Of a stretch of DNA of 64,000 nucleotides, positions 1 to 64,000 are shown piece after piece. The DNA comes from Pseudomonadota bacterium. Lineage in GTDB: Bacteria > Pseudomonadota > Alphaproteobacteria > Sphingomonadales > SMXR01. The position numbers and the translations under genes were made by a program. How positions within the stretch are numbered: position 1 is the first letter of the stretch; every line of letters begins with the position of its first letter. The stretch lies in contig JACZSK010000001.1 of NCBI GenBank assembly GCA_022574255.1, positions 20,117 through 84,116 of the forward strand, read 5' to 3'. The notes under the pieces are model-generated. The model saw nothing but the letters and a program-made list of their open reading frames with translations. It was not told the DNA's origin and did not search any database.

Positions 1-561
1 CCTGTTGTCCTGCAACGCATTGTGGATAATTTCGTAAATCTCGGCTTCGTCGCGCGGCGCCATGGCGCGCAGTTCGATTTCGCTTTTCGCCGCCATAATG
101 CCGCCGTTACCAGCCTTAGTGATATGCGCGTCATCCCGCTTGGGCATCTCTCCCAGAGATTTCGCGGCGAGAGAAACCGCCGGCTTCTTGGCAACACTTT
201 TAGCCTTGTTGCCGGCAAGCTGAGAAAGCAGCGTCTGCAATACCTTGACCTCGGCGACTAATTCGCGGCTTTTGCCCCGCCCTTCATCAAGATTCAGGGT
301 CAGGTCGTCCATCTCGCTCAAGGATTTATTGACCGTGCTGGTGATTTCAACCAGGTCATGCGAGATATCCGCAAGACGATCATCGGTGTCATTGCGATAA
401 TTGCGCGCCTGAACCAGGCCGTAGAGATTTAACCCCAGCAGGAAGACGCCGCCGCCAATCAGGTAGCTTGCCGTCTGATCCATGCCGGTCATATCGGGCA
501 ACACCAGAGCCACAGCCCAGCCGATGACCGAAAAAGAAATTGCAAACAAAATCAGACTCAT
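1..561 (-). CDS. membrane-anchored coiled-coil signalling protein, N-terminal part (gene runs off the window start; possibly an EAL-domain protein)
   Basis: Absent from the ORF track because it leaves the window. My own translation from ATG 561-559 is open for all 187 codons: MSLILFAISFSVIGWAVALVLPDMTGMDQTASYLIGGGVFLLGLNLYGLVQARNY. It has two hydrophobic helices, then a coiled-coil-like stretch LSEMDDLTLNLDEGRGKSRELVAEVKVLQTLLSQL. It ends at the edge with EIYEIIHNALQDNR, which resembles the entry of EAL domains (weak). Confidence 0.5.
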   Translation of the reverse strand, partial: MSLILFAISFSVIGWAVALVLPDMTGMDQTASYLIGGGVFLLGLNLYGLVQARNYRNDTDDRLADISHDLVEITSTVNKSLSEMDDLTLNLDEGRGKSRELVAEVKVLQTLLSQLAGNKAKSVAKKPAVSLAAKSLGEMPKRDDAHITKAGNGGIMAAKSEIELRAMAPRDEAEIYEIIHNALQDNR

Positions 562-724
562 GCCTCGCCCCTACATCCCCTGGCCGCACGAACGCGCTAT
601 AAATGCGATCCACAAGACAAAGCGCCGTCACTTTCGTACGGTCAATTGTTTTCTGTTATCAACGTAGCGCAATTCGTGTCGAAAATCGAGGGTCAGGCGG
701 AATTTCAGCTGCCAGGGACCATAG

Positions 725-1903
725 TTAGCCAACCCGGTGAGCCGGGAATATTGCAGATATGGCAATACCATCCACGCCATGTTGGCCAACCTCAAGCCGA
801 CCGCCGTGCCGCTCGATCACCTTCTTGGCCACGTAAAGGCCCATCATGTTGCGCTTCTGGGCATTACTGTAGACGTTCTTTTCCGGCACTTCCATTTCCA
901 GGGCAGAAGAAATTTCGTCCAGGCTCACAGCCTGTCCCCGACATTCAGTAGCCAGGATCATCTCACCCCGGGAATTGAGCCCCATCCAGACCTTCATCGC
1001 CGCCCCGTTCGGCGACGCGCAGACAGCGTCTGTCATTATCGCATGGGCTACTTTTCTGAAGGCATTCTTGTCAGCCGTCAGCAACGGCAGGTAGGGATCA
1101 ATCTCCGTGCAGATTTCAAGACCGCTAACCTCCGCGCGCGCGACAATGTCTTGAACTACATTGGAGACAACAATCCCGGCATTAAAGCATTCGTCATTTG
1201 GCGCCCAGTCATCGTCTTCGATGCTCTTCAGTTCCAACAACTCTTCAATGCGCCACAATAATTCCGTGCCGGCGGTGTGAATTCCGCTGGCGTAATCCTT
1301 GCGCTGCCGGTCATCCATATTGCCCATGACCTCGCCCTTGAGAATCTCGGAATAGCCAAGAATGCCGTTCAGCGGCGTGCGCAAATCGTGGCTGACACGA
1401 GCAAGAAGCTGCTCCTTCGCTTTAAGGGCTTCGTCGCGCTCCCTGTTTGCCATTGCCAACGCGTGGCTGGCCAAGGCTTCGCTGCGCCGCAACACAACTG
1501 TGTAACGGGTGCGACCATCAGACCCGGTAACCGGGCGCATGGTAAAGTGCACAGGCAATAACGTACCGTCGCGAGAGACCACGTTTGCGTCAATTTCCAC
1601 CACGCGGCGTGAAGATATTCCGCTTTCCATCAACGCTTTCGCGCCCACATCCGAGATATCGAGCAGCGAATACAGATCAAAACCGCATACGCTCTCGCGG
1701 CTGTAACCGGTCCAATCTTCAAATGTATGATTCACATCGGCGATGATCAACGTGCCGACACCGTCTTCCAGGTCGGCAATCAAAATCGCTTCATCGACTT
1801 CCTGAAAAACTGCGTCGAAGAGACCGCTGATTTTCTCTCCCGGCAGCTCCGGGAATTGAATGGGCGTCCATGGGCGGTCGCCTGCCAGCAGTTTCTTGTA
1901 CAT
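725..1903 (-). CDS. cytoplasmic PAS-domain sensor histidine kinase
   Basis: 392-aa ORF with H-box SHDLRTPLNGILGYSEIL, an N-terminal PAS-like region and C-terminal HATPase G-box GLYVAKKVIERHGGRLEV. No TM segments. Confidence 0.85.
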   Translation of the reverse strand: MYKKLLAGDRPWTPIQFPELPGEKISGLFDAVFQEVDEAILIADLEDGVGTLIIADVNHTFEDWTGYSRESVCGFDLYSLLDISDVGAKALMESGISSRRVVEIDANVVSRDGTLLPVHFTMRPVTGSDGRTRYTVVLRRSEALASHALAMANRERDEALKAKEQLLARVSHDLRTPLNGILGYSEILKGEVMGNMDDRQRKDYASGIHTAGTELLWRIEELLELKSIEDDDWAPNDECFNAGIVVSNVVQDIVARAEVSGLEICTEIDPYLPLLTADKNAFRKVAHAIMTDAVCASPNGAAMKVWMGLNSRGEMILATECRGQAVSLDEISSALEMEVPEKNVYSNAQKRNMMGLYVAKKVIERHGGRLEVGQHGVDGIAISAIFPAHRVG

Positions 1904-1956
1904 TCAACCCACCGAAAATGGCCACGGCCAGCGAAAAATTTTCTCTTAGCCTGTTG

Positions 1957-2026
1957 GATTCGCGCGTGAATCCCATTTTCACAAAGAACAACCCAGTGAT
2001 TCGCGAATCATGAATCATTCTGAATC
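1957..2026. promoter_or_regulatory. cluster of six GANTC (CcrM-type methylation) sites, including the palindrome GATTCGCGAATC
   Basis: GATTC 1957-1961, GAATC 1968-1972, GATTC 1998-2002, GAATC 2005-2009, 2012-2016 and 2022-2026. That is six sites in 70 bp against about 0.3 expected. Lies in the divergent intergenic region between the kinase (start 1903) and the 2151 gene. Confidence 0.6.
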
Positions 2027-2043
2027 CCAGATCAATGCTTTAG

Positions 2044-2058
2044 TTAACCTTTTGTTAA
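2044..2058. promoter_or_regulatory. CtrA-type box TTAA-N7-TTAA(C)
   Basis: gTTAACcttttgTTAACt: TTAA 2044-2047, 7-nt spacer, TTAA 2055-2058 followed by C. This is an exact match to the alphaproteobacterial CtrA consensus TTAA-N7-TTAAC, 93 bp upstream of ATG 2151. Confidence 0.55.
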
Positions 2059-2150
2059 CTTTTTATCGCCCTGCCGGGCGAAATCCTCTGCTATTATTGG
2101 CGGCGCAGCAAAAAACGCGCCCCGGGACGCCCTGAAAATGAGGAGCCCAT

Positions 2151-2939
2151 ATGAACAAGCCCCTGAAGTTCCTGTTGCTTGCCATTGTTGTTCTGATCCT
2201 GGCCGTTCCGGTGGTCATCATGTCGCGGGCGTCAGCACTTATACGCGACGCCGTGGAAACTTACGGCCCTGAGCTGGTCGGTGCGCCGGTAAGCTTGGGC
2301 GGCGTGACTTTCTCGCTGATCAATGGCGAAGCCGGACTGGAGAATCTGGTCATCGGCAACCCGCCCGGGTTCAAATCAGATTACGCGTTCAGTCTCGGGA
2401 AATTGCATATCAAGCTGAACCCCATGTCGCTTTTCTCTGGGCGGATAGAGATCAGCGAGTTGATGATCGATCAGCCCGACCTGATCTGGGAAATCCGGAA
2501 AGGAGGCAGCAATTTTCAGGTGCTGCAGAAAAACCTGCCAGCCATCGACAGTTCCGATGCCGCCGAGGACAGCCTGCTGGTGATGATCGACCATGTTTAT
2601 CTGAACGGTACCCGGGTCACCATCGAGGGCCTGCCCGTTAGCCGCGAGACATCAATGTCTTTGCCCGATCTGCATATTGAGAATATCGGGCGCGATGAGG
2701 GAGGCGTGACCTTCGGCAATGCGATGGATGAAATATTCAGCGTAATTATGCCGGCCGTCACCAAAGTGGCTCTGTCGCAACAGATTAAGGGGCTTTCCGG
2801 CGCGTTGGTCGGTGACCTGAAGGGGACGGGAGATGTCGCGGCAAAGGAATTGCAGGACAAGATCGAAGGCAAGCTGAAGCGGCGCCTGGGCGGTCTCCTG
2901 GGCGGCAAAGGAAAGGATGATGAAGAAGGCGGGAATTGA
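2151..2939 (+). CDS. membrane-anchored envelope protein (AsmA/DUF748-like)
   Basis: 262 aa, with aggag RBS before the ATG. N-terminal anchor KFLLLAIVVLILAVPVVIM, then a beta-rich region of the AsmA/DUF748 type and a Gly/Lys/Asp-rich tail. Confidence 0.6.
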   Translation: MNKPLKFLLLAIVVLILAVPVVIMSRASALIRDAVETYGPELVGAPVSLGGVTFSLINGEAGLENLVIGNPPGFKSDYAFSLGKLHIKLNPMSLFSGRIEISELMIDQPDLIWEIRKGGSNFQVLQKNLPAIDSSDAAEDSLLVMIDHVYLNGTRVTIEGLPVSRETSMSLPDLHIENIGRDEGGVTFGNAMDEIFSVIMPAVTKVALSQQIKGLSGALVGDLKGTGDVAAKELQDKIEGKLKRRLGGLLGGKGKDDEEGGN

Positions 2940-3022
2940 ACCGCTACAGGCCAAAATTTTCTGGGAACATGGGTGGCGCCATGCTAGGCCATGGGCCCGG
3001 GCAAGAAATTCAGGAGAAGCCA

Positions 3023-3322
3023 ATGAGCCTCGAAGACGTCACGAAATTTATGAAAGAGCGCGTCGGAGACGAAGCTGCGGTATCGGCGGTGATCAAGTTC
3101 GATTTCGGAGACGATGGCACGATCCGGATTGACGGCACCGCCTCACCCGCTGTTGTTGACAACGGTGATGGTGACGCCGATTGCACGATCGCTATTTCGT
3201 TCGAGGATTTTCAGGAGATTCTTGACGGCAATCTGAACCCTCAGATGGCCTTCATGACCGGCAAACTGAAAGTCGAAGGCGACATGGGCATTGCCATGCA
3301 GCTTTCACAGATATTGGGCTAA
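3023..3322 (+). CDS. SCP2 sterol-carrier domain protein
   Basis: Track ORF is 2936..3322. The internal ATG 3023 is preceded by caggagaag. MSLEDV...DFQEILDGNLNPQMAFMTGKLKVEGDMGIAMQL is the SCP2 signature. Confidence 0.8.
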   Translation: MSLEDVTKFMKERVGDEAAVSAVIKFDFGDDGTIRIDGTASPAVVDNGDGDADCTIAISFEDFQEILDGNLNPQMAFMTGKLKVEGDMGIAMQLSQILG

Positions 3323-3370
3323 CGGCGCCGTACCAACCGCCGCATGAAGTCCAAATGAAAGGGATCGCCG

Positions 3371-4567
3371 GTGGAACTCAATTTCAATGAGAATGAGCGA
3401 TTGTTCCGCGGGGAGGTTCGGGACTTTCTCGATGAGAGCCTGCCCGACGAAATTCGCAACAAGGTCCTTTCCGGTCGCAATCTGGACCGCGAGGACATGG
3501 TTCGCTGGCAGAAAATTCTCCACAAGCAGGGATGGATAGCTCCCACCTGGCCAAAAAAATATGGCGGGTGCGAATGGGCGCCCTCGCAACAATATATATT
3601 TGGTCTGGAATGCGGGTTGGCAGGCGCCCCACGACCGGTTCCCTTTGGCCTGAACATGGTCGGCCCGGTCATTTATACGTTCGGCAGCGAGGAGCAAAAA
3701 CAGCGCCATTTGCCGCCAATCCTGTCCAGTGATATCTGGTGGTGTCAGGGATATTCAGAACCCGAGGCGGGGTCCGATCTGGCCAGCCTGAAGACCTCCG
3801 CGGTAAGGGATGGTGACGATTATGTCATCAACGGCACCAAGATATGGACCACCATGGCACATTGGGCCGACTGGATGTTCTGCCTTGTTCGCACGTCAAA
3901 AGAAGAGCGGCGGCAGGAGGGGATTTCCTTCATTCTGATGGATATGAAGTCGCCGGGGATAACCGTCGATCCGATTATTACCATCGACGGCGGGCACCAT
4001 GTGAACCAGGTCTTTTTTGAGAACGTCCGGGTCCCGGCAGAGAACCTGATCGGGGAGGAGGGCAAGGGCTGGAGCTATGCAAAATTCCTGCTCGCCAACG
4101 AGCGCCAGGTCATTGCGGATATCGGGCAGAAAAAGCGAATGGTTGCCAAACTGAAAGCCTTGGCCCGGCAAACAGATTCGTTTGGCGGCAAGCTCGCGGA
4201 CGATCCTGATTTCTCGAGGCGGCTGGCGGAACTGGAAATCGAGGTGATGGCGCTGGAATATACCGAACTCCGGTATCTGGATATCCAGTCTGCGGGGAAA
4301 GAAAAAGGGTTTGAGCCCTCGATATTGAAAATTCGCGGCACCGAGTTGCAGCAGGCCTTGTCGGAACTTATGATCGAGGCGATGGGCGTTTTCGCCCTGC
4401 CCTATGCACCTGAGCTTTTGAAGGCCGGCCAGAACGAACCGGCAATCGGGCCGGAAGAGGCAGCCCCCGCAGTGCAAAACTATCTTTACGGCCGCGCCGC
4501 AACGATCTATGGCGGATCGAACGAAATTCAGCGGAACATTTTGGCTAAAATGCTTCTTGTATCCTGA
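3371..4567 (+). CDS. acyl-CoA dehydrogenase
   Basis: 398 aa, GTG start. Contains WCQGYSEPEAGSDLASLKT and C-terminal YGGSNEIQRNILA, typical ACAD motifs. Confidence 0.9.
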   Translation: MELNFNENERLFRGEVRDFLDESLPDEIRNKVLSGRNLDREDMVRWQKILHKQGWIAPTWPKKYGGCEWAPSQQYIFGLECGLAGAPRPVPFGLNMVGPVIYTFGSEEQKQRHLPPILSSDIWWCQGYSEPEAGSDLASLKTSAVRDGDDYVINGTKIWTTMAHWADWMFCLVRTSKEERRQEGISFILMDMKSPGITVDPIITIDGGHHVNQVFFENVRVPAENLIGEEGKGWSYAKFLLANERQVIADIGQKKRMVAKLKALARQTDSFGGKLADDPDFSRRLAELEIEVMALEYTELRYLDIQSAGKEKGFEPSILKIRGTELQQALSELMIEAMGVFALPYAPELLKAGQNEPAIGPEEAAPAVQNYLYGRAATIYGGSNEIQRNILAKMLLVS

Positions 4568-4593
4568 CGCCTTCCCCAGACCGGCAAAATTCC

Positions 4594-5142
4594 ATGACCA
4601 GATCACAGAAAAACGATGGCACCGATATTGTCGACCATATCCGGATCGGCGGCATCGTCCTGAGCATCATTGTGATGATCGCCGGCGCCTTGTTTCTGCT
4701 GCCGGGATCAGCGCGATTTCTGGAAGGCCTGTTCGGTCGGGAAGAAGTGCCAGTTGTAGATTTCAGCACTTTGATAATTCCTGCGGGCGACCCCGACCAT
4801 TACCTGGCTTGCCCAGAGGATATATGCCTGTCGCAGGCCCCGGATCAGCTGCTGGAAACATACGATGTCCCCGCCGAGCGGCTGCGCTCAATGCTGCTGG
4901 GCTTTGTCGATAATCAACCCACCGTGAGTTTCTGGCGCATGGATCCCTCCATAAACCAGTTCGATTTCCTGGAAAACGATCCAAGCATGCGCATGCCCGA
5001 TGTTATTACGGTGCAAACTTTCGATTTGGGTGACGGAAAATCGGCGATCGCCATTTATAGCCGATCCCTCCACGGGCTCGCAGAGGCGGGGTCCAATCGC
5101 CGACGCGTGCTGCGCTGGCTGAAAATGATCGATCCCGGATAG
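4594..5142 (+). CDS. membrane-anchored hypothetical protein (DUF1499-like)
   Basis: 182 aa with one N-terminal TM helix IGGIVLSIIVMIAGALFLL. The family assignment is from memory only. Confidence 0.5.
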   Translation: MTRSQKNDGTDIVDHIRIGGIVLSIIVMIAGALFLLPGSARFLEGLFGREEVPVVDFSTLIIPAGDPDHYLACPEDICLSQAPDQLLETYDVPAERLRSMLLGFVDNQPTVSFWRMDPSINQFDFLENDPSMRMPDVITVQTFDLGDGKSAIAIYSRSLHGLAEAGSNRRRVLRWLKMIDPG

Positions 5143-5284
5143 GATATTCGCGGCGAAATCGCCGGCCCCCGTTCCAACGCGCTTCTTTACTGGATCGCTG
5201 GCCGCTCCTTGTGCTATCGATTGGCCGCATTTCGCGAGGGGCAGGATTTTGCCCTTACCAGAAATTTTCGAACGGAAGCAGATA

Positions 5285-6019
5285 ATGGATCGCACAACGC
5301 TGGCACTATTGACTCACGAGTTGAGAAATCAGTGCATTTATACAGAAGCCGCATTCCGCGTGTTTAACCAGTCGCTTGAGCAAAAGGCTGTGTCGGGGGC
5401 ATTCTTCGCAGCCCAATCCATACTGCTTTCCGCCAGCCAGATCGGCTGCATGTTATGGCCGCCGCGCGCGCGCTCACGAAAACGCGGCGAGGCCTTCCGC
5501 AAGGTCCTGCAACTGCCGGAAAAGCACCCGTTAAACGACAAGCGGCTGCTGGCGATCTGGGAACATTCCGATGAAAAATTTGACGATTGGGTGGGGCGCA
5601 CCAAGGGGCAAAGGATTGTCTTTGACCATGTGGGTCCGTTGTCTGATTTCGCTGACAGCAGCGTCACCGAGGAAAGCGTCTACCGGCTTTATGATCCGGT
5701 CGACATGCTGTTGTATTTTCGCGGTGACGGATTCAAATTGCAGGCAATAGCGAACGCGATTTCAGACATCTATTCGCGCGCCAATTCTCTGCATCGCCAG
5801 TTTTTCCCCGATCAGCAGCCCCGAGACCAGCAGACTGATGACGCCAGGCAGGCCAGTGGCGCAAAAAAAGTCTCCGTCGGCACCAGCAAGGACAAAGCAA
5901 AAAAGAAACCGCCAGCGAAGAAGAAGGGTAAATCCCCGGCAGCAAAATCTTCTCCCAAGAAATCTCCCCCTAAAAAATCAACGGCCAAAAAGAGCGTTAA
6001 AAGCAAGAAGGCTAAGTGA
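5285..6019 (+). CDS. hypothetical protein with an alpha-helical N-domain (weak HEPN-like R-x4-6-H motifs) and a lysine-rich histone-H1-like C-terminal tail
   Basis: Track ORF 5249 (TTG). ATG 5285 (MDRTTLALL) is preferred, with ggaag upstream. The last ~55 aa are KKVSVGTSKDKAKKKPPAKKKGKSPAAKSSPKKSPPKKSTAKKSVKSKKAK. Motifs KRLLAIWEH and QRIVFDH are present. Confidence 0.6.
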   Translation: MDRTTLALLTHELRNQCIYTEAAFRVFNQSLEQKAVSGAFFAAQSILLSASQIGCMLWPPRARSRKRGEAFRKVLQLPEKHPLNDKRLLAIWEHSDEKFDDWVGRTKGQRIVFDHVGPLSDFADSSVTEESVYRLYDPVDMLLYFRGDGFKLQAIANAISDIYSRANSLHRQFFPDQQPRDQQTDDARQASGAKKVSVGTSKDKAKKKPPAKKKGKSPAAKSSPKKSPPKKSTAKKSVKSKKAK

Positions 6020-6050
6020 CCGCGCCAATGCGTCGAAATACCGGCGCGCC

Positions 6051-6346
6051 AGGGTCAGGACCCATTAATCCGATCCATTATGCGCCGCTCGTTTTCGGCT
6101 GGGACAGGAGGAGCGACGCAGGAAACCTCCATGGTTTTCAAGTCGTTCCGACGCCTGTCCAGCCGAAAAGGAACATCGCCCTTTCGTTGTTTGGCCGGAA
6201 AGAACCGGCCGGGGAGGGTTTGTCAAGGAAGACCGACTGCCGCGGATACAGCCCTTGAAAGGGTGTGGCCCTGTCCGCGGCCTGTATTCTTGCATTCGGT
6301 CTTCCCTGGCAAACAGAATTGAACCGGATTAATGGGTCCTGACCCT
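6051..6346. repeat. structured ~296-bp element A closed by a perfect 22-bp inverted repeat (MITE-like or structured ncRNA)
   Basis: agggtcaggacccattaatccg (6051-6072) is the exact reverse complement of cggattaatgggtcctgaccct (6325-6346). Internal helices: 6096-6108/6154-6165, 6193-6198/6205-6210, 6227-6236/6296-6305, 6239-6246/6274-6281. The termini resemble those of element B. Confidence 0.6.
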
Positions 6347-6356
6347 AGGGCATGGA

Positions 6357-6623
6357 TTACCGGGACTTGAAGGCCAGAATATACGCGTCGACCAAATCGT
6401 TTTGGGTGCAGACCCTTTCCAATTGAGCGGCAAGCGCCTCTATTTCCGCCTCGATTGCGTCGCCCGGAACATCAGCGCTGTCCAGGTTTACGGTCAGTGA
6501 CTTCTCCAGCAAAATTCCTCCGCAGGAGGCACGCAGTTTTATAATTCTCCTGTCGGCGGACAGGCCTTCATCCACAAGGTCTATGGTCACATTTCCAATT
6601 TGCATCACGGTCATTCCTTTCAT
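6357..6623 (-). CDS. hypothetical protein at the distal end of the GTA-like remnant
   Basis: 88-aa ORF, 13 nt downstream of the chimeric tail ORF on the same strand. No recognisable motif. Confidence 0.4.
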   Translation of the reverse strand: MKGMTVMQIGNVTIDLVDEGLSADRRIIKLRASCGGILLEKSLTVNLDSADVPGDAIEAEIEALAAQLERVCTQNDLVDAYILAFKSR

Positions 6624-6635
6624 TAAATTCTGGTT

Positions 6636-8159
6636 TTATGGAAGCAAGCCTCCGCCGCCACCACCGCCGCTGCCCCCGCCGCCATTGGCCGGGGTGGTGA
6701 TTTCGCCGACATAAATCCTGTTCACATCGTCCGCTACATTGGTCTTGAGCGTGGTTGCAACATAGGTCACCGCCCCACCCTTCAGGCCGGGGTCATCGCT
6801 ATAGACGTAATATTTGGTTACGAATGAAAGACCGGTTATGGCGCCGGAATTGTATACGACACTGGCATGGCCATAGTGCCTGGTATGGGATGCGATGGTG
6901 ATCTTGGCGCTAGCCCCGTTGTCGGTTGCAGTCAGTGGGTTGCTGCTCACCACCGTCAGGGCGCCCGCAACATTGACCGGCGGCAGCGCCGTCTGGTTTG
7001 TGCATCGCTCGACCCGCACGACTGTCGCCATCGCCGGGATCACCTGCTCGTCCACTGTCTCGTCCCAGGCATAGATCGCGTCAGCTTCCTCGATCAACGT
7101 CATGGGAAAGACGATGCCCGCATTCCCGTTTTCGTCACTGGCGACTTGCATCCGCCAATCCGCGACCCGCATCTTCTGATCTGTAAGTCCCAGTGGCGTA
7201 TAGGAAAAGGTGATGCTGTCCATTGCCTGGTCCTGCAGGGCAATGGGTCCGAAGCTTCCTGAGACCATCTTGTCCAGGCGCGAACGCTCCAGCGCGATTT
7301 TAGCCAGCCGCTGCGCCATCACACCCGAAGTCGTGAAGGGCAGATTGACATCCATCCACAACTCGTCGCCGCCATCTTCCGTGACATAGCCCGAATTTAT
7401 TCGCGGGATAATGTCGCGCGGCTGATACTCGGCGCTTACATCTGCATAAACGCCCCGAACCGCATTGGCCTTCTCGGAGCGTGATTTCTTGGAGCGATAT
7501 TCGATGCCGCTGAGCATGTGGGTTTCATCGCGGGACTTGACCGCGGCCCGCGACACTGCCGCGTAGATTCGCCATCTCCCCCCTTGGAAAACAACCACAC
7601 CACCCATGCTGGACGCCAGGGCTTCGAGGTTTTCGGTGTGAGAGCGCCGAGGATCAATGAACCCGTTGCAGGTATATCTTTTTTCCGAACCGCCTCCATT
7701 CAGATCAACGCTTTCATCGCAGAAATTCGCCTCGGCGATTATATTCGCCCAATCGATCCGGGCGCTGTCCACCCCGACGCCGGCAATGATCTGACCGTCA
7801 TAAGACGTGGTCAGAGAATTCGCGACCCTGATGCCGACCAGGTAATCAGCAATACACAGGGCGGGATTGTCGGACCATTCCCAGGTGCTGTGATCGGCCA
7901 GACGGTGATTGCTCGACCCGCCATCTGACCCGCCGTTGGTGCCGTCCTTTCGCGGGTCGTACAGCTTGCGGCCCTTGATGGTGCAGACCGGGTTCTTTAT
8001 GCCATCCGGTCCGCGCTCGCGGATCGAGCGTTTGAAGGCCCCGGGGGCAACCATGTCGCGGCCTTCATCGAGGTTGGAAAAAACACTGGCGTATCCCTCG
8101 AAGACGCCTTTGTCGTTCACCGACTTCACTTCGAAGCCGGCGTTGAGAATGTCGGTCAT
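6636..8159 (-). CDS. chimeric ORF: HK97/GTA prohead protease N-terminus (aa 1-55) fused in frame to the C-terminal part of a host-specificity/tail protein (RcGTA g15 / lambda J-like)
   Basis: aa 1-55 read FEGYASVFSNLDEGRDMVAPGAFKRSIRERGPDGIK, the protease family signature, lacking the following ML.QHD block. The ORF then continues NPVCTIKGRKLYDPRKDG...STWEWSDNPALCIADYL, the Phage-tail_3/g15-type signature. It ends with GGGGSGGGGGGG. Confidence 0.7.
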   Translation of the reverse strand: MTDILNAGFEVKSVNDKGVFEGYASVFSNLDEGRDMVAPGAFKRSIRERGPDGIKNPVCTIKGRKLYDPRKDGTNGGSDGGSSNHRLADHSTWEWSDNPALCIADYLVGIRVANSLTTSYDGQIIAGVGVDSARIDWANIIAEANFCDESVDLNGGGSEKRYTCNGFIDPRRSHTENLEALASSMGGVVVFQGGRWRIYAAVSRAAVKSRDETHMLSGIEYRSKKSRSEKANAVRGVYADVSAEYQPRDIIPRINSGYVTEDGGDELWMDVNLPFTTSGVMAQRLAKIALERSRLDKMVSGSFGPIALQDQAMDSITFSYTPLGLTDQKMRVADWRMQVASDENGNAGIVFPMTLIEEADAIYAWDETVDEQVIPAMATVVRVERCTNQTALPPVNVAGALTVVSSNPLTATDNGASAKITIASHTRHYGHASVVYNSGAITGLSFVTKYYVYSDDPGLKGGAVTYVATTLKTNVADDVNRIYVGEITTPANGGGGSGGGGGGGLLP

Positions 8160-8182
8160 GTGCGGGTTCCCGGGTTAGGTGG

Positions 8183-8506
8183 TTACTGGGTAAAGAAAGG
8201 CAGTTTCAGCCTGACCGCGAGGCCGGCCATAAGCGCCAGGATCAGCGCCGTGCTGATCCAGCGGATGAGAGTGCGCCAGGCGGTGCGCCGGGCGTCACGC
8301 CAGGCCTCGAGCAGATTTCTCAGCTCACGGATATCGTTGCCTGCCGCTTCGTCCTGCAGGCCGCAAAGGGCCAACGCCCGGGCCGCCCCGGTTGAACTGG
8401 CTTCCTCGACAATGGCGCGGAGAGTCACCAGATCAGCGCCTTCATCGCGGGCCTCATCGACCAGCGCGGTGAGCAGTGCCAGATGGCGGTTTTGATCAAT
8501 GCTCAT
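8183..8506 (-). CDS. small membrane-anchored protein in the GTA g3.5 position (DUF6127-like)
   Basis: 107 aa. Its start overlaps the portal stop (ATGA at 8503-8506). C-terminal TM helix ISTALILALMAGLAV. The position between portal and protease matches RcGTA g3.5. The family name is from memory. Confidence 0.55.
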   Translation of the reverse strand: MSIDQNRHLALLTALVDEARDEGADLVTLRAIVEEASSTGAARALALCGLQDEAAGNDIRELRNLLEAWRDARRTAWRTLIRWISTALILALMAGLAVRLKLPFFTQ

Positions 8507-9774
8507 TCAGCCCGCTCCTTGGCCTGCTCCATGGCCTGCTCCGCCAGAATACCGGGCAGCGCGTCACCGCCCGCAACGGGGTCGAAGCCCAGCGCCTGGC
8601 GTTTCTCGTTGGTTGTCAGAAAGGCGGCGCCACCGACTCGTTTCCACAGGGCCTCGCGCTCAAACTGCAAGGCGGGAATCGCGTCCCGGTCAAAGTCGAG
8701 CCGCAAGTCGTCGCCAAAGCGCGCGGTAAGGAACGCATTCAAAGTGGCGACGGTTTTCTGCAGCAGCGGCAGCAGGGTCAGCCGCCACAGGGCGCGGTTG
8801 GCCTCCTGATAATTGGAATAGGTATTGTCGCCGGGGATGCCGAGCAGCATGGGCGGCACGCCGAAGGCCAGCGCGATTTCGCGGGCCGAGACATGCTTCG
8901 ACTGGATGAACTCCATGTCCGAGGGCGAAAAGGCGATCTGCTGCCACTTCAGCCCGCCCTCCAGCAAAAATGGCCGGCCGGCATTGCTGGCGCCCTGATG
9001 CTGTTCTTCAAGTTCTGCTTTGAGGCGGGTGAATTGCTCCTCGCTGAGGGTTCCGGGCCGTCCCTCGCCGGGCTCGAAGATCAGCGCACCGGAAGGCCGC
9101 GCCGCGTTATCCAGCAAAGACTTGTTCCAGCACTGTGCTGAATTATGGATGTCGATTCCAAAGGCACAGGCCTCAAGCAAGGAAAGCCCGTAAAAATCAT
9201 CCAGCGGATGAAAAGTGCGGAAATGAACAATGGGCGACTGCCCCGATTTGGCATCAACCGGAAAAGCGTGGGTGCGCCCGCCGACCTTATACTCAAACCG
9301 GATGGGCCAGCCGGAAGAACCGGGCACGATTTTCATCCTGTCGGGACGTAGCATATACAATTCGCCCGGAACGCCGCGCGCATCGTCGACAATTTCCAGA
9401 TACGCGTTGCCGGCAATTTGCAGGAAAGAGAACAAAGCCTCGATAAGCTCGTTTCCCGACTGCAGGGGATTCGGTCGGCCCAGCAAGTCGAGCAGCGGGT
9501 GGCGGGTGATCCGCTCGCCACCCCGATAAAGGACCATGGGCACGGCGGCAGCCGATTCGGCGACCATGCGCACAGAGCGGTTGGCGATGACGTTCTTCCG
9601 GTAGCCCTCGCGCACCAACTGCTCATAGCTTCGCCCGGTCCAACTGGGCGCCGCCAGACCAATCCAGGCGGTTTCCCTCCCCTGCCCAAGCAGCTTGCTG
9701 ACAGCGCTGGCCTTTTGTTCCGGACCCTCGCGGAAATTGAAAATGCGCCTGATAGTTTTGCCAATGGGATTCAT
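8503..9774 (-). CDS. phage/GTA portal protein (HK97 family)
   Basis: 423 aa. Length, position after terL and conserved blocks (FGVPPMLLGIPGDNTYSNYQEANRALW) are typical of HK97-family portals and GTA g3. Confidence 0.9.
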   Translation of the reverse strand: MNPIGKTIRRIFNFREGPEQKASAVSKLLGQGRETAWIGLAAPSWTGRSYEQLVREGYRKNVIANRSVRMVAESAAAVPMVLYRGGERITRHPLLDLLGRPNPLQSGNELIEALFSFLQIAGNAYLEIVDDARGVPGELYMLRPDRMKIVPGSSGWPIRFEYKVGGRTHAFPVDAKSGQSPIVHFRTFHPLDDFYGLSLLEACAFGIDIHNSAQCWNKSLLDNAARPSGALIFEPGEGRPGTLSEEQFTRLKAELEEQHQGASNAGRPFLLEGGLKWQQIAFSPSDMEFIQSKHVSAREIALAFGVPPMLLGIPGDNTYSNYQEANRALWRLTLLPLLQKTVATLNAFLTARFGDDLRLDFDRDAIPALQFEREALWKRVGGAAFLTTNEKRQALGFDPVAGGDALPGILAEQAMEQAKERAE

Positions 9775-9952
9775 CTGCAGGTCTCCTTATTTATGCCCAG
9801 TTTGTGACTTCAAATGTCTGTTGTGGGGGCTTCAGCCGACGGGTGGCCGCAACCGCGCAATTCTGTTGGCAACAGGGCCTCGATTGCCCTATGGTCGCCC
9901 CCGGTCGCGGCGCTGCTGCAAAGCGGGCGCCCGAAATGGTCAAAAAAAATCA

Positions 9953-10315
9953 GTGAGAAAATTCGTGAAACGCTTGTTGATCAGATTGCTTTTCGTCGCC
10001 GGACTGTTTTCCAGCCAGACTGCCCTTGCTGAAGATTGCGGCTTTCCGCCGGCCGACCCGCCCCCGGTGCCTGAAGGCACCAGAACCGACAGAGAGAGCA
10101 TGGATGCGGGGGTCAGGGCCGTGCGCGAATATTCGATCCAGATGAATGCCTATTTCGACTGCCTGCAGTTGAGGCGTGATGAGTGGTTTTACAATATGGA
10201 CCGCGACCAGCAGGCGCGCTGGATAGAGGATTTTAACGAAGTCGTCGATCATCTGACCGAAATCGAAACCGAAATGAACGAGCAGATTCGCGCCTTCAAC
10301 AATCGCCCGACCTAA
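9953..10315 (+). CDS. small secreted two-Cys protein encoded antisense between terL and portal
   Basis: Track ORF 9695..10315. Plausible starts are GTG 9953 or 9965. Signal peptide KRLLIRLLFVAGLFSSQTALA/EDCGF, then a helical acidic C-terminus. The start is uncertain. Confidence 0.45.
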   Translation: MRKFVKRLLIRLLFVAGLFSSQTALAEDCGFPPADPPPVPEGTRTDRESMDAGVRAVREYSIQMNAYFDCLQLRRDEWFYNMDRDQQARWIEDFNEVVDHLTEIETEMNEQIRAFNNRPT

Positions 10316-10327
10316 ACTGCCCTCACT

Positions 10328-11647
10328 TTAAAGAGCCCTGACCCGAGGATTCCTGTCCTGGCCCCGGGCGAGATCGCTGATCGCCCAGACCAGCGCGTCC
10401 AGCCTGTCAGGACTGCCATCTGCCGCATCGCCGGTGTAGCTGCGCAATTGATCTTCCAATGCCTTGAAGCAACCCACGTGATGCACAAACCCACGCTCAT
10501 AAAGCGCCGCCACCGGTTCGGCGCGGGTGATCTTGCCGCGGCTGGCACGCACCGCCCTGTAGGCCACATCCGGCGCCTCCTGGCGCAGCAGGGCTTCAAT
10601 CAGGTCGCCGCCCTGGTTCACTTCTGCCACCAGTCTGTCGGCTTCGAATTCCTGGTAGGCCGCCAGGGCCCGGTGCATCCACTGGTGCGGGCGAAGGCCC
10701 TGGCAGGATCTGTCCGCCAGAACGTAAAAATGATCATCGAGCGCCACACCGGCAACAATAATGCCGCACAGGTTCGCCGCCTCGCCGTGCGAAACCGGCG
10801 GATCGATCGCCACGATAACGCGGCGCAACGGGGGCGCTTTGCCGACGCGCGCGGTGTCGATCATTTCGTCGGTCCACAGCGCACCGGGCACATCTTCCAG
10901 AATCAAGCCGTCCAGTTCCTGGCGGCCCAGCCGCGTGCCGCCATAGAGGCGCGATACCTGGTCGACAAAGGTCGGCGGAAGATGCGCCGCATTCTCGAAA
11001 GTACTGCCCGCGGTTACAACCGTTGTCGGATCGCTGACCAGAGCTTTCAATAGCGCAATGGGTCGCGGCGTTGTAGTCACCACCACCCGGGGCCGGCTGC
11101 CCAACCGCAGACCCAGCAACAGGTTCGACCAGCTTGCCTCGGGCGCACCCCATTTTGCCAGTTCGTCACACCAGGCGATAGCGTGCTGGGGACCGCGAAG
11201 CTGGTCCGGCTCTTCGCTGGAATAGAGATGCGCGACGATGCCGTTTGGCCAGACCATGCGGCGGCGTGAAATTTCGAACTTTGGCCGGTGGTCGGGGCGC
11301 GAGACAAGCTGCAGCCCGCTCTCGCCTTCGACCATAACGTCACGCCCGTCAGCGATGGTCTGCGAAACCAGGGCTATGCGCTCTGGCGCGCCGGCGGGGG
11401 CCACCAAGGGCGACGCCCCCTCGACGCTGGCGCGCACCCACTCGGCGCCCAGACGTGTTTTCCCAAAGCCACGGCCCGCGGTTACCAGCCAGCAGAACCA
11501 GTCTCCCGGCGGCGGTTTCTGTTTCTCCCGCGCCCAGAATTCCCAGTCATAGAGAAGCGCCTCACAATCCTCGTCCGAAAGCTCCGACAACAGCTCCGGT
11601 AGCGCGCCACCATCGAGGCGCGCTACATTCTCGGCGATCGACGACAT
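10328..11647 (-). CDS. terminase large subunit (GTA g2-like)
   Basis: 439 aa with Walker-A-like TAGRGFGKT and a C-terminal nuclease-type region. Overlaps the upstream terS-like ORF by 1 nt. Confidence 0.9.
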   Translation of the reverse strand: MSSIAENVARLDGGALPELLSELSDEDCEALLYDWEFWAREKQKPPPGDWFCWLVTAGRGFGKTRLGAEWVRASVEGASPLVAPAGAPERIALVSQTIADGRDVMVEGESGLQLVSRPDHRPKFEISRRRMVWPNGIVAHLYSSEEPDQLRGPQHAIAWCDELAKWGAPEASWSNLLLGLRLGSRPRVVVTTTPRPIALLKALVSDPTTVVTAGSTFENAAHLPPTFVDQVSRLYGGTRLGRQELDGLILEDVPGALWTDEMIDTARVGKAPPLRRVIVAIDPPVSHGEAANLCGIIVAGVALDDHFYVLADRSCQGLRPHQWMHRALAAYQEFEADRLVAEVNQGGDLIEALLRQEAPDVAYRAVRASRGKITRAEPVAALYERGFVHHVGCFKALEDQLRSYTGDAADGSPDRLDALVWAISDLARGQDRNPRVRAL

Positions 11648-12120
11648 CAGGTTTCAGAAGCCTTGCGCCGGCTCGCATTCGACATCGCATTCAGCTTGGC
11701 CAAAAGGCGCTCCCTGGGGCTCGTATTCGCAAGGTTTGCCTCGGAAAGGTCACTGATCGCCGCGGTCGACTTGCCGTCTCCGAAAACGTCCTTGCGCCGC
11801 CCGCGCAGCAGGAACATGCCCAGATTATCGCTATAAGTAACACTGGCACCACATTTCTTGCCGCCGTAATAAACAGCTTTTTCTACGCCCTCGACGGCGC
11901 GGCGCCTGAGCGCACCCTCCAGATCATCCAGCGCCCCCTGAAGCGCGGAATCCCATTCTTCCCGGAAGGCCCTATTCTTCCTGCGACGGCCATAGGCTTG
12001 CGCCCGCGAAACATCGGCTGCCCGCGCGCCGGCGCTGACGTTGCCGGTACTGCGCAGGACGTCGAGAAAAACCGCCTGCTTTCGCTTCGTCCATTTCATG
12101 CCTCCGGGGTCCAGACTCAT
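11647..12120 (-). CDS. terminase small subunit-like DNA-binding protein
   Basis: 157 aa. WTKRKQAVFLDVLRSTGNVSAGARAADVSRAQAYGRRRKNRAFREEWDSAL is the typical terS HTH plus REEW block. It is the first gene of the cluster and is coupled to terL. Confidence 0.6.
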   Translation of the reverse strand: MSLDPGGMKWTKRKQAVFLDVLRSTGNVSAGARAADVSRAQAYGRRRKNRAFREEWDSALQGALDDLEGALRRRAVEGVEKAVYYGGKKCGASVTYSDNLGMFLLRGRRKDVFGDGKSTAAISDLSEANLANTSPRERLLAKLNAMSNASRRKASET

Positions 12121-12324
12121 TAATGCGAATCAATTCGCCGCCTCAAAAACTGGAATTCAGGTGATTTCGGTGTGTAGCCCTGGCGCGCGGCTCACGCGAA
12201 CATCAATGGCCCCGGCTCAAATGCGGGCTCAATTGCGTGGCCCACTTCCCGGGCATGACAGAAACTATACCGATAATCGTCACGCTCGTCAAGTTGTTTT
12301 TACCTATTTGGTTAAAATCAATCG

Positions 12325-12380
12325 TTAGACCTGATTTAGACCTGCCAATCACACGGTGTTTAAAGATTAAATTAAACACC
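12325..12380. promoter_or_regulatory. direct repeat TTAGACCTG x2 (11-bp phasing) plus palindrome GGTGTTTAA-N8-TTAAACACC in an AT-rich leader
   Basis: TTAGACCTG at 12325-12333 and 12336-12344. The palindrome arms lie within 12355-12380. Located 200-260 bp upstream of the terS-like start (12120) in the lowest-GC tract of the window. Confidence 0.35.
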
Positions 12381-12502
12381 AATCAAAGTATTCATAAGTA
12401 TTTCCATCTTTTAAATCTGTCTGGATTTGACGCCTCTAGGCAATAAACGTATTATTCAAGCATAGAGTCGGAAGTTTAATTTTATTATTTAGGCATTAGG
12501 TA

Positions 12503-12793
12503 ATGATCAGGCAACATTGGTTCAGGCAGTATTTGGGTGCGATATGCGTGGTGGGGGCCATGACCGGCGGCGCGGTCGCCGAAGATTTGCAAGAAGATAA
12601 ACTCATCCTGGAGCAGCCGGCATCGCATGCCGGCGATGCCAATCGACAAAAAACCTCCTGCGGCGATGCGGAGCGTTGCAAGCTGTCGCCGGAAAACGCA
12701 CGAGCGCGGGCTGCCATGGCGCTGCTCTATTTCGGCATCAATGACAATTGTGGAAAACGGTCCTGTGCCCTTCGTCTGGCAGCAGGCCGTTAA
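12503..12793 (+). CDS. hypothetical small secreted Cys-containing protein
   Basis: 96 aa with putative signal peptide YLGAICVVGAMTGGAVA/EDLQ and agg 4 nt before the ATG. No family recognised. An overlapping +3-frame ORF (12627..12866) ends exactly at the terminator, so a frameshift is possible. Confidence 0.3.
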   Translation: MIRQHWFRQYLGAICVVGAMTGGAVAEDLQEDKLILEQPASHAGDANRQKTSCGDAERCKLSPENARARAAMALLYFGINDNCGKRSCALRLAAGR

Positions 12794-12864
12794 CGGGCGA
12801 CCCCGATATCCCAGGAGGCCCAAACAAGATTTTCCCCAACCGGCAGGCATTCCCATGCCTAACT

Positions 12865-12890
12865 GAGCGCCTTCGGGCGCTCCTTTTTTT
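12865..12890 (+). terminator. rho-independent terminator
   Basis: gagcgcc-ttcg-ggcgctc hairpin (12865-12882) followed by cTTTTTTT (12883-12890). Confidence 0.7.
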
Positions 12891-12905
12891 GCTGGTGGTG
12901 CGCGT

Positions 12906-13667
12906 TCACGGCGCTTTGTAATGAAGCACGAGGCGATCAAGGGCAATTCGCAACACGATCTTTCCCGAGCGCGCGGGCCAGTCCATCTGCCGTTCCGCCT
13001 CGCCTATCCCTTCCAGAAAACAACAGACGCGCAGCAGCACATCGGAAAGTTCGGGGCCAACACTGTCGATGGCAACAAGAAAGCGCGTCCGGGCGGACAA
13101 TCGGGCTTCCGCCGGATTCATGCCAAGGAAAGCCCGGCTGTGCCCGGTATTCACCGGCACGCCGTCATATCCCGGCGTCATACGTGGCGTCATTCCGGCG
13201 CTGGTGAAATCACGGCGCAATCGCTCACCCGCCTCTACCTGCTCTGGCCCCAGGAATGGTTTGCCGGCGCGATCCTTGCGTTGGGCCAGCCAGTTAAGCG
13301 GGCTTTCCGCGGCGTTAAGGCGAATCTTACGCCGCCTTCCATCAATGACCCGCTCAGCCACATGGATTGACTGGTGCTGCCGCATGTAGCTGTCACAATC
13401 ATTGCTTTCCCCGGTTTTGCGCCCGTCTGTTGGCCGGCCTCTCTGGAGGTTGCGCCGCACGAACGCCCGTCCTGTGCTGGAAATTATCAGGTCGCCGCCG
13501 GGCGCCGCTTCAACCAGATCATGTGCAGCCAGTTCGTTTGCCAGCGACCGCGCCACCGACACCACGCCGACGCGATAGCTGCCATCCGCACACTGCTTGC
13601 CAGCGCTGCCGGAAGCAAATTTGCGAAGAATTCTCCTGGCAAAGGCGGAGGGTTTATACGGCGGCAT
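12906..13667 (-). CDS. putative transcription regulator (GafA/GafZ-like, DUF6456-type C-terminus)
   Basis: 253 aa. C-terminal ELSDVLLRVCCFLEGIGEAERQMDWPARSGKIVLRIALDRLVLHY resembles the sigma-region-4-like domain I recall from GTA activators. Transcribed toward the GTA remnant. The family call is memory-based. Confidence 0.5.
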   Translation of the reverse strand: MPPYKPSAFARRILRKFASGSAGKQCADGSYRVGVVSVARSLANELAAHDLVEAAPGGDLIISSTGRAFVRRNLQRGRPTDGRKTGESNDCDSYMRQHQSIHVAERVIDGRRRKIRLNAAESPLNWLAQRKDRAGKPFLGPEQVEAGERLRRDFTSAGMTPRMTPGYDGVPVNTGHSRAFLGMNPAEARLSARTRFLVAIDSVGPELSDVLLRVCCFLEGIGEAERQMDWPARSGKIVLRIALDRLVLHYKAP

Positions 13668-13710
13668 AATGATCCAGTGGTTGTTTCAACAGGTGACATG
13701 ATAGAGCATT

Positions 13711-13751
13711 TTTACCAAATAGGTTATATCCTAAATAACCAATTTGGTAAA
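13711..13751. promoter_or_regulatory. 41-bp near-perfect palindromic operator in a divergent promoter region
   Basis: tttaccaaataggttat (13711-13727), 7-bp spacer, ataaccaatttggtaaa (13735-13751). 16 of 17 arm positions are complementary. It lies between the start at 13667 (minus strand) and the start at 13831 (plus strand). Confidence 0.6.
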
Positions 13752-13830
13752 TTCTATTTTGTCTTCTCGCCAAATATGCTACAGGCCATTTTGCAAACCA
13801 GAAAAACCAAACAGCCGTGAGGAGCGCGCG

Positions 13831-14397
13831 ATGATTCAGTCACGCATCCGCGAAATTCGCAAACACAAGGGAATGACCCTGCAGCAGGTGGCCGAGCGCA
13901 CCGGCACGACGGCGCAAACTATTGGCCGGCTTGAAACCGGTATGCGCACTTTGTCTCTGGGTTGGGTGCAGAGAATAGCCGAAGCCCTGGACACCGATGC
14001 CGCCGAACTGCTGACCATGCCCGAGAGGGGCGATATCGAAGTGGGCTCGGCCCTGGGCCGGAACGGCAAGGTCAAAGGCAAGGCGGTCGAGACCATTGCC
14101 TTGCGGTTACTTGCCGCGTCGCCCGTTGCCCTGGGGATCGCCAACAATCTGGGCCTTTATCGAAAAGGCGATGTGGTCATTTGCAATCGCATGAGCGAAA
14201 TAAATTTCGCCGATGCCGACCAGCGGGACTGCCTGGTGGAAACTGCCGATGGCGCCCGGTTATTTGGCCGCCTGGTAGAAAAGAGCAAGAACGCGGTTCT
14301 TGTGATGCCCCCCGAACCGGGAGGGGAAGCCACCGAGTTAAAGAAAAGCGATATAACCGCCATGTCACCCGCTACGGCACTGATCAGGCGCTTGTGA
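13831..14397 (+). CDS. XRE-family HTH repressor with a cI/LexA-like C-terminal domain
   Basis: Track ORF 13744. ATG 13831 is preceded by gaggag. IREIRKHKGMTLQQVAERTGTTAQTIGRLETGMRTLSLGWVQRIAEAL is a canonical XRE HTH, and the ~110-aa C-terminal beta-rich domain resembles phage repressors. Confidence 0.8.
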   Translation: MIQSRIREIRKHKGMTLQQVAERTGTTAQTIGRLETGMRTLSLGWVQRIAEALDTDAAELLTMPERGDIEVGSALGRNGKVKGKAVETIALRLLAASPVALGIANNLGLYRKGDVVICNRMSEINFADADQRDCLVETADGARLFGRLVEKSKNAVLVMPPEPGGEATELKKSDITAMSPATALIRRL

Positions 14398-14413
14398 TTG
14401 CGGGAGAAAAGGC

Positions 14414-15553
14414 ATGCTGCCCCGGCGAAAAATTTTCCAGGAAGAACACCAGATTTTCCGCGAGTCGGTGCGCCGTTTTTTTGCCAAGGAAATGCTGCCC
14501 AATCTGAAATCCTGGGATGAAGCCGGTATCGTCGACAGGGATTTCTGGGAAAAGGCCGGTGCGGCCGGTCTTCTGTGCCCGGACATCCCCGAGGAATACG
14601 GCGGCCCCGGCGGGGACTTCAGGTATAACGCGGTGGTCGACGAGGAGATGGGCTACGCCGGCACCGCCGCACCGGGTTTCGCGGTACATTCCGATATTTG
14701 CGCCCGGTATATTCTTGAATATGGCTCGGAAGATCTGAAGAAGGAATGGCTGCCCCGGATGGTCAGCGGAGAAATTATCAGTGCCATTGCCATGACCGAG
14801 CCCGGCACCGGCAGCGATCTTCAGGCGGTCAAGGCCACGGCGATTCGCGACGGCAACCATTATGTGCTGAACGGCCAGAAAACCTTCATAACCAATGGCC
14901 AGAATGCGGATCTTATTATCGTGGTGGCCAAGACCAACCCGGAAGAAGGCGCACATGGTGTCAGTCTCATCCTGGTGGAGAGTAACCGTGAAGGGTTCAC
15001 CCGTGGGCGCAACCTGAAAAAAATAGGCCAAAAGGGCTCGGATACTTCGGAATTGTTCTTTAGCGATGTCCGCGTTCCACTGACCAACTGCCTTGGTGAG
15101 GAGAACCAGGGCTTCGTTTACCTGATGCAGCAGCTGCCCCAGGAGCGCCTGGCGATAGCCATCGGTGCGGTGGCATCCTCGCAGAAGGCTTTCGATATAA
15201 CCGTTGACTATGTGAAGGAGCGCAAGGCCTTCGGGCGACCTATATTCGGGTTTCAGAATACCCGTTTCAAGCTGGCGGAAATGAGGGCGGAGCTCGCGGT
15301 CGGCTGGGCCTATGTGGACCAGTGCCTGGAGCAACACCTGGAAAAGAAGCTGGACGTCGAGGGCGCGGCAATTGCCAAGCTGTGGCTAACCGAAATGCAG
15401 GGCCGCATTGTCGATCAGTGCCTGCAGCTGCATGGTGGATACGGCTATATGGAGGAATATCCCATATCAAAAATGTTTGTCGATGCGCGGGTTCAGCGCA
15501 TCTATGGTGGCACTTCGGAAATCATGAAAGAACTGATTTCCAAGTTTATTTGA
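14414..15553 (+). CDS. acyl-CoA dehydrogenase
   Basis: 379 aa with AMTEPGTGSDLQAVKATA and YGGTSEIMKELISK motifs. Confidence 0.9.
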   Translation: MLPRRKIFQEEHQIFRESVRRFFAKEMLPNLKSWDEAGIVDRDFWEKAGAAGLLCPDIPEEYGGPGGDFRYNAVVDEEMGYAGTAAPGFAVHSDICARYILEYGSEDLKKEWLPRMVSGEIISAIAMTEPGTGSDLQAVKATAIRDGNHYVLNGQKTFITNGQNADLIIVVAKTNPEEGAHGVSLILVESNREGFTRGRNLKKIGQKGSDTSELFFSDVRVPLTNCLGEENQGFVYLMQQLPQERLAIAIGAVASSQKAFDITVDYVKERKAFGRPIFGFQNTRFKLAEMRAELAVGWAYVDQCLEQHLEKKLDVEGAAIAKLWLTEMQGRIVDQCLQLHGGYGYMEEYPISKMFVDARVQRIYGGTSEIMKELISKFI

Positions 15554-15566
15554 AGGAAATGGCGCC

Positions 15567-15755
15567 ATGGCGCAAATGACCGTTACGCTTAAGGCCGAAA
15601 TGAAGCGTGGCAGCTTTTACTGGGTTGCGACTGTCGACGCCGAGAGCAAGGATGAGGCCATCGTTGCGGCGGAAAATCTTTTCCAGGCGGAAATGGAAAA
15701 AGCCGGTGATTGGTCTTTCGCCGACTTCGAAGTTACTCTGGACCAGCCGGCCTGA
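15567..15755 (+). CDS. small hypothetical protein
   Basis: 62 aa, aaggaa RBS about 10 nt upstream, immediately after the ACAD gene. No family recognised. Confidence 0.4.
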   Translation: MAQMTVTLKAEMKRGSFYWVATVDAESKDEAIVAAENLFQAEMEKAGDWSFADFEVTLDQPA

Positions 15756-16299
15756 CCTCGATCTCCTGGCGCTCCGCCATGAGCTTTAACCTCTTCATGC
15801 TATGGGCCAGCCGGCGTTGCCCCTTCCAGCGCAACCAGGGCGCAATATACCTGTCAAAAAACCCCCGCAGCACTTTTCTTTCCCGATAGGTGACCAGGCT
15901 GGCCGCGCCGGTCGCGGACAGGGTTATCTCGATTTCGGTCGTAAAGGCCTCTGCTTCCTGCGTCACGCTCCAAAGCACCGGCGGCGTAAATTTCATCACC
16001 GTTTCCTCAAGTTCTATAACCGCGCGGTTGTCCCGGTACAGCACAAGCGAGCGGGCTCCGATGCCGGCCTGAAATTCACTCAGAGGCAAAATGCTGATCA
16101 TGCCGGCATGCCAGCCGGTTCGCTCTCCGGGCTGTGCGATAAACTCCCAAACCTGGTCTGGCCTCGCCTCTATACGCACTTCCGCCGCGAACTGCATGCC
16201 CTCGTGGACATGCGCCAACCACCCACGCAGCAGAAACGCGCAGGCCACCAGGGCAAGCAGCGATATTACTTTGCGTTCGTAAGCGGTGTAGCCGAACAT
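15733..16299 (-). CDS. SRPBCC (START/polyketide-cyclase-like) family protein with an N-terminal TM helix
   Basis: 188 aa. N-terminal VISLLALVACAFLL, then a pattern typical of SRPBCC ligand-binding proteins. Confidence 0.6.
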   Translation of the reverse strand: MFGYTAYERKVISLLALVACAFLLRGWLAHVHEGMQFAAEVRIEARPDQVWEFIAQPGERTGWHAGMISILPLSEFQAGIGARSLVLYRDNRAVIELEETVMKFTPPVLWSVTQEAEAFTTEIEITLSATGAASLVTYRERKVLRGFFDRYIAPWLRWKGQRRLAHSMKRLKLMAERQEIEVRPAGPE

Positions 16300-16465
16300 G
16301 GCTGTTTGTGCCTTCCTCTTTTTGGCCGGATGCCCGGATCCGGAATATGCCTTGCATCATTATGCCGCGGAAAGCGCGTGATCAAGAGGTCAAGGCGTCG
16401 AGACCCAAAGGCAATTGTCGGGCAGCCAGGCGATAGGCGGTTAACCCGGATTTCATGATTCGCGA

Positions 16466-16760
16466 CTAGGGTCTGGACTCAATTACCGGTGAGGGTTGTG
16501 CCCCCATTTCTTACGGGCTAAGGCCCGGGGCCAAAATTGGCCGGAGCGAGGAGAAAGCGGTGAAGAATAGCACTCTATCTGAGGCGATTTTGACGCTGTT
16601 CCGGCCGATTTGGGCGCGGTCCAATTGGATTGGCCCGAAAAGCCCGGCGAAAGGCGTCAAAAATCCTCGCCGATATGCACCATCGCCTTCGGTTTTCTCC
16701 TGTTTTCCGGGCCTTTCGGAGCCAACACAGCTCCACCCGGTAATTGGGTTCAGACCCTAG
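16466..16760. repeat. structured ~295-bp element B with 24-bp terminal inverted repeats, related to element A
   Basis: ctagggtctggactcaattaccgg (16466-16489) against the reverse complement of ccggtaattgggttcagaccctag (16737-16760) matches at 22/24. Internal long-range helices: 16549-16556/16694-16701 and 16588-16596/16654-16662. The terminus shares about 17/24 positions with element A (CTAGGGTC core). Confidence 0.6.
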
Positions 16761-17693
16761 GCTTGACGAGAGATATCAGCAGTGGCTTTAGCAAACTCTG
16801 TCCATAGGGGGACGGACAAATGCAAAAAAGATGCAAGACTTCAACATCACGGATTTCTGGCGGTAAAGCCGGTAAGGTCCAGGATATCAACGACGTCGAC
16901 AGCAGGCGCCGCGCTGGTGATCTGAATTACAGTGGTGCCCTCGCCACGCAGCTGGCGAAGCATTTTGGCCTGGAGAGCGCCAAAAGGGCTTGTGTGGAGA
17001 ATCGATGGGACGCTGTTTTGTCAGCTCTGCAAGGCAGGTGACCTGACCAGGGTAGCGCGTAGGCGCAAAATTTCCGCTTCTCTTCCGCGCGCCCGTTCCC
17101 GCCAATTTCGCCAGATTCCAGATTCCCGGTAACAGCACGAAAGCGAAGCCCAGCATGCCGCGCAGGCGACAGGCGTCCAAATAGCACCCTGGTGAGTGAC
17201 CACTATGTGGGCACCCCTTGCCATAGCTTCATAACCTGCGTGATTTAGACACAAGCATTTTTTCCTTGGCAACCAACACTTTTCTTGGAACATATGCGCC
17301 TGTCGGCTATGGTCGTCGGGCTGAGGATGTTGGTTTCGCGGATATTTGGGGAAATCCATCATTGGCTGTTAGTTATGCGCGACGGGGCATCCTCGACTCC
17401 TAAACGGGAATCGGGTATGAGCGCGGATAACCAGAATAAAGGTGCTTTAGGGCGCTTCGTTGGCAGCGTTGGGAGATTAACTAATTTCCGTCGCATTGAA
17501 TGAATCGGCCGGCAGGCTGATGCTTGAGGTATTGTTCCAAATGCATGTGACGGATTGATTTTCTGACAATGTCTGAATAGTAACCGAATCGCGGGGTTGG
17601 CTCCGGCTGAAAACTGGAGTGACCTGGCGGAACAGCAGCGAAGTAATGCGGTATAGGCCGCTTGAATTGACTGTTATTCCAATGGAAAGAAAA

Positions 17694-18473
17694 ATGCATA
17701 AGCAAAGAATGAGAAAGATAATCTTGAGCACCCTTACAGCATCGGTGCTTACATTGGGAGGCGGCCTTGCTCCTGCGCAGACGGTAGGCCTTGAGGACAT
17801 ATTCAAGGTAAGCGCGGAAGGAAACAAAGTCGCCCAGGCGTCGCAGGTTCGCATCGACGGCATTTCAGAGCAGACCTCCAGGCTTTTGGGGGATTACAAG
17901 AAGCTCCTGAAGGAAATCGAGGGCCTCCGCCAGTATAACACGCAGCTCCAGAGGCAGATCAACAAGCAGGTCGAGCGCATGGGCGAGCTGCGGAATTCGA
18001 TCGAGAACGTGACCCTGATCGAACGCCAGATTATGCCGCTGATGATGCGCATGGTCAGTGCCCTGGAAGAGTTCGTTGAACTGGACATGCCTTTCCTGAT
18101 GGAAGAGCGTCGTGACCGCCTCGCAAAACTGAATAATATTCTGGATGATGCGGAGATTTCAGCCTCCGAGAAATTCCGCGTGGTCTTTGAGGCCTACCAG
18201 ATTGAGAGCGAATACGGACGTTCGATCTTTGCATATTCCGGCATGCTGCCAATAAATGGCCTGGAATACGAAGGCGATTTCCTGCGAATCGGACGTATTG
18301 GCCTGTATTTCAAGAATGGCGACGGTTCAGTGACCGCCATGTGGAATAATCGTGACAGGCGCTGGGACGAACTCGATTCGGGTTACACCGACGCCGTTCT
18401 TCAGGGCATTCAGATGGCACGCAGCCAAATTCAGGCTGACCTGGTCCGCCTGCCAATCTCAGCACCACAATAG
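17694..18473 (+). CDS. DUF3450 coiled-coil periplasmic protein (TtpB-like, TonB2-type system)
   Basis: Track ORF 17619. ATG 17694 (MHKQRMRKIILSTLTASVLTLGG signal peptide). ERQIMPLMMRMVSALEEFVELDMPFLMEERRDRL and EKFRVVFEAYQIESEYGRSI match DUF3450. Confidence 0.75.
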   Translation: MHKQRMRKIILSTLTASVLTLGGGLAPAQTVGLEDIFKVSAEGNKVAQASQVRIDGISEQTSRLLGDYKKLLKEIEGLRQYNTQLQRQINKQVERMGELRNSIENVTLIERQIMPLMMRMVSALEEFVELDMPFLMEERRDRLAKLNNILDDAEISASEKFRVVFEAYQIESEYGRSIFAYSGMLPINGLEYEGDFLRIGRIGLYFKNGDGSVTAMWNNRDRRWDELDSGYTDAVLQGIQMARSQIQADLVRLPISAPQ

Positions 18474-18484
18474 GAACGCAGACA

Positions 18485-19894
18485 ATGAAAAGAATAATCA
18501 CAGCATTTGTTGCGCTTGCCCTGTTTGGTGGCGCAAGTCTGACCATGGCCCAGGAGGGCGCAGCGCCCGACCAGGCCGCCCCCGATACCGCGAGCAATCT
18601 GGATCAGCTGCTGCAACAGGTCCGCCAGGGCAAGCGCGTGGAAGCGCGCCAGCACCGCGAACGTGAGGCTCGATTTATTTCCCAGAAAAACGACCAGGCG
18701 CGGCTCAAGCGTGAAGCCGAGCAGACAAAGGCCAACGAAGAGCGGCGCAGTGATCAGCTTGAAGCCAATTTCGAGCGCAACAAGACGGCACTTGTCAGGC
18801 TGGACCAAAGATTGCGCGAGCGGCTGGGCAATTTGAGTGAATTGTTTGGTGTGCTCCAGCAGGTTGCTGGTGACGCGCGCGGCAATTTTTCAAGCTCCAT
18901 TGTCAGCACGCAATTTCCGAATCGTACGGAGGCGCTTGATACGCTGATCGAAAAAGCGTCGGCCGGTTCTGATTTGCCATCGATTGAAGAGATGGAGAAT
19001 CTGTGGTTCGAGATGCACCGCGAAATGACTGAGTCCGGCAAGGTAGTGCGCTTCCAGTACCAGGTCAGAACCCCGGACGGCCTTCCACAGGACGTTGAAC
19101 TGGTCCGCGTTGGCGCCTTCAATCTGGTTTCGGACGGAAAATATTATAATTATACCTTCTCGGCGGACAGCTCCAGCGTCGACGAGCTTGGCCGCCAGCC
19201 TTCGGGCCGTTTTACCGGCACAATCGACGATCTGGAAAGTGCCGACCCCGGCGAGCTGGTTACCTTCGGTATTGATCCGACGCGCGGCCAGATCCTTTCG
19301 ATGCTGCTGAGGGTTCCCGGCCTGGTTGATCGCTGGCACCAAGGTGGGTTCGTCGGCTACATTATTACTTTGCTTGGCGTGATTGGTGTCATGCTGGTTA
19401 TCGAACGCTGGCTTTACTTGAGCAGTCAGAACCGCAAGGTGCGCCGCCAGATCCGCGAAAGCACGCCCAGCACCGACAACTCCCTGGGCCGCGTGCTTCA
19501 GGTCTACGCCGACAATAAAAACGTCGATGTGGAGACGCTGGAGTTGAAGCTGGACGAGGCAATCCTGAAAGAAACGCCGGCGCTGGAGCGCTCTTTGGTG
19601 TTGATCAAGATTATCTCGGCTGTGGCGCCGCTGTTTGGCCTGCTGGGCACGGTTACGGGCATGATCGTGACCTTCCAGGCGATTGTTCTGTTCGGCACCG
19701 GCGACCCGACCGTGATGGCGAATGGTATCTCGCAAGCCCTGGTTACCACCGTTCTTGGTCTGGCGGTTGCTATCCCCACGCTGCTGTTGCACAGCATTGT
19801 GGCTGGCCAGAGCAAGGGCATCATCCATATTCTGGAGGAACAGAGCGCCGGTATCATTGCGGTCCATGCAGAGAAAGCCGGATCGCATGCTTAA
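18485..19894 (+). CDS. large MotA/TolQ/ExbB proton-channel family protein (TtpC-like)
   Basis: 469 aa with a signal peptide, a long periplasmic coiled-coil domain, and a C-terminal MotA/ExbB channel (LFGLLGTVTGMIVTFQAI...ALVTTVLGLAVAIP). Confidence 0.85.
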   Translation: MKRIITAFVALALFGGASLTMAQEGAAPDQAAPDTASNLDQLLQQVRQGKRVEARQHREREARFISQKNDQARLKREAEQTKANEERRSDQLEANFERNKTALVRLDQRLRERLGNLSELFGVLQQVAGDARGNFSSSIVSTQFPNRTEALDTLIEKASAGSDLPSIEEMENLWFEMHREMTESGKVVRFQYQVRTPDGLPQDVELVRVGAFNLVSDGKYYNYTFSADSSSVDELGRQPSGRFTGTIDDLESADPGELVTFGIDPTRGQILSMLLRVPGLVDRWHQGGFVGYIITLLGVIGVMLVIERWLYLSSQNRKVRRQIRESTPSTDNSLGRVLQVYADNKNVDVETLELKLDEAILKETPALERSLVLIKIISAVAPLFGLLGTVTGMIVTFQAIVLFGTGDPTVMANGISQALVTTVLGLAVAIPTLLLHSIVAGQSKGIIHILEEQSAGIIAVHAEKAGSHA

Positions 19895-20405
19895 GGCGTT
19901 CGAAAATATCCAGATATTCATGGAGAGAGGCGGCGACGTCCTCTACATGGTTATGGCGGTTACCTTCGTAATGTGGGTGCTGATCATCGAAAGACTGTGG
20001 TACTTCCGCGCGATTTATGGAGGGCAAGTCCGCAAGGTGGCCAGCGCATGGGAATCGCGGAGTGAGAGGAAATCATGGTACGCGCACAAGATTCGCACCG
20101 CCATGATTTCCGAAATCCGCGAGAACCTCAATGAGGGCGTGACGCTGATCAAGACCTTCGTGGCGCTCTGCCCACTGATCGGGCTTTTAGGCACTGTCAC
20201 CGGCATGATCGAAGTGTTCGACGTAATGGCGACCACGGGAAGCGGCAATGCCCGCGCCATGGCCGGCGGCGTGTCGAAAGCCACTTTGCCCACCATGGCC
20301 GGCATGGTCGCCGCTCTATCGGGCGTTTTCATGAGCACTTATATCGAGCGCAAAGCAAAGCGCGAGGGCGAGAAGCTCGAAGACAGCCTGACCATGGATC
20401 ACTGA
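19866..20405 (+). CDS. exbB: ExbB/TolQ proton-channel protein
   Basis: Start is ATG 19866 or 19887, overlapping the upstream stop. LIGLLGTVTGMIEVF...ATLPTMAGMVAALSG are channel motifs. Confidence 0.85.
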   Translation: MQRKPDRMLKAFENIQIFMERGGDVLYMVMAVTFVMWVLIIERLWYFRAIYGGQVRKVASAWESRSERKSWYAHKIRTAMISEIRENLNEGVTLIKTFVALCPLIGLLGTVTGMIEVFDVMATTGSGNARAMAGGVSKATLPTMAGMVAALSGVFMSTYIERKAKREGEKLEDSLTMDH

Positions 20406-20415
20406 GTTAAAAATC

Positions 20416-20829
20416 ATGCGTAAATTTGCCAAACCGGAAGAAGAAGCCGAGATCAACATGACGCCAATGCTGGACATCGTGTTCATCATGCTGATCTTCT
20501 TCATCGTCACCGCCTCTTTCGTGAAAGAACAGGGGCTGGATATACAACAGCCACCGGACGCACCGCCGCCACCGCCCGATGAGAAAAAGCAGAATATAGT
20601 GATACGGGTGGATAATAATAACCAGGTGTGGATATGGAATGATCGCCGCCGGGTCGATATCCGCCAGGTGCGCCCGAATATTGAGCGCCTGCACGCGGCA
20701 TTCCCGGAGGGCGTGGTGGTCATTCAGGCGGCGCCGGATGCCAAAACCGGGGTCATCGTACAGATTTACGATCAAGCGCTTGCCGTCGACAAAAAAATGG
20801 GGGTGTCGGTGACGCGCTATGAGCCTTAA
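20416..20829 (+). CDS. exbD: ExbD/TolR biopolymer transport protein
   Basis: 137 aa with INMTPMLDIVFIMLIFFIVTASF, the canonical ExbD N-terminus. Confidence 0.9.
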   Translation: MRKFAKPEEEAEINMTPMLDIVFIMLIFFIVTASFVKEQGLDIQQPPDAPPPPPDEKKQNIVIRVDNNNQVWIWNDRRRVDIRQVRPNIERLHAAFPEGVVVIQAAPDAKTGVIVQIYDQALAVDKKMGVSVTRYEP

Positions 20830-20900
20830 ACGGCCATAATAACCGTCTTATAGCCGCCACATTATTCTACGAAACTTAAGACCCTTGGGAGAGTGGGGAT

Positions 20901-21302
20901 ATGCGCGACCACGCACAACAGGATGAAGACGCCGAGATTAACATGACGCCGATGCTGGACATCGTGTTCATCATGCTGATTTTCTTCATCGTCACCGCAG
21001 CCTTCGTTAAGGAGGCAGGCATCCAGATTACAAAGCCCGAAGCGGCAATGTCGATCCAGAAGCCTCGCACAAGCATTATCATCGGCATCAGCGATGCCGG
21101 CGAAATATGGATCAACCACAAAAAGGTCGATCTCAAGTCGGTTCGCCCGGTGCTGGAAAGGCTGATCGCCGAGAATCCGCGCGGAACGGTCATTATCCAG
21201 GCTGATAAAGATGCAAAGGCCGGGCTGACGCTGGACGTGCTGGATGCCGCCCGCGCTGCCAAGGCCGCGGAGGTTGCCATTTCAACGAGGAAGCCATCAT
21301 GA
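20901..21302 (+). CDS. exbD: ExbD/TolR biopolymer transport protein (second paralog)
   Basis: 133 aa with INMTPMLDIVFIMLIFFIVTAAF and ggagagtgggg RBS. Confidence 0.9.
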   Translation: MRDHAQQDEDAEINMTPMLDIVFIMLIFFIVTAAFVKEAGIQITKPEAAMSIQKPRTSIIIGISDAGEIWINHKKVDLKSVRPVLERLIAENPRGTVIIQADKDAKAGLTLDVLDAARAAKAAEVAISTRKPS

Positions 21303-21904
21303 TCAAGAGGTTTGGCGCCGCTGCGATGCTTTCTGCCGGTGTTACCTTCGGCCTGTTTTCTATTATGCAGATGTTGATCGCTACCGGCGACAGTAGCCTG
21401 CAGGACGACGAGGCCTTCCGCATTCTGGACATGGTCCAGCAGATGGATGATTCCGAAGTTCTTCGGGAAGAAAGAAAGCCCGACAAGCCCCCCGAGCCCG
21501 AGATAGAGCCGGACCTTGACATCCCCGATATCCAGACCCTGGACCCCAATTCCTTGAGCGTCAGCATGGCAACCGGGCTGGTTAAGCTGGATGTGAACCT
21601 GGGAACGGGCTTTGGCGCCTTCACGGACGGCGATTATTTGCCCATCGTCAAGGTGCAGCCGATTTATCCGCGGCGTGCTCAGGAACGAGGTATTTCCGGG
21701 CATGTGCTGCTCGAATTCACCGTCACCGAACTGGGCACGGTGGAAGATGTCGTTGTAATCGAGGCAGAGCCGAAGGGGTATTTTGAGCGCGCCGCAGTAC
21801 GGGCAGCGCGGAAGTTCAAATATAAGCCGAAGGTTATTAACAACGAGGCGATCAGGGTGCCGGGCGTGCGGAACCTGATTACTTTTGAATTAGAGGATGA
21901 ATAA
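21299..21904 (+). CDS. tonB: TonB family energy transducer
   Basis: 201 aa, ATGA overlap with exbD. TM anchor, Pro/Glu-rich spacer KPDKPPEPEIEPDLDIPD, C-terminal YPRRAQERGISGHVLLEFTV. Confidence 0.85.
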   Translation: MIKRFGAAAMLSAGVTFGLFSIMQMLIATGDSSLQDDEAFRILDMVQQMDDSEVLREERKPDKPPEPEIEPDLDIPDIQTLDPNSLSVSMATGLVKLDVNLGTGFGAFTDGDYLPIVKVQPIYPRRAQERGISGHVLLEFTVTELGTVEDVVVIEAEPKGYFERAAVRAARKFKYKPKVINNEAIRVPGVRNLITFELEDE

Positions 21905-21950
21905 GCGGCAGCGTCGCGCCCAAATGAGGCCGGCAGCTAGTGGAGATCAT

Positions 21951-23285
21951 ATGAAAACGACAGCAACAAATACCCGCTTGGCGATGGCCGCCGTTTTGGG
22001 CCTGAGCCTGGCGATTGCTCCGGTTTCCGGCATTACCTTGTCAGGTATTGGCGCCAGCGAAGCTCTGGCACAATCCTCGGACAAGCCGGCGACGAAAAAA
22101 CGTAAAACGCGCCGCGCCAAGACCGTGGGCCAGACTGTCGGCCGTAAACTGGGCGAAGTCGCGACCCTGATCGAGGAAGACAAGGATTACGTCGGCGCCA
22201 TGGTGATACTGACCAAGCTGCTGGAGCGCAAGATCAACTCCTACGAGCGCGGTATGGTTCATTATTACCGGGGATATGTCTATTCCGATCAGGGAGATTA
22301 TAAAAACGCGATCGTTGCCTATTCGGCTCTGCTGGATATCGAGGATTTACCGACAAATTTCGAAGACCAGATCCGCTTTCTTCTGGCGCAGCTCAATTTT
22401 GCCGAAGGGCATTATCGCAAAAGTCTGACGCTGCTTGACGAATGGATGAAGTACCAGGAAACACCAAGCATTCAGGCGTACAAGGTAAAAGGACAGGCCC
22501 ATTATGCCCTGGAGGAATACCGGCAGGCCCTGGTGCCACTGGAGACAGCAATCCGCCTTACCCAGGAAGCCGGCCAGACCGTTCGCGAGAATACCTGGGG
22601 ACTGGTGAAGAGTGTTTACCGGGAAATGGAGAACCTGGATAAGGTTCGCGAAATTCTGGAAATACTGATCCTGAATTATCCACCCAAGGCTGGTTATTGG
22701 CTGGAACTGGCTTATGCATACGGCGAACTCAATATGGAAACCAAGGAACTGGCAGCCATCGAGGTAGCCTACATCCAGGGTTTCCTTGAAAAGGAGAACC
22801 ACCTGATCGGCCTTGCGCAGCGCTATATGAACGCAGAAGCGCCGATCAAGGCCAGTTGGGTCATGGGCAAGGGTCTCGACAGCGGCCAAATCGAAAAATC
22901 TGAAAAGACCTACGACGTTTATTCCCAAGCCCTTGTGTTGGCGCAGGAATTAGAGGATTCGGAAGATCCGCTGGAGAGGGCCGCCAAAATGTCGGACAAG
23001 GGCGATTTGTCGCTGCGCCTTGGCTCGGTTTACGCCGCGCGAGATAACTGGAGTGGAGCCATCAAGGCCCTCAGGCAAGCCCTGAGAAAAGGCGTGAAGC
23101 GCAAGGACCAGGCGTATCTGCAGCTGGGCCGCGCCTATTTTAATGCTGACAGGCTCACCGATGCCCGCAAGGAATTCATCAAGGCGCGGGCAGACAAGCG
23201 CAGTCGCAACGATGCAAGAAGCTGGATCAAATATCTGGACAGCGAGATCAAGCGCAGAAGGCAGCTTGAGGAATCTATTAATTAA
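21951..23285 (+). CDS. TPR-repeat periplasmic protein (TtpD-like)
   Basis: Track ORF 21897. ATG 21951 follows ggagat. Signal peptide and multiple TPR-like repeats (YYRGYVYSDQGDYKNAIVAYSALL and others). Confidence 0.8.
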   Translation: MKTTATNTRLAMAAVLGLSLAIAPVSGITLSGIGASEALAQSSDKPATKKRKTRRAKTVGQTVGRKLGEVATLIEEDKDYVGAMVILTKLLERKINSYERGMVHYYRGYVYSDQGDYKNAIVAYSALLDIEDLPTNFEDQIRFLLAQLNFAEGHYRKSLTLLDEWMKYQETPSIQAYKVKGQAHYALEEYRQALVPLETAIRLTQEAGQTVRENTWGLVKSVYREMENLDKVREILEILILNYPPKAGYWLELAYAYGELNMETKELAAIEVAYIQGFLEKENHLIGLAQRYMNAEAPIKASWVMGKGLDSGQIEKSEKTYDVYSQALVLAQELEDSEDPLERAAKMSDKGDLSLRLGSVYAARDNWSGAIKALRQALRKGVKRKDQAYLQLGRAYFNADRLTDARKEFIKARADKRSRNDARSWIKYLDSEIKRRRQLEESIN

Positions 23286-23311
23286 TTTCCCGCCGACAAT
23301 CGGGGAAACTG

Positions 23312-23338
23312 AAACGGCGCCATATTCGGCGCCGTTTT
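23312..23338 (+). terminator. probable rho-independent terminator
   Basis: aaacggcgcc-atattc-ggcgccgttt hairpin ending in TTTT, 27 nt after the TPR gene stop. Confidence 0.5.
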
Positions 23339-23367
23339 ACCGTCTGCAGTTGATTGCAAGGCCGCGC

Positions 23368-23454
23368 TGGTGCCCCCGGTCTGACTCGAACAGACACTCC
23401 CTTGCAGGAACCAGATTTTGAGTCTGGCGCGTCTACCAATTCCGCCACGGGGGC
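23368..23454 (-). tRNA. tRNA-Leu (anticodon CAA)
   Basis: The reverse complement reads GCCCCCGTGGCGGAATTGGTAGACGCGCCAGACTCAAAATCTGGTTCCTGCAAGGGAGTGTCTGTTCGAGTCAGACCGGGGGCACCA. It has a 7-bp acceptor stem, anticodon loop CTCAAAA, a long variable arm, a T-arm and an encoded CCA. Confidence 0.9.
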
Positions 23455-23621
23455 CGCTCTGCGCGCGACGGGGCATCATACCCGCCAATCTGCGGCGGTC
23501 AATAGACAGCAGCGGTGCAGGGACGGAATATGAGCGAAATGACATGGCCAGACCGCTCCGCGCCATTGTTGGCGGTTCCTGGCTCTGCTAGAGTCTGGAG
23601 CGGACGGCGAAGGAGAATGAG

Positions 23622-24206
23622 TTGCTGAAATCCTTGTATGACTGGGCCATGAATTTGGCCGGGCATCGCTTTGCGACGCGGTGGCTGGCGCTGATCTCCT
23701 TTATCGAGAGCTCCGTATTTCCGATCCCGCCGGATGTCTTGCTGGTGCCCATGGCCCTGGCTGAACGGAACCGGAGCTTTTATTTTGCCGGCATCTGCAC
23801 GGTCGCTTCCGTGCTGGGTGGTTTCCTCGGCTATGCGATCGGCTATTTCCTGTGGGACACCCTGGGCGCGCCTCTGTTCGAGTTTTACGGCTATATGGAC
23901 GAGTTTGACTCCTTCAAAGACGCCTTCAACGAGCGGGGTGCCTGGCTGGTGTTGATATTCGGCGTTACCTTTTTCCCCTATAAGGTCATTACCATCGCCA
24001 GCGGCGTGACCATGCTGGACCCCCTCGTTTTCGGTCTGGCATCTGTTGTTGCCCGCTTCATCAGGTTCTTCGTCGAGGCGGCATTGATCTGGTGGTTTGG
24101 TGAAGCCATACGGGAATTCATAGAAAAGCGCCTGGTGCTGGTGGTCTCTGGCGTGGTGTTCCTGGTGGTCGCCGGGTTTGTCGGCATCGGTTATTTTGGA
24201 AAGTGA
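23622..24206 (+). CDS. YqaA/DedA (SNARE-associated) family membrane protein
   Basis: 194 aa, TTG start. FIESSVFPIPPDVLLVPMAL is the family signature. Confidence 0.8.
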   Translation: MLKSLYDWAMNLAGHRFATRWLALISFIESSVFPIPPDVLLVPMALAERNRSFYFAGICTVASVLGGFLGYAIGYFLWDTLGAPLFEFYGYMDEFDSFKDAFNERGAWLVLIFGVTFFPYKVITIASGVTMLDPLVFGLASVVARFIRFFVEAALIWWFGEAIREFIEKRLVLVVSGVVFLVVAGFVGIGYFGK

Positions 24207-24213
24207 TGCGAGC

Positions 24214-24744
24214 ATGCTGAACGACTGGATTAAACGCCTGGCGCCTCATACAGCCCCCCTGCTGGTCCTGGCCAGCATTGCCGCGCTGGGCTCTGCCTAT
24301 ACATTCCAGTATTTCGGCTACGAGCCCTGCACGCTCTGCTACTACCAGCGCTATCCCTATATGGCGGTTATCCTGATGTCTGGCGCTGCCTGGATGCTGT
24401 CGCGCGATGGAAGCGCCCATGCCAGGCTGGTCTTGCTGCTGGTTGCCGCGTCCATAGCGGCGCTGTTCCTGGATGCGGGCATCGCCGGCTTCCATGTGGG
24501 GGTCGAGCAAAAATGGTGGGAGGGGCTTGCCACTTGCGGCGGCGGTAGCGGCGGTGGATCAGATGGCAGCATAGAAGATCTCCTGCAGCAGATGCAGGGG
24601 ATCAAGCTGGTGCGTTGCGATGAGGCGGCATGGACCCTCTTTGGAATTTCCATGGCAGAGTATAATATGCTCCTGGCGCTGGGGACGGGTGCCTTCGGGC
24701 TGCTGGCATGGCCCCATTTCAGGAAAAGGACGACAAGCCAATGA
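24214..24744 (+). CDS. dsbB: disulfide bond formation protein B
   Basis: ATG 24214 within track ORF 24178. CTLCYYQRYPY motif, four TM segments and a second Cys pair region (LATCGGG...LVRCDE). Confidence 0.8.
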   Translation: MLNDWIKRLAPHTAPLLVLASIAALGSAYTFQYFGYEPCTLCYYQRYPYMAVILMSGAAWMLSRDGSAHARLVLLLVAASIAALFLDAGIAGFHVGVEQKWWEGLATCGGGSGGGSDGSIEDLLQQMQGIKLVRCDEAAWTLFGISMAEYNMLLALGTGAFGLLAWPHFRKRTTSQ

Positions 24745-25325
24745 CTGACCAACCACAGGAAACGGTTAGCGCGCGTCCGCTGCGCCCGCTACCCGGCGAC
24801 CCCAGCATGGCCGAAGAGGTCGCCAGCATGATCCGGGTCGATCACGCGGGCGAGTATAGCGCGGCGCGTATTTACGAAGGCCAGTTGGCGGTCTTCGGCC
24901 CTGATCACAGTCTGACACCTGTCATCCGCCGCATGGCCGAACAGGAAAAAGAGCATTTGCAGGTCTTCGAGGAGATCATGAGCGACCGGAAAGTCCGCCC
25001 GACGGTGCTCAATCCGATCTGGCATATGGCCGGCTTTGCGCTGGGTGCGGCCACCGCACTGATGGGGACCCGCGCCGCCATGGCCTGCACAGCCGCTGTT
25101 GAGGAAGTGATCGACGAGCATTACCAGTCCCAGCGCGACCTGCTGGATCATTGGGACGTGGAGCCGGAACTGAACAAAACGGTTAAAGCCTTCCAGGCCG
25201 ACGAAGTTGAGCACCGGGATACGGCAATAAAGCACGGCGCGGAACAGACGCCCGGTTACGGATTGCTGTCGGGCGGCATCAAGGCCGGCTGCCGCGCCGC
25301 CATCTGGCTGTCGAAAAGAATTTAG
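24741..25325 (+). CDS. coq7: demethoxyubiquinone hydroxylase (Coq7 family)
   Basis: ATG 24741 overlaps the dsbB stop (ATGA). Di-iron motifs IRVDHAGEYSA, EQEKEH and ADEVEH. Confidence 0.85.
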   Translation: MTDQPQETVSARPLRPLPGDPSMAEEVASMIRVDHAGEYSAARIYEGQLAVFGPDHSLTPVIRRMAEQEKEHLQVFEEIMSDRKVRPTVLNPIWHMAGFALGAATALMGTRAAMACTAAVEEVIDEHYQSQRDLLDHWDVEPELNKTVKAFQADEVEHRDTAIKHGAEQTPGYGLLSGGIKAGCRAAIWLSKRI

Positions 25326-25915
25326 GCCTCCAGCTCGGTATCCCAATAGAGATAGTCGCGCCAGCTTTCATGCAGATAGTTTGGCGGGAAGGACCGGCCG
25401 TTCTCCATCAACTGATAGGATGATGGACGGTACGGTCGGATACGCGGCTGCATGCACGCCTGGCGTTGCGACTGGCCGCCTTTCTTAAGGTTGCAGGGGG
25501 CACAGGCGGTGGTTACATTCTGCCAGGTCGTGCGCCCACCCTGGGCTCGCGGGACCACATGATCGAAAGTCAGGTCGTCCATGGCGCCGCAATATTGGCA
25601 GGCGAAGCTGTCGCGCAGAAACAGGTTAAACCGGGTAAAGGCCGGATGCTTGGCGGGGCGGATATAATTTTTCAGTGAAATTACGCTGGGCAGCTTGATT
25701 TCGATCGAAGGCGAGTGGACCACCCGCTCATACTCTGAAATAATGTTGACGCGGTTCAGAAACACCGCCTTGAGGGCCGTCTGCCAGCACCAGAGAGACA
25801 GCGGGTAATAGCTCAACGGGCGGTGATCCGCGTTGAGAACGAGAGCCGGACAGGCCTCCGGTGTTTTCTGCGCCATCTGCAACATACCGGGCAGGATACG
25901 GCGTTTCCCCTGCAT
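25322..25915 (-). CDS. HNH endonuclease family protein
   Basis: CQYCG...LTFDHVVPRAQGGRTTWQNVTTACAPCNLKKG. The start may be an internal Met. Confidence 0.8.
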   Translation of the reverse strand: MQGKRRILPGMLQMAQKTPEACPALVLNADHRPLSYYPLSLWCWQTALKAVFLNRVNIISEYERVVHSPSIEIKLPSVISLKNYIRPAKHPAFTRFNLFLRDSFACQYCGAMDDLTFDHVVPRAQGGRTTWQNVTTACAPCNLKKGGQSQRQACMQPRIRPYRPSSYQLMENGRSFPPNYLHESWRDYLYWDTELEA

Positions 25916-25974
25916 GACAACATTTTATCTTGATTGAGTGCCGCCAGCGACGGCGGCAACATTGAGAAAACGCC

Positions 25975-26664
25975 TCAGCCGAATATGGTAGCGAGAAAAG
26001 TGCCGCCTTTTTGCAGACCTTCGGGAGCAATGGAATGGGCAATGCCCTGGCTCAAATGGCGCTGCACTTCCACCCCGGCGGCTTCCAGCGCCCCCGCCGC
26101 CTCGAACATGGCGGGAAACGGGACAGTGCTGTCCTGGTTGCCGTGGAACAGCGCCACCGGCGGCTTCGATTTCATTTCAGCTATCAGGTTCTCGGGCGCC
26201 GCCAAAGCCCCCGAAAAGCCCAGAATACCCGCCAACTGCTTCTTGCGCCGTGGGCCCACATGCAGGCCCATCATGGTGCCCTGGCTGAATCCGACCAGCG
26301 CCAGCCGGTTCTCGGAAAGCCCGTATTTCTCTAGCGACTGGTCGATGAATGCGTCGAGTACCGGCGCTGCCTTGTATACGCCCGCCTTGCGCTCTTCCTT
26401 GCTCATGGTGGTCAACGGGAACCATTGATAGCCTCCTGGCGCCCCGGGACAATCTTCAGGCGCATCGGGTGAGAGAAAGACCGTGCCGGGCAGGATTGCC
26501 TGCCATTGCGGCGCCAGCTGGATCAAGTCATTGCCGTTGGAACCGTACCCGTGACAAAGAATAACCATGCTTTCGGGCTGGCCGTTTTCCGGCTCCAGGA
26601 CGGGCCCCGTCAATTGGGAAACAACAGCATCGCTCACCAACTCTAACTCCTTCTTGGCGCTCAC
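25975..26664 (-). CDS. phospholipase/carboxylesterase family alpha/beta hydrolase
   Basis: 229 aa with nucleophile elbow GFSQGTMM, HG motif ILCHGYGSNG and C-terminal GIAHSI. Confidence 0.85.
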   Translation of the reverse strand: MSAKKELELVSDAVVSQLTGPVLEPENGQPESMVILCHGYGSNGNDLIQLAPQWQAILPGTVFLSPDAPEDCPGAPGGYQWFPLTTMSKEERKAGVYKAAPVLDAFIDQSLEKYGLSENRLALVGFSQGTMMGLHVGPRRKKQLAGILGFSGALAAPENLIAEMKSKPPVALFHGNQDSTVPFPAMFEAAGALEAAGVEVQRHLSQGIAHSIAPEGLQKGGTFLATIFG

Positions 26665-26718
26665 AGTTTGGGCTAATCTGTTTAACTCAATCGATCCTCA
26701 AAACCAACCGAGTGCTCC

Positions 26719-27606
26719 ATGCGCGATAAATTCGTAACCAGATTCGCCCCCAGCCCCACCGGGCACCTGCATCTGGGGCACGCTTTTTCAGCCCTGCAGG
26801 CCTGGCATGCGGCCCGTGAAGCCGATGGGCGTTTCCTGTTGCGCATCGAGGATATTGACAAGGGGCGTTGCAGGCCGGAATTCGAGGCCGCCATCATGGA
26901 AGACCTCGCCTGGTTGGGTATCGCCTGGGAGGAGCCGGTGAGACGGCAATCGGATCATTTCGCGGATTACGAGACTGCGCTTGATACGCTTCGGGCGCAG
27001 GGGCTGCTTTACCCCTGTTTCTGCACCCGGCGCGAGATCGCTGACGAAATCGCACATAGCCCTTCGGCTCCTCATGACCTGCCCGGCCCGAAAGGCCCGG
27101 ACGGGCCAATATATCCGGGTATTTGCCGGGACATGTCAGCGCATCAGATACAGATAAAGGAAGGCGTTGGCGCGGCATATGCGCTGCGCCTGGATCTGGA
27201 AAAAGCGACTGCCCTTCTAAAACAGCAGGGCGACTGGCCTTTGCGTTGGCAGGAAGGAGGGGGAGCGCCGGTGAAGGCCGATCCGCGCTCGCTGGGCGAC
27301 GTGGTGCTGGCGCGAAAGGATACGCCCACCTCCTATCATCTGGCGGTCACCGTGGATGATGCGCTGCAGGGGGTGACCCATGTCATCAGGGGCGAAGATC
27401 TTTTTCACGCCACCCACATTCACCGCGTCTTGCAGGCGTTGCTTGGCTATCCCGCACCACGCTACATCCACCACCCGCTGATCCGCGACGCCCGGGGAAG
27501 GCGCTTCGCCAAACGCGACAAGGCAGAGACACTCAGATCGCTGCGCCAGGGCGGTGAAAGCCCGGAGGCAATTATCAACCGGCTCGGGAACCTGACCGGC
27601 GGATAA
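26719..27606 (+). CDS. gluQ: tRNA glutamyl-Q(34) synthetase (GluQRS)
   Basis: 295 aa. RFAPSPTGHLHLGHAFSAL HIGH motif and a truncated GluRS catalytic domain without an anticodon-binding domain. Confidence 0.9.
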   Translation: MRDKFVTRFAPSPTGHLHLGHAFSALQAWHAAREADGRFLLRIEDIDKGRCRPEFEAAIMEDLAWLGIAWEEPVRRQSDHFADYETALDTLRAQGLLYPCFCTRREIADEIAHSPSAPHDLPGPKGPDGPIYPGICRDMSAHQIQIKEGVGAAYALRLDLEKATALLKQQGDWPLRWQEGGGAPVKADPRSLGDVVLARKDTPTSYHLAVTVDDALQGVTHVIRGEDLFHATHIHRVLQALLGYPAPRYIHHPLIRDARGRRFAKRDKAETLRSLRQGGESPEAIINRLGNLTGG

Positions 27607-27608
27607 GA

Positions 27609-29486
27609 TCAGGCTTTTTCCCAGCAAATCGCGAAATCAGACAGGACTTTGCCGATAGCCGCCTCGTCGGCATCCGACGTAACGCGGGCCACCATGCCCC
27701 GTTGCTTGTCGTCAAAGACCTCGAGTCCAACTGTAATCCCCGCGTCCGTCAGTGCCTTGGTCAGGGCATGGACTGCCGCGCTGCAACGCAGGGCCGGCTT
27801 GAATATCTTGCCAACGCTGGTGACCGGCATCTGATCCAGTATTTCGACTCGCACGGGCACCGCCGCGCGCTCGGTGATATTCTTGCGGGCCAAATCTTCC
27901 AATTCTCCTGATTCCACTGAAGCGCCCGCAGAGAGCGCAACAAAAGCCACCGGCAGCTCGCCAGCGTAAGCATCCAGTTGGCCAACGGCCGCCGCCAGTT
28001 CGACCGCCGGATGCAGCGCCAGAACCTCTTCGATCAGGCCCGGATCGATATTGTGCCCACCGCGAATGATGACATCCTTGGCCCGGCCGGTGAGCCAGAA
28101 ATAGCCGTCTTTGTCACAGCGCCCCAGATCGCCGGTCAGCATCCAGCCGTCATCGAGAAAGAGCCCGATATTGGCCTCTTCCTGCAAATAACCGGCGAAG
28201 ATGTTGGGGCCGCGAATGGCGATGACGCCGACCTCGTCTTCTCCGCAATCGCCGAGGTATAAGCCCTTGTCGTCCAGCATCACCGCCTTCATCTCCTGAT
28301 AGGCGATGCGGTAGCCAATCGACCCCACGCGCCGCTCCCCATCCAGAGGATTGCACGAACTCACGCAGGTGCCCTCGGTCAGGCCATAACCCTCGAGGAT
28401 ACCCACCCCTGTTACCCTCTGGAACTGGCGGATCAATTCTCTTGGCATTGGCGCGGCGCCGCAGACAGCGTATTTGAGAGAGCTCAAATCAGCGCCGCCT
28501 GTTGGGACGCCCAACAGCTTTGCAAACAGGGTGGGAACCCCGGAGAAGGTCGTGGCACGGTATTTTTCCACCAGCTTCCAGAAATTCGCGATGACCTTCG
28601 GCGAGCGGTAACCCAGGGGCGTTAGAAGAACAACGCAGCTGCCGCGATAAAAGGCGTTCACGCCGGTGACCATCACCGCATTGACATGAAAAAGCGGCAA
28701 ACCGCAGAACATGACGCTCTGTTCGTCCATCTGGATGTTCAGGGCCACTGCCATGGGCATAAAGGCCTCGTTCAAGTGGCTGTGCCGCGCCAGCTTGGGC
28801 GTGCCCGTGGTGCCGCCGGTGTGAAAATAGGCAGCGATATCCGATTCCACGATGACGCGCCCGCTGACCAGCCGGTCGGCGGTTTGCTCCGCCATGGCAG
28901 TATTGAAATCCAGTATGGGAATCCCGCCATCCGTTGCACCCGCCGCCGCGCCAACCCCTTTCCAGACCGGTCGGGGAACGACCTGGAAAACAGTCTGTAT
29001 GGTGCCGACCGCATCGATAATGGGCGCAACCTTATCCCATATCTCGCTCCAGCCCGGCATTGGCGCCAATGTCACAAGAACCTTGGTGCCCGCCGCCCGC
29101 AGCAATTCGAGGATCGTCTCCGGCTCCAGAAACGGGTTGATGGCATTGACAATCCCCGCTGCCTGGCCACCCCAGATTGTGTAATGGGTCTCCGTCAGGT
29201 TGGGCAGGATGTAGGACACAACGTCGTCCCTGCCTACGCCGCGGCTGTGGAACAGGTTTGCCGCCTGGGTAACCCTCGCCCCCAATTCTCTGTAAGAAAC
29301 GACCAACGGCTTCTCATCCACGTCACCCTCAAGCAGGAACTTGAGCGCAGGCCGGTCGGCGAATTCCGCCGCCGCTCGCTGGATCAGATCGTAGGTGTTG
29401 GTTGCGGTCAGCCGATCGCGCCAGGGAGTGCCCTCGAATGCCTCAATATCGGCCAGACAGGTAATGCTGGTCGGGGTTTTGCTCAA
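27609..29486 (-). CDS. acyl-CoA synthetase (AMP-forming)
   Basis: 625 aa. AMP-binding motif YFHTGGTTGTPKLARHSH and later GDLGRCDKDGYFWLTGRAKDVIIRGGHNI. Confidence 0.9.
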   Translation of the reverse strand: MSKTPTSITCLADIEAFEGTPWRDRLTATNTYDLIQRAAAEFADRPALKFLLEGDVDEKPLVVSYRELGARVTQAANLFHSRGVGRDDVVSYILPNLTETHYTIWGGQAAGIVNAINPFLEPETILELLRAAGTKVLVTLAPMPGWSEIWDKVAPIIDAVGTIQTVFQVVPRPVWKGVGAAAGATDGGIPILDFNTAMAEQTADRLVSGRVIVESDIAAYFHTGGTTGTPKLARHSHLNEAFMPMAVALNIQMDEQSVMFCGLPLFHVNAVMVTGVNAFYRGSCVVLLTPLGYRSPKVIANFWKLVEKYRATTFSGVPTLFAKLLGVPTGGADLSSLKYAVCGAAPMPRELIRQFQRVTGVGILEGYGLTEGTCVSSCNPLDGERRVGSIGYRIAYQEMKAVMLDDKGLYLGDCGEDEVGVIAIRGPNIFAGYLQEEANIGLFLDDGWMLTGDLGRCDKDGYFWLTGRAKDVIIRGGHNIDPGLIEEVLALHPAVELAAAVGQLDAYAGELPVAFVALSAGASVESGELEDLARKNITERAAVPVRVEILDQMPVTSVGKIFKPALRCSAAVHALTKALTDAGITVGLEVFDDKQRGMVARVTSDADEAAIGKVLSDFAICWEKA

Positions 29487-29592
29487 AACGGCTACTCCTG
29501 CTGGTGCTGGCAGAGCCTATAGAACACTGGCCGCGGACGCAATTGGCGGAATTAGGGGGGACTGGAAGGACCGGGAGGGATATAACGAATTT

Positions 29593-29787
29593 ATGGGAAT
29601 GATGACGATTCTGGTTTTCACGGCTCTGCTGATTGTCCTGGTGATCCTGATTGCGGGCCTGCTGGCCATGGGCCGGCGGGGAAAGGAAGCAGCGCGCCTG
29701 TCGAACAAATTAATGCGTTGGCGGATTGCGGCGCAGTTTCTGGCAATCGGTCTGATTGTCATTCTGGTTATCCTCGAGGGCCGATAG
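29593..29787 (+). CDS. twin-TM HIG1-like small membrane protein
   Basis: ATG 29593 within track ORF 29395. 64 aa, two TM helices separated by RRGKEAARLSNKLMRWR. Confidence 0.6.
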   Translation: MGMMTILVFTALLIVLVILIAGLLAMGRRGKEAARLSNKLMRWRIAAQFLAIGLIVILVILEGR

Positions 29788-29795
29788 CACTGCCG

Positions 29796-30362
29796 ATGGT
29801 CAAATTAACAAAAATCTATACCCGCGGCGGCGACAAGGGCGAAGCGTCGCTGGTTGGCGGCGAGCGGCGCGTCAAAAGTGACCAGCGTTTTGCGGCGATT
29901 GGCGCTGTGGATGAAACCAACGCCGCGATCGGCCTTGCGAGAAACTTCACCAAGGGAGACGCCGACGAAATACTGGCGCGGGTGCAGAACGACCTGTTCG
30001 ATCTGGGGGCCGATCTGGCCACCCCTGGCAGTGAGGCCAGTGATAACGCGCTGCGCATGACCGACGCCCAGACCAAGAGGCTGGAGAGGGAAATTGATCT
30101 CATCAACGGGGCGCTGCAGCCGCTATCGAGCTTCGTCCTGCCCGGAGGCAGCGCCGCATCCAGCCATATCCATGTGGCGCGCACCATAACCCGCCGCGCC
30201 GAGCGGGAGATGGTGGGCCTGGCTTCGAGCGAGGCCCTGAACGCGGCGGCGTTATGTTATATCAACCGCCTTTCCGACCTTCTGTTCGTACTGGCAAGGC
30301 ATTTGAACAACGAAGGCAAGGCGGATGTTCTATGGCTGCCCGGCGCCAACCGCGAGCCTTGA
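29796..30362 (+). CDS. ATP:cob(I)alamin adenosyltransferase (PduO type)
   Basis: ATG 29796. MVKLTKIYTRGGDKGEASL and VLPGGSAASSHIHVARTITRRAER motifs. Confidence 0.85.
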   Translation: MVKLTKIYTRGGDKGEASLVGGERRVKSDQRFAAIGAVDETNAAIGLARNFTKGDADEILARVQNDLFDLGADLATPGSEASDNALRMTDAQTKRLEREIDLINGALQPLSSFVLPGGSAASSHIHVARTITRRAEREMVGLASSEALNAAALCYINRLSDLLFVLARHLNNEGKADVLWLPGANREP

Positions 30363-30516
30363 GGTGGCTGAGACGCTGGAGGGCAAAACCGCTTCCAGCG
30401 CAACATCGGGGGCCAATTCCGCTGTTGCCATACCCCCTCCGGATCATTGACTCGATGCGGTGCATCGGGTATCGCTATCGGCCCGAGAAGCAGGGAAAAT
30501 CAAGGACACATCGCGG

Positions 30517-31263
30517 ATGAAAATTCTGGTCCCGGTAAAGCGGGTGGTCGATTTTAACGTCAAGGTCAGGGTCAAATCCGACCAAACGGGCGTCGAACTT
30601 GCCAACGTGAAGATGTCGATGAATCCCTTCGATGAAATCGCCATCGAAGAAGCGATCCGCCTGAAAGAGGCAGGCAAGGGCGAAGAAATTATCGTTGTCT
30701 CAATTGGGCCGGTACAGGCCCGGGAAACCATCCGCACCGGCTTGGCCATGGGCGGCGACCGCGGAATCCTGGTAAAATGGGACGCCGAGGCGGAGCCGCT
30801 TGCGGTCGCCAAACTGCTGAAAGCAATTGTCGATGAAGAAAGCCCCGACCTGGTGATTATGGGCAAACAGGCGATCGACGACGACTGCAACCAGACCGGC
30901 CAGATGCTGGCCCAGATGCTGGGCTGGGCCCAGGGCACTTTTGCCTCCGAAATAACGGTCGGCGACGGCAGCCTGAATGTCACGCGTGAGATCGATGGCG
31001 GGCTGGAGACCATTGAAATCAAAATGCCGGCGGTGGTGACCACCGATTTGAGACTGAACGAGCCGCGTTACGCCTCGCTGCCGAACATCATGAAAGCCAA
31101 GCGGAAAGAGATCGCCGAAAAAACACCGGAAGACTATGGTGTCGATATGACACCGCGCCTGACCATCCTGAAGGTCGAGGAACCGGCCGGACGCCAGGCC
31201 GGCATTAAAGTCGAGAGCGTCGCGGAACTGGTCGAAAAACTCAGGGAAGAGGGAGTGATCTGA
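30517..31263 (+). CDS. etfB: electron transfer flavoprotein beta subunit
   Basis: ATG 30517. [20 protein letters not shown] and the rest of the protein are canonical EtfB. Confidence 0.9.
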
Positions 31264-32192
31264 TGGCGGTTCTGGTTGTTGCCGAACATGATAACAGCGT
31301 CCTCAAGGACGCGACCCTGAACACGGTCACCGCAGCCGGAGAATTGGGCGGCGACATCCATATACTGGTCGCCGGAGCTGATTGCGGCGCCGTCGTCGAG
31401 GCCGCCGCAAAGGTGGCTGGCGTGACCAAGGTTTTGCAGGCCGATGCGCCGGCCTACGAGCATCCCCTGGCCGAGGCCCTGGCAAATCTGGTTACTGGCA
31501 TGGCAGGCGAGTATGACGCGATCCTTGCGCCCGCCACCACCACCGGCAAGAATTTCATGCCGCGTGTTGCGGCGGCGCTGGATGTGGCACAGATTTCAGA
31601 AATTATTGCCGTCGACAGTGCCGATACTTTCAAACGTCCGATTTATGCGGGCAATGCCATCCAGACGGTACAGAGCAGCGACGCCAAGAAGATAATTACC
31701 GTACGCACCACGGCATTTGCTGCTGCGGCCGCCGAGGGTGGCAGCGCCAGCATTGAGGATGCGCCCGCGACCGAGGATCCCGGCCTCTCCAGCTTCGTGA
31801 AAGCCGAGCTGAGCAAGTCGGAGCGCCCCGAGCTTACCAGCGCAAAAATTATTATTTCCGGCGGACGCGGCATGGGCAGCAGCGAGAACTTCAAGCTGGT
31901 CGAGGCCGTGGCCGACAAACTGGGAGCGGCCGTTGGCGCCAGCCGCGCCGCGGTCGACGCAGGATTCGCGCCCAACGATTTCCAGGTCGGCCAGACCGGA
32001 AAAATAGTTGCGCCCGACCTCTATATCGCCGTGGGCATTTCCGGCGCCATCCAGCATCTGGCGGGCATGAAAGACAGCAAGATCATCGTTGCAATCAACA
32101 AGGACGAAGAAGCGCCCATATTCCAGATCGCCGACTACGGCCTGGTGGCGGACCTGTTCGACGCCCTGCCCGAACTGGAAAAGGCGCTGTAG
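31263..32192 (+). CDS. etfA: electron transfer flavoprotein alpha subunit
   Basis: 309 aa, coupled to etfB. Contains [37 protein letters not shown]. Confidence 0.9.
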
Positions 32193-32225
32193 CGGAATTC
32201 GCGGCGCGGGAAGGACAGTTATTTC

Positions 32226-33101
32226 ATGATCAAGAAAATAGGCGTGATCGGGGCGGGACAGATGGGTAACGGTATTGCCCACGTTGCCGCCCTGCACGGA
32301 TATGACGTGGTGATGAGTGATCTGAAGCAGGAGCAGGCGGACGCCGGGCTCGCGGTGATTCGCCGCAATATGACCCGGCAGGTGGCCAAGGAGATCATCT
32401 CCGGCGATGACATGGAGGCCGCGCTTTCCCGCATTACGCCAGTGGCCGGGCTGGATGCTTTTGGTGATGTGGATATCGCCATTGAGGCGGCGACCGAGGA
32501 TGAGGCCGTAAAAAAGGCGATCCTCGCGGAACTCTGCCCGAAGTTGAAGCCCGAGGCATTGGTCGCGTCAAACACCTCATCAATTTCCATCACCCGGCTG
32601 GCGTCATCGACCGACCGGCCGGACAAATTCGTCGGCATGCATTTTATGAACCCCGTGCCGCTGATGAAGCTGGTAGAGCTTATTCCCGGCATCGCCACCA
32701 GCGACGAGACATTTGCCGCTGTTCAGGAACTGGCCGATAATCTGGAAAAAATTTCGGCGGTCTCGGAGGATTTTCCCGGCTTTATCGTCAACCGCATTCT
32801 GATGCCCATGATCAACGAGGCGATTTATACCCTGTACGAGGGCGTCGGCACCGTGGAAGGCATCGACAGGGGCCTGCGGCTGGGCGCCAATCATCCCATG
32901 GGGCCCCTGACGCTGGCCGATTTCATTGGGCTGGATACATGCCTTGCGATCATGCAGGTGCTTTACGAAGGGCTTGCGGATTCCAAATACCGCCCCTGCC
33001 CGCTGCTGGTCAAATATGTCGAGGCGGGCTGGCTGGGCAAAAAAACAGGCCGCGGGTTTTATGATTACAGCGGCGACGGCGACCCGGTTCCAACAAGATA
33101 G
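32226..33101 (+). CDS. hbd: 3-hydroxybutyryl-CoA dehydrogenase
   Basis: 291 aa with Rossmann GVIGAGQMGNGIA and NTSSISIT and HFMNPVP motifs. Confidence 0.9.
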   Translation: MIKKIGVIGAGQMGNGIAHVAALHGYDVVMSDLKQEQADAGLAVIRRNMTRQVAKEIISGDDMEAALSRITPVAGLDAFGDVDIAIEAATEDEAVKKAILAELCPKLKPEALVASNTSSISITRLASSTDRPDKFVGMHFMNPVPLMKLVELIPGIATSDETFAAVQELADNLEKISAVSEDFPGFIVNRILMPMINEAIYTLYEGVGTVEGIDRGLRLGANHPMGPLTLADFIGLDTCLAIMQVLYEGLADSKYRPCPLLVKYVEAGWLGKKTGRGFYDYSGDGDPVPTR

Positions 33102-33107
33102 ACAGCC

Positions 33108-33761
33108 ATGACCGCCCTGAAGCTGATCATCGCCAACAAGAATTATTCGTCCTGGTCGCTCAGGCCCTGGCTGTTGATGAAACAATTCGGCATCGAATTC
33201 GAGGAAGAACTGCTGCCGCTGGACACAGATGAATTCCGTAAAAGGACCGCCGGGTTTTCAGCGAATGGCTGTGTGCCGGTTCTGCTGCAAGGCGAGCGGA
33301 TTATCTGGGATACGCTGGCCATAGTCGAATACCTGGCGGAGCTGTTCCCGGAGAAGAATCTCTGGCCGGAAGACGTCGAAGCACGCGCCTTTGCCCGCTC
33401 AATCGCCGCGGAGATGCATTCCGGCTTTTCCGCACTGCGCAATGAAATGCCGATGAATATTCGCGGTGATCACAGGGATTTCTCCTGCTCGGATGCGGTA
33501 ACCGCCAATATCGACCGGATTTTCGATATCTGGCAGACCTGCCGCGACCGATTTGGCGCCGGTGGGGATATGCTGTTCGGTGATTTTTCCGCTGCTGATG
33601 CCTTTTATGCGCCGGTCATATGGCGGTTTCGCACTTACGGCATAGCCGCGCCGGGCACCCTGGCCAACTACATGGAGACCATGATCGCACTGCCGGCAAT
33701 GCAGGAATGGAAGGTTGCGGGCGAGGCCGAGCCCTGGACCGTCGCGGTGGACGAAATTTAG
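33108..33761 (+). CDS. glutathione S-transferase family protein
   Basis: 217 aa, NYSSWSLRPWLLM N-terminal thioredoxin-like fold. Typical of the alphaproteobacterial GST-like family. Confidence 0.8.
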   Translation: MTALKLIIANKNYSSWSLRPWLLMKQFGIEFEEELLPLDTDEFRKRTAGFSANGCVPVLLQGERIIWDTLAIVEYLAELFPEKNLWPEDVEARAFARSIAAEMHSGFSALRNEMPMNIRGDHRDFSCSDAVTANIDRIFDIWQTCRDRFGAGGDMLFGDFSAADAFYAPVIWRFRTYGIAAPGTLANYMETMIALPAMQEWKVAGEAEPWTVAVDEI

Positions 33762-34342
33762 AACCCGTCTTTTTCGCTCTCAATCGCCACTTCCAGAAAA
33801 CGCGCCATTGCCGCTGAGTCCCAGTCGGCGTCGCCAATATAGCGGCCCAGCCAGCGCCCGTCGGCGCCGATCAAGACAGTCGTCGGCAGCCCGGTGGCGC
33901 CGACCTCCAGCGATAATTTATTCGATCTGTCCAGATAGGCTGCAAGCGCGTCGATCCCGTTTTCGGCAAAAAACGGGTCGATGACTGCAAAGCCCTTGCG
34001 ATCAAGCGAGATTGTAATCACCCTGAACTTCTCGCTGCCCATTCGCTGTTGCAGCCGATTGAGGGCGGGCATCTCGGCCAGGCATGGCACGCACCAGGTG
34101 GCCCAGAAATTTGCCAGCACCACCTGGCCGGGGAATGAAGCCAAATTCACCGAATTACCGGCCCGGTCCAGAAAGGCGGTCGCGGGCGCCGGCTGCGGCT
34201 CGTCGAATATCTCGAACCGCACCAGGTCGCCAACGGCAAGCGCCTGAAGCGCGCCCGGCAATTGCGGTTTCTGCGCAGCAATGTATGCTGCGCCAGCGAC
34301 TATGGCGGTCAGCAGGGCTATTAGCACCAACCTTTGCTTCAT
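33758..34342 (-). CDS. TlpA-family thiol:disulfide interchange protein
   Basis: The internal ATG (34342-34340) is preceded by ggagg. MKQRLVLIALLTAIVAGAAYIA anchor and WATWCVPC active site. Confidence 0.85.
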   Translation of the reverse strand: MKQRLVLIALLTAIVAGAAYIAAQKPQLPGALQALAVGDLVRFEIFDEPQPAPATAFLDRAGNSVNLASFPGQVVLANFWATWCVPCLAEMPALNRLQQRMGSEKFRVITISLDRKGFAVIDPFFAENGIDALAAYLDRSNKLSLEVGATGLPTTVLIGADGRWLGRYIGDADWDSAAMARFLEVAIESEKDGF

Positions 34343-34373
34343 GTGGTTAACCTCCGCCAAGGGAATTTGAAAA

Positions 34374-35807
34374 ATGGCCGAAAAGAGCAGTGGACAGGAT
34401 AGCGGCAATGCGGGCTCCAATGCAATGTGGGGCGCGCGGTTCGATCGTGGCCCGGTCGAAGCCATGGAAGGTATCAATAGCTCCCTGCATTTTGACCGGC
34501 GTCTGGCGGCACAGGACGTTCGGGCTTCCCGCGCCCATTGTCGAATGTTGGGCAAAACCGGGATAATATCAAGCGAGGCCAGTTCAAGAATTCTTGAGGG
34601 GCTCGATTTGATTGAGAAGGAGCTCGCCGACGGCAGCTTTCCTTTTGATGCCAAGCTTGAAGACATTCACATGAACGTGGAAGCGCGGCTGGCGGCGCTG
34701 ATCGGCGAAGATGCCGGCAGGCTGCACACGGCACGCTCACGCAACGACCAGGTGGCCACTGATTTCAGGCTGTGGGTCAGGGACAATATCGACGCACTGG
34801 ATGACGGGCTGAAAGCTTTTCAGGGGGCCCTCATTGCGCAGGCCGAGACCCATGCCGATACGATCATGCCCGGCTTCACGCATATGCAGGGGGCGCAGCC
34901 GGTGACTTTTGGTCACCATCTGATGGCCTATTATGAGATGGCCCGGCGTGACCGGAGCAGGCTGGCCGACTGCCGCGAGCGGTTGAATGAATGCCCGTTG
35001 GGTGCGGGCGCGTTGGCCGGAACCCCCTTTCCCATAGACCGTGCGGCCACCGCCGATGCGCTGGAATTCAGGGAGCCCGCGCGCAATTCAATGGACGCAG
35101 TTTCGGACAGGGATTTTGCCCTCGAATTTCTCTCCGCACTTTCCATCGCAGCCGTTCATCTCTCAAGGCTTGCGGAGGAAATTGTGCTCTGGTCGGGCCC
35201 GCAATTCGCTTTCGTCCGGCTCAGCGATTCCTTTTCAACCGGCTCGTCGATCATGCCGCAGAAACGCAATCCCGATGGCGCCGAACTGGTGCGCGCCAAG
35301 GCAGGACGTATCATCGGCTCTCTCACTGGCCTGCTTGTTGTCATGAAGGGCCTGCCGCTGGCCTATTCCAAGGATATGCAAGAGGACAAGGAGCCGGTCT
35401 TCGACGCCGCCGGAACTTTTGAATCCTGCATCGCGGTAATGACCGGCATGATTGCGGACCTGGAAGTTGACAAGGCACGCATGGCAGAGGCCGCCAATGC
35501 GGGTTTCCTGACCGCAACCGACCTGGCCGACTGGCTGGTGCGTAGCCTGGAATTACCGTTTCGCAAGGCGCATCACATCACCGGATCAATCGTCAAACTG
35601 GCCGAAGAAAAGAATTGCGGCCTGGCGGAACTGGCCCTGGCGGAAATGCAAAAGATCGAGCCCGGAATAAATGCGGACGTATTTAGCGTCCTGGCCGCGG
35701 ACAAATCCGTCGCGAGCCGTTCGGGTCTTGGCGGCACTGCGCCCGGAGCCGTGCGCGCCGCCATCGCAATTGCCAGGAAGGAACTGGCCAGGAAGGAACT
35801 GGAATGA
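34374..35807 (+). CDS. argH: argininosuccinate lyase
   Basis: 477 aa with MWGARF and fumarate-lyase signature [15 protein letters not shown]. The true start may be Met18. Confidence 0.95.
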
Positions 35808-35923
35808 GCAGACTATTGATCAGCTTGGCTCTTCTCATAGCCCTGTTGCCGTTGCAATCCTGCGGGAAAAAGGGCGATCTGGAACCGCCGGAGAGCTACC
35901 GTGAAAGACATCAGGAGGACTGA
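35804..35923 (+). CDS. small lipoprotein (39 aa, not in ORF track)
   Basis: My own translation gives [39 protein letters not shown]. Lipobox LQSC, and the ATG overlaps the argH stop (ATGA at 35804-35807). Confidence 0.55.
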
Positions 35924-38312
35924 ACAAAATATCCTTCTGGACGCCCGCCTCAGCCGGCATTTGACCGTCGCCCGCTGGGTAATGGCGTTTGAGCTTCTCT
36001 GGCCCGCCCTGTGGCCCGCAGTCGCCATCATCGGATTTTATGTCGCTCTATCGCTTTTCGACCCCTGGTCTCGCTTTCCCTATTGGGTTCATTTACTGGC
36101 ACTGACCGGCTGCCTGGGCGGCGGCCTGCTGTTTTCCCGGCGCGCCATAGCGACCTTCAGGTGGCCCAGTAAAAACGCAGTGCGGCGACGACTGGAAAAA
36201 CAGGCGGAACTGGAGCACCGCCCAATGGACATGACGGACGATGAACCAGTTACTGCCTCCGGGACATTGGGCCGCGCGATATGGGCGCTGCACCGTAAAC
36301 GAGCGCTTGAAAGCCTGACAGCCGTCAAGGCGCAGGCCCCGCGCGCCGGCCTGCAATACCGCGATCCCAGGGCCATACGCACCCTGTTGGTGATGGTCTT
36401 GCTGGTGGGGCTGGTGGACGCGGGCAGCGACTGGGGCCGCCGGCTGGAGATTGCTTTCCTGCCGCAGTTTGGAAATTCGGACAGCCCGCTATCGGTGCAG
36501 GCATGGGTGACGCCGCCGGAATATACCGGCCTCTTGCCGCAAACTTTGCTCTCGCGGGAGACGCCGATTCAGAACGGGCCGCAGGAACTGCCCGATCTGG
36601 TTGTGCCTGAGGGCAGCATATTATCGGCTCGCGTGGAAGGGAGCTGGCGCAGGCCGGTTCTGACATTTGCCGGTGCGCGTCAAAAATTCGAGAAGAAAGG
36701 CGCTTTTTACGAGATTGAGCAAACCATCGGGAAGAGCGGCGATCTGGAGATTCGCGCCGGGTCTGGGCTGCGCGCGCGCTGGCATGTGACCGCCCTCGCC
36801 GATCAACCGCCACAGGTTTTTTTCCGCAAAGACCCCGCGCCCACCGCTCGCAAAGCCCTGCGCGTGGATTATGTCCTGCGGGACGATTACGGCGTCACTG
36901 CTGTTACGCTTGAAATCCGCTTGGCCGGAGCCACGGCGGACCAACCGGACGAGATCGAAACACTGGATTTGGAACTGGCTGGCGCGGAAACGCGAAACGA
37001 GCCTGTCCGAAGAACCTTCTTTTCCGACCTGACGCCACATCCTTGGGCCGGACTGGCGGTCGAGGGGCGCTTGCTGGTCCACGACGCCATCGGCCAGCAG
37101 GGCAGCAGCCCATGGGCGCCTTTCACCCTGCCCGAGCGAATCTTTACTCACCCGGTCGCTAAAAATCTGAATTACATTCGCAAGGGCCTGTTTGCCAACC
37201 CGGAACGCCGGGAAAGCGCCGCGCGACGCCTGGATATCCAGGCGAGAAACCGCGCTGAATTTCAGCATGACCTGGCGATTTTTTCGGCGCTGCGATTTGC
37301 CACGGTGCGCCTCACACGGGCCAGCGACGCGGAAAGCCTGCGGGAAGTCACTGACCTGTTGTGGGACGCCGCCCTGCATCTTGAGGACGGAAAAACTTCG
37401 GCTGCGGAACGCGCGCTCAGGGACGCATTCAGTGAAGCTGCGCGCATGCTGGAGAATTCGGTCGGGTCCGAGGATTTTGATGCGCTGACCGAGCAGATCG
37501 CGCGATTGATGCAGGAGTACCTGTCGAAAGCGCTATCCGGCGCGGAGCCGCCCAATGAGATGGAAATGGGGAAGATGCGGGCAATTGACGCCCGGTCATT
37601 GGATGCCCTGCTCAAGCAAATCCGCGACCTGGCGGCGGCGGGGAAAACCGCGGAAGCGCTGGAATTGCTCAATGCCTTGCGGGGCATGATGGAAAATATA
37701 TCGCCGGCGCCAATGTCTGCTGAAGAATACCGTAGATTAATGGAAGGCGCGCAGGCGATGAACGAGCTGGAAAATATCCGCCGCCAGCAGGCCCGCCTGA
37801 AGGACCGTATAGCAAGGCAAAGTTTGCTCCAGGCGCTGAGGGAACGCCTCGGAGACGCCAATGCCGATCTGTCTGCGCAGGCACAGGAACAGGGCGAGAT
37901 CGGGAGCGCGCTCGGGCAAGCTCTTGAAAACCTCCGCGCCGCGGGAATTCAGGCGCCATCTGCCTTGAACGAGGCGGCGACCAGCATGTCCAGGGCCGAG
38001 GGCCACCTGGGAGAGAACGACGCGCCGCCTGCACTTGCCGCCCAGGAAAAAGCGCTGGAGGCTTTGGCCGAGGGAATCGGTGAGCTTGATCGGCAATTAT
38101 CCAAAAGCCTTGCCGGGATGCGGGCGGGCGCTGCGGGAACAGACCCGTTGGGGCGCCCCTCCGGACTGGATACAGGGGATATTCCACTCCCCCGGGAATC
38201 CGATATGGAGGCCGCGCAAAGGATTCTGCAGGAATTACGCGAACGCCTCAGCCGAACTGACCGTCCTGAAATCGAGTTGGACTATATCCGCCGGCTGTTG
38301 CGGCGGTTTTAG
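35901..38312 (+). CDS. TIGR02302/DUF4175 family large membrane protein
   Basis: 803 aa, GTG start (or a later Met). N-terminal TM helices, then a long helical C-terminal part (LLNALRGMMENI...RILQELRERL) as in the alphaproteobacterial DUF4175 family. Confidence 0.7.
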   Translation: MKDIRRTEQNILLDARLSRHLTVARWVMAFELLWPALWPAVAIIGFYVALSLFDPWSRFPYWVHLLALTGCLGGGLLFSRRAIATFRWPSKNAVRRRLEKQAELEHRPMDMTDDEPVTASGTLGRAIWALHRKRALESLTAVKAQAPRAGLQYRDPRAIRTLLVMVLLVGLVDAGSDWGRRLEIAFLPQFGNSDSPLSVQAWVTPPEYTGLLPQTLLSRETPIQNGPQELPDLVVPEGSILSARVEGSWRRPVLTFAGARQKFEKKGAFYEIEQTIGKSGDLEIRAGSGLRARWHVTALADQPPQVFFRKDPAPTARKALRVDYVLRDDYGVTAVTLEIRLAGATADQPDEIETLDLELAGAETRNEPVRRTFFSDLTPHPWAGLAVEGRLLVHDAIGQQGSSPWAPFTLPERIFTHPVAKNLNYIRKGLFANPERRESAARRLDIQARNRAEFQHDLAIFSALRFATVRLTRASDAESLREVTDLLWDAALHLEDGKTSAAERALRDAFSEAARMLENSVGSEDFDALTEQIARLMQEYLSKALSGAEPPNEMEMGKMRAIDARSLDALLKQIRDLAAAGKTAEALELLNALRGMMENISPAPMSAEEYRRLMEGAQAMNELENIRRQQARLKDRIARQSLLQALRERLGDANADLSAQAQEQGEIGSALGQALENLRAAGIQAPSALNEAATSMSRAEGHLGENDAPPALAAQEKALEALAEGIGELDRQLSKSLAGMRAGAAGTDPLGRPSGLDTGDIPLPRESDMEAAQRILQELRERLSRTDRPEIELDYIRRLLRRF

Positions 38313-38677
38313 GTGATTTTTCGGGCGAGAGTCCTGTCCACCAGTTCCGTAATCTGCTCGATGGTAAAGGGCTTGCTGATAATCCCCGCGATCAGGCTAT
38401 CCAGATTATGGGCACGCTGCTCTTCGGTCGCATACCCTGTCATCAGCAACACCTGCAGGTTCGGGCGCTTCGCCGTAACATTCAGCGCCAGCGCTATGCC
38501 ATCCATCACAGGCATCCGGATATCGGTGAGCAACAAATCAAAATCTTCCTGCAGAGCCAAATTCAGGGCCGCCCCGCCGTCGGGCGCGGTCGAGACCTCG
38601 TGCCCGCTCAGCTCCAAAGCCCGGGAGACAAAGCTGCGCACGCTATCTTCGTCGTCAGCTACAAGAATTCGCGCCAT
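38309..38677 (-). CDS. cpdR: single-domain response regulator (CpdR-like)
   Basis: ATG at 38677. MARILVADDEDSVRSFVSRALELSGHEV...FDLLLTDIRMPVMDGIAL receiver domain, 122 aa. Confidence 0.8.
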   Translation of the reverse strand: MARILVADDEDSVRSFVSRALELSGHEVSTAPDGGAALNLALQEDFDLLLTDIRMPVMDGIALALNVTAKRPNLQVLLMTGYATEEQRAHNLDSLIAGIISKPFTIEQITELVDRTLARKIT

Positions 38678-38687
38678 GGGGATCTCG

Positions 38688-39851
38688 TCAATCGCTGCTG
38701 TTGGAGTTTGGCGAGGTCTCGCCGGGCCATTCGGGAAGGAGTTCGAATTCGGCGGTTTCCGGCGGGATATCTTCGGCAACGGTGGAAAAGCTGCGCTCTT
38801 CCCCTGGCGGCAGGGTCGCCGGCTCAACAGTAAAAGTCCAGCTGCGGATTTCCTCTTTGGCCGCATTCCGCAGGATTCCCCTCATATTCGGGATATCCAC
38901 GGCGAAAGTCCCATTGTTTTTTGCTTTTCCGGAAATAATCAAATTGATTTGGCCTTCAACAATTTCGGTCTCGACGCCGTGGGTGAATTCAACAAATGTG
39001 CTCGGATTCGGTAACGGTGCGGCAACTTCTTCCTGCTTGACCTCGATTTCCATGCCCAATGCCGCATATAAATTCTCTGACGGAGGCCATGCTTCCATCA
39101 GGTTTTCCTGCTTGAAGGAAATTATCCACAGCGTTGTCAGGATGAAAAAAATCAATCCGATCCAACCGCCAGCAACAAGCGCCGAGGAATCCTTCTTGAC
39201 GACAGGAACATTGCTGCGCAGGGATTTTGACTTTATTCGCCTGGAGCGCTGCGCAAAAATATCGTCCTCTTCGTCCTCCTGCGCGGCCTCTTCAACAGGC
39301 TCCGATTCATCGCCCTGGTCTTCCGATTTCTCCGATTTCTCCTCCGCAGCGCCGGTATCTTCGGGTTCAGGTTCAGGTTCCGGTTCGGCATCAGCCCCAT
39401 CTCCGGACTTATCTTCAGACTCTTTTTCGGCGGCCGGCGTATCGGTGTCGGCAGATTCCTCTTCGGCAAACTCATCTGGTTTTTCGGATTCCGCCGGCTC
39501 TCCTTCGCTGTCGCCGGGAACCTCCTCTACATCGGTTTCCGGGGTTTCCGGCGGGTTTTCTTCGGCAGCTTCTTCCTCTTCCGCAGAGTCCGGCGTGGCC
39601 TCCTCTTCTGGCTCCTTTGCTTCCGGCTCTGGCTCTGGCGCAGCCTCGGGCGGCGCCTCTGACGTCTCATCTTCGGCGGCCTGATCGGCGCTTTTGTCTA
39701 CAAATTCGGGGACTATTTCAAGGCTCTCATCCGGCGGACCTGCAAACCAGTCATGGCGGCAATTTGCACAGCGCACACGCCGCCCCACGGGGCCAATGGC
39801 CGCCGGGGGCACTACAAATCGTGTTTCGCAATTTGGGCAGGAGAGAATCAT
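38688..39851 (-). CDS. MJ0042-type zinc-ribbon protein with an acidic low-complexity linker, TM helix and DUF3426-like C-terminus
   Basis: MILSCPNCETRFVVPPAAIGPVGRRVRCANCRHDWF zinc ribbon, an E/P/D/A-rich region of about 190 aa, and TM WIGLIFFILTTLWII. Confidence 0.75.
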   Translation of the reverse strand: MILSCPNCETRFVVPPAAIGPVGRRVRCANCRHDWFAGPPDESLEIVPEFVDKSADQAAEDETSEAPPEAAPEPEPEAKEPEEEATPDSAEEEEAAEENPPETPETDVEEVPGDSEGEPAESEKPDEFAEEESADTDTPAAEKESEDKSGDGADAEPEPEPEPEDTGAAEEKSEKSEDQGDESEPVEEAAQEDEEDDIFAQRSRRIKSKSLRSNVPVVKKDSSALVAGGWIGLIFFILTTLWIISFKQENLMEAWPPSENLYAALGMEIEVKQEEVAAPLPNPSTFVEFTHGVETEIVEGQINLIISGKAKNNGTFAVDIPNMRGILRNAAKEEIRSWTFTVEPATLPPGEERSFSTVAEDIPPETAEFELLPEWPGETSPNSNSSD

Positions 39852-40074
39852 TGTCTTGCCAAATATACACCGGATTTCCTGTTGGCCCGAGAAGACCGCC
39901 TTCGTAAGAAAAAGTCCAGTGCTTTGACCTTCAACGAAGTGCTACACAGACTGCGCGCAGAAATCGCGCATGCTGCGGAATTTATCAATCTGGACGGCAG
40001 GATTCGCGCGGTGTAATTCTATTATATCCGGTACACTGCACGCGCCGGGCGGGACAATCAGGGAGTAGATCGGC

Positions 40075-40782
40075 TTGGTCAGGTTCGAAAATGTGGGAAT
40101 GCGCTACGGCCACGGTTCGGAAGTGCTTCAGGATATCAGCTTCGAGTTGGAGCGTGGTTCCTTTCACTTTTTGACCGGCCCCAGCGGCGCCGGAAAATCA
40201 TCCCTGCTCAAGCTGCTGTATCTGGCGCGGCGCCCGTCACGCGGCCTGATTACATTATTCGGGCAGGATATCTCCACAGCCAAGAGATCCGAACTGTCGG
40301 CATTGCGGCGTCGCATCGGCGTGGTATTCCAGGATTTCCGCCTGTTTGAGCATATGACGGCAGTGGAGAACGCGGCGCTTCCGCTGATAATAGCCGGCGG
40401 CGAGCCCGACAAGATTCGCGACCATGTGGAAGAGCTTCTGTGCTGGGTCGGGCTTGAGGGCCGCATGGACGCCCGCCCATCGACGCTGTCGGGTGGCGAG
40501 AAACAGCGGCTGGCAATTGCCCGCGCGGTGATAAACCGGCCCGACCTGTTGCTGGCCGATGAGCCGACCGGTAACGTCGACCCCGAAATGGGCCAGCGGC
40601 TTATTCATCTGTTCCTGGAATTGAACAAGCTGGGCACCACCACCGTGATCGCCACCCATGACACATCAATTGTGACCAGCGTTAAAGTACCCGAACTTCG
40701 GCTGCATAACGGCGCCCTTGAAATAATCGGCGGCGGCATGGCCAGTTCGCAGGCGCCGAACCAAAATGAGCGGCAGTCATGA
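40075..40782 (+). CDS. ftsE: cell division ATP-binding protein FtsE
   Basis: 235 aa, TTG start, Walker [10 protein letters not shown], signature [14 protein letters not shown]. Confidence 0.9.
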
Positions 40783-41660
40783 GTTTCGAGCCTAAACTGC
40801 GCTTCCTGCCAGAGGGCAAGGAGGGTGGGGGTATTTTGCCCTGGGTGATCGCGGTAATGGTTTATCTCTGCACCATGGCCACCGCCTCCGGGTTGGGAAT
40901 CTATAACGCGGCGCAGGATTGGTCGGCGGACCTGAATAACAGCGCCACCGTCCAGATCGTCCAGGCTGACCGGGATCAGCGGCAGCAACAGGCTCAGGCG
41001 GCTTTGGCGTTATTGCAGGCAACACCGGGCGTCGCGTCCGCGGAATTATTGTCTGATGACGACTTACGCAGCCTGCTGGAGCCGTGGCTGGGAACAGGAA
41101 ACGTCAGTGACGACCTGCCTGTGCCAGCGCTGATCAAGGTGGACCTGCTGCAGGGCGTACGGCTTGATCTTGATGCGCTTAGCGCCCAACTGGCGGAGGT
41201 GGCCCCCGATGCCAGGCTGGACGACCACCAGCAATGGATCGGCGAATTGTCGAGAACCGCGGGAGCCATAGCCGCCGCCGCAATACTGGCTGTTCTGCTG
41301 ATCGTTTTTGCGACCACCGCCATTGTGGTGTTTGGTGCCCAGGCCCGGCTGGCGTCGCACCGCGATAATATTGAGATCATCCATTTAATGGGCGCGGAAG
41401 ACGATGTGATCGCCCAGGAGTTTCGCTACCGGTTCATGTATTACGGCGTTCGCGGCGGCTCTATCGGCTTCTTCCTGGCCGCTGCATCGCTGCTGGCGAT
41501 TTATAAACTGGCCAGCGGCATCGAAGGGGGGCTTGTTCAGGAGATGTCCCTGACCCTGACCCAGACCGCAGGCATGCTCACCATCCCGCTGATTACGGCG
41601 CTGATTTCCCGCCAGACGGCGGGGATGACCGTGATGCGGGCTCTGGCCAGAATAATGTAG
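40779..41660 (+). CDS. ftsX: cell division permease-like protein FtsX
   Basis: 293 aa, coupled to ftsE, four TM segments with a periplasmic loop. Confidence 0.85.
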   Translation: MSFEPKLRFLPEGKEGGGILPWVIAVMVYLCTMATASGLGIYNAAQDWSADLNNSATVQIVQADRDQRQQQAQAALALLQATPGVASAELLSDDDLRSLLEPWLGTGNVSDDLPVPALIKVDLLQGVRLDLDALSAQLAEVAPDARLDDHQQWIGELSRTAGAIAAAAILAVLLIVFATTAIVVFGAQARLASHRDNIEIIHLMGAEDDVIAQEFRYRFMYYGVRGGSIGFFLAAASLLAIYKLASGIEGGLVQEMSLTLTQTAGMLTIPLITALISRQTAGMTVMRALARIM

Positions 41661-41667
41661 CAACCAA

Positions 41668-42258
41668 ATGGAAACGCCTGAAAAATACCAATCAATCGTC
41701 ATGCTGCGGGTAACGCAGGTTGTGATCGCGGCCGGCATTTTTTGGCTGGCCGGGTTTGGCTGGTTCCTGGCGACACTTCCGGAATCGGGCCAATCGGATG
41801 AGGGCCTCAGCGTCGACGGAATTGTCGTGTTGACCGGCAGTCCGGGCCGCGTGCAGGCCGGCCTTGATTACCTGGCTTGGGGCAAGGGCCGGCGTCTGCT
41901 GATATCAGGCGTTAATCGTGAACTGGCCAGAGAGACCATATTGAACGCATTCGGTGGGGCTGCGTTGGAACAAGCCTGTTGCATTGATCTCGGCCGCAAT
42001 GCTCGCGACACTCATGGCAATGCCATTGAGGCGGCAGAATGGGCGGGGCAACACGGATTCCGCAGTTTGCTTATCGTGACGGCAGATTATCATCTGCCGC
42101 GCGCCCTGCTCGAATTGGGGAGAGAAATGGAAAACGTCACGCTCTTTGTGCTTGCCGTGGACAGCCACGCTCCGGTTTTGTCCATGGCCTCGGAATTTAA
42201 CAAATATCTTTTCAGCATTGCCCGCGATTACGTGGGCCCTGCAGATACCAGGGATTAA
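41668..42258 (+). CDS. YdcF/ElyC (DUF218) family protein
   Basis: 196 aa with IVVLTGSPGRV...LLISGV...TADYHLPRA motifs. Confidence 0.75.
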   Translation: METPEKYQSIVMLRVTQVVIAAGIFWLAGFGWFLATLPESGQSDEGLSVDGIVVLTGSPGRVQAGLDYLAWGKGRRLLISGVNRELARETILNAFGGAALEQACCIDLGRNARDTHGNAIEAAEWAGQHGFRSLLIVTADYHLPRALLELGREMENVTLFVLAVDSHAPVLSMASEFNKYLFSIARDYVGPADTRD

Positions 42259-42264
42259 TTCGCC

Positions 42265-42984
42265 GTGCTCCTTTTGCGCTCAATATTATTCAATACAGCT
42301 TTTTATGCCTGGACCATCGCCTGGACATTGCTGATGCCCATAGCGTTTTTGCTGCCCCGGCGACAGGCCACCTTCGTGCAGGTTAACTGGTCGCGCGGCA
42401 TTGCGCCCATTTTGCGTATAACCGCGAAAATAAAGACCGAGATTCATGGTCTGGAGGATGTCCCGGAAGGCGCGGCCATAGTGGCTTGCAAGCATCAGTC
42501 GGTTTGGGAGACCACAATATTCCAGGGCTTGTTTGATCAACCAGCCATCGTCCTGAAGCGTGAGTTGATGTGGATTCCCGTATTCGGCTGGTACATCATT
42601 AAAATGGGCATGATACCGGTCGATAGAAAGCGTGGGACAAGCGCGCTGCGCCTGATGCTGCGCAAAGCTGAAGACGCCAAACGTGATGGCCGGAAGATTA
42701 TCATTTTCCCTGAAGGCACAAGGGCCAATGCAGATTCCAAGACCACCTATCGCTCGGGCATTTTTGGCATGTACAGCCGCATGGGACTGCCGGTTATTCC
42801 CGTGGCGCTGAACGCCGGAGACCATTGGGGGCAAGAAACCTTTTATCGATATCCCGGAACCATCCGGCTGGTGTTCCTCGAGCCCATTGAACCCGGATTG
42901 CCGCGCGCTGAATTCATGGCCCGCCTGCAATCGTCTATCGATTCCGCATCCACGCGTCTTTCCAGCACGGCCCGCGGCGAATAA
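42265..42984 (+). CDS. plsC: 1-acyl-sn-glycerol-3-phosphate acyltransferase
   Basis: 239 aa with the HQSVWET (HX4D-type) block and IFPEGTR block. Confidence 0.85.
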   Translation: MLLLRSILFNTAFYAWTIAWTLLMPIAFLLPRRQATFVQVNWSRGIAPILRITAKIKTEIHGLEDVPEGAAIVACKHQSVWETTIFQGLFDQPAIVLKRELMWIPVFGWYIIKMGMIPVDRKRGTSALRLMLRKAEDAKRDGRKIIIFPEGTRANADSKTTYRSGIFGMYSRMGLPVIPVALNAGDHWGQETFYRYPGTIRLVFLEPIEPGLPRAEFMARLQSSIDSASTRLSSTARGE

Positions 42985-43016
42985 CAGAAACGGCTCAAGG
43001 CAGCCCTGACGGCTTA

Positions 43017-44078
43017 TTGATGATGCGACTGAAACCTCTGATCCTAATTCTGATTGCAGCGTTCGCGGCTTACGCGGGTTATTGGTATTATCTGGCCTAT
43101 CATGCGGAAGACCGGGTCCGGGAAATGGCGAATGACCTGGCGCGCAGCGGGCTGGAATTCGATTACCAGGAGCTGGATATCTCCGGTTTCCCCTACCGGC
43201 TGGTCCTGGATTTCAAGAATGTCGGGATCGCTTACAGCGACGGCCCGCTGAGGCTGGACTGGTCAGGGCCATCGCTGCAAGCCATTTTCCAACCTTGGCG
43301 GCCCGGCCATGCCGTCCTCTTCGCATCGGATTCCCTGATCAGTCTTTCTTACCGCACAGACAAGACAAGCGCCGTTACAATTGAGCCCCGGTTGCTGAGT
43401 GCCAGCCTGAGACCAGACAACGGAAGCGGTGAGCGCTATTCGCTGATTCTTGAAGACTCGCGCATCCAGGCTATTTCCGGCTCCGCCGGCGAGATTTTTG
43501 CCAGGCGCGCCGAAATACATTTCCGCTCCCGGCGGCTGCACTCCGTAGGCGCGACAGTTTCGGGCCTGGTGGAGCCTGTCCTTGCCGATATTTCCTTCTC
43601 GGTCAGCGGATTTGCTCCGGGCGACGGCCGCAGCCAAGGCCAAGGGCAAGAAGACACGGCGCCCATGAACGAGATTTCAGTCGAACTGCAGCCGCGCGGG
43701 CGATTCTTCCCGCGGTTAACAGCCTATTCGCTTGCCGCCTGGCGGGATGCAGGCAGTACCATCGATATTGGTAAAATATCGGCGCGTTGGGGCGACACGA
43801 GCGTGGAAGGCGACGGCAGCGTAACCCTGGACAGCGAATTGCAGCCGCTGGGCGCCATATCGCTGAGGACCTCTGATCCGGAGAGCCTGCTGCAAAATAT
43901 GGAAGAGGCGGGATGGATCAAATCGGCGGATCGGCAGGAAGCAGCAGAGACCATTCGGCTGTTCCGCGACCTCGCGGCGCCCGGCGCGCCCGTGGCGCTG
44001 GCTATATCGCTGCAGGGCGGCGCGGTTACGATGGGGCCAATCATCCTCGCCGAACTTGGTCCCCTGGTGCCGCGCTAA
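43017..44078 (+). CDS. DUF2125-like membrane-anchored protein
   Basis: 353 aa with N-terminal anchor LILILIAAFAAYAGYWYYL. The family call is from memory. Confidence 0.55.
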   Translation: MMMRLKPLILILIAAFAAYAGYWYYLAYHAEDRVREMANDLARSGLEFDYQELDISGFPYRLVLDFKNVGIAYSDGPLRLDWSGPSLQAIFQPWRPGHAVLFASDSLISLSYRTDKTSAVTIEPRLLSASLRPDNGSGERYSLILEDSRIQAISGSAGEIFARRAEIHFRSRRLHSVGATVSGLVEPVLADISFSVSGFAPGDGRSQGQGQEDTAPMNEISVELQPRGRFFPRLTAYSLAAWRDAGSTIDIGKISARWGDTSVEGDGSVTLDSELQPLGAISLRTSDPESLLQNMEEAGWIKSADRQEAAETIRLFRDLAAPGAPVALAISLQGGAVTMGPIILAELGPLVPR

Positions 44079-44088
44079 TGGTCGAAAA

Positions 44089-44841
44089 TTACGCGGTGGG
44101 CGCCGGCCGCACCGCCGCCAGAGGCGCCGCAGGCTTGGCGATGGCCTCGCCGGACAACAATTGCTTTTCGGCCCGCTGGACCAAAACGCCCGCGAATTTC
44201 GGCCACAACCTGCGTCCCATCGCCTCGGCGAGACCGAACAAGCGCTGTGTCTGCTGCCCTTCAAAAGGCGGGCTGTAAAGTGCCGAACGGAAGCTGCACA
44301 GGCGAAAGCCGCTGGTGCCCAGGATTCGGGCCAGCTGTCGGCGGGTAAAAGGCTGGCCATAGCCAAAGGGCGTGTGATCCGAACGCGACCAGGCTCCACG
44401 CCTGTTCGGCACAACAATAATGGCCTTGCCGGAGGGCACCAGGATGCGCCAGATCTCACTGAGAAATTCTCCCGGGTCCGGAGAAAATTCCAGGCCATGG
44501 ATGACAAGAACGGCATCGAAGCTGCTGTCAGGCAGTGGTAATCGGGCCAGGTCGACGAGCGCGGCAGAGTTTGGTGCAGAAGCAGGCCAGCGCCGCACGC
44601 CCATCGCCGCAGGCATGAATGCAAGCCCGCTGCGCGCCTTGCCCGCCAAGGGCTCGAGATAAGGAAACCCGTAGCCGCAACAGAGGATGTTCTGGCTGGC
44701 GGTGTTGTCCAACAGGTTATTCACGACATCGCCGAGGAGATGCCTGGTTCGCTGTCCCAGGGGACGGGAATAAAAATCGTCTATAAAACTGAGGTCGGCC
44801 TGTATCACGTTCCGCCTGTATCGGGAATCTCGGCAAGCCAT
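44089..44841 (-). CDS. class I SAM-dependent methyltransferase
   Basis: 250 aa. ILCCGYGFPY and FDAVLVIHGLEF...EIWRILVPSGKAIIVVPN are Methyltransf_11-like. The start is uncertain because it overlaps the upstream gene. Confidence 0.7.
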   Translation of the reverse strand: MACRDSRYRRNVIQADLSFIDDFYSRPLGQRTRHLLGDVVNNLLDNTASQNILCCGYGFPYLEPLAGKARSGLAFMPAAMGVRRWPASAPNSAALVDLARLPLPDSSFDAVLVIHGLEFSPDPGEFLSEIWRILVPSGKAIIVVPNRRGAWSRSDHTPFGYGQPFTRRQLARILGTSGFRLCSFRSALYSPPFEGQQTQRLFGLAEAMGRRLWPKFAGVLVQRAEKQLLSGEAIAKPAAPLAAVRPAPTA

Positions 44842-45452
44842 GCCAGCAGACCGGCGGTTGCCTGGTCAAGGGCATTATTGAACGCTTCGATAATCGCTTC
44901 CGCCCCCCGGCCGCGCGCCTCGGCGCTGGCCTCGAACTGCTTCCGCCCAACGATTTCTGCGGGCGCAGACCGAAGGACGAGAGAGCCAAAGCGCACATTG
45001 ACTACGGCACGGCCTCCGCCGCTTACATCGGCAGAGAAATCACGAATATCGATTTTTAGCCGGTAGTCGCCGGCGATTTCCACAGTCCCGGCGCCAACAA
45101 CGGTGGCCAGACCAGAATTTTCGATGCTCTCTTCAAAATAACGCCCCAAAAGTTGGGCTGTTCTGTCGCTCCAGCGGGCGCCCGCCAGATATTCGAGCCG
45201 GCGCTGGCCAAGCCGCACAGCGACCTGGTCGCTACTCAGGGCGCCCGAAACCGACGGCTCCTCGATAAACAATATCCAGTTTCGCCTCGTCAGGCCTGGC
45301 CCGTCATAGGCGCGCAGCTCGTAAAGGGCTGGAGCCTCACCACCTCCCGGCAGATCGATTATCGAACTGCAGCCGGCTAGCAGCAGGGCGGGGATAAGCG
45401 CCAGAACCGGGGTGGAAAACCAAGGTCTGAACAATTTCTTAGTGCGGGTCAT
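44805..45452 (-). CDS. ABC-type transport auxiliary lipoprotein (PqiC/DUF330-like)
   Basis: 215 aa, lipobox LLAGCSS, located downstream of the MlaD-like gene. Confidence 0.7.
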   Translation of the reverse strand: MTRTKKLFRPWFSTPVLALIPALLLAGCSSIIDLPGGGEAPALYELRAYDGPGLTRRNWILFIEEPSVSGALSSDQVAVRLGQRRLEYLAGARWSDRTAQLLGRYFEESIENSGLATVVGAGTVEIAGDYRLKIDIRDFSADVSGGGRAVVNVRFGSLVLRSAPAEIVGRKQFEASAEARGRGAEAIIEAFNNALDQATAGLLAWLAEIPDTGGT

Positions 45453-45459
45453 GGTTCAC

Positions 45460-46404
45460 TCATTCGGTTTTATATTCCGGTCGCGGAGTCCCAAAAATGA
45501 GCTCCGAAGGATTCGCTTCCAATTTTTCCGCCAGCTGGGAAACGGCAATTGCCAGGCGCCGCATATCAACCACAAGCCTGGATATTTCGGGCAGGGTTCC
45601 GCTGGCAAAAGCCGTCACCGCCGCCCGATTATCGCCAACAACGCCATCAAGATTTTCGGCAAGGCTGTTCGCGGTTGTCAGCAGGTCTCGAAGACCACCC
45701 ATGGCGACTTTGACATCGTCGGCCAGCAACTCGCTGGTCTTCGAGGCCACGCGCTCCGCCGCAACGGCGGCGCGGCGCAAATCAACGAGGGCAAATTGCA
45801 GATCAGAGAAAATCCGTTCGAAATTCCCGGATTGCGCGGCGAGCGCACCGCTCAGGTTCTCGGCGTTTTCCAGGACCGCGGCGATGTTTGCCAGATTCTC
45901 GTCACCCAGCAGCTTGTTCAAACGGCCGACGGTGATGATGGCTTCGTTAATCAGGTCCGGCCCGCCCACGAAAAGCTCCTGTATGGGTGATACGCGGGAC
46001 GCGATAACGGCGCGCTCCTCTTCATCTCCGGGCAACAGATGCTCGCTGTCCGGGCTGCCCCCCTCTATCTGCACAATGAGAACGCCGGTCAGCCCCTGCA
46101 TCGACAACACGGCCACGCTGTCCACAAGAATGGGAACATCGCTATCGATCCTGATATGAACCAGAACCTTGCTCGGGTCATCGGGGGCGATGCTGATTGA
46201 CAGCACTTTGCCCACGGGAATGCCGTTATATTGCACATTGCTGGCTTTCAGCAAGCCGGCTACGGATTCCTCAAAATAGATATCGTACTCAACATATTCC
46301 CGGTCGATATCTACTTTCGCCAGCCAGATCAGAAACGCGAACAGGAATCCGATCATGACTACGACGAATCCTCCGATCAGCAGATGATGGGCTCTTGTCT
46401 CCAC
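45460..46404 (-). CDS. MlaD/MCE family substrate-binding protein
   Basis: 314 aa with an N-terminal TM, MCE domain (VQYNGIPVGKVLSI) and a helical C-terminus. Confidence 0.85.
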   Translation of the reverse strand: METRAHHLLIGGFVVVMIGFLFAFLIWLAKVDIDREYVEYDIYFEESVAGLLKASNVQYNGIPVGKVLSISIAPDDPSKVLVHIRIDSDVPILVDSVAVLSMQGLTGVLIVQIEGGSPDSEHLLPGDEEERAVIASRVSPIQELFVGGPDLINEAIITVGRLNKLLGDENLANIAAVLENAENLSGALAAQSGNFERIFSDLQFALVDLRRAAVAAERVASKTSELLADDVKVAMGGLRDLLTTANSLAENLDGVVGDNRAAVTAFASGTLPEISRLVVDMRRLAIAVSQLAEKLEANPSELIFGTPRPEYKTE

Positions 46405-46436
46405 CTGTATTCCTCTCTGGCCATTCCAGGCCCGGC

Positions 46437-47228
46437 TTATGCAACGCTAATATTCGCCGCCCGCGCCCTGGGCCCCTTGAAATATTCCTCGACCCATGGG
46501 TGGTTATACTCCAACAAATCAGCAATCGTACCAACCACAATTACACGCTTGTCCACCAAGACCGCAATACGGTCGCATACCGCATGCAAGGTATCCAGAT
46601 CATGGGTGACCAGAAATACCGTCAGTCCCAGCGCTTCCTTCAGTTCCACGATCAGCCTGTCAAAGTCTGCGGCGCCAATGGGGTCCAGCCCGGCCGTAGG
46701 TTCATCCAGGAGCAGCAACGCCGGATCCAGCGCCAGCGCCCGCGCCAGCCCGGCGCGCTTGCGCATGCCGCCAGATAAATCGGACGGATATTTCGCGCCC
46801 GCCTCCGGTGACAACCCGACCATGGAGATTTTCAATGCGGCAATCTCGTCCATCAAATTCTGGGACAGGTTAAAATGCTCGCGCAGCGGCACCTGAATAT
46901 TTTGTGCGACGGTCAGGGCGGAAAACAGCGCGCCATCCTGGAATAATACACCCCAGCGCCGGCGCTCCGCCGCCAGTTCGTCGGAAGTAAGCCCCGCCTG
47001 CGCCTGCCCGTTGATCTCTACTGTCCCGGAAGACGGCTTGAGCAATCCGATAATTATTTTGAGAAGCACCGACTTGCCGGCGCCGGAGCCCCCAACGACT
47101 CCAAGAATTTCACCCTTGCGAACATCCAGATTCAAGTCATCATGAATCACCGTATAATCGAAGCGCGTGACAAGATTTTGCACTCGTATCACGATCTCAT
47201 GCCCATTGCCGGATTGCTGATTCATCAC
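46437..47228 (-). CDS. ABC transporter ATP-binding protein (MlaF-like)
   Basis: 263 aa, Walker A GGSGAGKSV, signature LSGGMRKRAGLARAL. Confidence 0.9.
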   Translation of the reverse strand: MMNQQSGNGHEIVIRVQNLVTRFDYTVIHDDLNLDVRKGEILGVVGGSGAGKSVLLKIIIGLLKPSSGTVEINGQAQAGLTSDELAAERRRWGVLFQDGALFSALTVAQNIQVPLREHFNLSQNLMDEIAALKISMVGLSPEAGAKYPSDLSGGMRKRAGLARALALDPALLLLDEPTAGLDPIGAADFDRLIVELKEALGLTVFLVTHDLDTLHAVCDRIAVLVDKRVIVVGTIADLLEYNHPWVEEYFKGPRARAANISVA

Positions 47229-48370
47229 CAGCCCACCGCCGTGAAGAATATGGCGAGCAAGGCATCCAGCACTATGATCAGAAAAATTGACTGCACAACT
47301 GATTGGGTTGTTCGCTGGCCCACGCTCTCGGCGCTGCCGCTGACGCTTAGTCCCTCGAAACAGCCGCTCACCCCGATAACCACAGCGAAGAACACCGCCT
47401 TGATAACACCCACCCAGAAGGTTCTGATGTCCGGCACAGCTTCCTGAAAGAACTGCAGGAAGACAGCCGGCGACATATCAAGCTGCGCCCAGGCCATTAA
47501 CCCTCCACCCAATATGCCAGCCACATCGGCATAAAATGTGAGCAACGGCATAACCACCAGCAGCGCCAGAAATCGTGGGAGCACCAGCACATCAATTGGA
47601 TTCAGGCCGATGGTCTCCATGGCATCGACTTCCTCACGCAGCATCATCGAGCCGATTTGCGCGGTAAAGGCGCTGCCCGAACGACCGGCAACAATGATCG
47701 CGGTCAGCAATATGCCCAGCTCCCGCAGAATCGATATGGCCAGCATATCGACAACCAGCACTTCAGCCCCATAGAGGCGAAGCTGTATGGCGCTCTGGTT
47801 GACCATGACAGCGCCGATGAGAAAAGAAATCAGCCCGACAATCGGCAAGGCCCTGAGCCCAACCTGCTCAATATGATAGACCAGCGACGTCACGCGAATG
47901 CGCTGCGGTTGCCGAAACGCACCGGCCAGGCGGGTGATTATGAGGCCGAGAAAGCCCAGCAGCTCGCTCAACCTGACCAGGGAATTCAGCGTGCCCAGGC
48001 CAACGTCCTCGAGCAGGGTGAGAATGGAGTTTCGCCTTGGCGGCGCCATCTCGCAGGGCCGGTCGTTGGCCCCGACGCGCTCGATCAGCAGCTTGTACTC
48101 GTCTGAAACACCCCGAAAACGGGTATCCACACGCTTGAGCCTCAAATCGCGGGATAACCTGTAGATGAGCCAGGCGCCAAGGGTATCCATGCGTTCGACC
48201 TTTTCCAGATCGAGAACAACCGGCTCACCGCGAAGCTGGACTGCTTCCATGAGCCTGTCTTCAACATCGCCGGCGTGAAAAACAGTCCAGATACCGCCAA
48301 AGGAAATCTCTTTTTCGGGGCCTCTGCCACCGATCTCGATCCAGGCACTGTTATCCAGAATTGTCGCCAC
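47225..48370 (-). CDS. MlaE-family ABC permease with an N-terminal STAS-like domain
   Basis: 381 aa, coupled to the ATPase gene. The C-terminal ~260 aa are multi-TM and MlaE-like. Confidence 0.85.
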   Translation of the reverse strand: MATILDNSAWIEIGGRGPEKEISFGGIWTVFHAGDVEDRLMEAVQLRGEPVVLDLEKVERMDTLGAWLIYRLSRDLRLKRVDTRFRGVSDEYKLLIERVGANDRPCEMAPPRRNSILTLLEDVGLGTLNSLVRLSELLGFLGLIITRLAGAFRQPQRIRVTSLVYHIEQVGLRALPIVGLISFLIGAVMVNQSAIQLRLYGAEVLVVDMLAISILRELGILLTAIIVAGRSGSAFTAQIGSMMLREEVDAMETIGLNPIDVLVLPRFLALLVVMPLLTFYADVAGILGGGLMAWAQLDMSPAVFLQFFQEAVPDIRTFWVGVIKAVFFAVVIGVSGCFEGLSVSGSAESVGQRTTQSVVQSIFLIIVLDALLAIFFTAVGW

Positions 48371-48398
48371 GCTTTCCTGTCCTCAGCCTATCGCTGCA

Positions 48399-49616
48399 TC
48401 AACGGTTTACGCCAGCCTGCTCGCCCAGTTCAATCCGCGCAATCTGGTTGCGGTGCACTTCATCCGGCCCATCGGCCAGACGCAGGGTTCTGGCGTGCGC
48501 ATAGGCCATTGCAAGGCCGAAATCGTCCGACACGCCGCCGCCGCCATGGGCCTGTATGGCCCAGTCGATAACCTTGCAGGCCATATTCGGCGCCGCAACT
48601 TTAATCATGGCAATCTCTTTTCGCGCCACCTTGTTCCCTGCGGTGTCCATTATATAGGCCGCCTTCAGCGTCAGCAGCCGGCATTGCTCTATCATGATGC
48701 GCGATTCCGCAATCCTTTCCTGGGTCACCGTCTGATAGGCAATGGGCTTGCCGAAAGCCACACGCGCGGCGGTGCGTTTGCACATTTTCTCCAGCGCTCG
48801 CTCGGCCTGGCCAATCAGCCGCATGCAGTGATGAATGCGGCCCGGGCCAAGGCGGCCCTGGGCGATCTCGAACCCGCGACCGGGCCCCAGAAGTATATTC
48901 GAGGCCGGCACGCGAACATCGGTAAAGGTCATTTCGGCATGGCCATGGGGCGCGTCATCATATCCGAACACCGGCAGCATGCGCTCTATCTTGACGCCCG
49001 GCGCATCCATTGGCACCAGAATCATCGATTGCTGGCGATGGGTATCCTCGTTATCGGGGTCGGTCTTGCCCATGAATATCAGCACCTTGCAGCGCGGGTC
49101 GCCGGCCCCGGACGTCCACCACTTCCGCCCGTTGATCACATAGTCTTCGCCGTCGGCTTCTATGCGCGCTTCAATGTTTCGGGCGTCCGAAGACGCCACA
49201 TCCGGTTCCGTCATGGCGAAGGCAGAGCGGATTTCCCCCTTGAGCAAGGGCGTCAGCCACTGATTTTTCTGCTCTTCCGAGCCATATCGGACCAGAACCT
49301 CCATATTGCCGGTGTCGGGCGCGGAGCAATTGAATGCCTCGGGACCAAAGGTCGAGCGCCCCATTATCTCGCAGAGCGGCGCGTATTCCATATTTGTAAG
49401 GCCGGCGCCATGTTCGGTGTCGGGCAGGAACAGGTTCCACAGCCCAGCGGATTTTGCCTTTGTCTTCAGTCCTTCAATAATCTGGCTGGGCTGCCAGCGA
49501 TCGCCGGAATTGATTTCCGCGATAATATCTGCCTCTGCGGGATAGACATGCTGAGCCATGAAATCTCTGACTTGAGCCTGCAGTTTTTTGACTTTGTCGG
49601 AATGACTGAAATCCAC
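48399..49616 (-). CDS. acyl-CoA dehydrogenase
   Basis: 405 aa with [18 protein letters not shown] and a C-terminal ACAD fold ([12 protein letters not shown]). Confidence 0.9.
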
Positions 49617-49817
49617 CGGGTTGCCTCCAGCATCTTGTATGAATCGGGCCAGTATCCACCGCGCTTGAGCGAATGGAAAGACCCTAGCGGGTGATTCACT
49701 GCTGCGCCCGATAATTTCCTCTGACGCCGCGCTTGGCAGGGATGGAAAAGAGCCTAAAGTGATCCGTGAAAGCAGGTTGAGCGGATTAGAGAATCACATG
49801 CGTGGACCCGCGGCGGC

Positions 49818-50777
49818 ATGAGTGCAAAACAGTTATACCCGGCTATCAAGTCCTTTGAGACGGGATTCCTGAAGGTTTCGGATGGCCATGATCTCTATTA
49901 TGAGCTCTCCGGAAATCCGCAGGGCAAGCCGGTTGTTTTCCTGCATGGCGGACCCGGCGGCGGCACCTCGCCGCAGCAGCGGCGTTTCTTCGACCCGCAG
50001 CGATACCTGATTATTCTTTTCGATCAGCGCGGCTCTGGCAAAAGTACGCCCCATGCTTCGCTGGAAAACAATACGACCCGGGATCTGGTCGCTGATATCG
50101 AGCGGCTGCGCGCGCATCTTGGCATCGAGAGGTGGCAGGTGTTCGGTGGCTCATGGGGCAGCACGCTGGCGCTGGCCTACGCGCAGGCGCACCCGGAACC
50201 GGTGACCGAACTTGTTTTGCGCGGCATTTTTCTGTTCCGCAAGAAGGATATCGACTGGTTTTACCGCGATGGCACGAGGCGGCTGTTTCCCGATCTCTGG
50301 GAGGAATTCATCGCACCAATTCCCGAAAGCGAGCGGGACGACATCATCGCGGCCTATTATCGCCGCCTCACCGGGACTGACGAGGCCGAAAAAATAACCG
50401 CGGCCAAGGCCTGGTGCCTTTGGGAAAACCGCACGATTACCCTAAGCCCGGACGATTCCCTGGCCAGCGAAGTCAACAATGTCGAGTTCGCCATGGCCTT
50501 CGCCCGCATCGAGGCCCATTACTTTGTCAGTGGCGGCTTCATGGGGCGCGAGAACCAGCTTCTGGAGGATTGCTCATTGATCCGCCACATACCAACGGTA
50601 ATCATTCATGGGCGCTATGACGCCATTTGCCCCTGCGCCAATGCCTGGGATCTGAAGCAGGCCCTTCCCCAGGCGGAATTGAAAATCGTGCCCGCATCGG
50701 GACATTCGGCCTTTGAACCGGGTATTACCAGCGCGCTGGTCAGCGCAACAGACAAATTCCTGGAAGCGGCGGAATAG
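49818..50777 (+). CDS. pip: prolyl aminopeptidase
   Basis: 319 aa. HGGPGGG and nucleophile GGSWGSTLALAYA, with C-terminal HSAFEPG. Confidence 0.9.
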   Translation: MSAKQLYPAIKSFETGFLKVSDGHDLYYELSGNPQGKPVVFLHGGPGGGTSPQQRRFFDPQRYLIILFDQRGSGKSTPHASLENNTTRDLVADIERLRAHLGIERWQVFGGSWGSTLALAYAQAHPEPVTELVLRGIFLFRKKDIDWFYRDGTRRLFPDLWEEFIAPIPESERDDIIAAYYRRLTGTDEAEKITAAKAWCLWENRTITLSPDDSLASEVNNVEFAMAFARIEAHYFVSGGFMGRENQLLEDCSLIRHIPTVIIHGRYDAICPCANAWDLKQALPQAELKIVPASGHSAFEPGITSALVSATDKFLEAAE

Positions 50778-50910
50778 GCTGGCCCACAGTTTGGAATCCA
50801 TTTACGCCGCCCGGTTTTGTGCATCAGGCCGGCAGAGTTAATTTGCGATTAAGTTTTTTGTGGAAACCTCCCGGAGGATTGAGGTCACAACTAACTCAGT
50901 AGGAAAAGAC

Positions 50911-51279
50911 ATGTCTGACAGTTTATTTGAGAGAATCGGCGGGGCACCGGCCGTGGAAGCCGCCGTCGACGTTTTTTACCGCAGGATTCTGGCCGACCCC
51001 CTTATCAGCCATTTTTTCGATGACACCGATATGGATGCCCAGAGGTCAAAGCAGAAAGCTTTTCTGACCATGGCTTTCGGCGGACCAAACGAATACACGG
51101 GCAAGGACCTGAGCGACGCGCACAGGGACCTGGTGCGGCGCGGCATGAACGATAGCCACTTTGACGCCGTCGCCGGGCATCTGCAGGCCACGTTGGAGGA
51201 GCTTGGCGTTCCCGAAGCCGAGACCGGCGAAGTGATGACTATCGCCGGCGGGACGCGGGACGCCGTTCTCTGTCGGTGA
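50911..51279 (+). CDS. group I truncated hemoglobin
   Basis: ATG 50911 after aggaaaag. LFERIGGAPAVEAAVDVFYRRILADPLISHFF and FLTMAFGGPNEYTGKDLSDAH are trHbN hallmarks. Confidence 0.85.
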   Translation: MSDSLFERIGGAPAVEAAVDVFYRRILADPLISHFFDDTDMDAQRSKQKAFLTMAFGGPNEYTGKDLSDAHRDLVRRGMNDSHFDAVAGHLQATLEELGVPEAETGEVMTIAGGTRDAVLCR

Positions 51280-52295
51280 CCGACGCCGCGAAACGCTCTC
51301 GGACCAATCCAACCACTGTCTATTTCTCGGGCGCGCCATGCGAATGTGCGCCCGGGGAAACAGTGCTGGATGCCTTGCTGCGGCAAAAACCCGATCTCGC
51401 CTATTCCTGCAAGAAGGGCACATGCCTTTCCTGCATTTTGAAGGCCGACGGCCCGGTGCCGGCGGAAGCCCAGGAAGGCCTGTCACCGACACTGGCCAAA
51501 CAGGGTTTTTTTCTTCCCTGCCTCTGCCCGCCACTGGACGGCATGTTGATCGAGCCTGCGGAAGGCAAAGGTCTTTTCGCGGATGCGACCATCGAATCGG
51601 CTGACCAACTGGCAGCCCACATAACGCGCATTCGCCTGAGACCCAACGAAGCGTTCGAATATGAGGCGGGTCAGTTTATCAATATGCGGCGCGATGACGG
51701 GCTGACCCGCAGCTATTCCCTGGCCAGCGTTCCAGGCCAGGATGACCTGTTGGAACTGCATATCAAACGGCTGGAAAACGGCATAATGAGCAATTGGGCG
51801 GCGGACGGCGCCAGCGTCGGCGACGCCGTGGAGATACAGGGGCCAAACGGATCATGCTTCTATCTGGAAGGCAACGCCGGCGGCCCGCTGATGATGATCG
51901 GAAACGGCGCCGGCCTTGCACCCTTACAGGCTATTGCCCGCGACGCGCTCGACCGTGGGCATCGGGGCGACATTCACTTGTATCATGGCAGCCGTCATGC
52001 CGACGGCCTGTATATGCGGGACGAGCTGGCCGAACTTGCGAGCCAACATGCCAATTTCTATTATCACCCCTGCCTTTCGGGGTCAGCGGTGCCAAAAGGA
52101 TGTCGGCGCGGACGCGCGGAAGATGTCGCCTTTGGCGACCACCAGGATCTCAAGGACTGGCATTTGTATCTCTGCGGTTACCCGCCGATGGTTGAGGCCG
52201 CGCGCAAGACCGCATTCCTGAAAGGAGCCTCTCTGGCCAATATCCTGAGCGACGCTTTCGAGCTGCGCGAGTTGCGCATCGAACCACGCGATTAA
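51276..52295 (+). CDS. [2Fe-2S] ferredoxin-FAD/NAD(P) oxidoreductase (FNR-like reductase)
   Basis: 339 aa. The GTG start overlaps the trHb stop (GTGA). It has C-x4-C-x2-C (SCKKGTCLSC), the RSYSLAS FAD motif and the MIGNGAGLAPL NAD motif. Confidence 0.85.
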   Translation: MTDAAKRSRTNPTTVYFSGAPCECAPGETVLDALLRQKPDLAYSCKKGTCLSCILKADGPVPAEAQEGLSPTLAKQGFFLPCLCPPLDGMLIEPAEGKGLFADATIESADQLAAHITRIRLRPNEAFEYEAGQFINMRRDDGLTRSYSLASVPGQDDLLELHIKRLENGIMSNWAADGASVGDAVEIQGPNGSCFYLEGNAGGPLMMIGNGAGLAPLQAIARDALDRGHRGDIHLYHGSRHADGLYMRDELAELASQHANFYYHPCLSGSAVPKGCRRGRAEDVAFGDHQDLKDWHLYLCGYPPMVEAARKTAFLKGASLANILSDAFELRELRIEPRD

Positions 52296-52299
52296 CGAA

Positions 52300-54180
52300 T
52301 TACTCGCCAGCAGATGCTACAGCCGTATCTGCTTCGGGTAGCCGCCAAACTTCGGGCGCGGAATCGAACCGTGCCTTTTGTTTCTGGCGCTGGACCTCCA
52401 TTTCCGCGGGAAGCCTGCCCTCAAAGCGCTGAAAAAGCTCCAACTGGTCTTCCGCTTCCCGGCGCCCGGCCTCGCGGTCAATTTCCATCAGCGCGCGGAA
52501 AGTAGCGTCGTCAAAATCCAGGCCATTCCAGTTCATATCACTGCGTTCGGGCATAAGGCCGAAAGGGCTCTCAACCGCGCCGGCGCTTCCGGTCACGCGG
52601 CCAATAATCCACTGGATCACCCGCATATTCTCGCCAAATCCGGGCCAGATAAAGCGACCGTCCTGGTCCTTGCGGAACCAGTTTACGCGGAAGATTCCCG
52701 GTGGATTCTGCAGGCCCGCCCCAAAGTCCAGCCAATGCTGCCAATAGTCACCCATGTTGTATCCGCAAAAGGGGAGCATCGCCATCGGATCGCGGCGAAT
52801 CGCCTCCTGCTTCTCGGCCGCCGCGGTGGCTTCCGAGCCCATCGTTGCAGCCAAGTATACGCCATGTTGCCAATCAAATGATTCGTAGACCAACGGGAAG
52901 GTGGTGGACAGGCGTCCGCCAAAGATAAAGGCGCTGATCGGTACGCCCTCGGGGTCGTCCCACGCGGGGTCGATGCTGGGGCACTGGGTTGCCGGTGCGG
53001 TGAAACGCGCGTTTGGATGCGCCGCCGGCCTTCCACATCCCGGCGTCCAGTCCTCGCCTTTCCAGTCAATGAGATGGGCGGGCGGTTCGTCGCTCATGCC
53101 CTCCCACCAGATGTCGCCGTCGTCGGTCAAGGCCACATTGGTGAAGATGGTGTTCTTTTCGATGGTGCACATCGCCGAGGGATTCGATTTCATCGAGGTT
53201 CCCGGAGCGACGCCAAAATAACCGGCCTCCGGATTAATGGCATAAAGCCTGCCGTCCGCGCCCGGTTTAATCCAGGCGATATCATCGCCGACGGTCCAGG
53301 TTTTCCAGCCTTCGAACCCATCGGGCGGGATCATCATGGCCAGGTTCGTCTTGCCGCAGGCGCTGGGGAAAGCGCCGCAAATATAGGTTTTTTCGCCGTT
53401 GGGCGATTCAACACCCAGAATAAGCATATGTTCGGCCAGCCAGCCCTCGTCCCGCGCCATGGCGCTGGCGATCCGGAGGGCAAAGCATTTTTTGCCCAGC
53501 AGCGCATTGCCGCCATAGCCGCTGCCGAATGACCAGATCGAGCGATCCTCGGGAAAATGAACAATATACTTGTTGTCGGCGTTGCAGGGCCAAGGCACAT
53601 CCTGTTGGCCATCGCCCAGCGGTGCTCCCACCGAATGCATGCAGGGGACGAAATCGCCGTCACCCAGAACATCCAGCGCGCCCTGCCCCATACGGGTCAT
53701 GATTCTCATGCTGACCGCCACATAGGGCGAATCGGAAATCTCCACCCCGATATGCGCGATGTCAGAGCCCAGGGGGCCCATGCTGAAGGGAATCACATAC
53801 ATTGTCCGGCCTTCCATGGCGCCGTCGAACAGTCCCAGCAGCTTCGCCTTCATTTCATCGGGGTCGCACCAGTTGTTGGTCGGGCCGGCATCCTCGGCAG
53901 ACCGCGAGCAGATAAAAGTTCGGTCCTCAACCCGCGCCACGTCGCGGGGGTCCGAGCGAGAGAGAAATGAGCCCGGGCGTTTTTCTTCGTTCAGCCTTAT
54001 GAAGGTGCCTGCTTCCACCAGTTGATCACAGAGGGAATCATATTCTTCCCCGGACCCATCACACCAATGCACAGCATCGGGCCTGCACAGGGCGACCATC
54101 TCCTCGACCCAGGAAAGCAATTTGGCATTGCTGGTGTTTGCTGAATTGCCAAGTGTCATGTTTTTTCCCGGTCGGGTCAT
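52300..54180 (-). CDS. pckG: phosphoenolpyruvate carboxykinase (GTP)
   Basis: 626 aa with [12 protein letters not shown] kinase-1a and WMRF-type blocks. Length and motifs fit GTP-PEPCK. Confidence 0.95.
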
Positions 54181-54287
54181 AATCCACGGCCGGCGCCCCG
54201 CCGTAGCGCCGTTTGTTGCAAGATCAGAGCCTTCTATCGGAAAGTCGATCCAATCTCAACATGAGTTTGTTCGCCGGACCAGCGTTC

Positions 54288-55745
54288 TTATTCCGGCAAC
54301 GTGTAAGCGGTTTTCACAATGGTGTAGAACTCGGCAGCGTAACTTCCCTGCTCGCGGGAGCCATAGCTGGACCCCTTTGTGCCACCGAATGGCACATGAT
54401 AATCGACCCCCGCAGTGGGCAAATTCACCATCACCATTCCGGCTTTTGCGTCGCGCTTGAAGGCGCTGGCGGCTTTCAGCGATGTGGTGCAGATACCCGC
54501 GGAAAGCCCGAATTCCGTGTCATTGGCAACCGCGACCGCCTCGTCGTAATCTTTTACCTTGATCACGCTGGCTACCGGGCCAAAGATTTCCTCGCGGTTG
54601 ATGCGCATGTTGTTTCGCGTGTTGGTGAAAAGCGCTGGCGAGATGTAATAGCCTTCTGTGTCACGGCTCAAACGCTCGCCGCCCCAGGCCAGCGTTGCCC
54701 CCTCGTCCTGGCCTGTCTTGATGTAATCCAGATCCTGGTCCAGCTGCCCCTGGTCAACGACCGGGCCAATCTGGGTGCCGGCTTTGCGCGCGTCATCTAC
54801 CTTCAGTTCCTTAATACCGGCAACCACCGCATCAACGAAGCGGTCATGAATGGCCTCGGCAACAATAAGGCGCGACGACGCCGTGCAGCGCTGCCCGGTG
54901 GAAAAGAAAGCGCCGCTGATGGCGCAATCAACCGCCGTTTCCAGAGGCGCGTCATCCAGTATCACCAGGGGGTTCTTGCCACCCATCTCCAACTGGAATT
55001 TGGCGCCGCGCGCCGCGCAGATTGCGGAAACCCGCGCCCCGGTGGTCACCGACCCGGTAAAGCTGACACCGTCAATCCGCGAATCGTTCAATATTGCGTC
55101 ACCGACCAGGCCGCCGGACCCCATGACCAGGTTGAAAACACCTTCGGGAAGCCCGGCACGGCTTATGATATCCGCCAGGTTCCAGGCCGAACCGGGAACC
55201 AGGCTGGCGGGCTTGAAGACCACGCAGTTGCCGTAGGCAAGCGCCGGCGCGATTTTCCATGCCGGTATGGCGATGGGAAAATTCCACGGCGTGATAATAC
55301 CGATTACGCCCAAAGGCTGGCGGGTGACCTCGACCTCGACGCCAGGCCTGACCGAGGCAATCGATTCGCCGCGAATCCTGAGCGCTTCTCCACCGAAGAA
55401 CTTGAATATCTGCCCGGCGCGGGCAACTTCACCAACGGCCTCGGGAAGGGTTTTGCCTTCTTCGCGCGCCAGCATGTCACCCAGCTCATCCTTGCGGGCC
55501 AAAATTTCGTTGCCAATACCATCCAGCGCGTCAGCCCGCGTCTGTATGCCGCTTTTCGACCAGGCATCGAAGGCGCCGGAAGCCGCATCAATGGCGGCGG
55601 CGGTCTGTTCCGCGCTGGCCTGCGCATATTCTCCAATAACGTCCGAGATGTCGGAAGGGTTATGATTCGCTGCCGCGGATGCGCCATCCAGCCATTCGCC
55701 CGCAATCAAATTTTGATACATCCTTGCTCGCCTCCAGCCGGCCAT
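54288..55745 (-). CDS. NAD(P)-dependent aldehyde dehydrogenase
   Basis: 485 aa with [15 protein letters not shown]-like LEMGGKNP and the catalytic GQRCTASSR. Confidence 0.9.
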
Positions 55746-55847
55746 TCAAGCTGGCACTATTATAGCGCTCGCTACGCATTTCTGCGCACTTCTGTCTCGC
55801 AAAACAAGAGTGCGATTATGGGGGATTAATTCCACCCAGTTTGGTTT

Positions 55848-56303
55848 TTAGTCAGGAGAGCCCGATCCCGCGCGCTGCTCCAAAATCGGGCGTATGGCGG
55901 AGAGGTCGTGTCCCGCGGCCGCACATTGGGAGATGATTTCGTCCGCCGTAGTCGATTCCGCGGCGCCGAGCGCCCAGATAAGCGCCGCACGCCTGCCGGT
56001 GCCACAATAGGCCAAGGCAGGCCCGGGGGTCTCGTCAAGGGCCTTGGCAAAAGAAGTGAGAAGCTGCGGTGTTATATCGGGCATTGCGCCCTTCACCAGC
56101 ACCGGGATATGCCGATAATCGAGGCCGTGCTCCGCCGCAATACGCGCCGCTTCCGCACCAGAAATGTAGCCGGGTTTTTCGCCGTCGGGGCGAAGATTGA
56201 GAATTGTCTTGTAGCCCGCCGCCGCTGCGGCCTCGATGTCCGCTGCGTCCAGCTGCGGCGAAACTGAAAAATGCTCGTTGATTCGCGAGATATTGCTCAC
56301 CAT
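55848..56303 (-). CDS. DUF442/TIGR01244 sulfurtransferase-phosphatase-like protein (Blh N-domain type)
   Basis: ATG at 56303. FSVSPQLDAADIEAAAAAGYKTILNLRPDGE and the AYCGTGRRA Cys-loop. Confidence 0.75.
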   Translation of the reverse strand: MVSNISRINEHFSVSPQLDAADIEAAAAAGYKTILNLRPDGEKPGYISGAEAARIAAEHGLDYRHIPVLVKGAMPDITPQLLTSFAKALDETPGPALAYCGTGRRAALIWALGAAESTTADEIISQCAAAGHDLSAIRPILEQRAGSGSPD

Positions 56304-56384
56304 CGTCCCCTGTAAAACGGAAAATTCGCGATTCCGGCACCACCGGAAATACCGCAATCTACAAATCCAATGTGGACTGACCGG

Positions 56385-56756
56385 CTAGGCCGTCTCGGCA
56401 GCCGCAACTTCAACAGGGGAACCATCACGGCAGTAAAGGTCATACAGTGTGGCCATTACGGCCTCCACCTCGCCGCTGCTCAGCGAATAATAAATCGACT
56501 GCGCCGACCGCCGTGTTGCAACCAGTCTTTCGCGCCGCAAAATAGCCAGATGCTGCGACAAGGCTGACTGGCTCAGGCCAATGGCCTTTTCCAGATCGCC
56601 AACGCTGAGTTCGCCGGTGGCAAGATGGCAAAGAATCAGCAGCCGCCATTCATTGGCCATTGACTTCAAAAGTGCCGTCGCCCGTTGCGCATTCTTCTGC
56701 AACTGCGCAATGTCCATCGATGCATCCATCTCAAACCCACTTCCCGTCGCATTCAC
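56385..56756 (-). CDS. ArsR/SmtB-family repressor of the two-Cys persulfide-sensing type (BigR/SqrR-like)
   Basis: 123 aa with an HTH (GDLEKAIGLSQSALSQHLAILRRERLV). The two Cys are placed as in BigR/SqrR (LILCHL and LYDLYCRD). Confidence 0.8.
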   Translation of the reverse strand: MNATGSGFEMDASMDIAQLQKNAQRATALLKSMANEWRLLILCHLATGELSVGDLEKAIGLSQSALSQHLAILRRERLVATRRSAQSIYYSLSSGEVEAVMATLYDLYCRDGSPVEVAAAETA

Positions 56757-56969
56757 AAATACTGGCTTACCATATCCTCAGCCAACAAAAACTTGCCTGA
56801 CGCGCATTTCTTATGCAGCAAGCCGCTCTTGTAATTGTAACCCAGGCTGCGCAAATCTATATTTCCGGCAGCGACTTTGCAACCAAGGAAATATTGCGTA
56901 TCCCCAATAATGCACCGATTCGAATCGAAATCACGACCAAATTAGTCTTTTTATTGGCGCCCACAGCCG

Positions 56970-56989
56970 ATTTCACGACTTCGTGAAAT
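56970..56989. promoter_or_regulatory. palindrome ATTTCACG-N4-CGTGAAAT (candidate ArsR-type operator)
   Basis: Seen in the divergent region between the ArsR gene and the DsrE-like gene. The nearby 12-bp palindrome CGATTCGAATCG carries two GANTC sites. Confidence 0.35.
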
Positions 56990-57072
56990 TTACGCCGACC
57001 ATAGTATTCAGTTTCACTAATATAGCACATTATGATAAACAAATATGTATTCAGCAGTGGGAGGGGTTAATT

Positions 57073-57591
57073 ATGAACGATCAAGCGCCGGGGACAAGTG
57101 CCAACGGCAGCAACGCCAAGCGCATGTCTATAATCGTAACCAAGGGCACGTTGGACTGGGCCTATCCGCCCTTTATCCTGGCCACGACCGCGGCCGCCAT
57201 GGACGTTAAGGTCACCATGTTCTTTACTTTTTATGGCCTGCCGCTTCTTCTGAAAAAGTTGAACCTGGAGGTCAACACGCTGGGCAACGCGGCGATGAGA
57301 ATGCCCATGGGTGGCATGCATATGGCGATGCCAAATATAATGGCGGCCATCCCGGGCGCCACCGCGGGCATTACAGCGATGATGAAGAATATGATGAAGA
57401 AAAAGGGCGTGGCATCAATTGAAGAGCTGCGTGAGGCGGCGGTGGATAGCGATGTCAAGCTGATCGCCTGCCAGATGACCATGGATCTTTTTGAATATTC
57501 TCGCGATGAGATGATCGAAGGAATCGAGTTGGGCGGGGCCGCCACCTATATAGAAGGCGCCCTTAAATCTGACATCAACTTGTTCATTTGA
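57073..57591 (+). CDS. DsrE/DsrF-like (COG2210-type) sulfur-relay family protein
   Basis: ATG 57073 after gggagggg. MSIIVTKGTLDWAYPPFILA, a Met-rich loop, and KLIACQMTMDLF with the conserved Cys. Confidence 0.75.
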   Translation: MNDQAPGTSANGSNAKRMSIIVTKGTLDWAYPPFILATTAAAMDVKVTMFFTFYGLPLLLKKLNLEVNTLGNAAMRMPMGGMHMAMPNIMAAIPGATAGITAMMKNMMKKKGVASIEELREAAVDSDVKLIACQMTMDLFEYSRDEMIEGIELGGAATYIEGALKSDINLFI

Positions 57592-57652
57592 GCCGGTTTG
57601 ACATTGTGATTATGGATTGAGATCAAAAGGATGAGAAAGGAGAGTGTGTGGC

Positions 57653-57880
57653 ATGAGCGCAGATGCATTGCTTGACGCCAAGGGGCTGAGCTGCCCGTTA
57701 CCAATCTTGAAGGCAAAAAAGGCGCTGAAGGCCATTCCTGCGGGAGGGACGCTGGAAATTCACGCGACCGACGCCGGTTCGGTTGCGGATTTTGCAGCCT
57801 TTTGCCGGACCACCGGCAACGAATTGCTCGAATCGACTACGGAAGACGGCGTCTATAAATTCCTGATCAAGCGTAATTAA
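57653..57880 (+). CDS. tusA: TusA-like sulfurtransferase
   Basis: 75 aa with DAKGLSCPLPILKAKKAL, the CPxP active site. Confidence 0.85.
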   Translation: MSADALLDAKGLSCPLPILKAKKALKAIPAGGTLEIHATDAGSVADFAAFCRTTGNELLESTTEDGVYKFLIKRN

Positions 57881-58012
57881 GACCGGGCAAGAGCATTAAT
57901 CGGGGAGATTTAGGCAAACTGCAGGAGAAGATTAGAAGTTTTTGTCGGTAACTTGGTGCCAACTGATTTAGGACGGAGCGCCATAGCCGCCGGTTAAACC
58001 AAGGGGAGGACC

Positions 58013-59302
58013 ATGAATATTAGTAAGAAAGTACAGGTCTCGGCTGCCGCGTTGAGCATCGGGATGATGATGTTGCCGGCCTTGTCGGCCGATGCGACAG
58101 AAGGCTATTTCCAGAACGGTAATGGTGTCCGCCACAAGGCGCTGGCTGGCGCCGGGGTTGCCGACACGCGCGATTCCACAGCCCTGGCGATCAATCCGGC
58201 GGGTATTATCGGCATCGACCGCCAACTCAATCTGGGAATCACCCTGTTCAGCCCACGTCGCTCATTCACGGGCTCGGGTGATCCGGGCTTTACAGCCACC
58301 GGCAATTTCAAGAGCGACAGCAATTATTTCCCTATTCCTGACTTCTCCTACGCCTCGCCGATTGACGAGAATTCCGCCTGGGGCATCGCAATCACTGCAA
58401 ACGGCGGCATGAACACCGACTGGGCGCCCAACCCTCGCCCGTTACCTGATTGCCCGCCGCTGGGCGGCGCGGGGGCATTCTGCGGCGGCCTTTCGGGCGT
58501 CAACATGAGCCAGGCAATCCTGTCGCTCACCTATGCGCGCAAGATTGGTAATTTCAGAGTTGGCATCGCCCCGTTGCTGGCCATGAATATGTTCCGGGTC
58601 AGAGGCCTCGCCGCTTTTGGCGGCTTCTCGTCCGATCCGGGGAATCTGACCGACCGAGGAACGGATTTTGCCTTTGGTTATGGTATCAAGGTCGGCTTCC
58701 AGGCCGATCTGGGTGAAGGTTTCCGGATCGGCGGTAACTGGCAGAGCCGGATTTATATGAGCAAGTTCGACAAATATGCCGGTTTGTTCGCCGAACAGGG
58801 CGATTTCGATATTCCCATGAACTTCACCCTCGGTCTGGCATTCGATGCCAGCCCCAAGCTGACCATCATGGCTGACTACAAGAAGATTTATTACAGCAAG
58901 ATTGCGTCCATTGCCAATTCGCCCTTCGCGCCATTTCCGTTCGGGGCCAGCAACGGGCCGGGGTTTGGCTGGAAGAGCATCGACATCTTCAAGCTGGGTA
59001 TCGAATACCGCCATTCGGATACCTGGACCTGGCGCGCTGGATTTTCGAAGAATGACAATCCGGTCGGGCCGGAGGCTGTGACAATCAATATTCTGGCGCC
59101 GGGCATTGTAAAAACCCACATTACGGGCGGCTTCGCTTTCAAGGTTTCGGAAAAAAGCACCATCAGCTTTGCCGCCGGGTATATTCCGTCCACCACCGTG
59201 ACCGGACCGGAAGGCCCGGGTGGCGGGTTCAATCCCAATCACACCGTGAGCATCAAGATGTACCAGATGGAGGCGACCATCGGCTGGACCCGTCATTTCT
59301 GA
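58013..59302 (+). CDS. FadL/TodX-family outer-membrane transport protein
   Basis: 429 aa. Signal peptide, N-terminal GYFQNGNGVRHKALAGAGVA hatch motif, and a beta-barrel ending in ...GWTRHF. Confidence 0.85.
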   Translation: MNISKKVQVSAAALSIGMMMLPALSADATEGYFQNGNGVRHKALAGAGVADTRDSTALAINPAGIIGIDRQLNLGITLFSPRRSFTGSGDPGFTATGNFKSDSNYFPIPDFSYASPIDENSAWGIAITANGGMNTDWAPNPRPLPDCPPLGGAGAFCGGLSGVNMSQAILSLTYARKIGNFRVGIAPLLAMNMFRVRGLAAFGGFSSDPGNLTDRGTDFAFGYGIKVGFQADLGEGFRIGGNWQSRIYMSKFDKYAGLFAEQGDFDIPMNFTLGLAFDASPKLTIMADYKKIYYSKIASIANSPFAPFPFGASNGPGFGWKSIDIFKLGIEYRHSDTWTWRAGFSKNDNPVGPEAVTINILAPGIVKTHITGGFAFKVSEKSTISFAAGYIPSTTVTGPEGPGGGFNPNHTVSIKMYQMEATIGWTRHF

Positions 59303-59338
59303 TGGACTAAAAACCGCTCACATTTTGAGATACTTCGG

Positions 59339-59368
59339 GGGGCTGCTTTTTGCGGCCCCTCGTTTTTT
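59339..59368 (+). terminator. rho-independent terminator
   Basis: ggggctgc-ttttt-gcggcccc hairpin with one G-U pair, followed by tcgTTTTTT. A second GGGGCCCC plus T-run follows. Confidence 0.65.
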
Positions 59369-59595
59369 GGGGCCCCACTTTTTTCAGGAACAGGCGAAGC
59401 GCCCTCTCTGGCGCCTTTATCGCCTTTGTACCGGCCAGCGAAATAATATATTAGCTTCGCTGCATAAACAGGTGTAAATAACAATACATTCTGGCGGCGG
59501 TGTTTTTCACGCCCCGCCCGCGAGCATATACCCTCGATCACGACAGTTTTGGCCAAGCCGGGCCATGTCAGAGTTATAGCGATTCGATCCCTGAA

Positions 59596-61116
59596 ATGAC
59601 TTTACCGACAGGCGATCAGAGCAGCAGCATCCAGGACCAGCCCGAGCATCTGGGGGTCCGACCCCTCCGGCGTGGCGCCGCGCTGGACCAGCTGGGATTT
59701 TTTCTGTGGAGCCGGCGGTGGTTTATCGTCGCTCTCGCTGTGGGCGGAATCATGCTCAGTCTGCCAACCCCCGATGGCCTGACGCGCGAGGGTCTTATCG
59801 TATTAACGATGTCGCTGGTGGCGGTCATCCTGTTCATTACCGAGCCGGTGCCGCTGCCTACCGTCGCGCTGATGATAATCGTTGGCCAGGTGGTGTTGCT
59901 GGGCATTGATTCAGAAATCGTCGCCCGCAGTATTATGAGCGATTCCGTTCTTTTTATCATGGGCTCACTGATGTTGGCTGTGGGAATCGTCAAGCAGAAG
60001 CTGGATAAGCGAATAGCCTATATGATCGTGCGTTTTACCGGCACCAAGACAGCAAATATTTGCGTCGGAATCTCATTCGTTTCGGGAATGATGGCATCGG
60101 TGATTGGCGAGCATACAGTTGCCGCCATGATGCTTCCTGTGGCTGTCACCCTGATCACCCTGACCTCGGACGACCCCAAGGAAGTGCGCAAACTGGCTGC
60201 GTTGTTGCTGTTTTCAATCGCCTATGGCTGCGCCATCGCGGCCATAGGCACCCCTTCGGGCGGCGCCCGCAATGCCATCATGATCGGTTTCTGGAAGGAG
60301 TTTTTCTATGATCCACTGGATCCCGAGACCTACAAATATCTCATCGATTACGTCACATGGATGGCTTATTGCTTCCCCATTTTTTTGCTCCAGCTTCCCT
60401 TCGTCTCGCTAATCCTGCTCACCACTTTCAAGCCCGAGCAGACCCATATCACGCGCGCGGTCGTAAAATTGCGCGCCCAGCTGGAGGCACAGGGCTCAAT
60501 GAGGTCAAACGACTGGGGCGCCATTCTGATTTTTACCGCCACCCTGATCGGCTGGATCATGTTCTCCGATACGCTGGGGCTGGGGACGGTCGCCATATTC
60601 GGGGCCATAGCGTTTCTGGTGTTTGGGCTGGTCCGGTGGGAGGACATCAACTCCAACGTCAACTGGGGCGTGGTGCTGTTATACGGAGCCGCCATATCGC
60701 TGGGTGTGCAAATGAAGGATTCTGGCGCCGCGATGTGGCTGGCCGATAATTTTCTCGAGGTCCTGGCGCCGATGGGGGCTGACAGCGGCGTGTCGCTGTG
60801 GCTGGGAGTGTCGGCGCTGACTACTTTGGTCACCAACACCATGTCGAACGGCGCGGCGGTAGCCGTGCTCGGGCCAATTACGTTGAATTTGGCGACCAGC
60901 GCCGGCGAGAGCCCTCTGTTGATGGGTTATATCACGGCGATCTCGTCCGCTTTTGCCTATCTTACGGTTATTGGAACGCCGGCCTGCACCATTGTCTATG
61001 CGTCGGGATATCTGAAACCGTCTGACTTCTTGAAAGTAGGCTGGCGCATGGTCATTATGTCTACCGTTATCCTGATGTTTTCGGCATATTTCTATTGGCC
61101 GCTGCTCGGGCTTTGA
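59596..61116 (+). CDS. DASS/SLC13-family anion:sodium symporter
   Basis: Track ORF 59500. The ATG 59596 start is uncertain. About 12 TM segments with duplicated SNGAA/SGGARNA hairpin motifs (GTPSGGARN; NTMSNGAAVA). Confidence 0.8.
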   Translation: MTLPTGDQSSSIQDQPEHLGVRPLRRGAALDQLGFFLWSRRWFIVALAVGGIMLSLPTPDGLTREGLIVLTMSLVAVILFITEPVPLPTVALMIIVGQVVLLGIDSEIVARSIMSDSVLFIMGSLMLAVGIVKQKLDKRIAYMIVRFTGTKTANICVGISFVSGMMASVIGEHTVAAMMLPVAVTLITLTSDDPKEVRKLAALLLFSIAYGCAIAAIGTPSGGARNAIMIGFWKEFFYDPLDPETYKYLIDYVTWMAYCFPIFLLQLPFVSLILLTTFKPEQTHITRAVVKLRAQLEAQGSMRSNDWGAILIFTATLIGWIMFSDTLGLGTVAIFGAIAFLVFGLVRWEDINSNVNWGVVLLYGAAISLGVQMKDSGAAMWLADNFLEVLAPMGADSGVSLWLGVSALTTLVTNTMSNGAAVAVLGPITLNLATSAGESPLLMGYITAISSAFAYLTVIGTPACTIVYASGYLKPSDFLKVGWRMVIMSTVILMFSAYFYWPLLGL

Positions 61117-61150
61117 TTTGAAGCGCTAGCGAAGAAGACAGGAAGAAGAC

Positions 61151-62110
61151 TTGGCAGAGAATTCATCAGACACCGAACCGCAAACCGAGAGACGGTTCCG
61201 GATTCTGGTCTGTATAGACCGGTCGGAGGAATCCTATCGCGGCCTCAGATACGCTGTGCGCATCGGGTCGGGAACAGATGCCGATATCACGCTGCTCTAT
61301 GTGCGCTCGGTCGACAAGGGGCTGCGCTCGGGGGGCCTGCAGATTCGTATGGCGCGCGAAAATATGCTGGAATGGGGACTTGAGCTGCCCGGCACCAAAA
61401 CCCTGAAGAAGGGCCGTGATCTGTTGATCGAGATGGGATTCATGGAAGAGGAATGGGGCGGTCGATCAATCCACATGGATGTCCAGGGAGACCCGCTTGG
61501 CGACAATATGATCGAGTATTCGGGCGGCGGTCGGAAGATAACACTGAAGCTCATGGTGTCTCCAACGGTTGAGCGCGGTATTCTGGACGAATGCGAGATG
61601 GGCAACTACAACGTCACGATCCTCTCGGCGGGCAGTACCGGTGACGATGACGAAAGCTCTATGTTCAGCCAGTCCATCGCCAAAACAGTGGCGACCGAGC
61701 ATAGAGGCACCGTGATTGTTGCGCGCGAACTGGAAGAAGCGCACGGACATTTGATTTGTGTAAACGGGTCTGCCATGTCCCTGGAGGCCGCCAAGAAAGA
61801 TGCAGAGATCGCCAGCCGCTGTTTCTGTCCGATCCACCTGTTCTCCGTGGCAAGCGATGAATCAGAGCTGGAAAACGCAAAAAAAGCCGTTGCTGAGGCA
61901 AAGGCGGCGATCGAGGAAAAAGGGCTGGTGGTCTTCGGCGAGAAGGTTGTTATTGGTGACCCGGTGGAAGAAATCGTCGAGGAAGGGCGGAATTACTCGC
62001 TGATCGTCCTCTCGGCATCAGATATCGTTGGCTTCCGCCGCTTCTTCCAGTCCAGCGTCGCATACAAAGTACTGGAGCGGGCCCACAATTCGGTCATGAT
62101 CTGCCGATAG
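61151..62110 (+). CDS. tandem universal stress protein (UspA) domain protein
   Basis: 319 aa, TTG start. Two Usp-like halves (RILVCIDRSEES...; HLICVNGSAMS...VLERAHNSVMICR). Confidence 0.7.
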   Translation: MAENSSDTEPQTERRFRILVCIDRSEESYRGLRYAVRIGSGTDADITLLYVRSVDKGLRSGGLQIRMARENMLEWGLELPGTKTLKKGRDLLIEMGFMEEEWGGRSIHMDVQGDPLGDNMIEYSGGGRKITLKLMVSPTVERGILDECEMGNYNVTILSAGSTGDDDESSMFSQSIAKTVATEHRGTVIVARELEEAHGHLICVNGSAMSLEAAKKDAEIASRCFCPIHLFSVASDESELENAKKAVAEAKAAIEEKGLVVFGEKVVIGDPVEEIVEEGRNYSLIVLSASDIVGFRRFFQSSVAYKVLERAHNSVMICR

Positions 62111-62123
62111 CCCGACCCCCGCC

Positions 62124-63407
62124 TTACTCCGCCGGATTTATCCTCGGGTGGGTCTCCTCGGCAAAAACAAGCATCCACAGGCCTGACAGGCCCATTGCGC
62201 CCGCGGTGAGCCAGAAACCCGCCTCGATATTACCGGTCAGATCGGCAACGAACCCGATCGAAAGGGCGCCGATGCCGTAACCGGTATCGCGCCAGAAGCG
62301 ATACACCCCCAGGCTTGAGCCGCGCCAGTCGGGATGAGAGATGTCGCTGACCGCGGCGATGAGGGTGGGATATAACAGCGCCATGCCGACGCCGGTGAAC
62401 GCCGCTGTCAGGGACCAGTAAAACACGCCATGCACCAGCACGGTGGCGGCAACCCCAGCGCCGGCCATCCACATTCCGATGACAATTGGCCATTTCCGCC
62501 CGAATTTGTCGGACAGCGGCCCGGTCCATAATTGGCTGGCCCCCCAGACCATGCCATAGATACCGACAATCCAGCCGATATTGACGATGCCAAGCCCCTG
62601 GCCCACGAAATAGAGAGGGAAAAACGCCCAGACCAGCGCGTCGACGAATTTCTCGATGCAACCCGCCTGTGACAGCGCGGCGAACGTGCGGTGGCGGTAA
62701 GTGACCAGCGCGAAGACTTCGGCGACTGACGGCTTGTCGGGCACGCCCTCGGGAAAGCGCGGCTTGGGCCCAACATGGGTGCCCGCCTTGTGCGCGGCCG
62801 CTTCCGCGCGCGCCCAGGGCAATGTGTCTTTCGCCAGCAGGAAAGCAGCGATCAGGGCCAGGATGATGATCGTAAGGCCAAAAACAAAAAGGCTCGTTCT
62901 GGGGTCATATTCGGCCGCCATATACCCCGTCGCAACAGCGGCGATGGCAACGCCTCCATAGCCGGCAAACTCGTTAAACCCGGTCGCCAACCCCCGTTGT
63001 TCCGGCAGGCAGATATCGATCTTCGAGGTGACCGTCATCGACCAGGCAAAACCCTGGTTGACGCCCAGTAAAATATTGGCGGCAACGATCCAGCCCCAGG
63101 TCGGCGCGTAGAGAATCATGAAGGGAATGGGAATGGCGACCATCCAGCCCCACAGCAGCACTTTCCGCCTGCCATATGTCTCGGACATGCGACCGGCGAT
63201 GAAATTCATCGCGCCCTTGACGAAGCCAAAGCTGATGATGAAGGCCATCAACAGAGTGAACGAGTCAGCCGGTACCCCGAATTCCTGCTCGGCCAGCGCC
63301 GGCACCACGTTTCTCTGCAGGCCGATTGTCAGGCCGACGAAGAAGACCTGCAACAACTGCTGGCTGAACTGACCCAGATTGGCGCGGATGCCATGGACAT
63401 ATTGCAT
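62124..63407 (-). CDS. MFS transporter
   Basis: 427 aa, 12 predicted TM segments, MFS loop motif GRMSETYGRRKV. Confidence 0.9.
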   Translation of the reverse strand: MQYVHGIRANLGQFSQQLLQVFFVGLTIGLQRNVVPALAEQEFGVPADSFTLLMAFIISFGFVKGAMNFIAGRMSETYGRRKVLLWGWMVAIPIPFMILYAPTWGWIVAANILLGVNQGFAWSMTVTSKIDICLPEQRGLATGFNEFAGYGGVAIAAVATGYMAAEYDPRTSLFVFGLTIIILALIAAFLLAKDTLPWARAEAAAHKAGTHVGPKPRFPEGVPDKPSVAEVFALVTYRHRTFAALSQAGCIEKFVDALVWAFFPLYFVGQGLGIVNIGWIVGIYGMVWGASQLWTGPLSDKFGRKWPIVIGMWMAGAGVAATVLVHGVFYWSLTAAFTGVGMALLYPTLIAAVSDISHPDWRGSSLGVYRFWRDTGYGIGALSIGFVADLTGNIEAGFWLTAGAMGLSGLWMLVFAEETHPRINPAE

Positions 63408-63408
63408 G

Positions 63409-63564
63409 CTATTCTCCTGGCGCTTGCGGCGCTTGCGGTGCTTGCCCCTGCGCCCTTTGGCGGCGGTTCTTGTTCAGCCGGGCATTTCCCAGCTCGATCC
63501 CGCCTCCGGCCCCGAGGCAAGACGCACAGCCGGTATCAAAGGAATAAAAGCGATTGAAAATCAT
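63409..63564 (-). CDS. possible 51-aa micro-protein with a CxxC motif, coupled between the rhodanese regulator and the MFS gene
   Basis: My own reading gives MIFNRFYSFDTGCASCLGAGGGIELGNARLNKNRRQRAQGQAPQAPQAPGE. The ATG overlaps the upstream stop (ATGA), and its stop lies 1 nt before the MFS ATG. No family recognised. Confidence 0.3.
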   Translation of the reverse strand: MIFNRFYSFDTGCASCLGAGGGIELGNARLNKNRRQRAQGQAPQAPQAPGE

Positions 63565-64000
63565 GCCGGCGCTCCTTCTGTTTCGATCGCGAGGTTCAAT
63601 GCCCGGAAGTCCGCTATCCCTTCTGTTACGTGGAAGGCCCGGAAACCATTGCGGACGAGTATTTCCACGGCGTCTATCGCCATTACGCAAAAAGGGCCAC
63701 GGCAATAGGCGGCAATATCCTGGTCCCTGGGCAGTTCCGCCATCCGCGCCTTGATGTCGCAAAGCGGTGCGGAGATCGCCCCTGCCAGATGCCCGGCGCG
63801 GTATTCGGCGCTGGGTCGCACATCAACCAGCGTAATGCTGCCCGCCTGCATCAGGCGCAATAATTCCAGGCCATCAATGGAATCGAGTCTGGTGCGGTCG
63901 CCGAGGAACCGCTCCATGGTTACCCGCATCTCCGCCAGATGTGTCATTCCCATGAGGCGCAGGCTGCGGATTAAATCGGCGATCTGGTCGTCGGCCAGGG
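63561..64000 (-). CDS. rhodanese-domain protein, probably an ArsR-HTH/rhodanese fusion (N-terminus outside the window)
   Basis: The frame stays open upstream of Met 63953 to the window end (LADDQIADLIRSLRL...). Rhodanese core LVDVRPSAEYRAGHLAGAISAPL with active-site loop CRGPFC. Confidence 0.7.
   Translation of the reverse strand, partial: LADDQIADLIRSLRLMGMTHLAEMRVTMERFLGDRTRLDSIDGLELLRLMQAGSITLVDVRPSAEYRAGHLAGAISAPLCDIKARMAELPRDQDIAAYCRGPFCVMAIDAVEILVRNGFRAFHVTEGIADFRALNLAIETEGAPA

Follow-up and report, generated by a model that had tools for sequence, protein, structure and literature searches.

Location and structure of Element A

Element A lies in a window of 64 kb, the whole stretch of DNA that was analyzed, between the stop codons of two convergent ORFs, one of which ends in a lysine-rich tail (Table 1). 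It adjoins a phage-like (GTA-like) remnant with a protease/tail fusion (6636-8159) and a portal gene (8503-9774), and its position between the Lys-tailed ORF and the end of this remnant is as stated in an earlier note on this DNA, in which the element was said to look more like a junctioned, structured RNA than a plain MITE. The perfect closing repeat of 22 bp described there, AGGGTCAGGACCCATTAATCCG, was confirmed at 6051-6072 on the forward strand and 6325-6346 on the reverse strand. It is a unique pair in the window, where two exact copies are found and none is expected by chance. The repeat continues imperfectly over 6046-6077 and 6320-6351 (88%), and 21 nt of the perfect part belong to the element proper.

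The four internal helices proposed earlier are all present in the sequence, repeat and fold outputs. The helix 6096-6108/6154-6165 is part of a longer hairpin (hairpin B), the 10-bp helix 6227-6236/6296-6305 and the 8-bp helix 6239-6246/6274-6281 are held in a second long hairpin (hairpin A) with the tip GCCCTTGAAAGGGTGTGGCCC (6251-6271), and the fourth is a small hairpin at the junction. In the predicted shape, a terminal stem closes hairpin B, the small hairpin (6193-6210) and hairpin A in this order. Folding of the 296 nt as RNA gave -168.9 kcal/mol for the forward strand (z = -12.6) and -163.5 kcal/mol for the reverse strand (z = -12.1), and folding with DNA parameters gave z = -10.3; in each of the three cases, none of 200 dinucleotide shuffles, from which the z-scores were derived, folded as well. 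Two further observations of the earlier note held. None of the three ORFs of 76-80 aa that overlap the element has a match in Pfam, in line with the claim that it contains no convincing ORF, and no known RNA was recognized in Rfam 15 at the gathering threshold; at E <= 10, the only Rfam matches were weak, hairpin-like and to miRNA models, with 15-18 bits against cut-offs of 64-99.

Table 1. Coordinates of Element A, its parts and its neighbours in the window
Feature	Position	Strand	Remarks
Upstream flanking ORF	5249-6019	+	Lys-rich C-terminal tail; stop 32 nt ahead of Element A
Left flanking dinucleotide	6050-6051		CA at the position of the TA duplication; one base off TA
Element A proper	6052-6345	- (family reference orientation)	294 bp; GGGTCAGG...CCTGACCC; GGG...CCC
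Left terminal inverted repeat	6052-6072	+	GGGTCAGGACCCATTAATCCG; pairs perfectly with 6325-6345
Long hairpin (hairpin B in family orientation)	6082-6179		Inverted repeat and MFE folds; covaries in homologous relatives
Most conserved internal motif of the family	6117-6142	-	CTTGAAA, small hairpin (11-12 nt), then TTCCTGCG
Small junction hairpin	6193-6198/6205-6210		GGCCGG-AAAGAA-CCGGCC; within the 29-nt insertion 6184-6212
Second long hairpin (hairpin A)	6218-6314		Inverted repeats and folds
Right terminal inverted repeat	6325-6345	-	Partner of 6052-6072
Right flanking TA	6346-6347		Followed by G; junction CCC-TA-G
Convergent flanking ORF, 88 aa	6357-6623	-	Stop 11 nt beyond Element A

The same insertion is found at the same place in one close strain, represented by a metagenome scaffold (L060) that is 98.6-99.5% identical to the window. 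The two sequences are identical over 341 nt and differ at 26 positions in the surrounding 1921 nt, none of them between 5982 and 6401. An empty site was not found, the portal protein leading only to this element-bearing strain. The exact flanking proteins gave no records, the neighbouring 507-aa protein has relatives of no more than 29-34% identity and no relative of the 803-aa protein of the window was found.

A MITE family of about 264 bp

When a profile HMM was made from 64 members of the family other than the window copy, it matched Element A end to end (6345-6052, profile positions 1-265) with 112.5 bits and E = 4.6e-34. In total, 66 elements of 255-315 bp from Rhodobacterales, Rhodospirillales, Hyphomicrobiales (Roseibium, Labrenzia, Brucella and Devosia) and Sphingomonadales align collinearly. 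By BLAST, the interior of Element A is matched only in copies of ~267 bp from a Rhodospirillales MAG and marine metagenomes, with 75-83% identity in the first third and ~74% in the last; leaving aside the near-identical strain, the best identity of any other copy is ~83%, over one third of the length. Once oriented, Element A is collinear with these ~267-bp copies and with the ~264-bp copies of Rhodobacterales, and the sole long gap in the alignments with its relatives is the 29-nt insertion (6184-6212), which occurs in the window copy only. A different extra hairpin sits at the same junction between the two long hairpins in L173, a family MITE that is 70-75% identical to the Rhodobacterales copies over its whole length. 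Judged from these alignments, Element A is a divergent member of a widespread alphaproteobacterial MITE family of ~264 bp. It has the termini, the three-part fold and the TTGAAA and TTCCTGCG loop motifs of the family and differs from it in the extra junction hairpin and in having the ~267-bp copies as its nearest relatives. No description of the family was found in the literature searched, in which it appears to be undescribed.

The most conserved internal motif, which reads CGCAGGAAACCTCCATGGTTTTCAAG on the forward strand of the window, consists of two loop segments on either side of a small hairpin. TTGAAA and TTCCT.C are kept in at least 80% of the 66 aligned elements, and the hairpin between TTGAAA and TTCCTGCG covaries. 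The consensus TTTCAAGGNTTTG differs from the IHF motif WATCAANNNNTTR by a single base, a resemblance in sequence. The tip of the other long hairpin carries TTTCAAG, the reverse complement of CTTGAAA. Kissing of the two loops was considered and rejected, as covariation gives it no support and L051 alters both loops with loss of complementarity. In several members (L056, L063 and L011), the left half of the element is similar, also beyond the ends, to the reverse-complemented right half (z = 5-7); in the window copy, the same comparison gives z = 1.2.

Target site, copy number and gene context

Among complete copies of the family, TA is found at the left junction in 23 of 25 and at the right junction in all 25. 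Over all occurrences of the terminus, the base ahead of AGGG is nearly always T, and the next base out is C or T. Outside the TA, the left side has Y and the right side R, and the two often do not match; since they are not direct repeats, the duplication is a TA of 2 bp, set in a YTAR target. A 4-bp CTAG duplication was ruled out by the many copies whose outer bases differ between the sides. It also follows from this junction pattern that the element proper of the window comprises 6052-6345.

The exact 22-mer turned up in 57 stretches of genomes that belong to Rhodobacterales, Rhodospirillales and Hyphomicrobiales. Within one MAG of Rhodobacterales it lies 25-50 nt from the ends of ~30 contigs (over 30 contig ends and copies in all), as is typical of a repeat in high copy number, which breaks short-read assembly. 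A Rhodospirillales MAG holds at least eight family copies, and family matches in the genome scans number at least in the hundreds. Complete elements with both ends measure 59, 101, 136, 186, 202, ~264, ~267, 296 and 387 bp, and deletion derivatives of 59-186 bp retain the ends alone. A scan of viral contigs for the terminus found nothing, and a metagenome scan for the subfamily-specific left end yielded 11 loci, none of them close to Element A.

Members of the family frequently abut genes. At 26 of 77 distinct ends, the element adjoins a long, coding-like ORF whose stop codon TAG is made of the TA and the first G of the element, and in several cases such a stop is formed at both sides; insertion into a stop codon thus rebuilds it. 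With neighbouring genes called by a crude GC3-based ORF picker, both neighbours could be assigned for 39 elements, of which 19 lie between convergent, 13 between tandem and 7 between divergent genes. The window copy, which is 32 and 11 nt away from the two stops, is not itself on a stop codon.

Parent insertion sequence

A search of plasmids with the whole element returned a single match of 29 nt, which led to the parent insertion sequence (IS). The match adjoined a copy of IS66 that had inserted, with an 8-bp duplication, into another IS. Once IS66 is removed, the left end reads C-TA-GGGTCAGGACCCATTGATCATC... and leads into a transposase gene of two ORFs with a frameshift. Full-length IS of 830-860 bp are present in plasmids of Paracoccus, Cereibacter, Thioclava and Pseudosulfitobacter, with the IRL TA-GGGTCAGGACCCATTGATC and the IRR ...AATGAGTCCTGACCC-TA, and the fused transposase scores 287.7 bits against the NCBIfam model NF033580 (IS5 family; cut-off 110). 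In the genome collection, this transposase gene lies behind the IS IRL in 47 of the 59 occurrences with enough room, and for 28 of these 59 an IRR was recognized at a distance of 830-880 bp. The first 15 of 15 nt of the window terminus are identical to the IRL of the IS in Paracoccus, Cereibacter and Thioclava plasmids.

The variant end GGGTCAGGACCCATTAATT belongs to MITEs of ~260-279 bp in 51 of 74 cases and also to three full-length IS, namely L246 (Devosia alba, 836 bp), L255 (Aestuariivirga, 845 bp) and L279. The IRL of the first two, GGGTCAGGACCCATTAAT, is identical to the window terminus at 18 of 18 nt. The ends of L173 are identical to the IS IRL over 19 nt, and the MAG CAZPDV01 has an end of the MITE kind (L032) as well as one of the IS type (L135). 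The likeness of Element A to the IS stops ~20-30 nt from the ends, and the core of ~200 bp is unrelated. Derivation of the interior from the IS by internal deletion is not supported by the comparison, in which only the ends are common to both; to share only its ends with an IS is a common situation for a MITE.

The IS427-group IS of Paracoccus are 832-865 bp long, and nearly all of them possess direct repeats of 2 bp as well as two overlapping, frameshifted ORFs; most of them contain an IHF-like site in the IRL (PMC3281130). Both these IS and the ~264-bp MITE family occur in Alphaproteobacteria and duplicate TA in a C/T-TA-G/A target (PMC3281130). The terminal 15-18 nt (GGGTCAGGACCCATT[A/G]AT) of IS1248, ISPze1, ISPaes1 and ISPam4 of Paracoccus are identical to those of Element A, and matching ends are found in unnamed IS427-group copies from Cereibacter, Thioclava, Pseudosulfitobacter, Devosia and Aestuariivirga. 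In contrast to IS of this group, which have 830-865 bp and a transposase gene, Element A has 294 bp and none; both of its ends are IRL-like and its interior is unrelated. From its termini, junctions and relatives, Element A is very probably a MITE without transposase, with termini of the IS427 group (IS5 family) and a divergent place in the ~264-bp family.

The 64-kb window contains neither an IS427-group transposase gene nor, by exact search and family profile, a further copy of the family; a second long inverted repeat in it (43139/44617) was examined and is not an IS. Another candidate partner, an rve-type ISNCY transposase, was rejected. Its fragment, which abuts a solo end at L025, is devoid of the C-terminal part and accompanies no other copy and is thus read as a gene struck by the insertion. 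No transposase was found near the solo ends in L010, L021, L022 and L049.

Conservation of the branched fold

The fold of representatives from both other subfamilies has the same shape, at z = -14 and -15. Among eight copies from Rhodobacterales, a compensatory change is seen in 32 of the 101 consensus pairs. Across the three subfamilies this holds for 28 of 57 pairs, with 94.7% of the cells paired; shuffling of columns gave 18.4 +/- 1.7 compensatory pairs and reached 28 in none of 500 trials, and sliding the partner by 1-3 columns left at most 11 compensatory pairs and 33-50% pairing. The tip helix of hairpin A and the stem beneath it covary across subfamilies. In 65 copies, drawn from four or more orders of Alphaproteobacteria, covariation is seen at 40 of the 55 pairs that the consensus folds of both strands have in common; a pair was counted as covarying if two or more Watson-Crick types each occurred in three sequences or more. 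The branched fold, a terminal stem with two hairpins of ~100 nt, is thus a conserved trait of the family.

The consensus structure was obtained from both strands, and several comparisons looked for a preference for one of them. In the strand-shared pairs of the 65 copies, departures to G-T number 98 versus 156 to A-C; a G-U excess seen in 7-13 sequences was gone and reversed with the 65. Copies read into by a gene from one side only are oriented sense in 10 cases and antisense in 17, and no orientation bias relative to the genes reading in was found. The family contains no promoter-like sites and no promoter consensus above chance, terminator-like sites are at chance level and a U-tract terminator consensus above chance is likewise absent. 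Readings of the conserved motif as an ECF-type or sigma-70 promoter fail across the subfamilies. As the fold is kept equally on both strands, we take it as a feature for which the element itself was selected rather than as the mark of an RNA gene.

What became of the structured-RNA proposal can now be stated. The branched, covarying fold stood; an RNA gene was not supported, given the strand symmetry and the IS termini. The note had opposed to its proposal a plain MITE with many copies, target duplications and no compensatory substitutions. Many copies with TA duplications were indeed found, in the family, and compensatory substitutions are plentiful rather than absent, so that Element A is a MITE but not a plain one.

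Transcript evidence comes from another organism. In Thalassospira alkalitolerans, an 18-nt small RNA, AATTAATGGGTCCTGACC, was recovered with 336 reads and assigned to two predicted hairpin loci (PMC6413936). Its sequence is the family terminus, and the reads show transcription and cleavage of family copies in one of the Rhodospirillales. They carry no strand information, each end being the reverse complement of the other.

Comparison with other small repeats

The kind of element is known; unusual for its kind are the strongly covarying three-way-junction fold and the landing on stop codons. Correia elements (CREE/NEMIS) of Neisseria are small and non-autonomous, with terminal inverted repeats, TA duplication and an internal IHF site. 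They measure ~100-155 bp, fold into a single hairpin and are mostly located at gene ends, where they are co-transcribed and their paired ends form RNA hairpins. They are not known to have a cognate IS. Element A differs from them by its unrelated sequence, its branched fold and the identification of its cognate IS group. ERIC/IRU repeats of enterobacteria are imperfect palindromes of ~127 bp in transcribed intergenic regions, with a conserved structure that is usually discussed at the RNA level and with size variants that arise through internal insertions and deletions. They are not known to have IS-type termini or a target duplication, and their hosts belong to a different phylum-level group from that of Element A. 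MITEPye1 of Paracoccus yeei is intergenic and is flanked by direct repeats; its inverted repeats match a resident IS, its RNA is predicted to fold stably, and it derives from IS1182-family elements (PMC11578231). Its host is related to that of Element A, but the ends, the duplication and the family are all different.

Proposed mechanism and alternative explanations

An IS427-group transposase would move, or would have moved, Element A in trans by binding the two ends of 18-21 bp, with insertion at a TA in the ~40-nt spacer between two convergent genes. In the preferred reading, extrusion of hairpins or a cruciform and the TTGAAA-type, IHF-site-like loop motif would bring the ends together for synapsis. 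The fold, being the same in either orientation, may also provide a compact and stable structure at the 3' end of a transcript, and insertions at gene ends would then be harmless. The upkeep of the fold could accordingly reflect synapsis at the DNA level, harmless 3'-end RNA or the correction of palindromes, of which we favour the first two.

A host function would be compatible with the best explanation as far as the origin of the element is concerned. Roles at the RNA level, as a 3'-end stabilizer, processing site or insulator/terminator, have been proposed for Correia and ERIC elements, and the fold and loop motifs of an exapted MITE might serve its host in the same ways. The family is enriched between convergent genes (19/39) and often starts at stop codons (26/77 ends), the equal folding of both strands suits a site transcribed from both sides and the element shows no difference between the window and the close strain, against 26 differences in 1921 flanking positions. 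The small RNA AATTAATGGGTCCTGACC of T. alkalitolerans (336 reads) points the same way (PMC6413936), although these data come from another organism and contain no information on strand or function. Against exaptation speak the lack of a U-tract terminator or promoter consensus above chance, of an orientation bias and of a G-U over A-C excess, and the rarity of TA in GC-rich coding DNA together with purifying selection would equally place copies at gene ends. Exaptation is therefore considered rather unlikely. Similarly, we attach only a low probability to the specific proposal that the fold with CTTGAAA/TTCCTGCG is a module read by the host or acting as RNA (a portable 3'-end or insulator) or a cruciform for IS427-group synapsis. 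If the module reading is true, such a 3'-end or insulator would be tolerated or recruited at stop codons and between convergent genes.

The hairpins could also be upheld by mutation, since intrastrand template switching (quasi-palindrome correction) copies changes from arm to arm and would create apparent compensatory substitutions in a selfish palindromic repeat. This would agree with the strand symmetry of the covariation, with the long hairpins resembling inverted relatives of each other in L056, L063 and L011 (z = 5-7) and with the mutually reverse-complementary tips TTTCAAG and CTTGAAA. Yet the half-to-half likeness is weak in the window copy (z = 1.2), and the architecture, the ~264-bp length and the unpaired loop motifs persist in at least four orders, for which mutation alone is no explanation; we regard it as doubtful. 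The very low folding energy, the multi-branch fold and the strong covariation would suit a stand-alone structured ncRNA gene unrelated to transposition, which is nevertheless very improbable in view of the IS-identical termini, the TA duplications, the many scattered copies per genome and the deletion derivatives of 59-186 bp that keep the ends alone, as well as the lack of an Rfam match, promoter, strand asymmetry or orientation preference. Hairpin-rich, intergenic and frequent at gene 3' ends, the family also recalls REP/BIME-like or IS200/IS605-type elements that an HUH (RAYT/TnpA) enzyme mobilizes in the form of single-stranded hairpin DNA. This is extremely improbable, as a DDE-type element of the IS5 family matches the ends over 18-20 nt, no HUH gene lies beside any copy (L025 alone having the rve-type ISNCY fragment) and the TA duplication is typical of the IS427 group (PMC3281130).

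Implications

Element A is removed from the candidates for a novel RNA and is probably a transposon relic or passenger that lies between convergent genes, beside a phage-like remnant. It draws attention to a MITE family that is very widespread in Alphaproteobacteria, can be tied to a named IS group and breaks MAG assemblies. The family often rebuilds the stop codon of the gene in which it lands and keeps its three-way-junction fold by many compensatory changes. Such elements also pose an annotation problem, as they yield spurious ORFs and 'miRNA-like' small-RNA calls. Finally, they offer a clean natural system in which it can be asked why a cut- or copy-and-paste element conserves its internal structure, for transposase synapsis on short DNA or for RNA 3' ends that are harmless or useful.

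Stop codons and adjoining copies at element ends

Members of the MITE family to which Element A belongs are frequently located at the very end of genes. Of the 77 distinct element ends, 26 coincide with the TAG stop codon of a long coding-like ORF, this codon being composed of the duplicated TA and the first G of the element. Examples are L013 (4876-4878) and L040 (6218-6220 and 6482-6484), two loci from the sequences compared with the window, and the same arrangement occurs at L054, L218, L238, L265, L275 and L173. At several loci, both flanking convergent genes end in a TAG made at the element junction, so that insertion into one stop codon, or into two overlapping ones (CTAG), restores the stop.

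In the flanks of several copies, a second end (CTAGG.../...CCCTAG) or a truncated terminus lies 10-15 nt away. Such closely adjoining ends are present at L009, L014, L026, L029, L043 and L048; the 'element' at L026 measures 59 bp and consists solely of two ends. The CCC-TA-G junction of one copy re-forms a CTAG target, and this may account for nested and adjacent insertions.

Surroundings of Element A and other mobile elements

Two degenerate look-alikes of the terminal inverted repeat are found close beyond the right end of Element A, inside or adjoining the 3' part of the convergent 88-aa ORF (Table). They may be leftovers of an older insertion or chance similarities. A comparison with the near-identical metagenome scaffold L060 revealed that 15 of 26 differences are clustered in a 131-nt patch of the 88-aa ORF (6402-6532) and none fall in the preceding 420 nt, which include Element A. 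This patch resembles a tract of recombination or a segment that evolves fast.

Table. Features near Element A
Feature	Window position	Strand	Description
Terminus look-alike GGATTACCGGGACTTGA	6354-6370		76% identity to 6326-6342
Terminus look-alike TGGGTGCAGACCCT	6403-6416		86% identity to 6333-6346
507-aa ORF	6636-8159	-	First ~40 residues of prohead protease (Peptidase_S78) + Phage-tail_3 domain
256-aa ORF	5249-6019	+	Long C-terminal tail rich in Lys/Pro/Ser

The make-up of the 507-aa ORF is what would be expected of a remnant of a large internal deletion in a GTA-like or prophage structural cluster. The 256-aa ORF matched no Pfam family above threshold, an SspB-like match being weak (17.6 bits versus a cut-off of 27). 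Apart from that of Element A, the window has a single long inverted repeat (43139-43160/44617-44638; 22 nt, 91%, 1456 nt apart). It is not an IS and is located within or around two genes, one for a DUF2125 protein and one for a methyltransferase.

In L025, a truncated rve-type ISNCY-like transposase ORF (3087-3773) runs into a solo MITE end (3695-3716). It scored 211 bits against NF033594, below the cut-off, matching profile positions 115-286 of 368, and looks like a gene broken by an insertion. Mobile elements are nested in L058/L059, at about 142.3-146.8 kb on plasmid NZ_CP020444.2 of Paracoccus yeei. There, an element of the IS66 family, which has an 8-bp duplication (TGATCATC), sits 17 nt within the left end of an IS of the IS427 group, and an IS110-family gene follows the right part of the latter.

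A small RNA matching the MITE terminus

Among Thalassospira small RNAs, a 'bacterial miRNA', AATTAATGGGTCCTGACC, has been reported from two loci (PMC6413936). Judged by sequence identity, this RNA is the terminus of the ~264-bp MITE family. 'Bacterial miRNA' calls of this kind probably originate from the processing of transcribed MITE hairpins.

What the first reader, a model, noticed from the sequence alone, without database searches (positions are those of the whole stretch)
16466..16760. Element B: second member of the same ~295-bp inverted-repeat family
Its termini, ctagggtctggactcaattaccgg and the reverse complement of ccggtaattgggttcagaccctag, match at 22/24. They share about 17/24 positions with element A's termini, including the CTAGGGTC core and an AATTA/ATTAA block. 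The length is nearly identical (295 vs 296 bp). Long-range helices are present at 16549-16556/16694-16701 and 16588-16596/16654-16662. The interiors of A and B look largely different by eye while size and termini are kept. That fits either a diverged mobile family or an RNA with conserved architecture and variable loops.
Basis: seen in the sequence. Interest (0 to 1): 0.65.

Follow-up and report, generated by a model that had tools for sequence, protein, structure and literature searches.

The report
Non-autonomous mini-transposon (MITE), IS5/IS427 type
Element B is a 289-bp miniature inverted-repeat transposable element: it has lost its transposase gene, carries the ends of an IS5-family (IS427-group, ISKpn12-like) insertion sequence, and sits in a duplicated TA. 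This is an ordinary kind of selfish DNA, although its nested hairpins are unusually well kept across relatives.

Summary
Window 16466-16760 carries 35-nt terminal inverted repeats. Its first ~24 nt resemble those of element A (6049-6348), while the interiors cannot be aligned.

B is a MITE, for these reasons:
- The termini GGGTCWGRACYCAWTWA are those of 842-853-bp IS5-family/IS427-group insertion sequences (ISKpn12 and relatives; DUF4096 + DDE_Tnp_1 in two frames).
- B is flanked by TA on both sides, and a ~90%-identical strain in a marine metagenome has the empty site with one TA.
- Depth inside B is roughly 10-170 times that of its flanks.
- More than 100 similar 265-305-bp elements occur in other genomes, mostly Alphaproteobacteria. 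They are flanked by TA within YTAR, and two still hold transposase fragments.

B is 70-74% identical over its full length to elements in other MAGs. A belongs to a different family with the same kind of ends.

The RNA reading is not supported. There is no Rfam match and no B interior in true RNA-seq contigs. Pairing shows no strand asymmetry (G-U about equal to A-C).

One feature is more than routine. In three families the TIR stem and two internal hairpin domains are kept through many two-sided changes. B's own best fold is a different, single long hairpin.

Verdict: a new member of a known kind, of modest interest.

The parts
16466..16760 (.).
   Evidence: I4. Depth is roughly 10-170x the flanks between 16464 and 16792, and copies diverge from the flanks at 16464-16468 and 16759-16763.
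16469..16757 (+). B core, GGGTC...GACCC, 289 bp. The + orientation is the one in which the start-like motif reads forward. It is 70-74% identical over its full length to elements in L026, L087 and L113-L115.
16467..16468 (.). Left copy of the duplicated target TA.
   Evidence: The empty allele reads TCGCG-CT-TA-GGCTTG with a single TA (joint 16464->16758 with 'CT' between). Among 74 long-TIR elements, 55 are flanked TA/TA.
16758..16759 (.). Right copy of the duplicated target TA.
16469..16500 (+). Left terminal inverted repeat. The first 18 nt, GGGTCTGGACTCAATTAC, match the ISKpn12 left end (IRL) at 14/18.
16726..16757 (-). Right terminal inverted repeat.
16549..16562 (+). AGGAGAAAGCGGTG, an RBS-plus-start-like motif conserved in the B family. 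It lies about 70 nt from the end in relatives, where IS427-group elements have their orfA start at 60-74 nt. It may be a relic of the transposase start. It is also one arm of the helix with 16694-16701.
   Evidence: The relic reading is inference.
16560..16760 (+). 66-codon ORF that runs to the element end, with its stop codon formed by the TA flank. It is judged incidental.
   Evidence: The ORF is open in 4 of 6 relatives and frameshifted in 2. dN/dS is 0.74-0.89.
6049..6348 (.). Element A (core 6052-6345, 294 bp): a MITE of another family with ISKpn12-type ends, flanked CA...TA. It fills the gap between the convergent stop codons at 6019 and 6357.
   Evidence: (I3). The 26 nt at its right end match the IRL of a full-length IS in L121 at 96%. 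Empty sites are seen in X6 and X3. Full-length relatives are L017, L067, L088 and L002.
6174..6348 (.). The right part of A is repeated at about 6-25x flank depth. The left part (6051-6170) is at single-copy depth, so A is a mosaic.
12106..12123 (+). Weak TIR-like site GGGGTCCAGACTCATTAA (3 mismatches), with a poor 12-nt partner 292 nt away. It could be a decayed end or chance.

Best explanation

B has no transposase gene. Its ~20-30-bp terminal inverted repeats are the binding and cleavage sites of an ISKpn12-like DDE transposase. In the full-length IS that enzyme is encoded in two overlapping frames, the layout that is read by programmed frameshifting in this IS group. The enzyme would be supplied in trans by a full-length IS in the same cell.

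Insertion goes into a TA inside a YTAR tetranucleotide, and the TA is duplicated. B entered the intergenic region between the divergent genes 15733-16299 (-) and about 16820 (+) after the split from a ~90%-identical sister strain, and it is one of tens of copies.

What is shown: the ends, the flanks, the empty site, the copy number, the relatives, and the identity of the ends with a transposase-bearing IS.

What is inferred: that this transposase mobilises B, that a partner IS is or was in this genome, and any effect on neighbouring genes.

The internal hairpins are best read as strand-symmetric DNA palindromy kept in the lineages that go on proliferating.
For: **Ends**
- The IS in E. coli plasmid NZ_CP042866 is 842 bp and annotated 'IS5-like element ISKpn12 family transposase'. 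It reads ccTA-GGGTCAGGACCCATTGAT...AATGAGTCCTGACCC-TAgc.
- Its two frames hit DUF4096 (7e-23) and DDE_Tnp_1 (7e-19).
- 23 relatives in IMG/VR were examined; wherever a left end could be located it is preceded by TA. One has IRL GGGTCAGGACCCATTAATCAGG, which matches A's right end over 26 nt at 96%.

**Published features of the IS427 group**
- Length 832-865 bp, IR 12-21 bp, DR 2 bp in nearly all members, and two ORFs with a frameshift (PMC3281130).

**Target**
- 55 of 74 long-TIR elements are flanked TA/TA.
- The outer bases vary independently as Y and R: CTAG 19, TTAA 12, CTAA 12, TTAG 8.

**Mobility**
- A 4463-bp contig at depth 172 in X3 joins 16464 to 16758 and leaves one TA. X6 shows the same joint.
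- A also has empty alleles.

**Copy number**
- Depth inside B against flanks is 113-666 vs 7-8 (X1) and 3,400-29,000 vs 172 (X3).
- Assemblies break at B's edges.

**Origin by deletion**
- The 283-bp element in L094 holds orfA residues 1-31 fused to orfB residues 97-129.
- The element in L041 holds orfB residues 53-129.

**Spread**
About 90 have extended TIRs.

**No coding or RNA-family signal**
- tblastn finds no transposase in the window.
- The internal ORF has dN/dS of 0.74-0.89.
- No Rfam family matches.
Against: - No full-length IS with B-type ends (GGGTCTGRACTCAATTA) was found. B matches the ISKpn12 IRL at only 14/18.
- No IS427-group transposase is in this window, and the rest of the host genome could not be searched.
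- A's flanks are CA/TA rather than TA/TA, and its empty allele carries CA.
- The many compensatory changes in internal hairpins are not predicted by a simple decaying-MITE model.
- Transposition was not observed. Presence/absence was compared between strains about 10% diverged.
Confidence: 0.9

Rival explanations
1. B is primarily a structured non-coding RNA gene or cis-RNA element. The inverted termini form a closing stem, and the interior forms conserved hairpin domains with variable sequence.
For: - B folds far better than shuffles: z -8.6 on the + strand and -7.0 on the - strand. A gives -12.4 and -11.7.
- The B-family consensus structure is 92.8% paired. 32 of 100 pairs change on both sides, against 13.7 +/- 2.4 in shuffles and 6-11 in slid controls.
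- The Rhizobiales family gives 97% paired and 35 of 87 pairs, against 19 +/- 1.9. The A family gives 34 of 102.
- An RNA-seq contig holds a different element with B-type ends at depth 73.
Against: - Among pairs predicted on both strands, G-U cells are about as frequent as A-C cells: 16/17, 12/20 and 26/28 in three families. No strand is favoured.
- Both strands fold almost equally well.
- No Rfam family matches at gathering score in the window or in 17 loci.
- True RNA-seq runs from the same study have no contig over B's interior.
- No promoter-like or terminator-like site lies in 16250-16900.
- B fits the family consensus poorly: -106 kcal/mol against its own -156.
- The TA flanks, empty sites and transposon ends need the mobile-element explanation anyway.
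Confidence: 0.04
2. B is a MITE of the IS630/Tc1-mariner type. Such elements also duplicate TA, and IS630 itself prefers CTAG.
For: B has TA flanks inside CTAG. TA duplication is general in the superfamily. RUP of pneumococcus is a precedent: a TA-targeting MITE tied to IS630-Spn1 (PMC2229807).
Against: - The termini match the ends of elements whose transposase is DUF4096 + DDE_Tnp_1 (IS5 family), not an IS630/mariner enzyme.
- Short elements with these ends still contain IS5-family transposase fragments.
- IS427-group elements are themselves documented with 2-bp direct repeats.
Confidence: 0.04
3. B is a MITE whose nested hairpins are kept without selection, by a mutational process. Template switching or intrastrand repair in quasi-palindromes copies one arm onto the other, which would look like compensatory change. 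This basis is from my own knowledge of quasipalindrome template-switch mutagenesis and was not tested here.
For: Pair conservation is strand-symmetric and dominated by Watson-Crick pairs. The B family shows multi-way complementarity: both a two-domain fold and a single long hairpin are largely paired across members, at 92.8% and 79.6%.
Against: Most two-sided changes separate subfamilies in different hosts rather than copies within a genome. That pattern also fits selection on master copies. No direct evidence exists for either process.
Confidence: 0.3

Closest known systems
IS5 family, IS427 group insertion sequences (ISKpn12; IS1248, ISPaes2, ISPha1 and others from Paracoccus)
   Same: - The terminal sequence is the same: GGGTCAGGACCCATT...
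- The target duplication is 2 bp (TA).
- The IS left end is always preceded by TA.
- In relatives of B, a start-like motif lies about 70 nt from the end, where these ISs start orfA.

   Different: B is 289 bp rather than about 840 bp and encodes no transposase. Its interior is unrelated to the IS beyond about 26 nt. B's ends differ from the ISKpn12 IRL at 4 of 18 positions.
Bacterial MITEs that duplicate or carry TA: Correia/NEMIS, ERIC/IRU and RUP (reviewed in PMC2229807 and PMC10969869)
   Same: All are small, carry TIRs, have TA at the termini, are mostly intergenic, occur in many copies, and give transcripts or strands that fold into very stable stem-loops. They are mobilised in trans by a related IS; RUP with IS630-Spn1 is the precedent.
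   Different: Those elements are about 100-200 bp and fold as one end-to-end stem-loop. This superfamily is about 265-305 bp, with a TIR stem enclosing two hairpin domains, and its partner IS belongs to the IS5/IS427 group. In the papers I read I found no published MITE tied to the IS427 group.
MITEPye1 of Paracoccus yeei (partner from the IS1182 family; PMC11578231)
   Same: It is an alphaproteobacterial MITE defined by TIR similarity to an IS, direct repeats, intergenic location and a long predicted stem-loop.
   Different: It has a different IS family and a different target duplication. It is present at only 1-3 copies per chromosome, whereas here there are tens of copies and a very wide host range.
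CIR repeats of Caulobacter and Brucella (Chen and Shapiro 2003, as summarised in PMC2229807)
   Same: They are alphaproteobacterial intergenic repeats whose predicted structure has two arms joined by a linker, conserved between species.
   Different: CIRs are about 110 bp and are defined by a GANTC methylation motif, not by transposon ends. I made no sequence comparison, so this is a resemblance by description only.

Membership tests
MITE (miniature inverted-repeat transposable element) | Small size and no transposase gene | tested here: met
   The core is 289 bp. tblastn with ISKpn12 orfA and orfB finds nothing in the window. The only ORF has dN/dS of 0.74-0.89.
MITE (miniature inverted-repeat transposable element) | Terminal inverted repeats | tested here: met
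   The arms are 35 nt and 80% complementary, and the outer 24 nt match 22/24.
MITE (miniature inverted-repeat transposable element) | Target-site duplication, shown against an empty site | tested here: met
   B is flanked TA...TA. The empty allele in X3 and X6 has a single TA. 55 of 74 related elements are flanked TA/TA. A is imperfect, with CA/TA.
MITE (miniature inverted-repeat transposable element) | Many copies per genome | tested here: met
   Depth is roughly 10-170x the flanks in four metagenomes, counting copies at least 85% alike. This is a community-level measure, not a count in one closed genome.
MITE (miniature inverted-repeat transposable element) | Ends shared with an autonomous IS | tested here: met
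   ISKpn12-like ISs carry the same termini. Against their IRL, A matches 17/18 and B matches 14/18.
MITE (miniature inverted-repeat transposable element) | Mobilisation in trans by that IS's transposase | not testable with these tools
   This needs a transposition assay.
Derivative of the IS5 family / IS427 group | 2-bp direct repeat, unlike the 4 bp typical of the IS5 group or the 9 bp of the IS903 group | tested here: met
   The outer Y and R bases vary independently. No element has identical 4-mers on the two sides. The published table gives DR = 2 for nearly all IS427-group elements.
Derivative of the IS5 family / IS427 group | Partner transposase with DUF4096 plus a DDE domain in two overlapping frames, in an element of about 830-865 bp | tested here: met
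   The IS at L111 3004-3845 is 842 bp. Its orfA hits DUF4096 and its orfB hits DDE_Tnp_1.
Derivative of the IS5 family / IS427 group | Intermediate forms that link the IS to the MITE | tested here: met
   The short elements in L094 and L041 retain orfA and orfB fragments. No such fragment is present in B or A themselves.
Derivative of the IS5 family / IS427 group | A cognate full-length IS in the same genome | not tested
   None lies in the 64-kb window.
IS630/Tc1-mariner-derived MITE | Ends shared with an IS630-family element | tested here: not met
   The ends belong to IS5-family elements. TA duplication alone does not discriminate.
Tn3-derived TIME | TIRs of about 38 bp starting GGGG, and a 5-bp duplication | tested here: not met
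   The TIR starts GGGTC and the duplication is 2 bp.
Curated structured RNA family (Rfam) | A match to a covariance model at its gathering score | tested here: not met
   Only tRNA and terC hits were found, and none lies on any element.
Structured RNA (generic) | Covariation that favours one strand, and a discrete transcript | tested here: inconclusive
   Covariation is strong but strand-symmetric. RNA-seq contigs hold no B interior, but the host is rare in those samples.

The most novel reading that the evidence does not exclude
This is a very widespread superfamily of IS427-group MITEs, about 265-305 bp long. It has many families across Alphaproteobacteria and is also present in this marine-sediment organism. 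In it, a specific architecture (a TIR stem enclosing a 5' and a 3' hairpin domain) would be under selection, kept by compensatory changes while the sequence turns over.

The fold could help the two ends of a short, stiff DNA to meet for transposase synapsis, for example by cruciform extrusion. Alternatively it could insulate or stabilise neighbouring transcripts, so that structured copies are the ones that proliferate or persist.

That would make structure, and not only the TIRs, part of what defines a successful MITE.
Probability: 0.2. Interest if true: 0.55.

Novelty: new member of a known kind. Interest (0 to 1): 0.3.

Why it matters
- **Annotation.** These two ~295-bp palindromic blocks should be masked as MITEs. 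They should not be called as genes or RNAs, and they explain why assemblies of this organism break here.
- **Population marker.** The presence/absence polymorphism marks recent divergence between co-occurring strains.
- **A possibly undescribed superfamily.** The same ends define a large, apparently undescribed MITE superfamily partnered with IS427-group elements such as ISKpn12. That IS moves between marine Rhodobacterales, Agrobacterium and clinical Klebsiella/E. coli plasmids.
- **Structure.** Strand-symmetric preservation of nested hairpins in three families is a usable dataset for asking whether MITE structure is selected or is produced by palindrome-specific mutation.

Tried and rejected
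- **Whole B against plasmids (blastn):** no match.
- **B-type terminus against plasmids:** only two chance-level hits.
- **Metagenome scan with a B-specific left end:** only 3 loci, so there was no large B-family sample and no parent IS.
- **TIR pair 1355 bp apart in L067 as a possible parent IS:** it encloses BolA-like and DnaJ-like ORFs, so it was a false lead.
- **Literature search for the terminus sequence:** the only relevant hit is a PCR primer in an Acidiphilium paper.
- **4-bp (YTAR) duplication as in the IS5 group:** rejected, because the left and right tetramers differ and Y and R vary independently.
- **Small protein encoded in B:** the ORF is open in 4 of 6 relatives, with its stop in the TA flank. 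It was rejected because dN/dS is 0.74-0.89 and amino-acid identity is what neutral change predicts.
- **Promoter or terminator function:** no consensus sites in 16250-16900.
- **Rfam:** nothing on any element.
- **Homology of the A or B interiors to full-length ISs:** none beyond the terminal ~26 nt.
- **Conserved size (~280 bp):** this cannot be claimed from the genome scan, because the pattern fixed the spacing. Only a few unbiased cases exist: L113-L115, L143 and the RNA-seq contig, all 265-271 bp.

Full report
**Observation.** The region 16466-16760 is bounded by inverted arms 16466-16500 and 16726-16760, 35 nt long and 80% complementary (I4). The outer 24 nt match 22/24 (read). Element A has arms 6046-6077 and 6320-6351, 32 nt and 88% complementary (I3). 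The shared terminus AGGGTCWGGACYCAWTWA occurs 7 times in the window at up to 3 mismatches against 0.29 expected, and the four best matches are the ends of A and B. A four-way alignment shows similarity only in the outer ~24 nt. Both strands of both elements fold far better than shuffled controls, with z between -7 and -12. Under equal definitions A is 300 bp (6049-6348), not 296. The cores are 289 bp (B) and 294 bp (A).

**Mobility and copy number.** Contigs of marine-sediment and marine metagenomes were laid on 15900-17300. They show flank depth of 5-8 (X1, X2) or 172 (X3), against roughly 10-170 times more between 16464 and 16792. Many contigs diverge from the window exactly at 16464-16468 and 16759-16763. 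A 4463-bp contig at depth 172 in X3, about 90% identical in the flanks, joins 16464 to 16758 with 'CT' in between. That gives TCGCG-CT-TA-GGCTTG, whereas the window reads TCGCG-AC-TA-[GGGTC...GACCC]-TA-GGCTTG. X6 shows the same joint. This is an empty site with one TA against a filled site with two. Independent assemblies that carry the neighbouring genes end at B's edge or inside it.

For A, the right part (6174-6348) is at about 6-25 times flank depth and the left part is at single-copy depth. Empty alleles exist in X6 (GCGCGCCA|GGGCATGG) and in the X3 strain. A's flanks are CA and TA, and the empty allele has CA. This is a small irregularity that I cannot explain.

**Relatives elsewhere.** The genome scan used AGGGTCWGRAC, 255-285 nt, then GTYCWGACCCT. 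Most are from Alphaproteobacteria: Brucella gallinifaecis and B. daejeonensis, Chelatococcus, Sphingopyxis, Novosphingobium, Roseibium and many MAGs. About 90 of 108 hits have long TIRs of the type GGGTCAGGACCCATTAAT. The rest look like chance matches. Among 74 elements with clearly extended TIRs, 55 are flanked TA/TA. The next base outward is Y on the left in 67 of 74 and R on the right in 69 of 74, in all four combinations: CTAG 19, TTAA 12, CTAA 12, TTAG 8. The target is therefore YTAR with duplication of TA only.

B is 70-74% identical over its whole length to elements in L026, L087 and L113-L115, and partly to L102. A aligns over its length with elements in L017, L067, L088 and L002. A and B are thus members of two different families that share one kind of end.

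**The partner.** A 36-nt terminus query hit 348 plasmid records. These include Klebsiella, Escherichia, Agrobacterium and marine Rhodobacterales. In E. coli plasmid NZ_CP042866 the match is the left end of an 842-bp element annotated 'IS5-like element ISKpn12 family transposase'. Its sequence is ccTA-GGGTCAGGACCCATTGATTTGAAC...AATGAGTCCTGACCC-TAgc. The same element is found in an Agrobacterium plasmid. Its two overlapping frames hit DUF4096 and DDE_Tnp_1.

Published IS427-group elements are 832-865 bp, with 12-21-bp IRs, 2-bp direct repeats in nearly all members and a frameshifted pair of ORFs (PMC3281130). Of twenty-three ISKpn12 relatives from IMG/VR, every one in which a left end could be located has TA before it, and orfA starts 60-74 nt inside. 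One has IRL GGGTCAGGACCCATTAATCAGG, which matches A's right end over 26 nt at 96%.

Two short elements are caught mid-way. L094 (283 bp) holds orfA residues 1-31 joined to orfB residues 97-129. L041 holds orfB residues 53-129. B matches the ISKpn12 IRL at 14/18, and no full-length IS with B-type ends was found. That is the main gap in the argument.

**Structure.** On seven B-family sequences RNAalifold gives a 31-bp TIR stem enclosing a 5' and a 3' hairpin domain. 92.8% of cells are paired, and 32 of 100 pairs changed on both sides, against 13.7 +/- 2.4 in shuffles and 6-11 when partners are slid. A 26-member Rhizobiales/Rhodobacterales family gives the same layout with 97% of cells paired and 35 of 87 pairs, against 19 +/- 1.9. 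The A family gives 34 of 102. This is more order than a decaying repeat should keep.

Three caveats apply:
- Among pairs predicted on both strands, G-U cells and A-C cells are equally common (16/17, 12/20 and 26/28), so no strand is favoured.
- B fits the family consensus poorly (-106 against its own -156 kcal/mol). The sequences therefore carry multi-way complementarity.
- The structures were derived from the same small alignments on which they were tested.

I read this as DNA-level palindromy, maintained either by selection on proliferating master copies or by palindrome-specific mutation. I do not read it as an RNA gene.

**RNA and coding tests.** No Rfam family matches any element. Three true RNA-seq metatranscriptomes from the study that holds the host have no contig over B's interior. 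One contig, at depth 73, carries B-type ends around an unrelated ~234-nt interior. No promoter-like or terminator-like sites lie around B. A 66-codon ORF from a conserved AGGAG-N6-ATG/GTG to the element end, with its stop in the TA flank, is open in 4 of 6 relatives. It evolves at dN/dS 0.74-0.89, so it is not a gene. Its start motif may be a relic of the transposase start, which is an inference.

**Context.** B lies between the start of a 188-aa gene on the minus strand (15733-16299, weak Polyketide_cyc2 hit) and plus-strand ORFs that lead to a DUF3450/ExbB/ExbD cluster. A fills the gap between two convergent stop codons at 6019 and 6357.

**Verdict.** B is a MITE of the IS5/IS427 (ISKpn12-like) type, and A is another family of the same superfamily. 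The kind is well known. In what I could read I found no description of this superfamily or its IS427 partnership, so I file it as a new member of a known kind. The strand-symmetric compensatory maintenance of hairpins is the one feature worth a follow-up.

Noticed in passing
window 6636-12100: A phage-like or GTA-like head-packaging cluster sits right next to element A. It includes Phage_portal (8503-9774, -), Terminase_6N/6C (10328-11647, -), DUF6127 and DUF6456, and a 507-aa protein with a Gly-rich tail (6636-8159, -). Pfam labels come from the matching ENA contig.
   Followed up: no
L052, L056, L021, L024, L027, L036, L047, L068, L086, L093, L095, L097 (element ends): About 12-13 of 108 elements carry a terminal stub such as GGGTCAGGACCC-TA-GGGTCAGGACCCATTAAT. 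The first 12 nt of the TIR are themselves a near-palindrome (GGGTC-AG-GACCC). The stub could be an excision footprint or a 12-bp 'both-ends' mini-insertion.
   Followed up: no
window 16467-16484 and 16741-16759, in RNA-seq runs X24 and X25: One metatranscriptome contig (472 nt at depth 73 in X24; 559 nt at depth 6.4 in X25) matches B only at both termini (100%), with about 234 nt of unrelated interior. It is a third interior type with B-type ends, and it is present in RNA.
   Followed up: partly
window 6051-6348: Element A is a mosaic. Depth is at single-copy level over 6051-6170 and about 6-25x over 6174-6348, and other copies diverge near 6192-6219. Its flanks are CA/TA and the empty allele has CA, so the right-hand TA is not a simple duplicate.
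   Followed up: partly
window 12106-12123 and 12280-12500: A weak TIR-like site (3 mismatches) has a poor partner 292 nt away. It lies next to a strikingly AT-rich stretch in an otherwise GC-rich window.
   Followed up: partly
window 20432-20528 and 20917-21013: A 97-nt direct repeat at 89% identity lies inside two adjacent small ORFs downstream of the ExbB-like gene (18485-19894). These are probably tandem ExbD paralogues of a TonB-type system.
   Followed up: no
plasmid records: ISKpn12-type ends are found on plasmids of Klebsiella (63 records), Pseudosulfitobacter (46), Agrobacterium (39) and Escherichia (28). The E. coli and Agrobacterium copies are 94-96% identical in protein. This points to recent spread of the IS across classes.
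   Followed up: no
window 16322: The ~90%-identical strain in X3 and X6 has an 8-nt insertion (TGGCCGGG) after 16322, in the intergenic region left of B.
   Followed up: no
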